Below, piece by piece: positions 1 to 64,000 of a stretch of DNA of 64,000 bases. The first letter of the stretch is position 1, and every line of letters begins with the position of its first letter. Both the position numbers and the translations under genes were made by a program. The notes beneath the pieces are model-generated. The model saw nothing but the letters and a program-made list of their open reading frames with translations. It ran no database searches and was not told where the DNA came from. Source of the stretch: Camelus dromedarius (taxonomy: Eukaryota); contig NC_087436.1 in NCBI RefSeq assembly GCF_036321535.1, positions 20,772,001 to 20,836,000 on the forward strand. Reading direction: 5' to 3'.

Positions 1-1760
1 ATTATTTATTTATATTATTTAATATAATTATCAGTATAGCTGAATTTAAATCAGCCATCATTTTATTTGCTCTCTCATCTCTCTCTTTTTTTTCATTTCC
101 TGAAATCTTTTGGATTGAGTATTTTAAAATGTACTGTTTTATAATTACTATTATTTTATTTTCACTACCTTTTAACTTTATTACCATTGCTAGGGTTTAC
201 CATATGGATCTTTATCTTATCACAGTTTACATTCAAATTATATCACTGTATGTACAATATAAAACCTTTTCAATACTTTACTTCTGCATGTGTTATAAAC
301 TGCAGAATACATTTGTATTATTTTTGTTTTAAACTGTCAGTTTTCATTTAAGTAATTTTAAAATGAGCATATTGTATTGTACTGTATTTCCCTATATTTT
401 TATTATTTTTGGTATTTTTTCATTCCTCTGTGTAGATCCAGGTTTATATCAGGTATCTCATCAGATATCTCTCTCTTTCTCTTTTTTTTCCTGCCTGAAG
501 AATATTCTCTAACATTCTTTATAATGTATTTTTGCTGATGTTAAATTCCCTCAGCTTCTGGTTATCTGAGAAAATTTATTTCATCTTTATAGTTTTGGAG
601 GCTATTTTGGTAGATTGAATAATCTAAATTGACAATATTTCCCTTCAGCACTTTAAAGATATTGTTTCATTATTTTCTGTCTGGCATAGTTTCGGACAAG
701 AAGTCTGTGTTATTTTTTTAAGTGAAAGCAAGTTTATTTAGAGAGATACATCATCTTTATTTTTGTTCCTCTAAGCATAATTTTTTTCTTTTGTTGCTTA
801 TGAAGTTTTGAATCATCACTGGTTGTTAGAAATTTTATTGTGATATTTCTTCATATGCTTTCATTTATGTTGATTCAACCTGAGTTTTGTTGAGTCTCTT
901 GGATCTTAAAGCTTATAGTTGTCATTAAAATTTGAAAACTTTTGCCATTATTTCTTCAAGTATTTCAATTACATAAATATGATGCTGCTTGATATTATCC
1001 ACAAGTCTCTGAGGCTGTCATTTTTTTCAGTCTCTTTTGCCTTTTGTGACTTATTATGGATAGTTTCTAATGATAAATCTTCAGGATCACTAATGTTTTC
1101 TTCTATTGTATCTAAAATGCTGTTGACTAAATTTAGTAGAAAGTATTTTTCCATATCTATTTTACATCTTCAAAATTTCTGTTTGGTTTTATTTTATATC
1201 TTTTATATATCTCATCATTATGTTTATTTTTTGTTTAAGACTTTGGGCAAAGTCAGCATAGTTACAAAATCCATTTTAAAATCTTTGTTTGTTAATTCCA
1301 CCCAATAGTCCTTTCTGGGTCTATTTCTGTTGTGTGATATTTTTCTTATTATTATGGGTCACATTTTCTTGCATCTTCTTCTATCTAATAATTGTGAGTT
1401 TTACTTTGTTGAGTTCTGGATTTTGTTATCTTCCTTCAAAGACTCTTGGATTATGTTGTGTTGTGGTTAAGTTACCTCCAGATCAGACTGATTTCTCTGA
1501 GGCTTTTTAATAAAGTCTTTTAAAGCACAAATCTAGAGTAGCCTTTACTCTAGGAAAAATTTAGCCCTACTGCTGTATTGTGATCCGCCTATAGTCTGTG
1601 CTTAGTAAGGTTTCTCCATTCTAACTGGAGGGAACTTGAACAATTCCAAACCATGTGCAAATTCTGGGAATTGTTTGGCTTACAATTCTCAAGTACTTTG
1701 TTCTTTACCTAGAACTTGTTTTTGCCTGACCTTGTGGAGTTTCACTCTCCACATACACAT
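1..1760 (-). mobile_element. Old LINE-1 (L1M-type) fragment spanning ORF1, the inter-ORF region and the start of ORF2
   Basis: Minus-strand ORF 969-1154 (LVNSILDTIEENISDPEDLSLETI...NDSLRDLW) resembles the L1 ORF1p coiled coil. ORF 2-187 ends MADLNSAILIIILNNIN, resembling the ORF2p endonuclease N-terminus. The plus strand is T-rich and the element is heavily degraded. Confidence 0.85.
713..750 (-). mobile_element. Micro-insertion: polyadenylated 3' tip of an ERV LTR transcript inside the old L1
   Basis: 720-744 (aagtgaaagcaagtttatttagaga) is identical to 17073-17097 of the solo LTR and is preceded by T7. The minus strand reads tgtatctctctaAATAAActtgctttcactt-A7. Confidence 0.75.
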
Positions 1761-1769
1761 ATTTAGAGC

Positions 1770-2025
1770 TAGAAATTATTCATCTTAGAGGTAGAAGTTT
1801 GTATTATTTGACCAATGTCTCCCTCTACCCCAGCCCCTGGTGTCCACCATTCTACTCTCAGTTTCTGAATTTGGTGTTTTTAGATTCCACATAGAAGCGA
1901 CAACATATAGTATTTGTCTTTCTCCATCTGACTTATTTCATTTAGCATAATGCCCTCAGGTTCCATCTACGTTGTCACAAAAGGCAGGATTTCCTTCTTT
2001 TTTATGACTGAATGATACTCTATTT
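1770..2025 (-). mobile_element. L1 3' UTR fragment (L1MA/L1MB-like)
   Basis: Typical antisense L1 3' end: ttttagattccacat...tttgtctttctccatctgacttatttcatttagcataatgccctcaggttccatc...gcaggatttccttctttttt. Confidence 0.85.
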
Positions 2026-4509
2026 TACCAAGTTAAGGAAGTTCTCTTCTATTGTTAGTTTTGTAACATTAAAGGAAAACACAAAACAATAAGTGGTGTG
2101 GAAATGTATAAAGCTTGGTAAGCACCTTAACCCTTACTACTTTGTTCAGGGTGGAAGGTGGAGGGCAGTGGGAAGAGTTTGTCAAGAACCAAAAACACCA
2201 AGAAGCTGTCCTGTCTTTTCATTAAACATCATACCATTAGTTCCCCCTATGTCTTTCAATATGTAAAAGTAAGATTTCTTTTAACATAATTATGCAAAGT
2301 ATCAAACAAAAGCTTAAGTATATACCCGGCTCCCGTATTTGATAATTCTAAATGTTTCTCTATGTTGAAAAGCATATTGATGACTTTATAATTTAGAGCA
2401 TTTTATTAAGTGTGGCTCCAAATCTTGCCTTTGTCATACTGAGCAAAATTCAAATAATGGGGCCATAATTATTATTATAAAAACAGTATCTCAAAATTAA
2501 GAATTATATGTGTTTTAGGACTGACAATAAACTAGTATAAGAAGTGTATTTAGAGGGAAGGTGAAACCTAGGCCTCACTAAGGCTCTCACCTGAAAAGTA
2601 ATTGCTGTCAAATGTTGACAAGTCAATCCAATGAAAACCATTCATCTATAAAGATCATTTACACGAAACTTTCAAATTCAATTTAAAAATATTTCAGAAG
2701 GGCCTTGGTAGCTCAATCAGACTAGATCCAGGCAGACAGAAGATTTTTTTAGAAAGAGTTTGTGGTCAAAATAATGAATGTTCTGAAAAATAACTTTATT
2801 TTTGAAAACATTCAAAGCAGACAGAGCCAAGAATTTTCTGAATTTTCACAGGCTTTATTTTTCAGCTCTATGGGTAGAAAACGAAGACTATAAGATCATA
2901 ATAAAAAAAAAATGTCACAGGCAGGTTAACTTTAAGATTTCAGGCACAGTAAAATGCAGTTGTGTCATTTTCATGCTGCGGTCCAGTTTTCTGGTTTGAG
3001 TATTGGGTGCCTGTGAACCTTTGACAGGATAACATTTTTGCTTCCACCTGCTCACATGAAATGTTTACTCAACTGCCACTTCTCCACAGGGTTTTTTTTT
3101 TTTTTCTTGTGTGAAATTATTTTCAAAAGTACTTCAAGGAATACTTCTTTATTTCAGACAACTTAATGGCTACTTTACAACTGTAAGATGTGGCTTCTTA
3201 TGGTGTATGTGCATTTCCTTTAATAAAAGAGTAGACTAAAGAGATTAGGAGACTCTGAAACAAAGCTTGGAGTAATTCTAACTGTGCTGTCTTCAAGTGT
3301 GGCCATCTGCTCTCGCCTTCAAACATTTGATTTTGGGGCAAGGACATCATTGGGAGTGGAGAGACTTTGCAAATTAAAAATAGATTTTTAAGATAATCGG
3401 AAAGTGGAAAATAGATAAGTAAGACCACCTCTCCCTCTTAGGAGTGGGGACCAGAATTAAGCCACAAATGAAGAACAAACCACTGATGACCGGGAGATAG
3501 GATTTCCACATATATCACTTGGAAATGTATTCGGTATGCAGAAACTTGAAACACATGTTAGGGCCATTCCTTTCTTTTCCACCTCAAACTTCCAGCCTGT
3601 GCCAGCACCCTGCCCCCAAATTTCCACTTCCTTCTCCCCACCACCAGAGGGTAGAGGGGCGTGAAGGGGGAAGCGCGGGCAGCAAGACACAGTGGGATGA
3701 TGGGGGCTCTGGATGTCCCAACACCAGGACTCTGATACCAGCTCAGCTCTGAGCTCATTCTGGAATGAAGTTTAAGCCATTTCTCTTCTCTGAGCCTCAT
3801 TTTCACCACTTGTCAGGTGAGAGAGAACTAGATGCTCCCATGGTTTCTTTCAGTTCAGGAGTTTGATGACTATGTCTGACTCTCTCACTCACCAGTTAAT
3901 TCTGCCGCTGTTAGGGTTTGGCCCTTTTTCTTTTGCACCTAAATTATTCCCCTTTACACACTCTGTCAGGCCTTGACATCACCAGCAGCTCTTCCTGAGT
4001 AAATCATTCCTTTGTGGGTGCTAGTAGGCAGCAGAGACACCATCAATGACAAGAGAGACATTCTGAACTGAGAACTGCTGGGAGGGACTTTAAAAAGCTT
4101 CCCTAAGGATTGTCAGAGGAAGGGGCTCACACTACCAGGCTTCATTCCCTCCCTTTTCTCTGTTAACTGGATGATTTAGGCAAGATTCCTGATCCTTTCA
4201 GTCTTAGTTTTCAGTCTTGGTCAAGTCGAATAAGGATAAATGACCTCTTTGCATAAATCCAGCTGAGATCTTATTTGGTGCACTTAACCTATAAAGAAAA
4301 GTATTGCTATGCACGTACAGGTAACATTTTTGGATGGGTGTTTGTAAATGAAGCCGCATTGAAGGAGTATTCAAAAGAGCTTTTTGGGCCAACTGTTTTG
4401 AAAAGATGTCTGCAGACGGATTAAAATAGAGCTTCATCCTTTGGGTCACTGCCTGAGGGGCTCCTCCAGGTTGCCTCTGGCTGCTCTTTCCCCAGACTGT
4501 TACTTGTAA

Positions 4510-5056
4510 GCTTTCTACACACCTTTCCTATCTCAGCATCAACGTCACCTCCCAAGAGAATCCTTGGATCACTGTCTCAAGACCGTCTTCCCTCACAAGC
4601 CTCTCTCCATCCCATCCTCCTCATTTAATACAGTTCCTGGATCCAAACACCTCTGAAAACTAAAAGAATATTCCTCTTAATTTGAGTGCAAACTAATGAG
4701 TACTGTAATCTTTATTCAATTTACCGTGAACATTTATATACTTGATTATGGTCACATGAATGTTTGACTATGGGGTGCTGACTCAGACCCTGTTGGTTTA
4801 ACACATAACACTGTACTACTTTCCAAGTTAAAAAAATCCTTAATTTTGAAATACTTGTAGTCCCAATGGTTTTGGATAAAAGATTGTCCTGTCCTACCTA
4901 ATTTTCTCCTGTGTACTATTTAGCTGAGTTCTTTAGTGTATTTATTTTCTTGTTTCCCCAACTAGAATGATAGCAGGGACCTGTGTCTCTTGTTCACTCT
5001 CTATCCAGAAACCAGAGCAGTAACTGGGTACTTAAATATTTAAGTGAGTGAGTGAT
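4510..5056 (+). mobile_element. LINE-2 3' end, interrupted by a DNA transposon relic
   Basis: aacgtcacctcccaagag...; ccccaactagaatg...cagggacctgtgtctcttgttcact...taaatatttaagtgagtgagtga resembles the L2 terminus. Confidence 0.6.
4628..4892. mobile_element. TcMar-Tigger-type DNA transposon relic nested in L2
   Basis: The right end gaaatacttgtagtcccaatggttttggataaaagattgtcctg resembles Tigger/MER46-type termini. Subfamily not resolved. Confidence 0.5.
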
Positions 5057-5329
5057 TTCTTTCACATGTAAAGTACCTAGTGTTCTTTATACAGATTTGG
5101 CTGAGCGAGGTGATGTCAGAGAAAGCTTGTTGAAAGAACTGATGTCAAATCTGACTTCAGTAATTACCTAAACAAAGGAGAGAAGTTCAGTGTGGCTGAT
5201 GGACAGACTTCAAGCCGGGCTCAGTGAGGGATGAGACCAGAGAGCAACTGAAGGGTTTTTAAGTTATGTTAAGGGATTAGGATTTTATCCTGCTGGCAAA
5301 AGGGGAGTGATGATGGGATAAGGGTATCA

Positions 5330-5495
5330 ACTCATTTAATCCTGCCAACAACCTGGAAAGCAGGTGCTGTTATTCCATTTTACACGTAAGACGTTTGAGA
5401 GTCAGGGAAGTTTTGGGACTTGCCCAGCATGGCATGTTTAATTTGTGGCAGAGCTGTGACTAATCCAGATTGTGTGGCTCTAGCCTTCACACTTC
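5330..5495 (-). mobile_element. MIR SINE
   Basis: ctcatttaatcctgccaacaacc...ttattccattttac...acttgcccagc...gtggcagagctg, the antisense MIR core. Confidence 0.75.
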
Positions 5496-5781
5496 CTTTT
5501 AGAAAAATGGTGAAACATATATAAGAAGTGGAAGACCTTGATGATGAAAAGTCACCACTACCAGCATGAAATAACAGCCCTCAAGTGTCCTGGTGGCTGG
5601 AACACTAGGATGACGGGATCATGGGCTCGCTTTCTGGGCTAATCAGGTTTGATGGGTGCCACAGACGGACTTGGCTTTTACTTCCGTCAGCAGTTTCTAA
5701 TGAGTACACATGTGCTAGCTGTGGAAGGGACGGCCGGGCGAGGTCGAGCAGATGAACGTAGGTCAAGTATCGCTGCATTAG

Positions 5782-6587
5782 TTGCAAATCCAAACCACAA
5801 TGAGATGTCACCTCACACCTGTCAGAAGGGCTATTATCAAAAAGAACACAAATGTTGGTGAGGATGTGAAGAAAAGGGAGCCCTCCAACACTGTTGGTGG
5901 GAATGTAAATTGGTGTGGTCACTGTAGAAAACAGTATGGAATTTTTCTCAAAAAACTAAAAGTAGAATTACCATATGACCCAGCATTTCCACTCCTGGGT
6001 ATGTATCTGAAAAAAACAAAAATACTAATTCAAAAAGATACATATACCCCAATGTTCTTAGCAGCATTATTTACAATTGCCAAGATTTGGAAGCAACTCA
6101 AATGTCTATCAACAGATGATAGACAAAGAAGATGTGGTATATATATGCACAATGGAATATTACTCAGCCATAGAAAAGAATGAAATTTTGCCATTTGCAG
6201 CAACATGAATGGACCTGGAGGCCTATGCTAAGTAAAATAAGTCAGACAGAGAAACAAATCCTGTATATTACTTATATGTGGAATCTAAAAAATACAACAA
6301 ATTAGTAAATATAACAAAAAAGCAGACTCACAGATATAGAGAACAAACTAGTCATTGCCAGTGGGAAGAGGAAAGGGGGGAGGGGCAATATAGGGGCAGG
6401 GGATTAAGAGGTACAAACCATCAGGTATAAAATAAGCTGTAAGGATTTACTGTACAACACAGGGAATATAGCCAGTATTTTATAATAACTATAAATGGGG
6501 TATAACCTTTGAACATTGTGAATCACTATATTGTCCACCTGTAACTTCTATAATATTGTACAGCAGCTATGCTTCATTTTTTTTTTA
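5782..6587 (+). mobile_element. 5'-truncated LINE-1 (ORF2 C-terminus plus 3' UTR) with a 17-bp TSD
   Basis: ORF 5782-6183 (MQIQTTMRCHLTPVR...ELPYDPAFPLLG...FTIAKIWKQLKC) is the L1 ORF2p C-terminus. TSD aagtatcgctgcattag (5765-5781) / aagtatcattgcattag (6588-6604). Confidence 0.95.
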
Positions 6588-7055
6588 AAGTATCATTGCA
6601 TTAGAAAGACCAGCACAGAAGCCCAGCCCACTTGTGTCAGCCAAAGGGATAGAGGGCAGCGCGTATTAACTGCCGTGCTCAGGCGTAATGAAAGGTATGG
6701 GACCCTCGTTGGCCACTTCTGGAGGCGACATGAAACTAGGAAACTGTTAGAAGAGTTTAAAAGTCATATCCAGATCCCTGTATTCCTTCTTCTTATCAGA
6801 ATCTACTGGCTTTAGTTTCTGCCTTTCAAGCTTTACAAGTCCATCCTGAAGACCACATGGTTACTTCTGTGTTATTTCAAAATGCCAAATGGCTAAGGCG
6901 CATACATTTCTCATAGTTTCTGAGATCTGTTGTTGCTTGCAACCTACATTTTTCAACCATCCTCTATGAGTAGCATATTTCATGGACCACTAGCTCCAAC
7001 AAAGGCCCAGCCTTGAACTTTGTAAGTGATTGGGTTGGTAGAGTCACTGCCCTCC

Positions 7056-7282
7056 GGGGAAAAAAAAAAAGAAAGAAAGAAAGGAAGGAAGAAAGAAAAA
7101 GAAAGAAAGAAAAAGAAAGAGAGAAAGAGAGAGAGAAAGAGAGAAGGAGGGAGGGAGGAAGGAAGGAAGGAAGAGAAAGAAAAGGAAGGAAGAGAAAGAA
7201 AGGAAGGAAGGAAGAGAAAGAAAGAAAGAATTGAAGGAAGGAAGGAAGGAAGAAAGAAAGAAAAGAAAGGAAAGAAAGAAAG
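7056..7282 (+). repeat. Polypurine compound microsatellite (GAAA/GGAA/GA)n
   Basis: About 227 bp of purines interrupted only by TT at 7231-7232. Confidence 0.97.
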
Positions 7283-7474
7283 TCCCCATAAATCGCTATG
7301 GCTCATCTCTATAATGTTTTCTGAGACACGCGGTATGCCTGTAAGTTTTCTCTCTCTTTTTGCTCACCCTGGGAGCCCTTCCCTCAGGGAAAAAACAAAG
7401 GACATATTTTGACTTGTGTTAGAGGTCCTTATAAAGACCTAGAAAGGAAATATCTGCCAGTTAGGTAGCAGGAC

Positions 7475-7700
7475 TGTGGTGTGGTGTAGTAGTCATGAAA
7501 ATCAGAGGACCTGGGTCTGATTACCAATTCTGTCACTCTCTGGCTGTGATCTCTAGGAAGAGCATCTGATCTCTCTGAGCCTCAGTTTTCCTACCTATAA
7601 AATGAGATAATAATATCCACCTCCTAGGGATGTTGTGAGCATTAAGTGAGATTATACACATGAAATGTGCTTTAAAAATGTACAAATGTCTACTACTAAT
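7475..7700 (+). mobile_element. MIR SINE
   Basis: gacctgggtctg...ggctgtgatct...tctctgagcctcagttttcctacctataaaatgagataataata...gttgtgagcattaagtgaga. Confidence 0.85.
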
Positions 7701-8133
7701 ATTAATAATACTGATAGTAATAGGAAAACTCAAGGACCTTTAAAAATCAGGGTAAATTCATATTTGTTTGGATATTACCTGTGGAAATTGATTGAATGGT
7801 TTCTCAGGAACCAGAGAGGAATCTCATCTGTGCAGTTTCATGAAAGTTGCTTCATAAGGAGTTTGGTTGAATTAATGAGGAATGTGAGCAAAAGCTAAAA
7901 GTATCTTAGAAAGAAAAAAAAAAAAAACCCCAGAGCAATACCATGGTTAACATTCAGCATGTCAAGTAACATGTTTGATATATTTTAGTGACGTATTTGA
8001 GACAGTTTTGCAACCGTCAGGCTGTTGGTGTGCTGTAGTGCAAGAGGTTGTGACACTCCGTGACAGGCCACAGGAATCCACAGATGACCTGAATTCAGCA
8101 CGTGGACCTTACAGAGTTAAGGATCACATTCAA

Positions 8134-8182
8134 AAATGAATGAATAAATGAATTAAATTAAATTAAATTAAATTTTTAAGTA
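8134..8182 (+). mobile_element. Tail-only retroposon insertion flanked by a 15-bp TSD
   Basis: aaggatcacattcaa (8119-8133) and aaggagcacattcaa (8183-8197) flank an A-rich (AATG/AATTA)n tract. Confidence 0.55.
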
Positions 8183-8429
8183 AAGGAGCACATTCAATTA
8201 TCCTGGGGATCAGTAGTCCAAGGTTTGGTAAAAAATGCAGGTAGAGGACTAGCAAAAAAAAAAAAAAAAAAAAAAAAAATACCGGCAGCTATGGGGCCTT
8301 AAATCCTTAAATTCTAAATGATCATTACAAGAGCTTGAACAATAATCAAAGTTTGTCAGTAAGAGAGGCTTCTTGGCAGGGCCGCTAGTAACAGGTTTTG
8401 AATTCAGTAAAATCTATACTCATACTTCT

Positions 8430-8610
8430 GCTTTGATATTTTCTTGTCTGAGACCTTCATCAGGTTACTTAGTCTGAACCTATTTAGGAATCTGTAACAT
8501 GGAGACAGTAGCGGTACCCTCATAACATTACTGACTTCCCTAAATAAAGCGGTGGATATAAGCTCAGACCAGTGCCTGAAGTAAGCACTCAGTAAATGAT
8601 TACTGTATTT
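8430..8610 (+). mobile_element. MIR SINE (degraded)
   Basis: gagaccttcatcaggttactt...atctgtaacatggaga...cagtgcctgaagtaagcactcagtaaatg. Confidence 0.6.
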
Positions 8611-11600
8611 ATAGATTATTTCAAAAATTAAAGAAAAAACAAAACCCTGGTCTTTCATTCTATTTCTGCAACATCCTTTCTCCAAAGAAGAGAATGAACC
8701 AACCAGGAGCAAAATCGAATGCTGTATAGTTTTGATTCCGTGTGCATTTCTTTTGTAATGAAAGAGTAAATAAAAGAAAAGGACTTAGATATGCAGTCTC
8801 TGAATTACTGGGTCCACAGCCTGGTGAGAGCTCAGGCAGGTGTTGGGTCTTACGAACCTGAGGTTTTGCCAAGTGCTTGTACTCAACATGAAATTAAAAA
8901 AAAAAAAATAGCCTAGCATTGTACGCCATCCAGTAGCACTTGTGGTGTAGTGCTTTTTGGAAAGAGCTCCTAGGTGGGGAAAAGAAATATGAAAGCAATG
9001 GAGTTTTACCAAACCTGTGAGAGTGCAGAGGAAATCCTTTATTTGTTGAAGAAACGGTGCTCTTACTTTTGTAGAAATGGGCCAGAGTCCAGAGGGAAAG
9101 AAGAGGAAACAAACCAGGGGAGATATGCCGTGATAAGCAGCAGAGCCTGACGGGAACCACACACAGGAACCTGTTTGCCACCTGCAGCAAGAAGCAGAAG
9201 CAACAGCTGGAACTTTCTGGTCCCAATCGACCTACTTACTGCCTAGAGGGCCCAGCCAGAGACAACTGCTGTGTTGACTGAGACGAGAGACGTCTCAGTG
9301 GGGCCTCTAAAAGGGGAGAAATCCAAAAGGACGCCAGGATAGGGGGTGTCAGTCTTAGAAGGACAGTAAAACACTTATGTTCAGAGGTACATCAACTATA
9401 GTTCTAAGCTCTGTTCCCTGGGGAGGCCTGGAGGAGAGACCACAGGCTTAGCTGCTGCGGGGAGTGGTACCTCCACCCCCTCCCTTGGCCCTGGATGCAG
9501 AGCATGGTTTATGGATGGGCAGCAGGAGAACACCGCTTTGTACTTCCTGGCTCTGCTCTGCGATGCCCTGTGGTCCAAAAGAGACACATGCTCCCTCTAG
9601 AGATGAATGGGTGTGAAACTGTGAAGGTAAATAGGACTCGCCTTCCCCCTCTCTATTTCAAATACTCAATTGAAAAACAATCTTATAAAGAGAGCTTTAT
9701 TGTATAACAACACTGAAGAAAAAAAAAGTTGAGTGCCTCCAGGGATCGAGGATACACAGACATTCTTTTGATGAGCCTGTAAGCAATGCTGTTACTAAGC
9801 ACCTAGAGAATAAACAGCTTTTCTCTAAGTGCAGTTACTTGCAGGGATCAAAGCAGCAATGGCAGTGAAGAGGCGGATAAAAATGATACGACGTTTGGAT
9901 CTTTAGGAGCTCTAGGCAGGTGAAAAATCATTACTGAAATGGGGAAAAAATGGCAGAGTGATGTTGGGAATCTGGGTTTTGAAATGATGGGGGCTACCAC
10001 CATTGGAACTGGTGATGTGGAAGCCTGCAGCTGCAAGCAAGGTGGCTGGGAAGCTGGGTGGGAGGATGGACAAAGGAGCTGGCAGGCAGGTGCGGGAGGT
10101 GTCAAGAAGCCGACTGTCTGTCTCCCCTATCGTCGTCCTCCACAATCTAGACTCCATCCCCACCTTTAGAGACGCTACGTAGTGGGCTCTAGAGAGAGCG
10201 ATGAGGAGACAAGGGAAGGATAAAATGAAGGTCAGAGGAAGGAGGGCTGGGAAGAGTCTTGGAAACCTTTGCAAACACAGAGGTGTACAAAGTTCAGGGA
10301 ACCGCCATGTTCTTGCGCTCTCCACCCCGCTGCAAGCTTTGACGTTGCAGTTCTGTGTTGCAGTTGTGTTCTGCGTTTGAGAGAGAATGATTGACAACTG
10401 GATCGCACCCGAGCACCGCCCACAGCAGAGAGCACTGGCGGCCCTAGGTGCGTTTCCGGATCTTCCTACAGGGACCATTTTCTACCTCTTTTCCCTTCCC
10501 TTCCTCTTCCTCTTCTGACTCTCTCCGCTGTTTTCTGTTTCTGGCTCTGTCTCTTTCTCTTCCTTTTGTTGGTGTTGGTTTTCCCTTTAAGTTTACTTTT
10601 ACCTACCACCCAGGGTGGCAGTTATTTATTTTCGAAACTGTTATGTAAGGGAGGAGACGTGGGTACTCTGGCTTCTGGAGGACGGAGCAGCAACTCAGGG
10701 GCAGAGAACTTACCTGATCTAACCCCCAGGGCTGCTCCCTCCTTAGCCTCCATGCAAGCAAAGGCATCATTTAACACATAGTTGTGAGAAACACGAGGCC
10801 AAATACTAAACCCTTTGGCATACGCTGGCCTCCGGAACAACACAATTTTTCTTCACTTACCGTCATGACTGCTAAAGAAAGGGGTACAGAGCACTTGAAT
10901 TGCAGAGCACCGGGGAAATAAAGACAGTTAAGCAAATATTAGTTCATGCATGGTGATCCTCTCCTTTGTGTACACTTTGAACTAAAACAACAGCCTCTTA
11001 GCAGAGTGGTTGAAGTTAAAGTGTTCTGACACACATTAAAAAAAAGAAGAAGAATATTTTAAACAGCAGTCTGCCCCTGTACTATACAAAGCCTCCCAAA
11101 GTTTCAGTAGGATGGAATTAATGTGCTCTTAAGGTGTCTGCTTCTTGCCCTGGTACAAAAGTAAGTAGAATATAATTAGTTATTCAGTGACATTGGAATT
11201 CTAAAGGTGATAAAAGAAAAGGAAATATTCTGGAGTCAGAGTGCCCAGTTTGACTACTGCCAGAGAGTTAATACATTAATGAGGAAATACTGGACCTAAA
11301 TGTGCTAAATTCATTATTTTTTCTGCTGCTAGAATTTTGTTTGGATAACTGAAAAAGATGAAGTGGAAAAAGGAGACATTCACGTCTCATATGGAAGGAA
11401 AGGCCTGGTGGTGTCTGATATTGGAGAACAGATTTTTCTAGGACTATTCATTCTAGTGAAAATATTACCTTTGTGTCTCTGCCAAGGGGAGCGTTTTCAT
11501 TTGTGATTCAGGATTATTTACCCTGTTGTGGTTGTTTCATTCTCCTTTAAAATTCTTCCCTTTTTCTTTACTACTTGTTTGGCTTTCAAACTGCAGCCTG

Positions 11601-12817
11601 ATGTACATGGCTGAATAGTTTTCCAGAAGATGAAACTCAAATCTCAGTTGGCCTTCATCTTTGGGACCATCGAAGTTATCCCAAGGTTACACACCACCAA
11701 CCTCCCATTTGGAAAGAGATTTGTGCATTTCTAACTTGGAATTAGGCAGTGAGTTAACAAGATCTCTTTTTTGGAATAGAACCATAACCCAATGTCTTTT
11801 GTTGCACATCAAGCTGAGACATAAAAATGATGTCTAGTAACATGGACAGTTTGCTCCTGAGTCAATCAGTGGACCTGCCCCAGGGTCTGAAGGTCAGAGG
11901 CTGGACCCCTGGGTTCCCTGCGTAATGGGTCCAAATTGCTCAACTCCATGACACTTATGGAATCTCCATGGAGATTCCAGGAATGCACAGCTACTCTGGG
12001 GCTTTGTTTTGACATTGGCCTTCTCCTCTTCCAAAAGAACATCATCTCCAGGTGTTTTGAACACACAGGAGAAAATTCAGGGCTCTAGAGAATTGTAGCC
12101 ATTCAGAGTCACACAGGACACTGAGGAAAATTTAGTTTTATGCGATTCTGAAAGTGTTCACTCTGCTCAAGTGGGTTCCAACATCTTAAGGAATTCTCCT
12201 CTCTGCAGTGGTTGCAAAGCAGAATGATTTTCTAGAAACTTCTCTGATCCAAAATTATGTCTTCCCGGGAGCCCCCAAATTCCCAGAGCCTCAGTTCACC
12301 TGTGTATTAAAAAAACTAAGTATTCATTCAGCTCACACCCATCTGTGTCTGGCTTTTGGCTCATAGTCCCGGGTCCTCGGTCTGATCCTTTACTCCACCT
12401 GCTTTAGAATCTTAGTTTGGAGGCAGTAGCGATTTGGAAAGCTAAAGGTGATTTATACCTGAGAAGGAAAGTGTGCATCATCAAAGTACCTTTTCCTGAA
12501 AATAATAAACCACTCACTTCTTATTCCTCCAGAAGGTAGCGTAGTTCAATGGATTGTTAGTTTCACTGTATTATTGACAAGGAATTCGAGATCTCACTCT
12601 TGCAGTCAAATCAAATCCTGCGTTTATGGGTCTACACTGCTTTATCTCCCTTGATAATAACCTGTAAATTTGCTCAATTAAGAGTCTTGATACAGATCTG
12701 ACACCTGAAGTGAGATCTGATGTATAAAGTGAGAAACTCTTGTTTCTTTGATTCACATTGAATGTCAAGACTATTAACTGCTCTTACATTTCTCTACCAT
12801 GTAGTTTTGAATTTCTG

Positions 12818-13690
12818 TGTGAAATAGCCATGATATTATGATTTACAAGAAATACATATTTGATCATTCAGATGACCAAAGTTTATTTCTCATATATATG
12901 TTTGGTCTTTGTCCACAGTTCCTGACTCATAGCTTTCCAAACCCTTGGAGTTTCCTAAGTGTTGAGAGTAGTAAAGGTGTCTTTTGTTACATTAATAAGG
13001 GGAATTTCAGAAAGCTCCTAAGGATGGGGGCTGGTTGCCAGTAGATTAGTGAGATCATGTGATTAGAGTGTTGGGACTTTCCGTCCCACCCCCTGACATT
13101 GGGGAAGGGAGAGGGGCTGGAGGTTGGATCAATCACTAGTGGCCAGTGATTCAGTTACTCATGCCTTTGTAATGAAGTCTAAATAAAAACCCAAAGGACA
13201 GGGTTGTGAGAGCTTCTGGGCTGGTGAGCATTTGGAGATTTGGGGAGAGTGATACACCTCGAGAGATTAGACATTCCACACCCTTTCCCCATACTTGCCC
13301 TGTTTATCTCTTCTGTCTGGCTGTTCCTGAGTTATAACTCTTTTCCTAATAAACTGGTGGCCTAGTAAGTAAAAGCTTTCTCTGAGTTCTGTGAGCCACT
13401 CTAGCAAATTACTTGAACTCAAGGAGGGGATCTTGGGAACTTCAACCTATAGCCAGTCATTCAGAGGCACAGGTAACAACCTGGGCTTGAGACTGGCACC
13501 AGAGGTAGGGACGGAGGGTGGTCCTGTAGGACTGAACCCTTAGCATGTGTGGATCTGATGCTATCTCCGGGTAGATGGAGTCAGAATTGAGTTGAATTGT
13601 AGGACACTCAGCTAGTGTCCAAAGAACTGCTTGTCAGTGTGAGGAACACCCTTCCCTCATGTTGGCATCGGTACCAGAACCTATTTAATA
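12818..13690 (+). mobile_element. Solo LTR, MER21-like
   Basis: Starts TGTG; contains ctaaggatgggggctggttgccag, gggagaggggctggaggtt, AATAAA near 13348 and ctgagttctgtgagccactctagcaaatt. Clearly homologous to the copy at about 37712-38488. Confidence 0.85.
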
Positions 13691-14199
13691 GCTTTTTATA
13701 TTCCTAAAGAATACTTGAATAGTATAGGGGATTTGAAAAACTACATAAGGTTTGGTTGTAGGAACAGAAGTAATTCACGATCAGCTTTGTGCACATATAT
13801 TTTGCTGGTGAATTTGAAAACTCAGGGTCAACAGGAGGGCAAGTCCTATCTTTCTGAATTAGGGATATATGTGTGATGGAACCACTTATGATACCCAAGT
13901 GGTCTCTTTTTTAAAAAGGCATCTGTGAAGGAAGGATACATGAGAAAGAAAAAATGTATGTATCGAAGTGGTATTTTCACTTTTTTTGGAATCAGACACG
14001 GATTATACCTAGTGGATTACTTTGAGTTGATTGCTTGAAAAGAGATAATATAGAAATTATTGCATTTAGCAATTATTTGTTTTTCTAAACTGATAGCAAT
14101 TTAAATTTTCTTAGCATCTAAAGACTGAAGATAAAAGTCACACAAACAGGATCATATTTTGAAGTAAAAAAAAGTCCCATATCTGACATCATCTTTGTA

Positions 14200-14350
14200 C
14201 AAGAGTCTTCATCTTTCTGAGTCTCAACTTCTGTCTCTAGTAGAATAATAATATTTGCCTCACATACAAGATGTGAGAAATAAATGTAGTGTCATATACA
14301 AAGCAGGTGGTATACTGCCTGGCAGGCATTAGGATGCAAGAAAAGATAGC
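14200..14350 (+). mobile_element. MIR SINE (degraded)
   Basis: catctttctgagtctcaacttc...aataataatatttgcctcaca...gtgagaaataaatg...tgcctggca. Confidence 0.6.
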
Positions 14351-15454
14351 AATTGATTTTTACTATTTTTATGGTCATTATTATTTAAATCTAGACAATC
14401 TACTCAAGCATTCCACTCTAGCTATTTTTTCTAAGTGTTTTTTCTCATCTTCTGGGTTTTAAATTCTTGGTTCTGTAACCCAACCTCCTAAGTTTCCCAT
14501 GTGCAACACTTCCACATAGGAAATCTCTTTGAAACTTCTTACTGGCTCTGCTTCAGTTATGTGGACCTCTGCTTTCCTGAAGGCTTTCTAGAGTGTAAGT
14601 TTCCGAGCACCAGTTCTCCTAGGGGAGGCTCACAATGTGGATGACTCTTGGCTTTCCATATATTTGATAAGGACCAAGGAATTCAGGACTGTACAAGGTC
14701 AAAATTAGTTTTAAAAAATAAATAAAAATTTAAAAATAAAAACTTGTTTTGGACATTTGTTGGCTGTCTACTTAACGTCTATTTTTTCCAACCCTCTTTC
14801 TTCCTGAAAGATGTGAGAGGAGAATTTGTTTGCAGGTATTTGGTGATTGTGTCTCAGAAGTATTTCTCAAAATTGGCCTCATCTGCTGCTGTCCCTAGCA
14901 TAGTGCTCAAGGACTGTTCCAACAGGCTGTTTGTCTCTGAATCACGGTCCTCTCCTGTCTCCAGTCCACCCCCCTAGTCTGTTTACTTGTGCATGTATCC
15001 AATGAGTAACACTTAAGGCCTTTGATGTGCCAAGCACTGGACTGTAGATAAGTGGTAAATTAATCTGTGGAAGCACCCATATACTGGGAGTTTATAAGGC
15101 TAACCTCCTTCCCCCTGAGTCTCCATCTGTGACTTGATGTGGATGAAGGCTTTGTTGCTGGAGGCACAGGGCAGGGATTTTATGTGTATAAGAATTTTGA
15201 GGAGGGTGGGGGCGATGGAATGTCATGGTGTTTGGATCCAACCTGTCCCCTGAAATAGATTTGAACACCTGTCGTTAAATGGGAAGCAGTTGAGGGAATT
15301 ATTTTTGTAAAGTCTTACTTTGTGCATTGTTTTAGAGCCCAGGGAACAAAGAGTTAGTTGTGAGAGCCCTTCTTAGTCCCTCTGCATGGTACCCCACTGC
15401 ATGGAGAGCTTTGCAGACCAGTGGCTCCTTTTCTGCGTTGGTCAGCATTGTTGG

Positions 15455-15930
15455 TTTTATTTTTGAAGTATAATCGATTTACAGTGTTGTGTTAGTCTCT
15501 GATGTACAGCATAGTTAGTGACTCAGTTACACATACACACACATATATATTCTTTTTCATTATAGGTTACTACAAGATATTGAATATAGTTCCCTGTGCT
15601 GTACAGTAGGGCCTTGTTGTTTATCTGTTTTATATATAATAATTATTATCTGCAAATCCCAAACTCCCATCTAACCCTTCTCCCACTTCTCACCCTGGTA
15701 ACCGTAGTTTGTTTAAATGTCTGTGAGTCTGTTTCTGTTTTGTAAATAGGTTTATTTGTGTCATATTTTTTAGATTCCACATATAAATGATAACATATGG
15801 TGTATGTCTTTGTCTGGCTTACTTCACTTAGTGTGATCATCTCTAAGTCCGTCCATGTTGCTACAAATGGCATTATTTCATTCTTTTTTTATGGCTGAGT
15901 AGTATTCTATTTTATATGTGTATATATACT
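15455..15930 (-). mobile_element. LINE-1 3' end (cetartiodactyl-type)
   Basis: Minus ORF 15646-15873 (MPFVATWTDLEMITLSEVSQ) is the L1 ORF2 end. ttgaagtata...tttacagtgttgtgttagt...gtacagcatagt is the 3' terminus. Confidence 0.92.
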
Positions 15931-16184
15931 ACAGACCAAATCCAGTCTTACCAGACTAGTACACAAAGGGCCTTCGCAGTCTAACCCCTACAATCTTCTG
16001 TGTGTCTTTTTCTGCTCGTTCCGCATCCAGCCTGTTCTTTAACCACTTTCTGTCTCCATGTTCCTCAGATTGCTGCCTTACCCTCTCCCTCATTTCCTAC
16101 TCCATATCTCCCCCACACCCATTTTGTTTCTGATTTATCTATTTTCATATAATCTTTCCTTTGATTATTGAAAGAATTTTGTCA

Positions 16185-16333
16185 GGGGAGGGTTGTAGCT
16201 CAAGTAGTAAAGCACATGCTTTGCATACCCAAGGTCCCAGATTCAATCCCCAGTCCCTCCTCTAAGAAACAGATAAATAAGTAAACCTAACTACCCCCCA
16301 TCAAAAAAAAGGGGGGGGGGTGAGAATAGAAAG
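16185..16333 (+). mobile_element. tRNA-derived camelid SINE (vic-1 type)
   Basis: ggggagggttgtagctcaagtagtaaagcacatgc...gattcaatccccag has A/B boxes. TSD agaattttgtc at 16173-16183 and 16334-16344. Confidence 0.9.
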
Positions 16334-16344
16334 AGAATTTTGTC

Positions 16345-16442
16345 TCTTATCTTTGCCTCTAACCAGACTGTAATCTCTTTGGGAACAGGTCAGGAGCCAT
16401 GACTTAGGTTCTAAATAAATGCTTGTTAAATCAATGAATAAA
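16345..16442 (+). mobile_element. LINE-2 3' terminus
   Basis: ccagactgtaatctctttgggaacagg...aataaatgcttgttaaatcaatgaataa. Confidence 0.55.
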
Positions 16443-16559
16443 CTCAGTGAGGCCCAAGAAACTTAGAATAGAAGGTCAAAATTCATCAAAAAAACCCCCC
16501 AAAAAACCGAAAACTGCACTGGATATTTATGGATTATCTACATAGCATCCATTTTTTTC

Positions 16560-16981
16560 CTTCTCCTCTCTCTAATAAATGTTACGTTTTTAGGGGGCAG
16601 GCACCTTGTGCCCACACAGAAGAGGCACTTCTGTGGTAGCAGACCCTATTCATCTAATTGGAGTAAAAATGCAAGTATTTTGCTTTAAGCATAAGGCAAA
16701 AACATCATCTCTGAATGCGTCTCCTCAAATGTTGGCACCTAGATCATGAGAATGGACAGGCCAAGGGTGAAGCTATCTCTCTGTGGGTGGAGAGATGGAG
16801 AGATGGAGAGATGGAGAGAAGCAGGTCCCCAGCAACATCACTGAGGTGGAGTCTGAGTCCAACAGAAAAGCCTGCCCTGCTCTGGATCCCCTCACACCCC
16901 ATAATCAGAGACTCCCTATCCTTTAAGCTAATTCAAGCTGGGTTTTTCTGTCCTGCAACATAAATGATTCTAGCTAATACA
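16560..16981 (+). mobile_element. MaLR LTR (old MLT1 type)
   Basis: The end ctttaagctaattcaagctgggtttttctgtcctgcaacataaatgattctagctaataca matches the MLT1 3' terminus. Contains an internal (GGAGAGAT)n repeat. Confidence 0.7.
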
Positions 16982-17015
16982 GCACTTTATGAATCTTCCC
17001 CTCCTACAACGCTCT

Positions 17016-17607
17016 TGTGGGAGAATAGGTTCTTGCCTCTTGCAGGAAAGAATTCAAGAGCAAGGCATGGTAAAGTGAAAGCAAGTTTATTTAGAGATAC
17101 TCACCCTACAGACAGAGTGTGGTCTGTCTCACTCAGAAGGGAAAATGGCTTAGGAGATACACATCCGTAGGCAGAATGTGGGCCATCTCAGAAAAGTGAG
17201 AGGGAGCAAGACCAAGAGGTGTGAGGGTATTTAGTTTAAAGTAAAAGCAGATACACACTCCACAGACAGAGTGCAGGCCGTCTCATAAGGCAAGAGGGAG
17301 AGAGTGACCACCAGGTGTGGAGTTGTTAGGTTTTATGGGCTTGGTAATTTCATATGCTAATGAGTGGGAGGATTATTCCAGCTTTGGGGAAGGGGCCAGG
17401 ATTTTCCAGGGAACTGCCCCCACCGCCTACTTTTTGATCTTTTATGGTCAGCCTAGGAACTGTCACGGTGCCGTGGGTGTGCCACGAGGCTCAGGGTCTA
17501 CTGGAAGTCGAATCTTCCACCATCTCGGTTCTAACCAGTCTGTCCTGTCCTCAACTGCTGTGTCATTCCTTGGGTGGTTGTGCCCTGCCCCCTTCCCTCC
17601 CATTTCA
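17016..17607 (-). mobile_element. ERV1-type solo LTR with internal tandem duplications
   Basis: TG...CA termini; 4-bp flanks ctct/gtct. Minus-strand AATAAA near 17086-17091, TATA-like CATAAAA near 17331-17337, octamer-like ATGCTAAT near 17354. Confidence 0.8.
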
Positions 17608-18235
17608 GTCTGAGAATAGGAAACACAGGGCCTGGATCACACAGGATATCTGTAACTTAGTGGAGACTAGAACCCGGGTCTCTGTACGCCTTGTCCAATC
17701 CTCTTTTTGTTAAATCATACCTCACCCTATACGTTCACTGTCACCTCTTTCACTTCTAATCAGAGCTGTGATCGCTTAAAAAAATCTCCTAGCTGATCAT
17801 GGGTTTACTACTTAATAACACATTTGAGTATGTAGGTAAGATGACCAAACAATTATTTAAATGTATACAGATAAGCTTCATGAAGAGAATTTATGCAGTA
17901 TCATTTTCAAAGAAGGCATTTGAATCTTAACCTTTTTTTTTTCTTGAGCAGAGCTGTAACATTAGCATCTCCGGTCTTATTTTTTCCCCCCAAATTACTG
18001 AGACTGGTTATAGGTAGTAAGTTCACAATTCTGGGTAAGAAATGTCTAGTTCTATAAAATCGAATGAGAACAAAGTATTAACTATTATAGCAGTAATCCT
18101 GTGTTTAAGATGAAACACTTATCACTGAGAGTTTATAAAAAGGGCTGCAGATAATTTGCCGTGTAGTCAACTTTAATCGAAATGTCGACAAGCATGCAAA
18201 GCCATGTTATTGAAGGACTGCTGAGGGGCTTAGGC

Positions 18236-18236
<1 letters not shown>

Positions 18237-18270
<34 letters not shown>

Positions 18271-18360
18271 ATAATAAATAATATTTAATATTAATATTAT
18301 ATATTTATAAAGTATAATATATACATTTATAATATGTCATTATATATATGATATATGTTT
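18237..18360. repeat. (TA)n(CA)n microsatellite and AT-rich low-complexity tract
   Basis: Directly visible. Confidence 0.9.
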
Positions 18361-19144
18361 AGCTATAAAATACAACATAACCTTTTTACATTTTCTCTAT
18401 GGTTGATGCATTCCACTTATATATTACAGCATTTAGCAATATAACTGCACACTGGCCAGTGATCCCCAGATGAAGTGTATATGGCAAGTCATGCTTCCCC
18501 TGGTGAGCTCTGTTAAGTGTCTCACAGTCTAAATAAACTCTGCACAATGAGTTGGGAGCCAGTATGAGGCAAAGTTTATCATTTTGGGTTCCTTGTGAAG
18601 AATCAGTAAGAGCGTTCTGTTTACTTATGCAAAGAACTGTTTTTGATGGGTGCCGGTTCCTGAAGGCAGTGGTGGGGGGAACCCCATTGCTTAATATTAA
18701 GAGACTGTGAATGTCCGTCTCGTACTGACGCTTTCTTCCTGAGAATCTCTTCCTTCCTGCCCTTCACCTCTCCGTGAACAGCAGCTGCATACACAACCCT
18801 TACCCTGACACTTGGAAAACAGACAAGTAGCCTTTTCTTACTGCCATAAATGCCACTCAGTGAACCAGCCACTAGGTCATGCTCATGTGCAGTGCATTCT
18901 GTTTCCTCCCTCCTGGGCTCCAGCCTCACCTTCGTAATGACTGGAGCTGGAGCGTCCCTCCGGGACTCTGTTGTTCTACACTTAGGCTTTTGGCAGCTGG
19001 TAAACATAAAGCCATTATTTTCCAAATAAGCGGGTTACCCACACATGAAATTTCCAAGTTGGAAAATTTTGTCAGCTAGGATCAAATTCAATTGATGAAA
19101 TTAACTTCTTTACAAGAGAATATTTAACGATGGAAAATATCCTG

Positions 19145-19221
19145 ATGTTTTTATAGCTCGTATAGAATACAGTGTTTTAAAGAATGTTTTATAGCTCATA
19201 TAGAGTACAATGCTTTTAAGA
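19145..19221. repeat. Two-copy ~38-bp tandem duplication
   Basis: atgtttttatagctcgtatagaatacagtgttttaaaga / atgttttatagctcatatagagtacaatgcttttaaga. Confidence 0.9.
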
Positions 19222-19777
19222 ACATCTCCTCCCCCCGCATAATCCTTCTCTTTCACACGTTCTTAAGGAAAAATTAATGCTCTCTTCCCAGGCTCTATAG
19301 AGGGCACATTACAATAATCCCAAAGTCAACGTCATGAGAGAGAGGATGGAGAAACTTGAAGATAAAGATTAGGAAACATTCCTAATATAAGATCAGTCTC
19401 AGTAGAAAATAAACCAGCTCTAGAATTATTTTGTTAGTCATCAGGAATATAGGAGTAAATATATAATGAAACCCAGCAGATTTCACATTTAAAAAGTAGG
19501 CAGCATCTTACTATTCCAAAATCATGACCTATTGCTATTTTCCTCAAGTGTTCAGAAAACCGTACCCATGGTCCACATGTTCCACCTCTCAAAATGTACA
19601 TGGGTTACATTTAGACAGAAGGACATGGGTCAGATTTGTGGTTTATCCTGCTTACTATGACAGTCCAAGTGAAGGCTTCTGTTTTTAAAGCATGCTTGTC
19701 CTACATAAGTTCAGTCCAAAAAAAAGCTGAGAATGCCGACACCAAGCATTCCTTTCTGCCCTTAGAAATCAATTCTG

Positions 19778-19948
19778 GGAGGGAGGGTACAGCTCAAGTG
19801 GTAGAGCACATGCTTAGCATGCACAAGGTCCTGGGTTCAATCCCCAGCACCTCCTCTAAAAATAAATAAATAAATAAACGTAGCTACCCCTACCCCCCAA
19901 AAACTAAATAAATAAAAATTACTCTTCAAAAAAAAATTAAAAAAAAAA
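19778..19948 (+). mobile_element. tRNA-derived camelid SINE (vic-1 type), well preserved
   Basis: gggagggtacagctcaagtggtagagcacatgcttagcatgcacaaggtcctgggttcaatccccag, then (AAAT)n and an A tail. Perfect TSD agaaatcaattctg at 19764-19777 and 19949-19962, at a TT/AGAA site. Confidence 0.95.
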
Positions 19949-20059
19949 AGAAATCAATTCTGAAGTTACCTTTCAGTGCCCAGCATAGTGCCCTCAATCA
20001 ATATTTGTTGGAGATATGTGTAGACAAGACCATGTTGCTAGTTTCCACAGCCTAAAGAT

Positions 20060-20260
20060 GCTGACCACTAAGAGCATGTGTTCAGGAGGCAGACAGGCCC
20101 ACCCTGGGGTCCCTGCTCTGCTCTTCCCTGTGGTAACAAGATGGGGAGAATGCCTCCCTCCTAGTCCTGTTGGGAGGACTGAATGGGATAAGGTATTGAA
20201 AGAATTTAACATACTGCCCAGCTCACGGTTAAGACATAGGACATGGATTATTATTTTAAT
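20060..20260 (+). mobile_element. MIR SINE
   Basis: taagagcatgtgttcaggaggcagac...gttgggaggactgaatgggataagg...atttaacatactgcccagc. Confidence 0.6.
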
Positions 20261-20899
20261 TTTGCACCTGTGAGAAAGAATCCTGCTTTCCAAAGTTTAT
20301 TTTCATAAGCCTCCCAATCCCCAAGAATGCTCTATTTTCCTTTATTTTTAAGAAGATCAGCAAGCCGTCAGTACTACATATAGTGTTCCAGGAACTGTCC
20401 ACTTCTGTTTTGATGACATTTTCACCTTTACTATCTTTGACATTTTATTGCTCCTTTTGTCCACAGAAAACTTCTGGGATCTTATAGTCAGGGAACAGCA
20501 TGCAGTGATTCTTAGAATATTTAATTTGTTTTAATTGATGGCTCAGAGCCCATCACTTAGAAATATTATTTGGATATTTCTTCCCAAATACAAGTCTTCC
20601 CATATGTCTAAGCTATAGCTCACCCAACAGTTGAAAGTTCTGTGATACCAACATTTAGTTAACCATTTCAGTTTCACATTGCAAAGCTGCCTTCTGTCTG
20701 GAAACACTGAAAGGCATTTTCCATGCTGGAGATTTTGAGAAAATATTAACCATGACCAGCACCAATATTGGTTACAGGAAGAAACATTGTTAGGGTTTGT
20801 TTTTTGGTTTTTAAAATAAAATTGTATATGATAAGAACATTGACTCTCTGTGCCATATTTATGGCAAGGTTTTTTTGGTTTGTTTGGCTTTAATTTTGT

Positions 20900-21365
20900 T
20901 TATATATTTTTGAAGTTCTGTGTTTTTATCTAGTTAACTCTAGTATTTTTTTTCCCCTCTGTGATTTCTTTTGTTGCTATTAAACTTTGAATTTCTGAGT
21001 ACTGAGTTCAGATATAAATTCATCAGAAATGTATTCTTGATATTAATGGTTGCCTTTAAAAAATTTATCACATCAAATTTATTATTCCATCTACCATTTC
21101 TTTGGTGTATGTAGTAGCCAGGAATATGACTTAAAAAGAGGTAACAAGTTTTCTTAGCACCATTTATTAAATAATTCTTCTCCACAGATTTGATTTGTAA
21201 AAACAAGCTTATCATATGCTCAATTTAAAAATATATCCTGGTATCTGTTCACAGGTGGTCTCTTCATATAGATCTAGTTACTGATTCCTGCATTGAACCG
21301 GTGCTTTACTGTTTGCTTGCTTGTTGTTGTTTATTTTTATAGCTTATAAGATGTTTTATGCCTTA
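20900..21365 (-). mobile_element. Ancient L1 (L1ME-like) fragment
   Basis: T-rich; ttttcttagcaccatttattaaataattcttctccacagatttga resembles antisense ORF2. Confidence 0.55.
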
Positions 21366-21379
21366 AAGTATAAGTTCTC

Positions 21380-21802
21380 CTCACCCATCAACAAACCCTG
21401 TCAGGTCCATCTTCAGAATATGGCCACTGACAGACCCAAAGTCCCACCATTTTGCTACTTCCACTGTGACTACCCTGGTTTCAGCCACCATCGTCTCTTG
21501 CTAGGATTATAACAATAACCTAGTTGGCAGGTAACACCAAATGGACCTTCTCTGACTCTGAGGAAGGACCAATGATGGACCCCCTTCCTGACTCCCCTCA
21601 CGCTGCTGTAGTTTACTTCATAGCACATACCACCTGTTTGGTTATTTATTTTTTTCCTATTGCTAATAGGAAAAGAATGAAACTTTATGAAGACAGTTTT
21701 TTTTTTTTTTTTCCCCTGGCAGGGGCACGGGGAGGCAGGGTAGATAGCCCCAGTGTCTAGAGTAGTTCCTGGTCTATAGTAAATACCCAATTTTATTGAA
21801 TA
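21380..21802 (+). mobile_element. LINE-2 3' fragment
   Basis: ccatcaacaaaccctgtcaggtccatcttcagaata...gccaccatcgtctcttgctaggattataacaataacc...ccccagtgtctagagtagttcctgg. Confidence 0.7.
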
Positions 21803-22139
21803 GGAGTGTTTGGGAATTTGAGTTATTCTTTGATAACATAAAGTGATCTTTCCTCTTCCCCCTCACCCCGGGTTTTTGCTCTTTTCAGGCTTTCTATTTC
21901 TTAAGACAAGTAACATTTTCCTGTAGAATTTATGTGTTCACCAAATACTACTGACAGTCTCCCTGTCCCAGGTACTGTTCTAGGTGCTGTGGAATCAGCA
22001 GTATATAGTAAGATTTAAATTTTTATTAACATAGTACTTTATACAATCTAAAACTTTAAAAAATTAAATTAATTTCTTCTTATATGCCCCTAAATATTAA
22101 ATGTGTTATTACATTTAATTTTTCGATTAAATTTTTATA

Positions 22140-22322
22140 ATTTTTTTAAATTTTCTTAAAAAATGATAACCACAATAAGTCTAGTTATGATCTGTCATCC
22201 TACAAAGTATTAACATTATTATTGACCATATTCCCCATACTGTACATTTCATCTCTGTGACTCATTGATTTTGTAACTGGAAGTTTGTACCTCTTAATTT
22301 CTCTCACCTGTTTCACTCATCA
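22140..22322 (-). mobile_element. L1 extreme 3' end (L1MA9-like)
   Basis: ccacaataagtctagtt...attattgaccatattccccatactgtacatttcatctc...gtaactggaagtttgtacctctta. Confidence 0.75.
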
Positions 22323-22399
22323 TGTTTTAATAATAGTTTAAGCATTCTATAACTTTATATCCAGTTAGACCCAACATTTATTCCGACAGTCCAAAACGG

Positions 22400-23040
22400 T
22401 GGCTGGAGTGTAGTGAGTGCAAGACAGAGAGGTACACATGTTGATTCAAATGTATTCATTTTATTATTCCAATATTCTGTAATGTATAGTTCTTGAAAAC
22501 CTAAGATGTCAAAGGCTGACAGGGGCATCCGAAATTCAGGATAAGGTGGAAACAGTAGGCAGGGGCCAGAACATGCACAGCTTCTTAGGACACAGGAAGG
22601 AGTCAAAGTTCTATTCCAAGAGCAGTGGGGAGCTGTTGGGGAATTTTAAGGATGATCCGTGTTTTATGGTGGCTGGGTGAAGAATTAATAAAAAGGAGTT
22701 AAGACAAAAGTTAGAGAGATCAATTAGGAAGTTATAGAAACAGTCAGAGGTAGGAAGAACGATGGTTACTTGGGCTAAGGATGTGACAGTAGAAATGAGC
22801 AAACTGGATGCAAAAGAGACATTTTGAAAGTACAGTTGGTGAAACGTCCGTTAGATTAAATATGGGTTATATAGGAAAGGAAATAATTAAAATAATTTCC
22901 AATTTTTTTGCTTGAGTATTCAATAAATGGTGAGGCCATTTAGGGAAATGGTGAGAGCTGGGAAAATAATGTTTTGGGGGGAAAGAAAAAGTGTGAGGTT
23001 TTAGCCACAGTTGTTTGAAGTATGTGTAATACATCTGAGG
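22400..23040 (-). mobile_element. LINE-2 fragment
   Basis: gtggctggagtgtagtgag...aggcaggggccagaacatg...gaattttaag...gagatcaattaggaagttatag...attttgaaagtacag. Confidence 0.7.
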
Positions 23041-26000
23041 GATTTTACTACCCACTTCTCCAAATTTCTAAGATTAAAAAACCTTATATTTATAAACTCA
23101 GGCCATTATATCCAGTTCTTAGTTATGTAACCTAGGGCAATTTACTGAACCTCTCTTTGGCTATGGTTCTAATGTCTTTTGACCCTTCTTGTTTAAAAGA
23201 AAGCCAGCAAGATTTCAGCCTCCTTGTAGCTAACCTCCGCTTTCTAACTAGACGTTTAATAGGGTGTTTTCCCTTTGTCCTTATATTTCAACCCTTTATT
23301 TGTACATGTCTCTGGGTGGGCCTTCTTTCATTCATTTTGTCTCAATCAACATAAGGCCTTGAAGGGTAGCAAAGCAGCTTCCACATGCACAGACTGTTCT
23401 TTTGCACATTACACCAATGGCATTCACAAAAGCATACCTCCAGCAAATACTGCCATTGACTTCTCCCCATCTCTGTTCAACCAGGAAGCAATGTGCAGTC
23501 ACCTGTCCCTCTTTATTGCTCCTTTATTTTCTGGCCTATACTGCCTCAAAACGAATACGAAAAATGTGGTTGGGGGAATGTAGTACTCTGCTGGTCTCAG
23601 AAGACACCTTCTGCCCAGGAGAAGAGAAGTGGCCTCTTTTCTTATTAGTAATGGGCTCTGGGTCAGAGACACGGATGTCCGTAGAAAGTTCTTCTCCCCT
23701 TCTTCTAGGTAAACAGGGCCTTTCTGCTTCAAGAGGTTACACATGGATAAGCTCTGATTTTTTTTTTCAACTTAATTCCATTTATGAAAATTCACCCCTA
23801 ACTCTAGCAATAGATAATTGCCTTTGCTTTCATTTTCAATGGGTCTGTGGGAATTGAATGGGAGCTCGGGACAAACTGTTAGGAGCGGTTTCTTTGACAC
23901 ACCATTTTAAACGGCAGTCTCTTGATTTTAATTTAGACGTCAGTGTTTCTGTATTGTCCAGTCTCAGAAAAACTTTTCTCAGAATTTACATGCCATTTTA
24001 GGTCTCTCCATTTTTTTAGACTAAACATGTTTTTTGTATTTTTTTAGGCCTCAAACTGCAATTTACATTATCTGAATTGTTTGCCTACTTAGATCACATT
24101 CTCTAGACAGTGCTCAACTCTTTACTAGGCTGCAGATAAATAGGCTTATACACAAAATCTTCTATTTACAAAATCTCCCTTTGGGATAACAACATGCTTT
24201 TTACAATTCATAGATCTCTTCTAGCTCTGGGTGCCTAACTTTGAATATTCTTAATCACAAACATGATGGTTCCCCTGAAGGAATACCTAATTTACAGTGA
24301 TGTACACCATGTATATTGTACATCATATATATATGGTATATATATTACACAATAATTTTTATTTTTATTTGTTTTGTTGAAAAGACATTTGCCCTCATAT
24401 GTCCATAAATTTGATGCCAGAGAAGTCTTCTATGCTATTAAGTTTCTACTATAATGTCTGTGAACCTTCCCATTGCTCATTTCATCTCTGAGTGTGTGAA
24501 AAGTAGGGGCGGTAAATGTTCTATTTCAACCAGTAGAATTCAAAGTAGGCAAATGTGGTGCACCCAAGTTTTTAGCCCTTTACAAAAGAAGTCAAGGTTT
24601 TCTATTAGCAAAGGGTGATAAAATAAGGGAACATTGCAGCCCAGAGCAGAAGGTCTAAAGTGAAGGAGGAAGACCTAGAGGGGAGTTTCTCTCTTACTGT
24701 GAGCACAGACTCTAGCTGGGCCCAGACTCAGCTCACTTCCCCTATTACAACCATCCCTTCTGTCCCCATCTTATTAAAAACATGTGCATTGCTTGCTTTT
24801 CAGAAAGGGAGTTTACTTAGAAAGTATATGTAGAAGGCCAAGAAATTTCTTACCTCTTTTCAAAATTCTGTACCCAGAGTGCCTTCATTTATCCTTTTGA
24901 TGCCTTTTAAAGCATATATATATATAAACATATGTATACATACACACACATATAATTTATTTTTCAATGTAAATATTTGGTGTCTTTATGTCAGTTTTGA
25001 CTTCCTTTCATTCATTCATTCTTTCCTGCAACAAACCCTCATCAATCATCTGTAAGTTCTAGATGTTTCCTTGACCCTGCAAACTCTGTAGTGATTGAGA
25101 CATCATTACAGAACTTAAGGGCTTTCCATTTTTGAATTGAAGACAAACATGTAACAAACCAGTATAACGATCTATACAATACAATGTTAGAAGAAATATA
25201 ACTGAACCATAGACATAGATATTGGGTACTGCGGGATACAAGGAAAGGTCAAGAATTGGGGCAGAAGGTGGTTTTGAAATGTTCCAGGAGAATCCAGACC
25301 CCAGAAGTGTTTTTCACTACATCACAGTACTTTTACGGATGTGTGTGAGGGTTAAATTTTAGTGACTCCATACTTAGAAAAAATAGTCTGAACGCTTTAC
25401 ATACTGACTAGTGAAGAAGCAAGTAGTCTCAGCTCGTAAGACTCTAGATACAAACGCTGACAGATTCATGCCTGCCCCCTCGGCATGTTTTTAGTGCTTC
25501 GGGGGAACACTCTAAATAGTTGAAATTCTTAAAAAGCTGGGCTATGAATTTAATCCATATTTTTCTATAAATATTACAAAACACAAAATCCAGTGTCTAT
25601 TTGGAAGAAATAGGAAAGAAAGCATGTGACCATTTTGCACAGCTATAAAGATACGGATGCTCTGCGCTGCATAGAATGGGTTTCCCTTTGATAATTTAAC
25701 ATTTTGAGAAGCCCTGGGAAGTTGAAGAATGTTTTTCTGGATACTTTTTTATTAAGTTAAGGAAAAAAACCCAACCCTTTCAACTTTGTTGAAAACTTCC
25801 CCTGAAAACATACCCTTGAACAGCGATTACATTTTTGTCACCCTGGAAAATAGCATGATTTCCCTCCCTCTCCCCCAGGGCTTGCCAGTGTAGAAGCAGA
25901 AATGACTGCTCCCACTGATGTGGTGAGAAAATGCCCCCCCCCCGCCCCAGGACATAAGACAGGTCTCAGTTACTGCAACTGTCTCTCCCCCTTGCTTAAG

Positions 26001-28668
26001 TATAGCTCAGGAGCTCATGCAAGCCAGAGTTGTTGCCAAATGGGAAGCCCTGTGTTCCACTGAGAGCTTGTGGGACACCCAAGTAGGCCACCAGGGTGTT
26101 GGGAGAACCAGAAAAACAAAAGTCTGAGGCCTCTTCTCCCAACTCCACCCTCCAATTGCAGGGTTATCATAGCAGGGCCCCGAATGGGCCAGCGGCTGAC
26201 GGGTTTGGGGTTTGGATGAGAGCAGAACAGGAGGGCGGGAAGCAACATTTAAGAAAATGGATCCAATTAAATGCCCGAAGCAAGTTTAAAACATTTCAAA
26301 AAGATCTGTTGAGAAAAAAAAGAAAAAAAGACTGTTTTGCTTTCCATGAAAAATTCATGAAACAAAACCTAGGAATTTCTCACAGTGCACGCAGGGGCAT
26401 GGGTGTTTCCGCTCCAGAGCCAGCAGAAGGAGAGACCAGTGATGTGGAATACTGTTTCTGTGAACAGGAATAGGGGAGATGCCTACACACTTAGGAGTGC
26501 TTTGTCGTCATAGCCTTCTTTTAAAACGTAGCAAGTTCTGAGGCAAGGGCAGTTCTTGGAAGCTCAGTCTGAAAACTGAAGAGAGGATTTCAAGGAGCGG
26601 ATTAAAATTTCCCCTTATCTTTGGAGCAGAGCATCTGGCCCTCGCTGCTTGGAAAAAAATCACTTCAGTTTAATAAACACGTTTGGCTGCAGAACTCCCT
26701 TGAAGGAGTTCCCTGAGTCTTCCTGGGGTGTACACTGAGTTGTTGAGTTAGAGCCCCTTCCTTAAGTACCAGGAGCTGCACCCTCTCGTGATGGCCAAAC
26801 TCTCCACCAGCATCCCCTGAGGGAGACTAAGTTGATCATTTCAAACACATGGGAAAGAGCTCGCAGGACACTGTCGTTGTGGTTGTTGCATGGGGTCTAA
26901 TGCTGGGTGCATAGTTGGGAGATCAGAAAGCGCACACAGAATACGGTTCCAAAACCTCCAGACAGGCTCAAATCCCTTCACTCATTGCCCAGGTTCCCTC
27001 TAAGTGTGAGTGAGCCCAGCCAGCCCACCAGAAGTCTGATAATCAAGACACCATCAGTAGGAACAAGACATTATGAAAACACTTTCTGCTTTTCATGTTA
27101 TGGTCTGATTCCTCTTATTCTTAAGTTGAGGGTCATTATGCACTTTTTTCCATCCCTTTTGTGTTTCTCTGCCCAACCACTTTTCACCCATTCAACTTCC
27201 TGTTCCTCTCTTACATCCAGTTCTTTGTATGACTTGGCACCTCCAGCCTTCACATGTCTGGAATACTTTCTGAGCAAATATTTTATTGAACGTCCTAAAA
27301 ATACACAGGTAGAATGAAAATATGGCCATGTAAATAAGGGCAGTGGAGTGCTTATGTTTACTAGAAAACGTGCATAAATATGCCGTGTAGGTTTCTCTAA
27401 TTGTGTCTCCACTGTGACTCTTTCCAGTGTCAAAAATGCCACGAGGACAGGAATTAACATGGCAATTTCCACTTGACTTTCTGAACACCAATTACCATAG
27501 TAATATGTTTTCTGAAGTTCAGAACAGTCTGTTCGTCTATAGCGTGATGGTTGCCTTCCTCAGAAATTCCCTGTTATATTAAAAAAAAAATCACATGTTG
27601 AAAGAATTCAGTGGAAAAGATACAGTTCAGAGCTGGAGAGATAAAGTTAATTTTTCTAGTGGTAATGTAAATAAGTGAGTGCATGCTTTAAAAAAATTAT
27701 GTAGGTGCTGAGATATACAATCTAAAGTGTAATGAGCAAATCCAGCATTTAATTACATCTAACTTTTCCTGTGGCTACCAATACTGCCCTTAATCCAGTG
27801 TCTTTATACATTTAATCATCATCATTACTTTTGTCATTCATCAGTAGAATAAACCAAGTGAAAAGCCACTAACCAAAATATCTGTGTCATCTGGGCAATA
27901 GCCTTCTTCTTACCCAGGTACTGATTCCTGTTCACAATTGTCCTATTACTTAAAGCAGTCTGGTAAAAGCAAATCATGCTTTCTCGTTAGTCAATTTCAT
28001 TACATCTCCTCGGTTTTCTGGAAAGTTGGAAAGCATGTATAGATGCAAAATGCAAGTTATGTGTTAAAATTAAATATAAGTCGATTTTGGATAAAAACAA
28101 GCAGTCTTTTTGAGGTTGAAATTTGATCTAACTGTTGACATGAAGCGAGGATCTTTTATTCCTTTGCATGCTATAAACTATTGAGACAGGAGCCAAAAAT
28201 GATCTTTTCTAAGGAACACTCCATCTTTCTCCCGGGACGTTTATTTCTGTTTTATTTTTGTCTTTTCTTTTTAATGGGATTCAAATTCTAACTTTGTACT
28301 TGCCTATTTGTAATTGTTTATAACAGCGCATTAAAAAATAATGAACTTAATGACTATGTCTCAAATTCTGAGGACTAGGATATACTTTTTAAAGATAGTT
28401 GCAAGGAAGTTTGTAGTCCTGGGAAGAGGCTGTACAGATTTAATGAGGGTGAACCAGGTATTACTAAACAGCTTTTCCAAAGAAGGGAACTCTGAGTTAA
28501 AGGCAAGCAAGCAAAATTCCTTTTTTTTTTTTTTTGCGCCCCTCCTCACTAAAGAGACAAGTTACCGTGCCAAGTGAAAACTCTAAGTCCCAAGAAACAC
28601 CCTAAACACAGAAAAATAAGCACATCGATGAATGCCTCCCCTTTTCCTCCTTGGTTTGAGGCCGACTG

Positions 28669-28687
28669 ACAGCACCAGGTGGCAGCC
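28669..28687 (+). promoter_or_regulatory. Candidate CTCF motif
   Basis: acaGCACCAGGTGGCAGcc has one mismatch to CCASYAGRKGGCRS and lies in CpG-enriched unique DNA. Confidence 0.4.
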
Positions 28688-29954
28688 CTCGGGAGCTGCC
28701 CGCCTGCAGATGCCCTACCTGACAGCCAAAAGGCATTAAGCAGAAACATGTGCTTCCTGTGGAGGGCAACGGTCAGCAGGTGGGACCGGCAGGCAGACGG
28801 CGTTCCCCAGCCCATCCTCCTGTGTGGTCATCTGGGCCGCCTTCCTCCTGGGCACTGAGGCCCTGGAACAGGACATTTCTCAGGGCTCGGCTGGAAGCTG
28901 TTCAAATGCAATTACGCTGTGCGTCGCTGCAGAATAGATGACTCGGAGGTTCCGCACAAATTGAATTTTGAGGCCAGCTTGAAATTACATTAGATTTGGG
29001 GGCTCTGACCAAAGCCCGTCTGAATCCCCCCTGCGTTCCCCTTCGGGTCATCTTTCTTTAATCATTCACTAATGTTTTTCCGGTTGGGTCACTGCTGAGT
29101 AGATGACGTAAAGCTCCTCCCCCGCCCCCACACCTTCTTTTTTAAGGACTGTACATAATGTTTTATTGGTCTCTCCCTTTTGGTTGCCGTCAAGACAGCA
29201 AATCTGAAACTAATTTCCAAACCTCCAGAAACTGACTTTTCTGATTCTGCTGTGTAAGTCTCCAAGGCAAAGAGCTCTGACCAGAATGTGATGAAAGCCC
29301 AGGTGCCGTGGTTCGCTGCTGTTGTCTCTAAGTACATGTAGCACAAACCGGGAGACGCCAAAGGAATTAAACAGATTTGACACGTGAGAAAAATGAGAAC
29401 TTGCCCCTCAGGGTGGGAAGCACAAATTCCCATTCTCAGGTTAATAGTGTCCCGGGTCTCTGACGATGACTTCGTTTTTCTTGATAAACCATGAATCTCA
29501 GAAAGTTGTTAAAGGTTTAGCAAAACTAGAAAGCTCCCTCCATCCTTACTTGGTCTCTGCAAACTTTAGCAGGTCGTGTAAGTATATAACCAGTGCAATT
29601 ATAGGTTATACAGTTTCTCTGATAAATTATAGAGTCAGCTAGGCTATGCACGACAGCTTTTGTTCATCATTCAGTCAGATCAGTGACTCTATTAGGAAAC
29701 CTTAATGAGGAAGGTACAGCTCCTGATGGCTTCTGCTTCCTATCATCAAAAGAGTTTAGTTAATAATATTCTAAAGCCAGGGAAAGATGATGAATGGTTT
29801 GGGTGAAATTTGGGAACGAGAACTCAGAAGACGCCTGACACAAACTGCTGGGTTGCCAGTTGACAAAAACTGGTATTTCAGCATACTTGGCATCAAAGCC
29901 TATTTCTATAAAATATAAAGTACAATGTATCTCATCCCCCATTAGTTGTATATT

Positions 29955-30120
29955 GCATTCATTCAAGAAACATTTATTAGAAGCCTATGATGTGCTGGGC
30001 TCTGTGTTGAACACTGGAGAGAGAATAGTAAATAAGACGCAGTCTCTAGCCTGGAGCAGATTATGCCTGAGTAAGGGAGACACACATGTGAACGAGGGAT
30101 TTCAGTGCATTGAGTGAAGT
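29955..30120 (-). mobile_element. LINE-2 3' end
   Basis: cattcattcaagaaacatttattagaagcctatgatgtgctgggctctgtgttgaacactggaga. Confidence 0.75.
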
Positions 30121-30224
30121 GCTGTGGTTCAGGGTTAACTGATGTCCTAAAGAAGGGGGTTCTCAGCAGTGCCAGGGGAGGTAACCCCTTCAAAGGCCTG
30201 AACTGTTTCTATTCCAATATTAAA

Positions 30225-30970
30225 ATGATCAAGACTCCTACTTGCATTGAAGTGTTTTTTAAGTTTAACATCCACACATACACACACTGTGTGCATATGT
30301 ATGCACGTATGTGTCCACACTGGCAAATTTTCACTAAGTGAACACTGATGGGATGTGGCCCCAGATCCGCACGTAGAGCCTGACAGTGTTCTGGAAGTCC
30401 CCTTGTCCCCTCCCGTTCCCACCTCGCTCCAAAGATAATGACTCTTCTGACTTCTAACACTCTAGTTGAGTCTTGCCTGCTTTTAAACTCTGTATAAGTG
30501 GAATCATACGGTTTGCCTTTTTTAATTTACAGCTACTCTTCTCAGGGATGAATCTCTGCTGAGTAGCAACATTTTGCTCGCCCTCTGTGATATATAGCGT
30601 TTGATTTTATGAATATACCACAATTTATTTACCCGTGCTTGTGTGATGGAATTTGGGTTGTTTCCTGTTTGGGCTGTTATAAATATTGTCTCTCTAAATA
30701 TTCCGGCACATGCCTTTTGGTGAACATATGTATTCATTTCTATTGGGTAGGTACCTAGGAGTGGAATTTCTGGGCCATAAAGAATGCATATGTTCAGCGC
30801 TCATACAGACTGCCAACTAGTATTCCAAAGCGGTTTTTAGCGGTTTCTGTGACCACCCTCTGTATAGTTAAGTTCCATTTGCTCCACGCCCTCCTCGATG
30901 CTTGGCATTGTCTGTTTTTTCCACTTTAGCCATTCTCTTGGATATGCAGCGGTCTTTCATTGTGGTTTTA
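30225..30970 (-). mobile_element. Ancient L1 (L1ME-like) 3' region
   Basis: aagtggaatcatac...tataccacaatttattt...tttgggttgtttcctgtttgggctgttataaat...cctaggagtggaatttctgggccata. Confidence 0.8.
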
Positions 30971-31239
30971 TTTATGAAACCTGGGAGTTTTTAAATGATA
31001 AAATCAGAGATGTGTTGTTCCCTTGGACAATTGCTCTAAATAGAGAGCTGGAAAAGTTTGGAAAGGAAGAGGTTCCGTGATTTAATCTGCCGTCTGGGGG
31101 GACTCTGTGTACTGTGGTGTTGCTGCAGCACTCAGAATTTTAAAGCATCTCCCACATTCATGCCTCTTCCACAGTTTCTTTCATTCCATCATCCTGTTTT
31201 CACTTCCCCACTGGCTTCCTCAGACTCTGGGGATAAGAA

Positions 31240-31420
31240 TAAAAATAATGGTCCTCACAACAATTCCATGAGTTAGACAATGTTATTCCCTCCATTTTAC
31301 TGGTGGGAGAAATAAGGCACAGAGAAGGTGAGTGACTAACCAGGTTGCACAGGAAGTCGTGGAGCTGGGATTTGAACTGAAGTGAGAGACTCTGAACCCA
31401 AGCTATTATTCCTTATACCT
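31240..31420 (-). mobile_element. MIR SINE
   Basis: tcctcacaacaattccatgag...ccattttac...gaaataaggcacagagaaggtgagtgact...ggagctgggatttgaac. Confidence 0.8.
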
Positions 31421-31503
31421 CTGTACGCTGGTGGGGCTCTCCACTGTGTATTTGTGTATTTATATTTTCTTGGTAGAAGTAGATTAGAGAACCACAGTTA
31501 CTT

Positions 31504-32247
31504 CTTTTTTTAAATTGAAGTATAGGTGATTTACACTGTTATGCTGTGTTAGTTTCTGGTGTACAGGATAGTAATTTGATAATACTTGTATATGTATACT
31601 TTTTCACATTCTTTTCCATTTTAGGTTATTCAAAGATATCGAATGTAGTTTTCTGTGCTATATATTAGGATCTTGTTTATTTTTTTATATATAGTAGTTT
31701 GTGTCTGCTAATCCCAGACTCCTAATTTATCCCTCCCTCGCCATATCCCTTTGGTAACCATAAATTTGTTTTCTACATCTGTGAGTCTGTTTCTGTTTTG
31801 TAAATAAGTTCATTTGTATGATTGTTTTTAGATTCCACATATAAGTGATATATGATATTTGTCTTTGTCTGACTTACTTCACTTAGAATGATGATCTCCA
31901 GGTCCATCCATATTGCTGCAAATGGCATTATTTCATTCTTTTTATGGCTGAGGAGTGTTCCATTGTATATATACACCACATCTTCTTTATCCAGTCATCT
32001 GTTGATGGACATAGGTTGCTTCCATGTCTTAGCTATTGTATATAGTGCTGCTATGAACATTGAGATACATGTATCTTTTCAAATTAGAGTTTTCTCCAGA
32101 TATATGCCCAGGAGTGGGATTGCTGGATCATATGGTAACTCTATTTCAGTTTTTTAAGGAATCTCCATACTGTTTTCTATAGTTGCTGCACCGAATAACA
32201 TCCCTACCACCAGTGTAGGAGGGTTCTCTTTTCTCTACACCCTCCAC
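31504..32247 (-). mobile_element. 5'-truncated LINE-1 (ORF2 end plus 3' UTR)
   Basis: Minus ORF 31773-31979 contains KKNEIMPFAAIWMDLEIIILSEVSQ; poly(T) at the left end. Confidence 0.95.
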
Positions 32248-33464
32248 TTACTGGAGAGCTATAGGTTCTTGATAGGTATTCTCATCTAAAGCAAATGCTG
32301 CCTCAGTTACAGGGGGCTTATTAAATACACATCCTGAGCTATTGTTAGATGCTACGGTGCATGTCAGGTGAGGTGTTTAGTAGGATTCTACCCTTGAATT
32401 GAGCCTGTAAACTTCCAAGTTCTTTCCCATCTATCATCTCACTTGATCTTCATGAAAGTCAACTGAGAAGAGAATGTAGGACTGAGAAGTTAAGTGAGTT
32501 GTAAAAGGTCAAATGGTACACAAATGGTGGAAGCAGGACCTAAGCTGAGATGCGGATCCTGGGATTTCCTGATGAACTTTAGAGTGTGATGCACAGAGAA
32601 TAATTTGAATACAAGGTGAAAAAAAATGCAAAGGGTAAAATTCTGTATAATGCAGATCAAAAGTTCCTCCAGATTCTACACATGAATGAGCTATTAACTC
32701 TGAGTAAAAACCATCTATGCTGATTTTAATTTGTATTTGCATATTTTAATTAATTTTCTTCCCAGGTTTATTGTTTGTTTTTTGGAGGGTAGGGATTGTG
32801 TTTTTAGTAGTAATGGTATCTAGATGGCTTCATAAGGACTAAATTCATCACTTGAATTACTAATGAACCAAAATATATGTACATATAAAAGTTTGACTTA
32901 ATACTGGTTAATAACCAATAACCAAAAAAAAGTACAGTCTTTGTGTTTTTTGAGTCATAAAAGTCTACTTCTTTAGATTAATTAACTCAGAGATCTAAAG
33001 AAGAATCTATTATTAGAGACTTTTATGCCATCCAGTGGACAACACTGTAATTTTCCTAACACTTATTCACTAAAGAAAACAAACTTAATTTCCATGTGCC
33101 ACCATGTTGATAAATCTTGACTCTAAAAAGGTCATTAAGCATTTCAGTGGCACCACCTTGTAAACACCTATGTCATACGTTACTTCCAGACTTACTTCTG
33201 TAATGTTGATGGAGAAGGCAGAGTTGAAATTAAAATGTGAATCTCGCGGACTCCACCACAGTGATATTCCCCGTTTCCTTGCAAGGACTTCTCTGAAATC
33301 GGAAAAACAAATCTTCCCATCCTTTCCCCACATTTCCCAAGTGACTCATAGAATTTTGTTGGAAATTGATAGGAGTTCTTCGTCTCAGTCACGTACACTT
33401 TATGCCTGTGGAACCCCAGGAATCACTCGCTTCTTTCAGATTTGAGACTCTTCTAGGACATTCA

Positions 33465-34210
33465 TGAAATCATTTAGAGGTGGTGTAACCAGCATTTAAA
33501 AAATAATATGAGATAGAACAGACTAGAAAAGAAAATATACTGCATCTCATTGCTGCATGAAACTTGTTTCAGTTGGACGTGCACAGAAGTGTTGTAATAC
33601 TGAGTCCTGATGTGAATATACTTCTTACAGTGGCTGTGGCTGTGCTACAGCCAGTTACTCACCTTTTGTCTTTCAACTCTAAATCCTCCCTCTGCTGTGT
33701 GATGTTGGCATTGGGATTCTCCTGTGCCAGCTGGTTCTCATTAGGTTCTGCCAGTAGGAGGTGCTAGCGGGAGACAAGTAGGTGGAAGGAGGGGAGAAGG
33801 TTTCCTTTCTGTTTTTCTGTTTTTCTCAGCAGGGCTCCAGCAACAGCATCGGCTGCAGCCTCCAGCTCCTCTCAGCTTCCTTCAAGTCTGTACCAGCCAA
33901 CATCAGGCAGTGCACCTCCTCCAAGGTATGAACGTCAGCTTCTGAGAACCCTTCCTTCGACTTCCAGTTCTAACGACCCCATCCCTTACTCTCTGCTCCT
34001 CTTTCCAAGGCAAGGTAGCTAATTGCTGCAGTTATGATCTCTTGATATTATTTTAGTGTTCCCTTTCTCCTCTTTCTGCCTTTCAACATGGGTAACCAGT
34101 TCCTTGTTTTAAATCCCTCTGTTTGAAATACTTACAGTGATTTTCATTTTCTGTACTAAATTCTGAATGATCCATAGTCCCTCCCCACAAAAAGATGAAA
34201 ATCCATTGCT
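33465..34210. mobile_element. hAT-Charlie-type MER relic split by an LTR insertion
   Basis: gaaatcatttagaggtggtgtaaccagcatttaaaaaa...catgaaacttgtttcagtt...atacttcttacagtgg, resuming after the LTR as caaaaagatgaaaatccattg. Confidence 0.5.
33640..34174 (+). mobile_element. ERVL solo LTR, LTR41/LTR33-like, with a decayed CTCF motif
   Basis: gccagctggttctcattaggttctgccagtaggaggtgctag...; ends ttaaatccctctgtttgaaatac...ttttctgtactaaattctgaatgatcca. Confidence 0.7.
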
Positions 34211-35283
34211 TTGGTCATTGACTCTGCTGCCTCACATCACTCCTACCGTGTCTATCACGGCAACTTGGGCACGTTGGTCACTACTAACCAGCCTCCATCA
34301 TTGTTAATAGAAAGATGCTTGGCTCATTTTGTTCTTTCCCAAAAGGGAAATAAAAGGGGGGGGGCATAAAAGAAAGTATGTGAAACACAGCTCATTCAAT
34401 TTTAGAGTTTAAGGCATCTCAGCCTTTATCTTGGTATTATAGGCATGGGATATAAGATTATATCTAGGAGGGGGCTAAACAGGAACCGGTGTCAGCTTTC
34501 CTGACACTTGAGTTATCCTTGCTGCAAGATGCGGGGCTGTTTTGGCAAGTTTGGGTGGCTCTCACTGTATTACTCCCCACCCCCACACAAATTAAGTGAT
34601 GAGTCATTTCCATTCACCTCACACAGTGGCTTACATTTGGGGGTATAAATTGAGGACACCAAGAGAAGTCTACCATCTTTCATTTAAGAAGAGGAAAGGA
34701 GTGATCCAGACAGCCAGCCAGTCACAAACTGGTAGCGCATGGGTTTCATCTCCCTGGCAAATACCTTTTGTTTGACTCACAGAGTATTTCTTTTTTTAAA
34801 TGTGAATTAGTTGCCCACATGTGAAAAAGATCATATTTCCAAGATCTCCAGGAACTCAGGGAATACTGACTTTTCATTCCCACGGGGTACCAAGTACTTT
34901 ATGGGGCATTTGTTGCCTGGTTGCTGTAATCTCCACCAGTCCTTTATACTTGGACTTTTGTTCTTTCCTTTATATTATCTGCCTGGCTCCTGTGGACATT
35001 TGTGTTTTGACTCTTGACCTAGAAGAAGAAAACTAGGCTGATGGGGGCTGGAGGCAATGTGGCTATGGGAGGGAGGGGGAGGGGAAGAAGATAAATAAAA
35101 TAGATGAAATAGATGCAGACTTCTTGGAAGGATGAGCCAGGAGGTATCTGCTGCCAAGGGAAAGGGCACTTTGGGACTGTGTTAAGAAGAGTCAATATAC
35201 TGCTTATAAAATTGTGCTGTGCAATGTACTCCTATTCTCCATCCACCCACAAGAACATCAGTAAAACTACCTTACTTACTGGA

Positions 35284-35310
35284 GTGTGTGTGTGTGTGTG
35301 TGTGTGTGTG
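35284..35310. repeat. (GT)n microsatellite
   Basis: Directly visible. Confidence 0.95.
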
Positions 35311-35647
35311 TTGCTTTCCTCTGGGGCCAGATCACTGACAATGGGCCAAGACTGACAGTGAGACAGGTGGGACTAGAGGAGAAATGGCTCAGGAAAGCCC
35401 AGGCACAGGTCAGGTACAAGATCTGAGTGATTAAGAACAAACAAACAAGCAAAAACAAGGGTTTTGAACCTTAGGTATGGCTACCTAAACATTTGGTAAT
35501 AGAAAAGTAATTTCAATTGATGAGCCCCATTAACTTTAATCAGTCAAAAATATTACTGCAAAAATCACATTTCTCAGCTGTAGCTGGATGACGTCACTTC
35601 CTTTTCACTTAACTCTCCTGTGGTTTTAGAAAACTTATTAGAACCAT

Positions 35648-35666
35648 TCACCACTAGGTGTCAAAC
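35648..35666 (+). promoter_or_regulatory. Candidate CTCF motif
   Basis: tcaCCACTAGGTGTCAaac matches the core CCACYAGRKG[GT]CA. Confidence 0.4.
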
Positions 35667-35737
35667 TTTGAAATGTACATTAACTTGTGAATAAATGAAC
35701 TATATGTATAATTGACCTATCTCCAAATAAATATAAA

Positions 35738-35931
35738 ACTTAACAATGAAACGTTGAAATGCATGGTTCCACTTATATGCAGATATTTTTCCATAGCAAA
35801 TACAATAGTATTTGGACTATAATATGGACTATGTGAGCCATAGTTTGTTGAATCCACAGATGTAGAGGAACCGCAGATATGGGGGGCTGACTATAAATTG
35901 TACTAACCCTACATTGTTTAAGGATCAACTG
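35738..35931. mobile_element. MER8/Tigger2-derived DNA transposon relic
   Basis: ttgaaatgcatggttccacttatatgcagat...gttgaatccacagatgtagaggaaccgcagatatggggggctgactat...ttgtttaaggatcaactg (TIR-like end). Confidence 0.7.
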
Positions 35932-36189
35932 AATCTAGAGAGTTATAAAACTGTATGTAGAAAACAATATCGGACTATATGTAATTATATATAACTATAT
36001 AAAACCACAAGCCTATAAATAATCTGGCTGTAGTGGCACAGTTGGGAATGTTTGTCCTCTTAAGCTTTGTAATTTCTTTTTCAGGTGATATGTACATATT
36101 GAAGTAGTCTAAAAAAATAAGTAACAATGTAAAGTCATTTAAGGTCATCTGTAATCCAGTTCTAGAGGTAATTGGTGTTAAAATTTGAC

Positions 36190-38690
36190 TACCTTCAACT
36201 AACATAATCAATAGGGAAAAATTGAAAGCTTTTCCTCGAAGATCTGGTACAAGGCAAGGATGCCCACTGTCACCACTTCTATTCAACAGGGTACTGGAAA
36301 TCCTAGGCAGAACAAATAGGCAAGAAAAATCAGATGACTGCACAAAAAACTGTTAGAACTAATAAGCAGATTCAGTAAAGTTGCAGGATACAAGATCAAC
36401 ATACAAAAATCAGCTGTGTTTCTATACACTAACAATGTACTATCCAAAAAGGAAATCAAATAAGCAACTGCATTTACAATAGCATAAAAAAGAATAAAAT
36501 ACTTAGGAATAAATTTAACCAAAGAGATAAAAGATCTAAACACTGAAAACTATAAAACATTGATGAAAGAAATTAAGCAAAACATAAATAAATGGAAAAG
36601 TATTTTGTATTCACAGAATGGAAGAATTAATATTGTTAAAATGTTCATAGAACCCAAAGTGATCTATAGACTTAATGCAAAATTCCAATGGCATTTTTTC
36701 ACAGAAATAGAAAAATAAAACAGTGCTAAAAACTCGTATGGAACCACAAAAGACCCTTAATAGCCAGGGCAATCTTGAGAAAGAGGAACAAAATTGAAGG
36801 CATTACACTTCCTGATTTCAAATTACTGATACTACAAAGCTAATAATCAAAACAATGTGGTTCTGGCACAAAGCAGACACATAAACCAATGGAATAGAAT
36901 AGACAGCCTAGAAATAAACCCATACATTTGTGGTCAACTAATCTTCAATAAGGCCCCCAAGAATGGGGAAAATATAGTCTCTTCAATAAATAGTATTGGG
37001 AAAACTGGCTAGCCACGTGCAAAATAATGAAACTGGACCTTTACGCTACACCATACACAGATAACAACTCAAAATTGGTGAGACTTAAACTTTAAGTCCT
37101 GAAACTGTGAAACTCCTAGAAGAAGCATAGAGAAAGAGCTCCTTGATACTGCTCTTGGCAGTGATTTTTTTAACATGACACCGAAAGAACCAGCAACAAA
37201 AGAACACGTGAAACTACGTCAAACTAAAAAGCTTCAGGAAAGCAAAGGAAACAATCAACAAAATGAAAAGGAAGCCTACAGAAGGGGAGAAAATATTTGC
37301 AAACCATGTATCTGATAAGAAATTAATATCCAAAATATATAAGGAGCTCATACAACTCAAAAGCAAAAAACCAAGTAATTTGATTAAAAACTGGGCAGAG
37401 GACCTGAATAGACATTTTTCCAAAGAAAATATACAAATGACCAATGAGTATATGAAGAAGTGCTCAGCATCACTAATCATCAGGCAAATAAAAATCAAAA
37501 CCACAGTGAGATATCACCTCACACCTGTCAGAATGGCTATTATCAAAATAACAAGAGATATCAAGTGTTGGCGAGGGCTGCAGAGAAAAAAGGACTCCTG
37601 TGCACCATTGATGTGAATGTAAATTGGTACAGCTACTATGGAAAACAATATGGAGGTTCCCCCCCAAATTAAACTACCATATGATCCAACAATCCCACTT
37701 CTGAGTATATATCCCTAGATATCGTGATTTATAATAAGAAATATATACTTGGTATTCATCTCTGTTCCTGAGCTCCTGAAGCCCTCGAATTTCCTGTGAT
37801 AAGAGTTAAAAAGATGTCTTTCATTATATTAATAAGGTGATTTTTGGAAAGCGTCTAAGGATGGGAGCTACCTGCCAGGAGAGCCTTGTGATTCGAGGGT
37901 AGGGACTTTCAGTGCTGCCCTCCAAACTCCCAGGAGAGGAGAGGAGCTGAAGTGCCAATCAATCAGCAATGCTCAATGATTTCATCAATTGTGCTTAAGT
38001 AGTGGAAAAGCCATTAAAAACCCCAATAGGACAGGATTTGGAGAGCTTCTAGGTTGGTGAATCAGAATGCACCCTCTACTGCTGTGCCAAGCTCCAAACT
38101 CCATGGGGATAAAAGCTCCTTTGTTTGTGATCTCACCCTACATATCTCTTTATCTGGCTGTTGATTTGTGTCCTATAAGATGCTATGTAATAAACTAGTA
38201 GTCAAGTGAGTAAACTGGTTTCCTGAGGTCTCTGAGCTGCTCTAGCAAATTAATAGAACCTAAGGAAGAGGTCGTGGGGACCTCCAAAATATAGCTAGTT
38301 GGTCAGGAGCACAGGTAACAACCTAGACTTGCAACTGGAATCTGAAGCGGTGAGGGGCTTAACCCTTAACCTAAGGCTATCTATGGAGAGTGTCAGAATT
38401 GAATTGAATTGTAGGGCACCCAGCTAGTGTCAGAGAACTGCTTGGTGTGGGAAGAAACCCATACATTGGAGTTGATGTCAGAATCACATATGCAAAGGAA
38501 ATGAAATCAGTATCTGAAAGAGACATCTGCACTCTCATGGTCATTGTAGCCATTCACAATAGCCAAGATACGGAAGCAACTTAAATGTTTGTCCACAGGT
38601 GAATGGATAAGAAATTGTGGTTTATTTATACAATGGACTATTATTCAGTCTTTAAAAATGACATCCTGCCATTTGTGTCAATATAGATGA
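36190..38690 (+). mobile_element. LINE-1 ORF2 fragment (L1MA-type; RT to C-terminus), interrupted by a MER21-like LTR
   Basis: 36249-36288 encodes [13 protein letters not shown] of the RT. ORF 37263-37616 has [20 protein letters not shown]...[16 protein letters not shown]1 sequence resumes at about 38489. Many frameshifts. Confidence 0.95.
37712..38488 (+). mobile_element. Solo LTR, MER21-like, nested in L1
   Basis: Colinear with 12818-13690 (gtgatttataataagaaatata, ctaaggatgggagct, ctctagcaaattaatagaacctaagg, gtcagaattgaattgaattgtagg). Confidence 0.88.
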
Positions 38691-40769
38691 GATGTACTTC
38701 ACCTCTACTTGGGGAGGGGTTGAGGGGTGATGAGGTGTCCCACTAAAATTTTGGCTACAAGAATTAGTTCAGGGCTGGGAAACAAGCAACAAGTCAAAGA
38801 AACCAGGACCCCAAACTGGTTTTTGTTCAGAGTTCTCTTCCCATATAACTTGCATGAGGATCCACATAGCCCAGGGAGATCTCTAGGGTAGGGCCTACCC
38901 AAGAAGGGGAGCAATACCACAGAAATGGATTGGAGAAATGTGGAGAAACTAGCTCCCGGCACAGTGTTTGAACCTTGGGTCAAGCCTTGTCTGCAGCCAG
39001 TTCTGCCCTGAATGGTCAGTTATCAATCATTCTCTATCCTGCTCAAGGCAGATTGCTTACATTTTTCCTTTCTATATTTGTAACTGGAAGAGTCCTTCCA
39101 ACACAGTGTGTATGTGTGTGTTTGTGTGGGTATGTATCACAAAACTGCTGCTATCCTGAGTGTGAAGTTGATACACTGCTTTCTCCTTCATGTAATACTA
39201 CATCATGAGTAATTTCTGATACCGTTAAATCCTCCTCAAAAATATGACTAACAGCATATAATATCACACAGAATGGATGTGTCATCTTTTGTTGAAATAG
39301 TTCCTCCTGTTGAGTATTTAGGGGGCCTCCTAAGCTTCCAAGCATTTGTGTCCATTTCCTCAATCTCCGTCGACAATTTTGCATCATTCTATTGTTCAAA
39401 ATGGCCTCTTCGTGTTTCTGTCTGCTCTTATGAGCCTTAGGCTTTTCCACAGGCCTGAGATAAATCTATCATGTTCCATCCATCCATCCATCCTCCATTG
39501 TTTGCTTACAATTTTCTTCCAAGTGTCACTCTCTTCAAGAAGCCTAACCCTAAAAACGTGGCTCAAAACCACTCATTACAGTATCACAGATAATCAATCT
39601 TTGCCAAATCATCCAAAGAAAACGATTTCTTGCTTAAAAGGAAGAAAATCATACGTAGCTGGTGAAAACGTTCTCCTTGAGTTTGCTCACCATGCTAGGA
39701 CCTCAAAGGTATTCCATCAATACAAGAAAATGGCAAGTCCATGATCCTTTATTATAACTTCTAGGTTGGTGAGTTCTTCCTTCTAAACTCTCGCCATCAG
39801 TTCATTTCTCAAGATCCTTTATTAGTTCCAGAGGCAGTGTATAGAGAGTAACAAAGGACCGTGGCATCAATTCATTCTCCTCGCATAGCAGACATAGAAG
39901 ACTCCAGAAAGCAACTCAGAGCACTGGAATGTTGCAAATTGGTGCTGTTTCCTTTGGGACCAGAGGTTTGGATGGACAGATGTGCAGCGCTGAGTGGAGT
40001 GGGTTCCTTTATTTTGGCAGGCAGCTGCACAGCATTTGGTGGTGATGAAGGTGATCATCTGTGCTGCATTTTCTTGCTTTTTACCTTTGAAGTTTAGCTC
40101 CAGAGGAAGAGAGCTGATGCCATTGGTCTCTGTGAAGCCCCTTTCCTCTATTCATCCAGGTTTTAATTTTAATATAGACTGCTAAATGTCCTATTTGAAT
40201 CATCCATAACTTTCTGTGTCTTGTTTCTGCTCTGTAAAATGGAGGTAAAATTCTTCACAGAATATGAAACTCAAAGGACACCACACATGCTGAAAACTGA
40301 GGAACCATGACAGTTTCACGAGTTATCTTAGATAAAGGAAATCTGTAATGGTTCCGAAGGGTTTTAAAAATATGTACTTTATGAAGACAGAATGATCTAG
40401 AATGAGCAAGTCCATATAATGGAATGAAAACTCTTTACAATTTATTAAATAATTAACTTAAGATTAATTATACAGGCAACAAAGTCCAAATACTCTTCGA
40501 CGTAAACGTGATCCCCCCTTAAGGTTACTCTTATTCAGGTGTCAACTAAATGAAATCTCCATGTGGGCTAGAGCACATTCTTGCTTTACCAAGTGGGTGA
40601 AGCCGTCCTCTTCATGTAGCCTATTTTTGGTTGTTATAATATTATTACTTACTTGTATTAGTGCCTTAAAGAAACTAATATAGAGACCTTCACTTCCTGG
40701 TCCACAGTTCCTCACCATTCCTCACCTATATTTCTAAAGAGGTTGACTTTCTTGAATCATATGTTCACA

Positions 40770-40955
40770 GAGGGCCTGCAGCTGGTGACCGTGTCTTCCT
40801 GGGCCTTGTTCTAGATCTGGTTACGTTCCACCGAGAGGTGAGTAGGCTGCGGGAAGGCAGGGCCCTTGCTAGCTTGTTTCCTATGGCATCTCAGGACTTA
40901 ATGTCTGTCACCAGCTAGGCCCTCAAAAATATTTTTTAGAGGTTGCATGAATGAT
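40770..40955 (+). mobile_element. LINE-2 3' terminus
   Basis: gggaaggcagggcccttgctagcttgttt...ctaggccctcaaaaatattttt...tgcatgaatga. Confidence 0.5.
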
Positions 40956-40989
40956 CATAATTGTAATGCTAACAGTTGTATCCGTGGAT

Positions 40990-41848
40990 GTGTTACTTTT
41001 GGTTTTCTATGGCTGCTGTAACACATCACCACAGACTTGATGGCTTAAAAGAGTGTACATTTATTATCTTAGAGTTCTTTATTTTATTTTTTAAACAATT
41101 TTATTGTGGTATGTTCCTGTACAGTAAACTACACATATTTCAAATGTACAATCTGTTGAATTTTCATAGATGTATGTACCTTTGAAACCACAACCACAAT
41201 CAAGATACCTAACATGTCCATCACTCCCCCGAGAGGTGCAAGTTTTGAACTACCAATTTATCCCTTCCGACCCCCTTTACCCCCTGGTAACTATAAGTTT
41301 GTATGATCTTAAGAGTTCTTTAGATCAGAAGTCCGGAAAGGGTCTCCCTAGGCTCAAGCCAAGATGCCGACAGATTGCATTCCCTTCCAGAGGCTCTGGG
41401 GAAGAATCTCTTTCTTTGCTCAAACACGTTGTCAGCAGAATTCCGTCCCTTGTATTTATAGGACTGAGGTCCCCGTTTGCTGGCTTTCTGCTGAGGGAGG
41501 TTCCCAGCTTCAAGAGGCTGCCTGCAAATTTTGGCTCCTGGCCCCTTCCTCCATCTCCACCCAGCACTATAGCAGTTTGAGTCTATCTCAGGCTTCAACT
41601 CTCTCTCTTTTTCTTTTTCTTTTCTGTCATTATGTCTTTCTCTGACCATCTCTTCCACTGTCTTCTGCTATTAAGGACCCATGTGATCACATTGGGCCCA
41701 TCCAGATAATCCATGACCATAATCTCAGCTCCTTAGTCACCTTGATTCCATCTGCAACTTGAATTGCCTTTTGTCATGTAACAGAACATAGTCACAGGTT
41801 CTGGGGATTGGGATGTGGACATCTTTGGGGACCATTATTTCTACTGCA
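40990..41848 (-). mobile_element. MaLR LTR (MLT1D-like) with a nested L1 3' end
   Basis: ttttctatggctgctgtaacacatcaccacagactt...gaggctctggggaagaatc...aaggacccatgtgatcacattgggcccatccagataatcca...ggttctggggattgggatgtggacatctttgggg. Confidence 0.88.
41082..41305 (-). mobile_element. L1 3' end (L1MB/MC-like) inserted in MLT1
   Basis: Poly(T), then acagtaaactacacatatttcaaatgtacaat...gaaaccacaaccacaatcaagata. Duplicated flank atctta(a)gagttcttta on both sides. Confidence 0.8.
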
Positions 41849-41869
41849 TTAGATTAAGAACTTCCCATT

Positions 41870-42042
41870 TGATATTCATAACTAGCCTATGAGGGAAATT
41901 ATTGTTATTTTTATTGATAGATGATAAAGTAGAGGTCCACAGAGGTTAAATAGCTTGTCCAAGACTATAACACTGGTAGAGGGCAGGCTAGTATTCCAAA
42001 ATAGTCTGTTTGAGTCAATAGCATACCTGTGAACCACTGCCT
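41870..42042 (-). mobile_element. MIR SINE
   Basis: tagatgataaagtagaggtccacagaggttaaatagcttgtccaagactataacactggtagagggcagg. Confidence 0.7.
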
Positions 42043-42251
42043 GGTTATTTGGTGTTTATATGATTATGATGGAAATGATTCCCCTAAGAGTTGTTCCGTA
42101 TACAGTATGCCTAACTGTACATGGCAGTTCTGACTACTAACATATATGCCTTTGATTTTCCCAGTATTGTGGTGGTGGAAATGATGATATCCCTCTTTAT
42201 TTTCTGGAAGAAATGAGGAAATCCAGGCTGAGATTAACCTGAAAAGTGCTT

Positions 42252-42668
42252 CCCAAACTCCTAATTTATCCCTCCCCTCCTTTCCCCTTTCGTAACCATA
42301 GGTTTGTCTTCTATATCTGTGAGTCTGTCTTTGTTATGCAAATAAGTCCATTTGTGTCATTTTTTAGATTCCATGTATAAGTGATAGCATATGATATTTG
42401 TCTTTCTCTGTCTGACTTACTTCACTTAGTATCATATACTCTAGGTCCATCCATGTTGCTGCAAGTGGCAATATTTCATTCTTTTTTTAACAGCTGAGTA
42501 ATATTCCATTGTATATAGGTACCACATCTTCTTTATCCATTCATCTGTTGATGAACACTTAGGTTGCTTCCATGTCTTGGCTATTGTAAATAGTGCTGCT
42601 ATGAACATTGAGGTGCATGTGTCATTTTGAATTAGCGTTTTCATCTTTTCTGACTATATGCCCAGGAG
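42252..42668 (-). mobile_element. LINE-1 ORF2 end/3' UTR fragment
   Basis: Minus ORF 42441-42644: TLIQNDTCTSMFIAALFTIAKTWKQPKCSSTDEWIKKMWY. Confidence 0.93.
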
Positions 42669-42685
42669 TTTCTGCCTTTATTTTT

Positions 42686-42690
42686 GAAGA

Positions 42691-42738
<48 letters not shown>

Positions 42739-42887
42739 GGGGTTTTTTTGTGTGTGTGTGGAGGGGAGGGAGGTAATTAGGTTTATTTATTTATTTATTT
42801 ATTTTTAGTGGAAGTACTGGGGATTGAACCCAGGACGTCGTGCATGCAAAGCATGCCCTCTACCACATGAGCTATACCCTCCCCTCC
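42686..42887 (-). mobile_element. tRNA-derived camelid SINE (vic-1 type)
   Basis: ctggggattgaacccaggac...gcatgccctctaccacatgagctataccctcccc, with (TTTA)n. Flanking direct repeat ctgcctttatttttgaag at 42672-42689 and 42888-42905. Confidence 0.95.
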
Positions 42888-43745
42888 CTGCCTTTATTTT
42901 TGAAGGATACTGTTACTGGATATAGAATTCTAGAATTCTAGGTTGGTAGCTATTTTTTTTCCTTTCAATGGCTTCAAGATGTCATTCCTTTTTCCTCTGC
43001 ATTTCCTCGTTTCCATTGAAAAATCAACGGTCAGTCTTAGTGTCATTCCTCTAAAGGTTGTGTGCTTTTTCCTTAGGGTTTTTTGAAAATTTTCTCCTTC
43101 TTGTTGATTTTCATGATATGCCTAGGTGTAGTTTTCATTGTATTTCCTGTCTTTAGGGTTTGATAAAACTCTTGAATCTGTGGACTGATGTTTTCACCAA
43201 CTTTGAAAAATTCTTGGATATTATCTTTTCAAATATTGCTCCTGCTCCGTTTTTTCCTTCTCTATTTTTGTCTCTTTCTGGGATTCCAATTCCATGTAAA
43301 TTCAACATTTTTACTAATACCACATTTCTTTATGCTCAGCTTTATTTTATCCAATCTTTTTCCTTTCTGTGTTTCACTTTGGATACTTTCTTTTGATCTG
43401 TCTTTTAATGTAATTATGCTATTTTCTGTAGCTCAATTTGCTGTTATTTAAGACTTATTTTCTGATATTATATTTTATAGTTCTAGGGTATGAATCTGAT
43501 TCTTTGTAATAAGTCCCATTTTCTGTTGAACTTCTACATCTTTTCATCAATGTTGTCCTTTTTTCCCTTTTAGTTATTTGATATATTAGAACTGGTTATT
43601 TCAAAGCCCTTGTGTGCTAACTCCAATATCTGAATCATTTAAAGATCTCCAACCAGTATGTTTTATTTCCTTGATTATTAGCCTCATTACCAGGCTCTCC
43701 ACAAATCTAGTAATTTTTAGATTTATGACAGACATTGTGTGTACT
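42888..43745 (-). mobile_element. Old L1 (L1M/L1ME) ORF1-region fragment
   Basis: tttgaaggatactgttactggatatagaattctag...tcttgaatctgtggactgatg...cattatcttttcaaatatt-like sequence, parallel to the L1 at 580-1400. Confidence 0.75.
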
Positions 43746-44149
43746 GATCTTTAGAAGCTTCAGATGATACCTCCTACCAATGGGATCTCCACATTAGGGA
43801 CTGATCATCTCATTCCAACCTTCATTACTCTGAGCTGGGACTGGGTTGAAGATCAGTATGATTCGATTTGAATCAGTTCACCTTGACTTCTCAGGCATGT
43901 TCTTGCAGGTCTTTTTATTGAACTCCTTGCAGGTCTCTATCATCTTCCTCTTGAAAGACTGTGGGAGACTCAGTCTGCCCTTCAGAGGTTTGAGATTTTG
44001 GTCCTTTGCCTCCTGCTCCCCACTGCTTTCAACTTGGACAAATGTATTGAGGAGGAATCCAACACAGGAATCTGTGTTTGAGGCAGATCCTCAAGTGGGA
44101 CTTTGTCTCTTAAACACCTTGGTACTACAGGAGATTTCAGTTTGCTTTG

Positions 44150-44499
44150 TTTTTTTTAATATATTTTGTTGAAGTATAGTCATTTTACAATGTTGTGTTA
44201 ATTTCTGGTGTACAGCACAATGCTTCAGTCATACATGAACATACATATATTCATTTTTGCATTCTTTTTAACCATAAGTTACTGCAAGATATTGAATATA
44301 GTTTCCTGTGCTACATAGTATAAAATTGTTGTTTATTGGATTTTGTGAGAATCCTCCTGTATTTTGAAATGAGAGACACTCTGCCAGAGTTCAGTAGGTG
44401 TTCTGTGTGATTCAGTGGGTTTGTAGATGCAATTCTTGGTGTACTTGGGGGAGAGGGTGAGCTGTGAGTGTCTCTACTCCACCATCTTGGCTCAACCTC
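44150..44499 (-). mobile_element. Bipartite mini-L1: L1 5' terminus fused to L1 3' terminus, TSD-flanked
   Basis: The minus strand starts gaggttgagccAAGATGGtggagtag...cacagaacacctactgaac (L1 5' UTR start), switches at 44337/44336 to ataaacaac...tatacttcaacaaaa (L1 3' end) and ends in A8. TSD tcagtttgcttt at 44137-44148 and 44500-44511. Confidence 0.85.
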
Positions 44500-46099
44500 T
44501 CAGTTTGCTTTCTAAAAGCTTCCTAGTCCCAGAATTCAGCAAATACACTATGGGAAAAACTAACCATGTGTTAAGATGTCTGAAGTTTCCAACTGTCCCA
44601 CCAACTCGACATGACCACTAAAAGCTTTGCTGATTTCTCATTCTCCCAGTGAAGATCCTCTGCAGGCCAAACCCAGTCATCAGCCCATGTCTAGAATTGG
44701 CAAATCCTCCACAGAAAATTGTCAGGGACAGACTGCTCATCTCAGAAGACCTTTCCTTTCTATGGATTGTTTAATTCTCCTGACTCCTCAACTTTCCAAG
44801 TCCTTTTAAAAGAAGGTTTTTTTTTTTTTTTTTTTGCAATATAACTTTTTTTAAAGTTATTATGGTAGAAATAGTAGAAATATTGTCACCTACTATTTCA
44901 TACCTGGAACCAGAAGACTAAATAAATATATTTGAATAAATGAACGAGTTTCTCAAAAGGAATCTGCAAGAATGTAATGTTATGATATGTGTAAATTATG
45001 TAGCAGAATAATGTTGACTGATATATTAAATTTATTTAAGTTATTGCTATAATTGGCTTATAGTATGTAACTTTTCACTCTATTAGTTGGTAGTTTCAGT
45101 CTGTTGTCATTTTGAGTACAGTCACATTTTTCTCACTAGGCCTTTAAGAACATCTGACTCTGCTTGTATCTCATGTTTTTGTGGATCAGAGTAATTTTGT
45201 ACCCTTGCTTGTTAACCTTTTCATAATTTGGAAGCATCTTGCTTCCTTAAATCTTCTTTTTTCTTTTTCTCTTCTCATCTTGCCCATAGAGTTAAGATCA
45301 TATCTGCCACGATGTGGTCTCCACACGAGATTGTGGGTCACATGTCACAGTGATCATGGTGATGTGTTCTACCTGGCAGTCTTCAGCGGAGCTGGTGAAT
45401 GAAAGGCTCTGTTGTGTGGCTCTGTTCATTTTTCAGGGGTAAACATACTTCAGAAACTTTGAAACCACTACAGCACTTGATGCAGTTTGGGAGAACAAAA
45501 GTGGGGTCAGGTTCTTGACTTAACAAGACACAGTGAAACCTAGAATTCAAGGGAATAGAAGCCAATGTTGGTATTCAGACAGCATTAAAATATTCTTGGT
45601 GGGTCTTATTGAAACTGATTATCTTTTGGTTCTGTGATTCATTTGCCGTAGTCAGAGAGCGTTCTAATTGGCTTGGTGTCATTAATGACTCTTTCCCCTT
45701 CCAACCATTTTTTAAAAAAGCACAAACAAACAAAAGCCAGGAGATAAATGACTATGTCGTTCCCACTCTCAGTTGGCCTAGTTGCTACATTTTCAAGCAG
45801 TGTTCAGTAGCATACAGAAGTTGCAAACAGCTTTAGACAGGAATTAACTATCTAGGATAATTCTTTCAAGCCGTTTAGAGTGTTGTGTTAGGATTCTTAC
45901 CCTTCCGGTTGTCAATAAGGTAGAGCAATGCACATTAAGAAAGTAAGCTAGGGTTTGCTTTCGATCATCTTGAACATTGGATGTGACGTGAAAATCTTGC
46001 TGCCCTTTAATTTCTTTCTACACACAAGAGACTTAATTGGCCTTACTACCCTGTAACATGTCATTGTATTTATGATCATTTGTCTAGCAAACCGTACTT

Positions 46100-46290
46100 T
46101 CAATGTACTTTATAATCACTAATCAGCTATTCAACACAACAGCCCTATGAACTAGGTCAGTTGAATTATCTCCAACTTACAAATGTACCAACAGAGACAC
46201 TAAGAGATTGAGAGACATGCCTAAGGGCATACAGCAAGCCAGAACAGAGAAGCAAGTTAGAACCCATGAGTTCTTGACGCTCAGTCCCTG
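46100..46290 (-). mobile_element. MIR SINE (degraded)
   Basis: cacaacagccctatgaactagg...attatctccaacttacaaatg...acatgcctaagggcatacagcaag...agaacccatg. Confidence 0.6.
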
Positions 46291-48280
46291 CATGACGCTA
46301 AATATGTTATGTACACTTCAAGATTTTGAAACGGAAGGAATTTCTGACTAATGCCATGTCAGAGCAATGCTGGAAAGTTGAGGGGGTGGTGGCATTATAT
46401 TTGTACTTGGATTTTAAATCTGCCTGCACTTTACGGCAAATGCAACTTGCAAATGTTGCATTAAAATATGATTTAGAGAGATTTCATTGATTTTGTGCAC
46501 TGAGCTTCTTCTGAGTTTTCATGTTATCATCAATAGGTCACAGTAGCCCAGCCAGGAAGAAGAGGGCCCTCAGAACGTCAAGTTCAGTGATGAGTGTAGA
46601 ATTTCTCCAACTCCAGCTCTAGGTTTGATTTACCCAAGCAAAAGCAAAATAACATTGCTTTGGTCAGTCTTTCAGGGGAAAAGTCAGAAACCCATTCTCT
46701 CATTGATAAATGTGCCAGGTCCAGCCCTGGGTCCTAGAGAAACAATTCTTGAGTAAAGGACAGTTGAGCACAGATAAAATAATGTTCAAAGTATTTTTAA
46801 CAAGTCATGTTGTGTAAGCACATTAGCTTCTTGGCCTATAATCAGTGGTTTCCTGGCTTGTTGCATGTGCCATGCCTGGTCTGGCCTCGGTGTGGCAATG
46901 AATCCTGTGATTAGCCAGCTACAGGAAAGGCAGCAACAGTAACCGACCTAATTTTAAACCCTTTAAATGGCAACCGAATGACATTGAAGCACAACAAATA
47001 CAACCCATTAACCATGCTTGATGGGAGGAAATGGTAACTCTTAAGAAAGAATAGAAACCCTTTGGGCCTAAAGCGGTTCTTCTGCTGTAGATCTTACGCC
47101 AAGAGGGACGGCCACACAGGAGGAGGACCAGCAGCTCCCAGCGGGGACTCTCTGCAGAAGTGAGTCATGCTTAGAGTAACAAGTATTTTTTCTGAATTAT
47201 TAGATGAGTGCGTGTTCTTGATCCAAATAGCAGAGGAGAGAATGAGCAAAGAGAATAGGGTGGGAGTCAGGGCAGCTGTCCAGATGGTGCCAGTGGGGAC
47301 TTGGGGGAATTTAAGAAAGGGGAATATTATGGCTGGTTTTCCTGACTAACTGCCTCAAATCCATTTTGCTAAGAGGCATCACTGGCAGTTTTTGTGCTTG
47401 CATCCAAAAGAATGTGAAAAATACCTACAAAATAAGCCAGCTGTCCCCTTTCCTTTCCTGAATAATAGTAACTGTCTATCTTTTGATGTGCTGATTTTTT
47501 TTAAATCCATTTTTAGAACATTTTGCTGCTAGCAGCAATTGATTGCTTGAAAGACCCGATCCATTCAAACATGCACCCACAGGCTCAAATATAGCAGTGT
47601 TGAAACATTTCATCATTCTAATGTTCATTTTTCAAATTATGGGGAATTTTACCTACTTCTTCTCAACCACACTCAACACTCAAATGGCTTCTTAGGTCTT
47701 GAAATAATCTGTGAGGAAATATGGTTTAGAGAACCGAGTGGATAGGGTTAAACTTTATTTCTTGCTACCTTATGCTATTTAGTCCCTGCCCTGAAACTAA
47801 CACCAGCCCAGAGGTTTACCCTAAATGTCTAATCACCTGCAGGTTTCCTCATTTCTTTCAGAAACCCAGGGGAAAAAAAAAGAGGAGATGAAAGGTCAAA
47901 TAGCCTTTATGCTGTTAGTCTGTTCAAGCTGACCAGTGCTCTTAGTCTTAGGGCAGAGCTATTAAACACTTTCTTCCCCAGAATTGGGGTTGAGGAAAGG
48001 GGAGCATGAGGGAGGTGGGATGGCGGGGCTGGGAAAAGTGCTGGAACTAAGCTTCTCATTGGGCCCGCATCTCCAGGAATCTTTTGGGAAGGTTCTATCC
48101 TGTGGACCCAACTAGCTATAGCCTACTGGTTCATCTCACTTTCTTCTTCTCTGCCTTTTTAAGATCAAGTATCCAATACTCATCACTTTCCACTTGACTT
48201 CTGAAGTGGTCACGCTGTCTGGCCAACCCCTTCCTCCATCAGGCACAGGGGAAAGGGACCCCTACGCAGCGCTCGACTGT

Positions 48281-48480
48281 NNNNNNNNNNNNNNNNNNNN
48301 NNNNNNNNNNNNNNNNNNNNNNNNNNNNNNNNNNNNNNNNNNNNNNNNNNNNNNNNNNNNNNNNNNNNNNNNNNNNNNNNNNNNNNNNNNNNNNNNNNNN
48401 NNNNNNNNNNNNNNNNNNNNNNNNNNNNNNNNNNNNNNNNNNNNNNNNNNNNNNNNNNNNNNNNNNNNNNNNNNNNNNNN
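48281..48480. other. Assembly gap (200 N)
   Basis: Run of N; the true length is unknown. Confidence 1.
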
Positions 48481-49039
48481 ACAAATGATATAAGGGACCT
48501 TGCCCTCCTCCCTGATGGCATGAGTCACAAAATCACCGTGTAATGTGTCCAGTGTAGACAGGCTGGCCGTCTCTTGCTGAGCACTATGAGGGCCACTGAA
48601 GACCACGGCTTTGGAGAGTTTTTAGGCAGTTTTGCGTAGTTTCTCATGGAGAAATTACCTGCATTATCCTGATGTTAGTCAAAAGTTAAATATTGTCTAT
48701 TATTTTAAGACATTCTCTTCAATAACAAATGAAAACTTACAAACAAGGCTCAAGATGACAAGCTGAAATTTGTCAGACACCAAGGAGGACGTTCACGGAG
48801 ACACACAGGACTGAATCCTCATTTAGCTTCGAATTCTTTCAGGATCCTGAATACTACCTGATGGCAGTCTTAGGGAAATCATTAGAAATCCACGTTGAAT
48901 GTACTTCCCTTTCTGCCATATTTTACTTAGGGGAAGGGGTAACAGTTTGGGGGGAGAAAACAGTCACAATTTCAGTCGCCTATTAGACTTTGGCAGAGTT
49001 GTTTAAAGTTCAGGGCGCTTTTTTAAAAATGCAAGTCAA

Positions 49040-49780
49040 AAACCCCAATACCTCCTCCCCCTCCTCCTCCTCCCCCGCAGAGACCGCTTAACATAATGAG
49101 CTGCGGTTTGTTGATGCGATATGAGTCGCCTGCTAATAGTTGTGTTTAAAATTCCTGTTTCTTATCTCATTTACTGATTGATGGGAACTTGACTTCGCAG
49201 ACCTTCCTCCCCGACCATCCTCCTCCCCAGAAGAGTGAATCATTTGAGGCGGGGAACATTACACAACACGTTCGCTTCCTCGCTAAAATCCTGGTTCGGT
49301 CGCATCACCTCGCCGGATGCGCAGCGCCCCCCCGCCCCGCGCCCGGCCCCGGGGTAGCGTCTGCATCGTGTCTTATCAGAACCACCTGAAGAGCCCGGCC
49401 ACACAGGGCGGCCTTCCTTAATTTAAAATCCACCGGGGGGGAGAAAAATTTGTCAGCAAACTCCAGCCTATGACAAAAGGCATGCCCGGGTCTTTATTTT
49501 TGTACTACTTTCCTTCTTGAGTCAGGCTCCCTGGTTGGAACAAAATAAATAAACAAATAAACAAGAAGTCTCGGCGTTACTCTCCCAGAGATCCAAATTA
49601 AAAAAAAAAAAAATCCAATGATTTCCTACGGCCCCGTCTGTTTTGCAGTGTTTTTTCTTGTTTTTCTTTTTCGGTGCTTTTTTTTTTTCCTCCCCCTGTA
49701 GATTCTGAAAAGAAATAAGCGGCTGTAGGCATCGCCTGTGGCTCTCTGGTCGTGCTCCTTGGGTGGTCTGAGCCGACTTT
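49040..49780. promoter_or_regulatory. Small CpG island / candidate enhancer or promoter
   Basis: CpG-dense core at about 49270-49420, GC box (cccgcccc 49331-49338), GATA sites (49161-49167, 49372-49378), ETS core (49152-49157), AP-1 site TGAGTCA (49518-49524); no repeats. Confidence 0.6.
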
Positions 49781-51449
49781 ATGATTTATTCAGCTAATGG
49801 GAAGGGAGCATGACCCCCATGGCCACAGAAAGAGAGCTGCATGTGGGTTTAATGCTTTCACCACAAAAATGTCTGCTATGACTAAGTTCTGCGGCTGAAG
49901 TCACTGTCTGAATGGTGCTAAAAAGGAACTTAGGCATTAAGTGTGCACTATTTACTATAGATCGGCTCTTGGGATTAGGCCAAGGGGTTCGTACTCAGTT
50001 TCAAAGAATAGCATGGGAGTTGCTAGGAAAATGAGAGCTGTGCAATTTATTTTTGCCAGTCTCCCTGGTGAGTTACCCGGTGAAGGATTTACCTCATATG
50101 CTTTTTTTTTCCCCCTTCCCTCTGTTACTAAAGACTCATTTAAAACGTGCCAGTGTGTGCATTTTGTAGAGTTATTGTGGAGGTATCCTTTTTTTTTTAT
50201 CCCCCTGCTGTTGATTGCCGCCGTGAATCGCTGTGTGACTGTTCTTTAATGCTAATCTGAAACTATAAAAGAATGCCTGATAGTGAAAGAAAGAAAAAGG
50301 GAAAGAGAGGGAGAGAGCCGGCCATGGAGTGAAAGTTCCCTTTGCCACACGCTGCCGGCTGGAGAGGACCCTTTGATGCAGTGAGGGTCCCCCTACCCTG
50401 CGGCAGCAGCGTTCTGGGCGCAGAGGAATGAACGCATTTTGCTCCACCTCGATTCCTTGGCAGTGAGGGAAGGGGATGGATGAAGGGGGGAGGAGGGAGA
50501 CAGGAGACCTGTTTGTAATTTTGACTAAGATGGATGGTCTTTACAGTCGGCGTAATACCTGCTGTGGCTGTTGCAGCACGTTGGCCTCTGCTGGACTCAC
50601 AAATGTGCACAACTGAGAAGTGGATCCCTCTGATGTCTGTGGCTCGGGTGCCTGGCTCCAAAACGCAGCGAGCCCTTTGAAAATGTGCCTCAATAGTAAT
50701 TTGTACCCCAAGGACCACAGAACACCCTGGGCTAGTCCAAGTCACTGGCTTTCAAACATCGCACGTGTCAGAGTCCCTGGTGACTGCAGCTTAAAACAAT
50801 TGAGAAAGAGTAGACTTAGCTCTATGCCAGCCGGATTTCATTACTACAGGAATATGGACCCCCACCACCACCTCCCACCTCCCAGTTGTGCTCTGGGACT
50901 CCATTTTCAGTTCCTGCTCCAGATTTTTCCCTGTAAAAGCATTTGTCTTGTATCCCTGCAAATCAGTGTCACTTTGTGTAATAAGGGTTAGCAATTGAGA
51001 CTTCGGGGCTGAACTCATTTCCCATTAAGCAAGCCTTAGAGGTAGTCTTAGTCTGTGTTCTGCAGGCCTTTGTAACCCTAAACACATCATTCAGGGAGGC
51101 AGGCCTTCATTTTCCCCATCTGTGAAATGGGCTGCATTAGACTGGTTGGCTATTGGGCCGCTAGAGATTAACAAGTTTATCAAAAGAGCATACTTGGCCT
51201 TTCATTTTTCCTAGGCCTGAGAAGACAGGCAGTGTCAGGAAAACCACTTCCCTAAGTCATTCTGCCTTCCCTGCAGGTAGATTAAAAAATAAGAAAATCA
51301 CAGAATCTCATCGTTTCACTTTGGCTTGTTCCCTGTCTCCTTCTCTCCTGTCTTCTCTCTAAAACCTCCTTTTACAGTTTCAAACGGGGAGAACTCCTTC
51401 CCTCAAAAGGTGAGAATGTAACGGTAAGATACCTATTGAGAATAAATAC

Positions 51450-51725
51450 CTCATTTAAAGCTAAACTAAACCTAAATCCTGGATTAGATCCTAGAACAGA
51501 AAGAGGACATTAGGGGAAAAACTGGTGATATCTCACTAGTCTGTCACAGAATTAGTAGTATTGCACCAATATTCATTTCTTTGTTGGGGTGCACATCATG
51601 GTTACATAAGGTGTTCATATTAGGGGAAGCTGGGTATAGGGTCTGTGAGAACTCTGTACTATCCCTGTATCTCCTCTATAAATCTCAGGTTACCTCAAAA
51701 TAAAAAGTGTTAAAAACAACAACAA
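51450..51725 (+). mobile_element. Old L1 3' end (L1MC/ME-like)
   Basis: atcctggattagatcctagaacagaaagaggacattaggggaaaaactggtga...ggggaagctgggt...gaactctgtactatc...aaaataaaaagt. Confidence 0.8.
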
Positions 51726-52699
51726 CAAATAATTCTTGTCCAAAGACTCATTTATTTTCAGCCCCGACTGATAACCCCAATCTCTTCCCCACATCCACTG
51801 GATCCCCCACCCGGTATATTTTCTATAGCTGTATAGAAAGTTCATTTGCATAATACTCAGTTTAAAGGCCCACTAATGCAGCCCAACTCTTAACATATTA
51901 TTCTTGCCAAACTGTTATTAGTTGCCTGCACACGTTAGATACCGTACTACGCAATTTGTGCTCGTTCTCTGTCCTCTAAGGACACTGTGCTCTGTGAGGG
52001 AAAAAGAAAGCCAGGTATAAATAAAAGCCCCAGAATAAAAATGGTGATGCTATTCAATGTATTAAATGCAATGTTGAATTTGCAGTTCAGGACAGTTGTT
52101 TTTCCTGCGTTCATGAATGAACTCTGATGAGGCCACTTTGCCAGATGTCACACCTCCAGTAACTCAGCTGCACCACCAGGCATATCCGCGCTCGGCAAGT
52201 TATCTTCAGGCCGAAGGAAACTGCACACATCGCACCTGAGCAAAAGAGCCACAGCTGTCACATCAAGGACAACGTTTTTAATGACAGAGGTTTCCTGAGC
52301 ACTGAGTATGGTATCGTTTTTCTTCCTCTGTGTCCTTCCGGCCCAGATCAAAAGGGCAGGATGCGTCGTGAATGGAGGTGAGATACCACCTGAAATATAA
52401 CTGCCTTTCAGGCCTTGTCCAAGCCCACGGTTGTTTTTGGCATCGCACGTTCATCCTTGGGTCCAGAGCGGCGAGTGAGAGGGAGGGAAATGTGAGAAGA
52501 ATTGCAAGGGAGTGGGAGAATGAACACCAAAGGAATCTTGCTACGATGTGGGTTTCCCACCCTAACCAAGGGAAGCGCGCTGGGCAGATGGATCTGTCTC
52601 GGTCTGCCTGTTTCTGGCACACAGGTGTTTCAGCTTTATTCAGCCAGGAAGCAGCTCTCCCCCACCCCAACCCCACCGCCACTCTTTTTTTTTTTTTTT

Positions 52700-53370
52700 T
52701 CAGGGGAGGGTGTTTTGGGGAGGTGGGAACACCCACGATTGTTTCTCAGAATAAGAAGGCGGCAGGGGTTGGGGGAGGGAGCACAGCCCACCCACCGCTT
52801 ATAGATTTGCCCGCTTTCCTGCGGGTCAGCCTTATTCTGCAAGGTGTAAATCAGAGGGCAGATGCCTGATCTGGGACGTTTTCCAGATGCACGTCGCACA
52901 AAGGCCCATGTGTTCTCATTGTGCGGAAGTAACATGCCATCGGAGCAGATCTGGGACACCAGACCCGTGTTGGGACGTGTCATCCTGTCCGCAGGTCTCA
53001 TGCTTAGCAGAGAATGATGTTGCAGACACCGAGTGGGAGCTCGGAAGCCCAGGGAGTGGATGGTTAAGAAAAGCCGCCTTGTCCCTGCCCCCCGCCCCCC
53101 TCCACTCCGCCACCCCAGGAGGCTGCAGACAGACCTGATGGGCTGCTTGGCGAAGTTCAGTGCCAGACAGCGCCTGCCAGATGTGCTGGGGAGGGCGGGG
53201 CCCATGAAAGTCAAGGAGGAGCAGCTCCAAACAGGCCGGCACTGCCCCGGGAGCCTCTGGAGTCCCGCTCCCCCACCGCTCACTTGGCAGCAGCACCAAA
53301 TGGACAGAAAGTGTGGCGTTCTCGTTCCTTCTATCTGTAATTGGCCCGGACTCTGTGGGACCCCCGCAGT
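52700..53370. promoter_or_regulatory. CpG/GC-enriched unique segment, candidate regulatory element
   Basis: Elevated CpG, GC boxes (ccccgccccc near 53089, gggcgggg near 53193) and C-run tracts. Confidence 0.4.
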
Positions 53371-55089
53371 GAAACTGCTTGGGCATCTGTAGAGTTTTCA
53401 CTCCCTCTCCCATTTTTTTGAAGTGAATTTTCTGGGCAGAATCTGAGAGTAAATTGTTTTCTTGAAAGTAAATCATATGCTAGGAGGTTGCATTAACTTC
53501 CAGATCATTTGGGTGACATTTGCTTACTTCCTGCCCCAGTCTGGAATTAATATTGCATCCAGAAAGCTCTTAAGGGAGGCCTTAGTCATAGGGAACATAC
53601 ATTTCCAGTTGTGTTAACATCTCTCATTTTCCTTTTTACAGGATTCTTTTCCTCCTTTCGTTCGGAGTGATGCCTGTGTCTTGTCAATGTGTATCTCACC
53701 TCCACCTGACTTCCTATGATCCAACTCTCTTTTCTCTTGGCAGTTGCTCTTCTAGAGCTGGTTTAAGTGCCTTACTCTTACTTATCCTCACTACGTGGCG
53801 TTAACATGCTTTCGGTGACTGCTGGGAATGCGAAAACTTACATTTCTGCTCAGTTGTAATAACTAGGCTGGTATCGGGTACAACAGTTTCTTCCTTTAAT
53901 CACACCACCTTTTTCCCTTGTGTTCTTCTTGAGTTAATGATTCCATTTCTTAGGCCTGTGTAACAAGCCACCTCGAGTCCTTCTAGGAAGTTGTTAGCAT
54001 ATAAAATACAATTAATTAGTGAAATGGGGACTGCTGGGGTAAAGACCAATGGGGCAGGAAATAGGTGGGATTCTTCAGAGGATATTGCCCTCAGCCCCAA
54101 AAGACTCCAGAAATAACCAATAATAGGATTGTGAATTATGGAAATTCCAGTCTCTCCGGAATCCACTTGAGGTCATAATTCAACTGGAAATTATCTTGGT
54201 TTTGCTGGCTTATTTTCCCACCCTGTTTGCAATCCTGTTTTCTAGTTTCCCTCAAAACCACTAAATAAATTCCAGACATATTACTCTATTAAGAAAAATA
54301 AATTTCTTATCCACCTGTTAATTGGACTCAAATGCTTGGGAGGTTGAGACCAAAAGAAAGATCCCCTAGCTCACCCTGCTCCTCAGCCCAGCATTAAAGG
54401 GTAGAGGAGTCATGGATTAAACAGAAACTGCTTTTTTGGACTGTAAGAAATTTTAACCTAGTAATGTTGAAGATTTTTTTTTATCCTTTTCTACAGAGAA
54501 AAACCTTTCTTTTTTTTTTTTTCCTAAGCAAAATGAACTGTACCACCTGGCACCAGAATTAGAAACTTGCTTTAAAATTACAGCATTAACAATTGTGTTT
54601 TTATCTTGACCAAAGTCAAAGATAGCATGATGGGGTGGATACTTTATTCAAAGCCAGAGTCACGTACAAAGTATTAAGTTGGAGAGGTAGGTAGAGGCCA
54701 AAGAGAAAATAGCTTTTCAGTGAGATGGTCTGTACTGATAACCAAAACACCAGAGAGAAGCAACATTTTTAAAAGCCATTTTTAATTTTTGTAATTTATA
54801 GAAAAGTAGAGTCATATTTCAGTCTACAATTTAACAAGGGAATAAGTATAATTTTTGCGCTCACTTAGTAGGCACTAATAGTCTTCAGGTTTAGAGTGTA
54901 CTGATAATTTTTTCATATAAAATTGTTTTCAGGGCCAGCTGCACTCTTATCACCACCTGTAACATCATTTCCACCACGAAGAATAGTGAACAGCACATTT
55001 AGGCATTTGTGAACGTAATTTTGCAATATCAGTGATTGGAAAGTGATTCATGAGGTGCCTGGCATGTAGCAATCTCTAATTTTGCTAAA

Positions 55090-55300
55090 AAGCATATTTA
55101 AGAGAGGCTTTGGAGTCAGAGCCCAAGTCAAGTCTTGGCTCTGTTACCAGTGACGAGTGACCTTGAATCAGTTACTGAACCTTTCTGGACCCCATCTTGG
55201 AGTCATAATAACACCTACCTCATATGGTTATCAAGAGGATTGAGTTTAATGAAATGCAAGCTAAAATGCTTGGTGCAATGCGTGGTGTTTGGTGAGCAGT
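55090..55300 (+). mobile_element. MIR SINE
   Basis: ggctttggagtcagagccc...tcttggctctgttacc...gtgaccttgaatcagttactgaacc...aataacacctacctcatatggtt. Confidence 0.85.
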
Positions 55301-57318
55301 CAAAAGAAGAAAGAAAGAACTCACAGTGAATGAATTGCAAAATCTGTGAGGTTCATGTCACTTTTAGGTCATTAAGTTTGTGAGGGAGCAGTTATCATGG
55401 ATTGTGTAATGCAAATATAGGTTTATAATTGTATTGTTTTCTGTTCCACCTATAGATTAACTTTCATTAGTTAATAAGAGCTTATTTTCTATTAAAAAAA
55501 ACCAACGAGCTAGAAGAGAAAACTAAGAGCTTGTCCCATAGATAGATGGATGTTGAGAAAACGTGGAAAAGCTTAGGAAGTGATGGTTCTCAGCCAGCCA
55601 GTGGAAGTGTGAGATGCTCACGGCAGAATGTCAATTTGCTTGTGAGTTGGAGCCATGATGCAAATAGATCCACCTCATGCCTCATTTTAGAATAAAAAGT
55701 AATTTGTAAAATTATTTTGTTAACTGCTCCAACCAAGGCAAGAGCTGTCAGGGTGAGATAAAACTGTAGTGACGGTGAAAAGAATAATTCATTTGTGGTC
55801 TGAGACACAAGAAATATGTAACTTTCAGCAGGAATACAGTCTAGGCGTATGTATGGAGCTTGGGCAATGTTGTAAATGCACAAATTTGGGAATTTTGACC
55901 ACCTTCATTGGATCTAGTGTGAAAGCCATCAGAGGGCTGGGTGGGTACAAATCTGCTATAATTTCAAGCACTTGTATCGGCAGCTACTTATCACACTGCT
56001 GGATGCCAAAGAACTGGATATATGTTAAAAGAGTAAGGACAACTTCTGAAGGGTGAATAGTCAACAGAGCGGTTTTTACTTTGCATTACAGCCTGTCGCT
56101 ACTCTATCCATTCTTAATAACACCTTGTGGCCCTTTCCCAACCCAGTCCTTATCTCTATCCGTACGGACATAAAGATGGTGATGAAAGATGCAGCAGAAA
56201 GAATAACACGGGTAACAAAGGGAACAGCAGAAATCACAGAGTGGTGGGGTTGGAAGGAGCCTGAGAAATGATTCATCTGACCTCCTGGTTTTGCATATCT
56301 GAAGGTCTTGCTTCTGAGAGGTAAAGTGACTTCTGAAGCCACAAATTTAATGTGATATCTAACATTCGAACTCAGGAACCTTGATTCTTTTTTTCCACGC
56401 AGTCTCTTCTCTTTAACTTAGTACCCAAATGGTCCCAGTTACACCTCTGCTGGACCTGTCACCCTTGTCTTGTTCTGACCTGCTTATATTTTTCCATTGC
56501 ATAGCTAGAACATGACTGAAAAAGGCGAGTGAGAAATTGGACAATTTATTTAACTTCGCACATCAATCAAATTAGTGAGTAAGCGGCCAACTTGAATGCT
56601 TTCTTATCCTTAGTTTCTTGAGGAAAATAATGTTTGTTTTGAATATGTGATTGTTCCGGACTGGATAATTTTTATGTATATGTTTGAATTCTGTGCCACT
56701 TTGTATGTTTTGGGTAATCAGGATATCAATTTAAATGTGAGCATTTATTTAGTATATAATGACTAGTGCCAGAAAATTGAGGGCAGTAAAATTATATACA
56801 CGGTAGTTTTCCATTCTTTGAAGAGCGCATTAGCGTTCTTGCATAGCTATGCTTCAAGTCATCTGGCAGTCCTTAGGACTAAATTGCTAAAATAGTGTGC
56901 TCATTTCTGAAAGACTGATGATGTGAAGTGATTTACAGTTAGGTCCTCCTTTGTTGTCTTACAAGCTTTCTGGTGTAATACTGTCATCGGTCATGGCTGG
57001 AAGGTTTATTATTTCTTTGGGCTCCTCCTCTCACCATTAACCAATATTTGTCACCGTTCCACGTGACAGGTCTCTCTCAGACATGACTTTCCAACTTCTG
57101 CATCTTTTTACCGTGAATCTTTTCTTTATTATCTTGTTAAGCTTTCCCAAGGGAAGTTTTCTGGGTCACGGATGAAGATTTCAATTCTTCTGTTTTTTCT
57201 TTCCTTTTTTTCATGATTGATGTCTCGTGTCATGTTGACACCATGACATCAACAGGCAGCAACTTTTATTTTAAAAACGGTATATTTGCTGTAGGAGTCC
57301 CTCAGAAGAGATCTGCAG

Positions 57319-57319
57319 C

Positions 57320-57375
<56 letters not shown>

Positions 57376-57377
57376 TC
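57319..57377. repeat. (CTTT)n tetranucleotide microsatellite
   Basis: Pure array of roughly 14 units. Confidence 0.97.
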
Positions 57378-57444
57378 AAGGAAACTTTTCCTTCTTTTCT
57401 AATCTGAATCGCTGTCTGAGAGACTGAAAAGTGTATTATTACTA

Positions 57445-57680
57445 ACAAAATACATGAGGATTTATTGTTTCCTGTGTGCTAGCCACTTTGCTCAACGGTC
57501 TAATTTAATCCTTACAACAACCTAAAAGATAGATGCTCTGTTAGTCCTTTTAGAGATGAAAACCACCCAGGCTCTGGCAAGTCACAGTGCTCAAGGTCCT
57601 CCAACATTAGTAAGTGGCAGAACAGGGCCAGAAGCCAAGGTTATCTGACCCCATCATTAGGGCTCTGAACCACCATAACA
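57445..57680 (-). mobile_element. MIR SINE
   Basis: tgtgctagccactttgct...taatttaatccttacaacaacc...tagagatgaaaa...tcaaggtc...tagtaagtggcagaacaggg. Confidence 0.8.
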
Positions 57681-60600
57681 CGTGCTTTCCCACTGGCTCA
57701 CCTTATCTCTGTTGGGGGTTTCACACTTAAATTGTGACTTGGGTGGTTTCTTTAGGGCAAGTGTTATTGATGACAGTTGTGTCTGACAGTGGCTTATCTT
57801 TGCAAACAATACAAACCGAACCTGAACTTCAGAAGTTTTTTAAAAATGCTACATTTCGAGTAGTGTATGACTAATTCAATACATATTTTTGAACAAATTG
57901 TATGAATGGATAAATAATCTATGCAGTTCCTTTCTCTTTGGTAAAAAGTACATAAACCTCCCGTGTTAGATCGCTTTGTCCTCATATACACACTGCAAGC
58001 TCAGTTCTAAAGAGCGGTCACCTTTTAAAGCAAATAACTCCAAGTAATGAATCCCAGCATTTTCCTTGCCATTTCATGGCATCTGTTGTTAAGAACCCCT
58101 CATCCTGAAGGTTTCCATTCTACTAAATTTTAGTTGTTAAGTGATGAGGCATTAATTTTATCTGTTTAAGGAGCTGGACAACTGTGAGTCAGAAGCAATG
58201 CTTTGTGTGATTGAGAGCTACCAAGTGCAGAGCTGAGTGCCTTGCAGAGCCTAGAAACGTTTTAACTAAGTAAATAAACAGAACATTTAATGATTGCGCT
58301 ACAATGTTATTTCGATTTTTTTCCCTGAATCTGTGTGGAGGGAAGGGTCTCACTGGAGGACAGCGTCCCTTCATGCCTCAGTTTCCTGGAGAGGCACGCC
58401 CCGTGAGGGCTGAGACCCCTGCAGACCCGGCTGTGCGTGATAAACTAAGTTCAATAACTCTTGTGTCTTCAACTGACACAAAATGATAAAACTTCAGTTT
58501 GCCCTTCTAAGGCTATGAGCTGGCTTGGCACTAGCCCACACGTGAGCAATGGGGCTGTGCTTTGTGCGAATAGAAAACCAGCATTAAATCACCACCTGTA
58601 TGACGCTTTGTAACCTAGAACTTGGAGGATCTGGGACCAGAACTTTCCCTTTTTCCTTGACATGGTTCCTTTTATGAAAAGCATGGAGAACGAGGCTGGG
58701 TGATGCGTCTGAATGCATTATTTTACCACTACTTCGTTCCTCCTTACTTCTTTCACTAGAAACAAGGACACTTTTTTTTTTAAACTAGGACCCAGATTCT
58801 CCCTTCTCTTCCTTGTAGTGGAGCAAGAAACACATAGAGATTCACCTTATGAAAGCGGGTGTGAGAAGAGATGGGACTGGAGATGCCTGTCTCTCCTAAG
58901 TCCGTAGAGAGCTGTTCCTTATAAATAGAGCAGTTGCTGTTATGAAGTACAAAACCACGCTGTTCTTTCTTTAGATCTGAATAAAGCTTGTTACGCTTTC
59001 AGAGTAAGTGTGAAAAAGGCAAGAGAAAAAAAGAGCATTGAGCACGTGAATCCCTTTCTTGTGACCTGGGTTTCCTGATACATCAAATGTGGGGATTGGG
59101 TGAGTTACCCCTGGGTCTCCTCCAGTTCTGACTCTACAACTCCATGAAAGAGGCCGGGCACCTGCTTTCAATTTAATCTCTAACATGAGTTTCCTTCTTC
59201 TTTAAACCTGCCTTTCTAGTAAGCTGCCACATTTATTACCAGGCTTGTAGTCATTTCCTACTATTCTAAAGAGAATATATACCCAGTTTTTCAGCTCTAG
59301 CATTGTTTTCGTACCATAACCTCATCGGGTTGAAACCATTTTGGGAAAACGGCTGCTAAAGCCATCCTGTTTTAGACGTAGTCATGGTTTTGAAGCGACA
59401 GTGGTCAGACTACCTTTGGAATGCTAATCCTGAGACAGTGGTTTCCCAACTTTGATGAGAATTCAAAGTGATGTTTTATACCATTGCAACCTGTTTTAAC
59501 TTATCTGGAGCAAGAAGGAATGCCTTGTGACAGCCCCTTATCCTGGACTTCATTATTTCCGCCTTGGGCTTCCTAACTCTAATTCCCGCTATTCCCATAG
59601 ACGTTTCATTGTGGGACCCAAATGATCTGTTTTTCATTACTCACTTGCTTCTTTTTTGCTTCTTTTCTTTATATTCCATTACCACAGCATTGACTGTCAT
59701 CATTATCTGTCGTCCAGCTTAGTCCATGCTTTCAGCCAGGCACCTAAGAAAGATGAGGACAGGCTTAAAGAAAAAGAAAAAGAACCTCAGTCTTAAAGGC
59801 ATTCTTAGGAAATTCAGAGGGAGGTGCTCTGGCCCCCTCTACCTGGCAGAGATGCTTCTTGGTGGGTCAGGCAAAAGGACAACAGGACCCCTGAGGCACC
59901 CACAACTCTTTGCCCACCTGTTGTGGATGGAATCTGCATCATGATAGTCCCCAGGGGAATTTTCTCTTAATAGGTTCTGAATGAACTGGACTCTCTAATG
60001 GACTGAAATATCAAAAGGAGTCCACAATAAGGCAGTCTTGTCTCTAGGATGTCTTACAGGTTACAGACCCTTTCCCAAGCCCCTTAAACTACCTGATCTA
60101 GCAACTTATCACGCTGCAGAAAGACATGAACGCATCCAAAGAGAATGGTTCTCATCTTAGGCATTTACCCAGACCACCCACCCACTCATCCACTCAACCC
60201 TGACTGCCTCTTCTTTGATGCCTCTTATTGCATTCCAGATCCCCATGTCTGCCCCAGGGCCTCTTCACTGTTTTGGCAACTCTTTAAGGTCCCAGCTCCA
60301 GTGTGATGAGCAGGACCCTTCTTGGGGATTAATATTCAAAATATTGAATGGCACGTAGAAGGCACTGGCCAATCAGGATGCTGGCTGTAAACAACCAGAA
60401 CAACAGTTCAGGACGTCCCCAGTAAATATCACTTCACCCTTTCTCCCGTATCCTGACTCAGGCTTCTCCCTTAGTTCCTGCAGAGAGAGGCCTCCCCTGC
60501 CTGAGCATCATAGGATAGCCACCAACTACCTTATCTCCCCTGCCGATGCCCCCATCTCAACACTTCAACCACGGATGACAGACAAGATGGGTCCTGCACC

Positions 60601-60996
60601 ATGAAATGAAGACAGTGTTATAATAAGATCACTGTTACCGTATTTGTAACTTTACTTCCCTGGGAGGAAAAGGGTCATCTTCTCTCTCCCAGAGGAGAAG
60701 CTGAGCAGATGCTACTGAAGCCCATTCATGTGCCCTCAGGCCTCACTGTTTCCATGCCAACAACCTTGACTGCTGCTGCTAACGATGATCTCTTTGGGGA
60801 TTTCAGAGGATGGAGTCAGCTCTGCCCTGTGCATGTGGCAGAAGGGAAGTGCCAGGGAATTTGTGCCCCTCCTGGAACTTGGCTGAGAGAGGTCCTGGAC
60901 TCAGGTTTGAGGAGAAAAGTCCTTTGATACCAGAAAGGGTTGGGCCATGAGGGACCCTACAGGCAGGAACTTAGAAGGACAAAAGAAACATCTAAG

Positions 60997-61551
60997 AGTT
61001 ACCATATGATCTAGCAATCCTACTCCTGGACATATATCCAGAAAAGACAGAAACTCTACTTTGAAAAGAGACATGCATCCCAATGTTCGTAGCAGCACTA
61101 TTTACAACAGCCAAGTCATGGAAGCAACCTAAGTGCCTATCAACAGATGAACAGATAAAGAAGTTGAGGTGTATATATAAAATGGAATACTACTAACCTC
61201 TAAAAAAGAATAAAATAATGCCATCTGCAGCAACATGGGTGGACATGGAGATTGTCATACAAAGTGAACTAAGTCAGGCAAAGACAAATATTGTATGATT
61301 ATCACTTATTTGTGGAATCTAAAAAAATGACACAAACTTATTTACAAAACAGAAATAGACTCATAGACATAGAAAACAAACTTATAGTTACCAAAGGAAA
61401 AAAGATGGGAAGATGGATAAATTAGGGGTTTGGGGTTAACAGTTATGCACTACTATATATAAAATAGATAAACAACAAGGTCTTGCAGTACAGCACAGGG
61501 AACTATATTTAATATCTCGTAATAGCTTATAATGAAAAAGAGTCTGAAAAA

Positions 61552-61582
<31 letters not shown>

Positions 61583-61673
61583 AACCTGAAACAAACACAT
61601 CATTGTAAATCAACTACACTTCAAGTTTTTAAAATTTAAGAACTTCTTAAAAATTTAAAATTTAAAAAAAAAG
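60997..61673 (+). mobile_element. 5'-truncated LINE-1 with TSD
   Basis: agttaccatatgatctagcaatcc...(ORF2 end)...gtaaatcaactacacttcaa, then an A-rich tail. TSD gaaacatctaag at 60985-60996 and 61674-61685. Confidence 0.95.
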
Positions 61674-62318
61674 GAAACATCTAAGTGCTGGGATTTAAAG
61701 TAAAGTAAACTGAGTGGGGGCAGCACACAGGTCAGGCAAAGCAGATGGGAAGCCAGAGGTGTGCTGGCAACTGGCAAGGAGGTTAGCAGACCCCCACTGG
61801 CTGGGCAGTGACCATGGGCCACACTGTGCCCTCCGTGTGGGGATCTCTGCTGGGTAAGGGCAAACCTGGCCTGCTGGGTTTACGTGCGTGAGCCACAGGA
61901 AACAGGCTGCAGGGAGGGAGACAGTGAGTTTATTTATATGTGCATTCTGCCTGAGGGCACCCACATGCTATCTGGCAGGGAGACAGAAATCTGGGGGACT
62001 TATGACCTAGTTTAGGGATTTCTCAGCCACCCCAGTTTCCACAAGGCAACAGCTAAACTTTTCGTGACAACTGTATTTAATACATACAGTTTCCTTGGCA
62101 TCAGTATAAAATCAAAAAAACCTCAGGACCCCAGAGGCAGAAAACCTAGATCATCATCCAGACTCTGTCACGAATAAGCTGTTTGACCCTTGTTCTCCAC
62201 ATTTATATTTGGGGCTGAAGTTTCCTCATTTATCTTCTCTCCCTCAGAAGATTATAGCTGGGATCAAACAAAAAAAGGTAAAAGTTAGAAAATGGAGTGC
62301 GAAAGTAAAGGGTGATTA

Positions 62319-62838
62319 TGTTATCGAGTCCAAACCTGTTCTGCTCCCACATGACAGGCCAGAAAATCAGGAGACGAGGTGTTGGGGCAAGGAATAATGA
62401 CTTTATTTGGAAAGACAGCAGATGGAGAAGATGGGGATCTAATGTCCTGGAGAACCATCTTCCCCCATGTCAGAATTCAGGCTCCTTTTATACTAAAAAG
62501 AAGAGGGGATGTGGTTGGTTGGTGTAAACTTCTTAGCGTCAGGATCCTTTGTTCTTGCAGCTGTCCATGTAGGTCAGGTCATGGTGTTCCTGTAAACCTC
62601 CAATAAGACAAATGTTATTCTCTGTTCTGCAACTTTTTATCTCTACATGAATGAGGAAGTGTTATACCCTTGAAGGTCAGAGCCTTGAGAATGGGCTCTC
62701 CTGTGTATTTCAGGCTCTAGGCAGCATTCTTTTACAAAAGGTGCAGAACCAGCATGGCTCAGCACAGGAGACAGCGCCCAGGACTAGAGCTAAAGGAACA
62801 GATCTAATATGGAGTCAGATTTGTTCTTCCCTATTACA
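62319..62838 (-). mobile_element. ERV1 solo LTR, MER41-like (cetartiodactyl type)
   Basis: TG...CA termini and a perfect 4-bp TSD atta (62315-62318, 62839-62842). The minus strand begins tgtaatagggaagaacaaatctgactccatattag, with TATAAAA near 62486-62492 and AATAAA near 62402-62407. Confidence 0.88.
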
Positions 62839-64000
62839 ATTATTGTTACTATTTCTCCGTCTGGTTCACCCCGTAATGTCAGGGGGGGAAAAAACTCGTT
62901 TTATAAACAAAACAAAACAAAAAATAAGGAAGGTTAGTTTGGATTGAATTTTCAAATTATGTCCCTAACAGAATAAATGTATTGAATAATTACTCTAAGA
63001 CCCCACTTGGCGAGCACTGTTTAGAAAATAAAATCCCAGGTTTGACACAGTGGTAACAACTCCGTGTATCCCATCCTCCTTTCTTAACTTTAGCTTTCCC
63101 CCTAGTTGGTGGGTGGGCTAACTAAACAGAGGCCTTTTACATGCTACTTTGCTATTTTCTAAACAGAGCTGCTATGCATGCTCTCTGGTTTATATACAAT
63201 GCATTGTTGTTTTTGAAAGCAAAGCACCCTTATAAATACTGTGTTTCAAAAGACGAAGCGTTGCAGGAAATAATCATATAAGTTATTTTACATTTGCATT
63301 AAATTTGCTGGTATTACTCATTTGTATTTCCATATGTTTTTGAAATTACTATGCTCAGGCACTAAAATTGTAATAACGTCCTTAACAGATTTATTTATTT
63401 ATTTTTCTTATAGATGAAAAGTCTGTGAAAATGGAAGAATCTGCTTTGTGCACGTTAAATACATCTTAAGACCTTATTGTTTTAGAAAGTTTCAATGAGT
63501 ACGCTGAGCAGAAAAACAAAATGACATGATTTCTCTGGAATAAATAAGACAACTCTCTTATTTAAATTATAAAACAATAAAGATTCATTTGCTGCCTGGG
63601 ACCTGCATTTCTTAAGATGAGAATTTTATGACTTGTTTATGGCTTTTATGGGCCACAAATAAAGGAAGAAGGAATTGGTAACATTCAGAGATCATAATCT
63701 CTCTTAAAATTCTGCAGTAGGAGACCAGACTGATAAGAGCAATTGTGTGTCATGCAAAAACAAATTCATGCTTTCAAAGACCATTAAACCTTGCTCGTGT
63801 GCAGGCATAGCACTGGCCTTATCATAAGACAGTTTTAGAACTATTTTTCCTAAAAATCTATCGGATATGGTTCACAGTTTTGCCAAGACTCGAAGGTAGC
63901 TCACAGGAGAGGTTGAAATACTGGAATCTTAGGATGGGAAAGACTGTGGTTCAGAAAGCAACCTAATCTGAATAGTTCTACTTGAAACTGAAAACCTTTG

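Follow-up and report, generated by a model that had tools for sequence, protein, structure and literature searches.

The dromedary genome contains at least 200 copies of a probably spliced mini-L1, an element of about 350 bp in which the start of an L1 5′ UTR is fused to the L1 3′ tip. Judging from the sequences of the copies and of their parents, the mini-L1 is most probably an ORF-less, SpIRE-like retrocopy of a 5′UTR-to-3′UTR class, generated by repeated splicing of L1 RNA combined with trans-mobilisation. It was recognised from one copy in a 64-kb window (the whole stretch of DNA that was analysed), and the original prediction for that copy, a spliced L1 retrocopy without ORFs, is supported by a donor, an acceptor and a branch box in the parent L1.

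The window copy occupies positions 44149-44499 on the minus strand, measures 350 bp, lacks the coding genes of L1 and consists of 163 bp of L1 5′ UTR followed directly by the L1 3′ tip and an A8 tail. From the 5′ end to the 3′ end of the element, its features are (the slash in the junction marks the break):

44500-44511, no strand: target-site duplication (TSD) at the 5′ end of the element, 12-bp exact direct repeat
44482-44491, minus strand: GCCAAGATGG motif near the 5′ end, conserved across the family
44337-44499, minus strand: exon 1, the first 163 bp of the parent L1 5′ UTR, up to the predicted splice donor
44336-44337, minus strand: predicted splice junction, family consensus ...AAAATCCG/ATAAAC...
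44158-44336, minus strand: exon 2, the last ~180 bp of the parent L1 3′ UTR, directly after the YAG acceptor
44150-44157, minus strand: residual poly(A), A8
44137-44148, no strand: TSD at the 3′ end of the element, exact 12-bp match to 44500-44511

The earlier reading of this stretch as a single insertion bounded by a TSD at an endonuclease-type site (TTCT/AA) holds, with the exact 12-bp repeat becoming 14 bp with one mismatch when extended (to 44513). The bipartite L1 structure that had been proposed is likewise upheld, as 44339-44491 match the start of the parent element L100 at 87% over 153 bp (E 1e-47), exon 1 has a mean identity of 88% to 24 unspliced copies, and exon 2 is 90% identical to the L091 3′ end and 83% identical to the L100 3′ end. 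Exon 1 corresponds to about a tenth of the ~1.6-kb parent 5′ UTR and includes the GCCAAGATGG motif, which is presumably of YY1 type. At the junction of the window copy the consensus CpG has decayed to CA, this copy carries a mutation in the polyadenylation signal seen in the family consensus, and the longest ATG frame of the mini-L1 is 16 codons. The predicted secondary structure was not unusual (z +1.04), the 60 longest of the 86 stop-free frames of at least 85 aa in the host region had no Pfam matches, and no relative of the 5′ half was found elsewhere within the window. Words from the insertion were present at 0.79-0.85 in 14 sequencing runs from two organisms, one possibly the source sample, and sampled element words were present in RNA runs at 0.24-0.39 in five and at 0.09 in one, values that are uninformative on expression or on the junction.

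The window has three L1 3′ ends with a position equivalent to the junction. As had been noted from the sequence, AG precedes this position in the two copies at about 15.6 kb and 61.5 kb; in the remaining one, at about 31.7 kb, the spot is affected by a small deletion. All three were ruled out as parents because they share only 68-74% identity with the mini-L1 tail and belong to other subfamilies, and the TACTAAC box of the true parent (see below) is missing from the window L1 copies. The window further contains older L1 3′-region fragments, mutually 70-83% alike (5786-6494, 15457-15917, 31507-32244, 42251-42669 and 60995-61634), and three copies of another short interspersed repeat that are 76-83% alike (16184-16299, 19766-19958 and 42706-42899).

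The parent was identified with a motif formed by the end of the 5′ half followed by GT, which is present at 30 loci: three minis with G at +1 and 27 long unspliced elements that run on past the donor into ~1.4 kb more of 5′ UTR. Nine of the long copies were traced downstream. Two reach ORF2, L032 with a match to the human ORF2p endonuclease (E 2e-18) and L033 by its translation and a weak Pfam match, while L055 jumps from the 5′ UTR into ORF2-like sequence and matches ORF2p residues 780-878 just 2.5 kb past the donor. Another five run into the tail of the mini-L1 and terminate there within ~3.2 kb; ORF1 was confirmed for two of these. The ninth copy terminates in unrelated DNA. Remnants of ORF1 occur in the longer relatives L039/L091 and L100, and for the parent L1 family both ORF1 and ORF2 were found in cis. 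Because the long copies continue into L1 coding sequence, the 5′ half of the mini-L1 represents the start of an L1 5′ UTR, and full L1 and HAL1-like elements are both possible sources.

The HAL1-like elements constitute a ~3.2-kb family with a 5′ UTR, ORF1, a spacer and an L1 3′ end, without ORF2, and have both ends in common with the mini-L1. One ORF1-only junction of this family recurs in 19 of 39 other matches. Members include L039 and L091 (G000:C2, ~61.213-61.216 Mb) and L057/L099, and one HAL1-like copy is located ~120 kb beyond the window on the same contig. Internal shortening was detected in six of the nine traced long copies (including L040/L095, L053/L100, L058/L098 and L055), with junctions that are all different; in L040 the spacer is joined to nearly the 3′ position used by the mini-L1 via a 9-base microhomology. 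Several other arrangements were encountered: exon 1 plus an A-rich tract just past the donor and then a TSD (L050), a retrocopy whose end coincides with the A-rich tract inside the 5′ UTR; a parent-type 3′ end in the opposite orientation ~1.1 kb past the donor with its 5′ start missing (L046), possibly an inversion-type insertion; a 5′-truncated 3′ tip of ~75 bp from this family, flanked by a separate TSD and nested in the HAL1-like copy (L091:5930-6005); and another L1 3′ end type without the branch-box region (L008:685-842 and the L025 flank), which has perhaps lost the acceptor context.

Splicing as the origin of the junction is well supported by the parent sequences, which were compared with the consensus sequences for splice donors, branch points and acceptors. 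At the 5′ break the parent reads CCG/GTAAGA, placing the GT expected of a spliced origin exactly at the breakpoint. GTAAGA follows the break in 21 of the 27 unspliced loci, which had been retrieved by a GT-selected search, and the unspliced motif with +1 left free had 110 exact matches (control, 0), with G in 93 of 100 among the matches listed. On the 3′ side the comparison is based on six parent-type 3′ ends, four of which have TACTAAC, then 17 bases without AG, and then YAG/ATAAAC, an arrangement that puts the branch A at -19 and makes the junction the first AG further downstream; one of these four has a mutated AG, and the two exceptions are a microsatellite expansion and a deletion. TACTAAC occurs once in the 3.3-kb element L100. 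The pyrimidine tract, which had been held against the acceptor, is of poor quality as stated, although the TACTAAC box is present in the true parent. A crude 9-position count gives the donor a score of only 5-7, and it does not come out as the top GT of the element. Among the junction matches listed, the +1 base is A in 91 of 100, which therefore break exactly at splice sites, outside the TAA microhomology. The +1 base is G in 7 of 100, as would be expected from a jump within the TAA common to both sides, but this 7% is not clearly higher than the background A-to-G rate of 4.1% at ApT sites (p 0.11). The two break regions have short look-alike words in common (AAAAT/AAAAY, G and TAA). No second recurring exon was found among 63 matches for other exons on the same acceptor, a weak result given that the filter sees a minority of exon ends.

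A 35-base acceptor motif matches 1304 L1 3′ ends genome-wide. Among the 100 of these matches listed, all from contig C1, CTAAC is combined with the tail letter T in 55, G in 25 and A in one, and CAAAC with G in 18 and T in one; CTAAC is therefore present in 55 of 56 T-tail ends and G in 18 of 19 CAAAC ends (Fisher p 3e-7). The minis have T at this tail letter in 53 of 57 cases and G in two. The distribution fits a series from CAAAC+G through CTAAC+G to CTAAC+T, a putative order in which the branch box would have been gained before the minis arose, and the A-to-T change from CAAAC to CTAAC upstream of the AG would have licensed the acceptor. The CTAAC+G intermediate subfamily (25 of the 100 matches listed) possesses the acceptor and contributed few minis, indicating that the branch box alone is insufficient and that the donor or the 5′ UTR must matter too. 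The CAAAC-to-CTAAC step provides a one-base, testable cause.

Many ORF-less copies with an identical junction and independent TSDs, as anticipated, are present in the genome. A 25-base junction motif has 202 matches genome-wide at ≤2 mismatches, 60 of them exact (reversed control, 0), a 20-base junction motif has 129 exact matches, and the copy number corrected for capture rate is estimated at ~240-440. All 40 scored genome matches (39 and the window copy) span the entire element at 87-100%, and 30 fetched loci align end to end with unrelated flanks. A TSD was detected at 29 of 48 scored loci compared with 0-4 in five shuffled pairings, the scored loci being drawn from 57 distinct loci of which nine were left out for a missing 5′ anchor motif. 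Among the 57 loci no flanks are common to different minis, and the closest pair has 94.5% identity. The loci were selected because they resemble either the window copy or the junction, and their uniformity is therefore partly a product of selection, whereas the absolute counts are unaffected. Possible tandem duplications within minis were observed at two places: two junction motifs are 169 bp apart at one (G000:C3:91331947 and 91332116), and at the other a junction motif follows a donor-type motif at a distance of 135 bp (G000:C21:15991189 and 15991324).

The minis closely mirror the diversity of their parents. No fixed difference between minis and parents was found in exon 1 across 57 minis, exon 1 non-CpG divergence is 0.068 for 27 minis and 0.065 for 24 parents, and identities are 0.870 between minis, 0.865 between minis and parents and 0.860 between parents. 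The minis form haplotypes that link the 5′ start and the tail (e.g., positions 15 and 271, p 2e-5), and both tail allele sets also occur in long elements (five and one of the six parent-type 3′ ends). A tree of 54 of the 57 rows is mostly a star, with five supported (starred) inner branches, for which the bootstrap is not settled. Two small clusters were apparent, with seven pairs sharing at least five private variants compared with 0.46 expected by permutation. The strongest (L013, L020, L065 and L070) has five tail variants in common, and a motif with three of these has 40 genome matches; of the 34 on contigs covered by the junction matches listed, only two fall at a listed mini junction, whereas 30-53% would be expected if all were minis (p ≤6e-4). 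As the cluster variants lie mostly outside mini junctions, they belong to an L1 subfamily. The L066/L073 cluster has five private variants in common. The simplest reading of these sequence patterns is many independent splicing and insertion events from at least three sources, and limited secondary copying of minis may have occurred. With a neutral rate near 2-2.5 per billion years, the divergence of 6.5-7% corresponds to an age of roughly 25-35 million years for the minis.

The original prediction had also suggested that many copies with one junction would constitute a Pol II-driven SINE-like family, in which one or a few spliced founders were transcribed and recopied, as with Bov-A from BovB. 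The evidence leans against such a lineage propagating by itself, and this explanation is now unlikely. A copy number that is high for an ORF-less RNA, the retention of the promoter start and the 3′ end, the inner branches of the tree and the excess of pairs with shared private variants would all be in keeping with it, but the minis have no fixed change of their own, their divergence equals that of the parents, their haplotypes are common to the long elements, and the variants of the best cluster are mostly in non-mini ends. Neither younger copies nor common flanks occur. A further point against a family driven by its own promoter is that just ~10% of the 5′ UTR is retained in the mini-L1; according to PMC5860796, promoter activity is lost in human SpIREs retaining 97 nt.

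Two explanations would dispense with the spliceosome. Recurrent template jumping during reverse transcription (or repair) between look-alike spots is very unlikely: short words are common to both breaks, G is found at +1 in a few of the listed junctions, and the family has many other internal deletions, some at visible microhomologies such as that of L040, but 91 of the 100 listed junctions break at a 1-nt homology exactly at GT and AG, the sole TACTAAC in the element is at the canonical distance, and the junction of the mini-L1 recurs in at least three haplotypes while those of the other deletions differ. The least credible explanation is a single DNA-level deletion in one L1 copy that was then amplified from that master. 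The HAL1-like family, with one junction in nearly half of the other matches, resembles such a product, but one master cannot yield several parent haplotypes at both ends, and haplotype mirroring largely refutes this origin for the minis.

For repeated splicing with trans-mobilisation, the favoured reading, the parent L1 and HAL1-like elements would be transcribed from the internal promoter, and the spliceosome would link a donor that lies ~165 nt into the 5′ UTR with an acceptor located ~180 nt ahead of the poly(A) site and thereby excise an intron of ~2.8 kb (HAL1-like source) or the entire coding region (full L1). The resulting ~350-nt polyadenylated non-coding RNA would be inserted through target-primed reverse transcription by L1 proteins from another RNA, in hundreds of events from several successive parent subfamilies that would have ended when the parent stopped, with the copies themselves as dead ends. 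It is conceivable, though doubtful, that the mini-L1 was an L1-born parasite of L1, in which the one-base gain of a perfect branch point caused the lineage to splice its RNA into a 350-nt ORF-less form that captured L1 proteins far better than ordinary mRNAs do, and which would be the first ORF-less bipartite L1-clade family. Capture might then have occurred via splicing of an RNA already carrying ORF2p at its tail, or there might have been some secondary copying, and the cost may have shaped the turnover of the parent L1 lineage.

Spliced and unspliced 5′ junctions number 129 and 110, respectively, so that the spliced form accounts for 54% of the sum and the class is as frequent as unspliced 5′ ends; human SpIREs are reported at 131 of 6,609 full-length L1s (~2%; PMC5860796). 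Part of the excess over human SpIREs is expected because a 350-nt RNA is seldom truncated. Long copies also appear to have been lost more outside the presumed X, as contig C37, the presumed X with 5% of the genome, accounts for at least 20 of the 100 unspliced matches listed compared with 7 of the 60 exact spliced junctions (p 0.02-0.2). Measured against the family's full set of L1 3′ ends, minis probably amount to a few percent, based on the acceptor-motif matches, which is still a high share for an RNA borrowing both proteins. As the mini-L1 RNA is non-coding, its hundreds of copies offer a natural measure of trans-mobilisation relative to L1 cis-preference.

The mini-L1 was ruled out as a SINE, having 0 tRNA genes, 0 Rfam matches at E≤1 and an L1 5′ UTR as its head, and as a HAL1, having no ORF1. 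No description of the element was found in literature listings and the papers cited here; a human 5′UTR-to-3′-end retrocopy or an alpaca HAL1 entry may be described in Belancio 2006/2008 and Bao and Jurka 2010. In a survey of camel TEs (PMC8605555), the passages covered contain neither ‘splic’ nor ‘HAL1’, and its supplementary libraries may contain a consensus. Repbase contains L1-2_Vpa according to PMC6726744. The novelty of the family is provisional and relative to the literature covered.

Like the SpIREs (spliced integrated retrotransposed elements; Larson et al. 2018, PMC5860796), the mini-L1 is apparently a retrocopy of spliced L1 RNA with a 5′ UTR donor, the hallmarks of L1 insertion, recurrence across subfamilies, a new splice site arising from L1 sequence change and a probable fate as a dead end. 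It has the L1 GT donor-AG acceptor junction, the TSD, endonuclease site and poly(A), and the derivation from several L1 subfamilies by which SpIREs are defined. The human classes given in that account are intra-5′UTR or 5′UTR/ORF1, whereas the acceptor of the mini-L1 is in the 3′ UTR, ~180 nt from the end, which leaves a product of ~350 nt that has lost both ORFs and ~90% of the promoter. The mini-L1 is best read as a further, third SpIRE class, belonging to neither of the described ones, which would extend spliced L1 retrocopies from two human classes to an ORF-less 5′UTR-to-3′UTR class in a non-primate genome.

The mini-L1 also resembles the bipartite ORF-less non-autonomous LINEs, such as Bov-A, RIME, NARTc and Vingi-derived elements (Kojima 2018, PMC5786205), in having just the LINE 5′ and 3′ ends, no ORF, no Pol III head and many copies. 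The sources listed there are only RTE, Ingi, Vingi and R2, with internal deletion as the origin, whereas the mini-L1 is derived from L1, is seemingly made by splicing and probably did not propagate independently. It would fill a gap, as no ORF-less bipartite L1 derivative is in that list, with splicing as a route to such a structure; whether spliced products can found a Pol II SINE-like lineage becomes testable, and here they apparently did not. HAL1 is likewise a non-autonomous L1 derivative with both ends, but it keeps ORF1 and the full 5′ UTR (PMC5786205, PMC13756887), neither of which is kept by the mini-L1, and the HAL1-like ~3.2-kb family may be one source of the minis. In human cells, L1 splice products that lack ORFs have been described at the RNA level (PMC3091869). 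With other spliced, polyadenylated Pol II RNAs that are trans-mobilised, the mini-L1 would have this route in common; it differs in that its source would be the L1 RNA itself and in that the product has been fixed hundreds of times at one junction.
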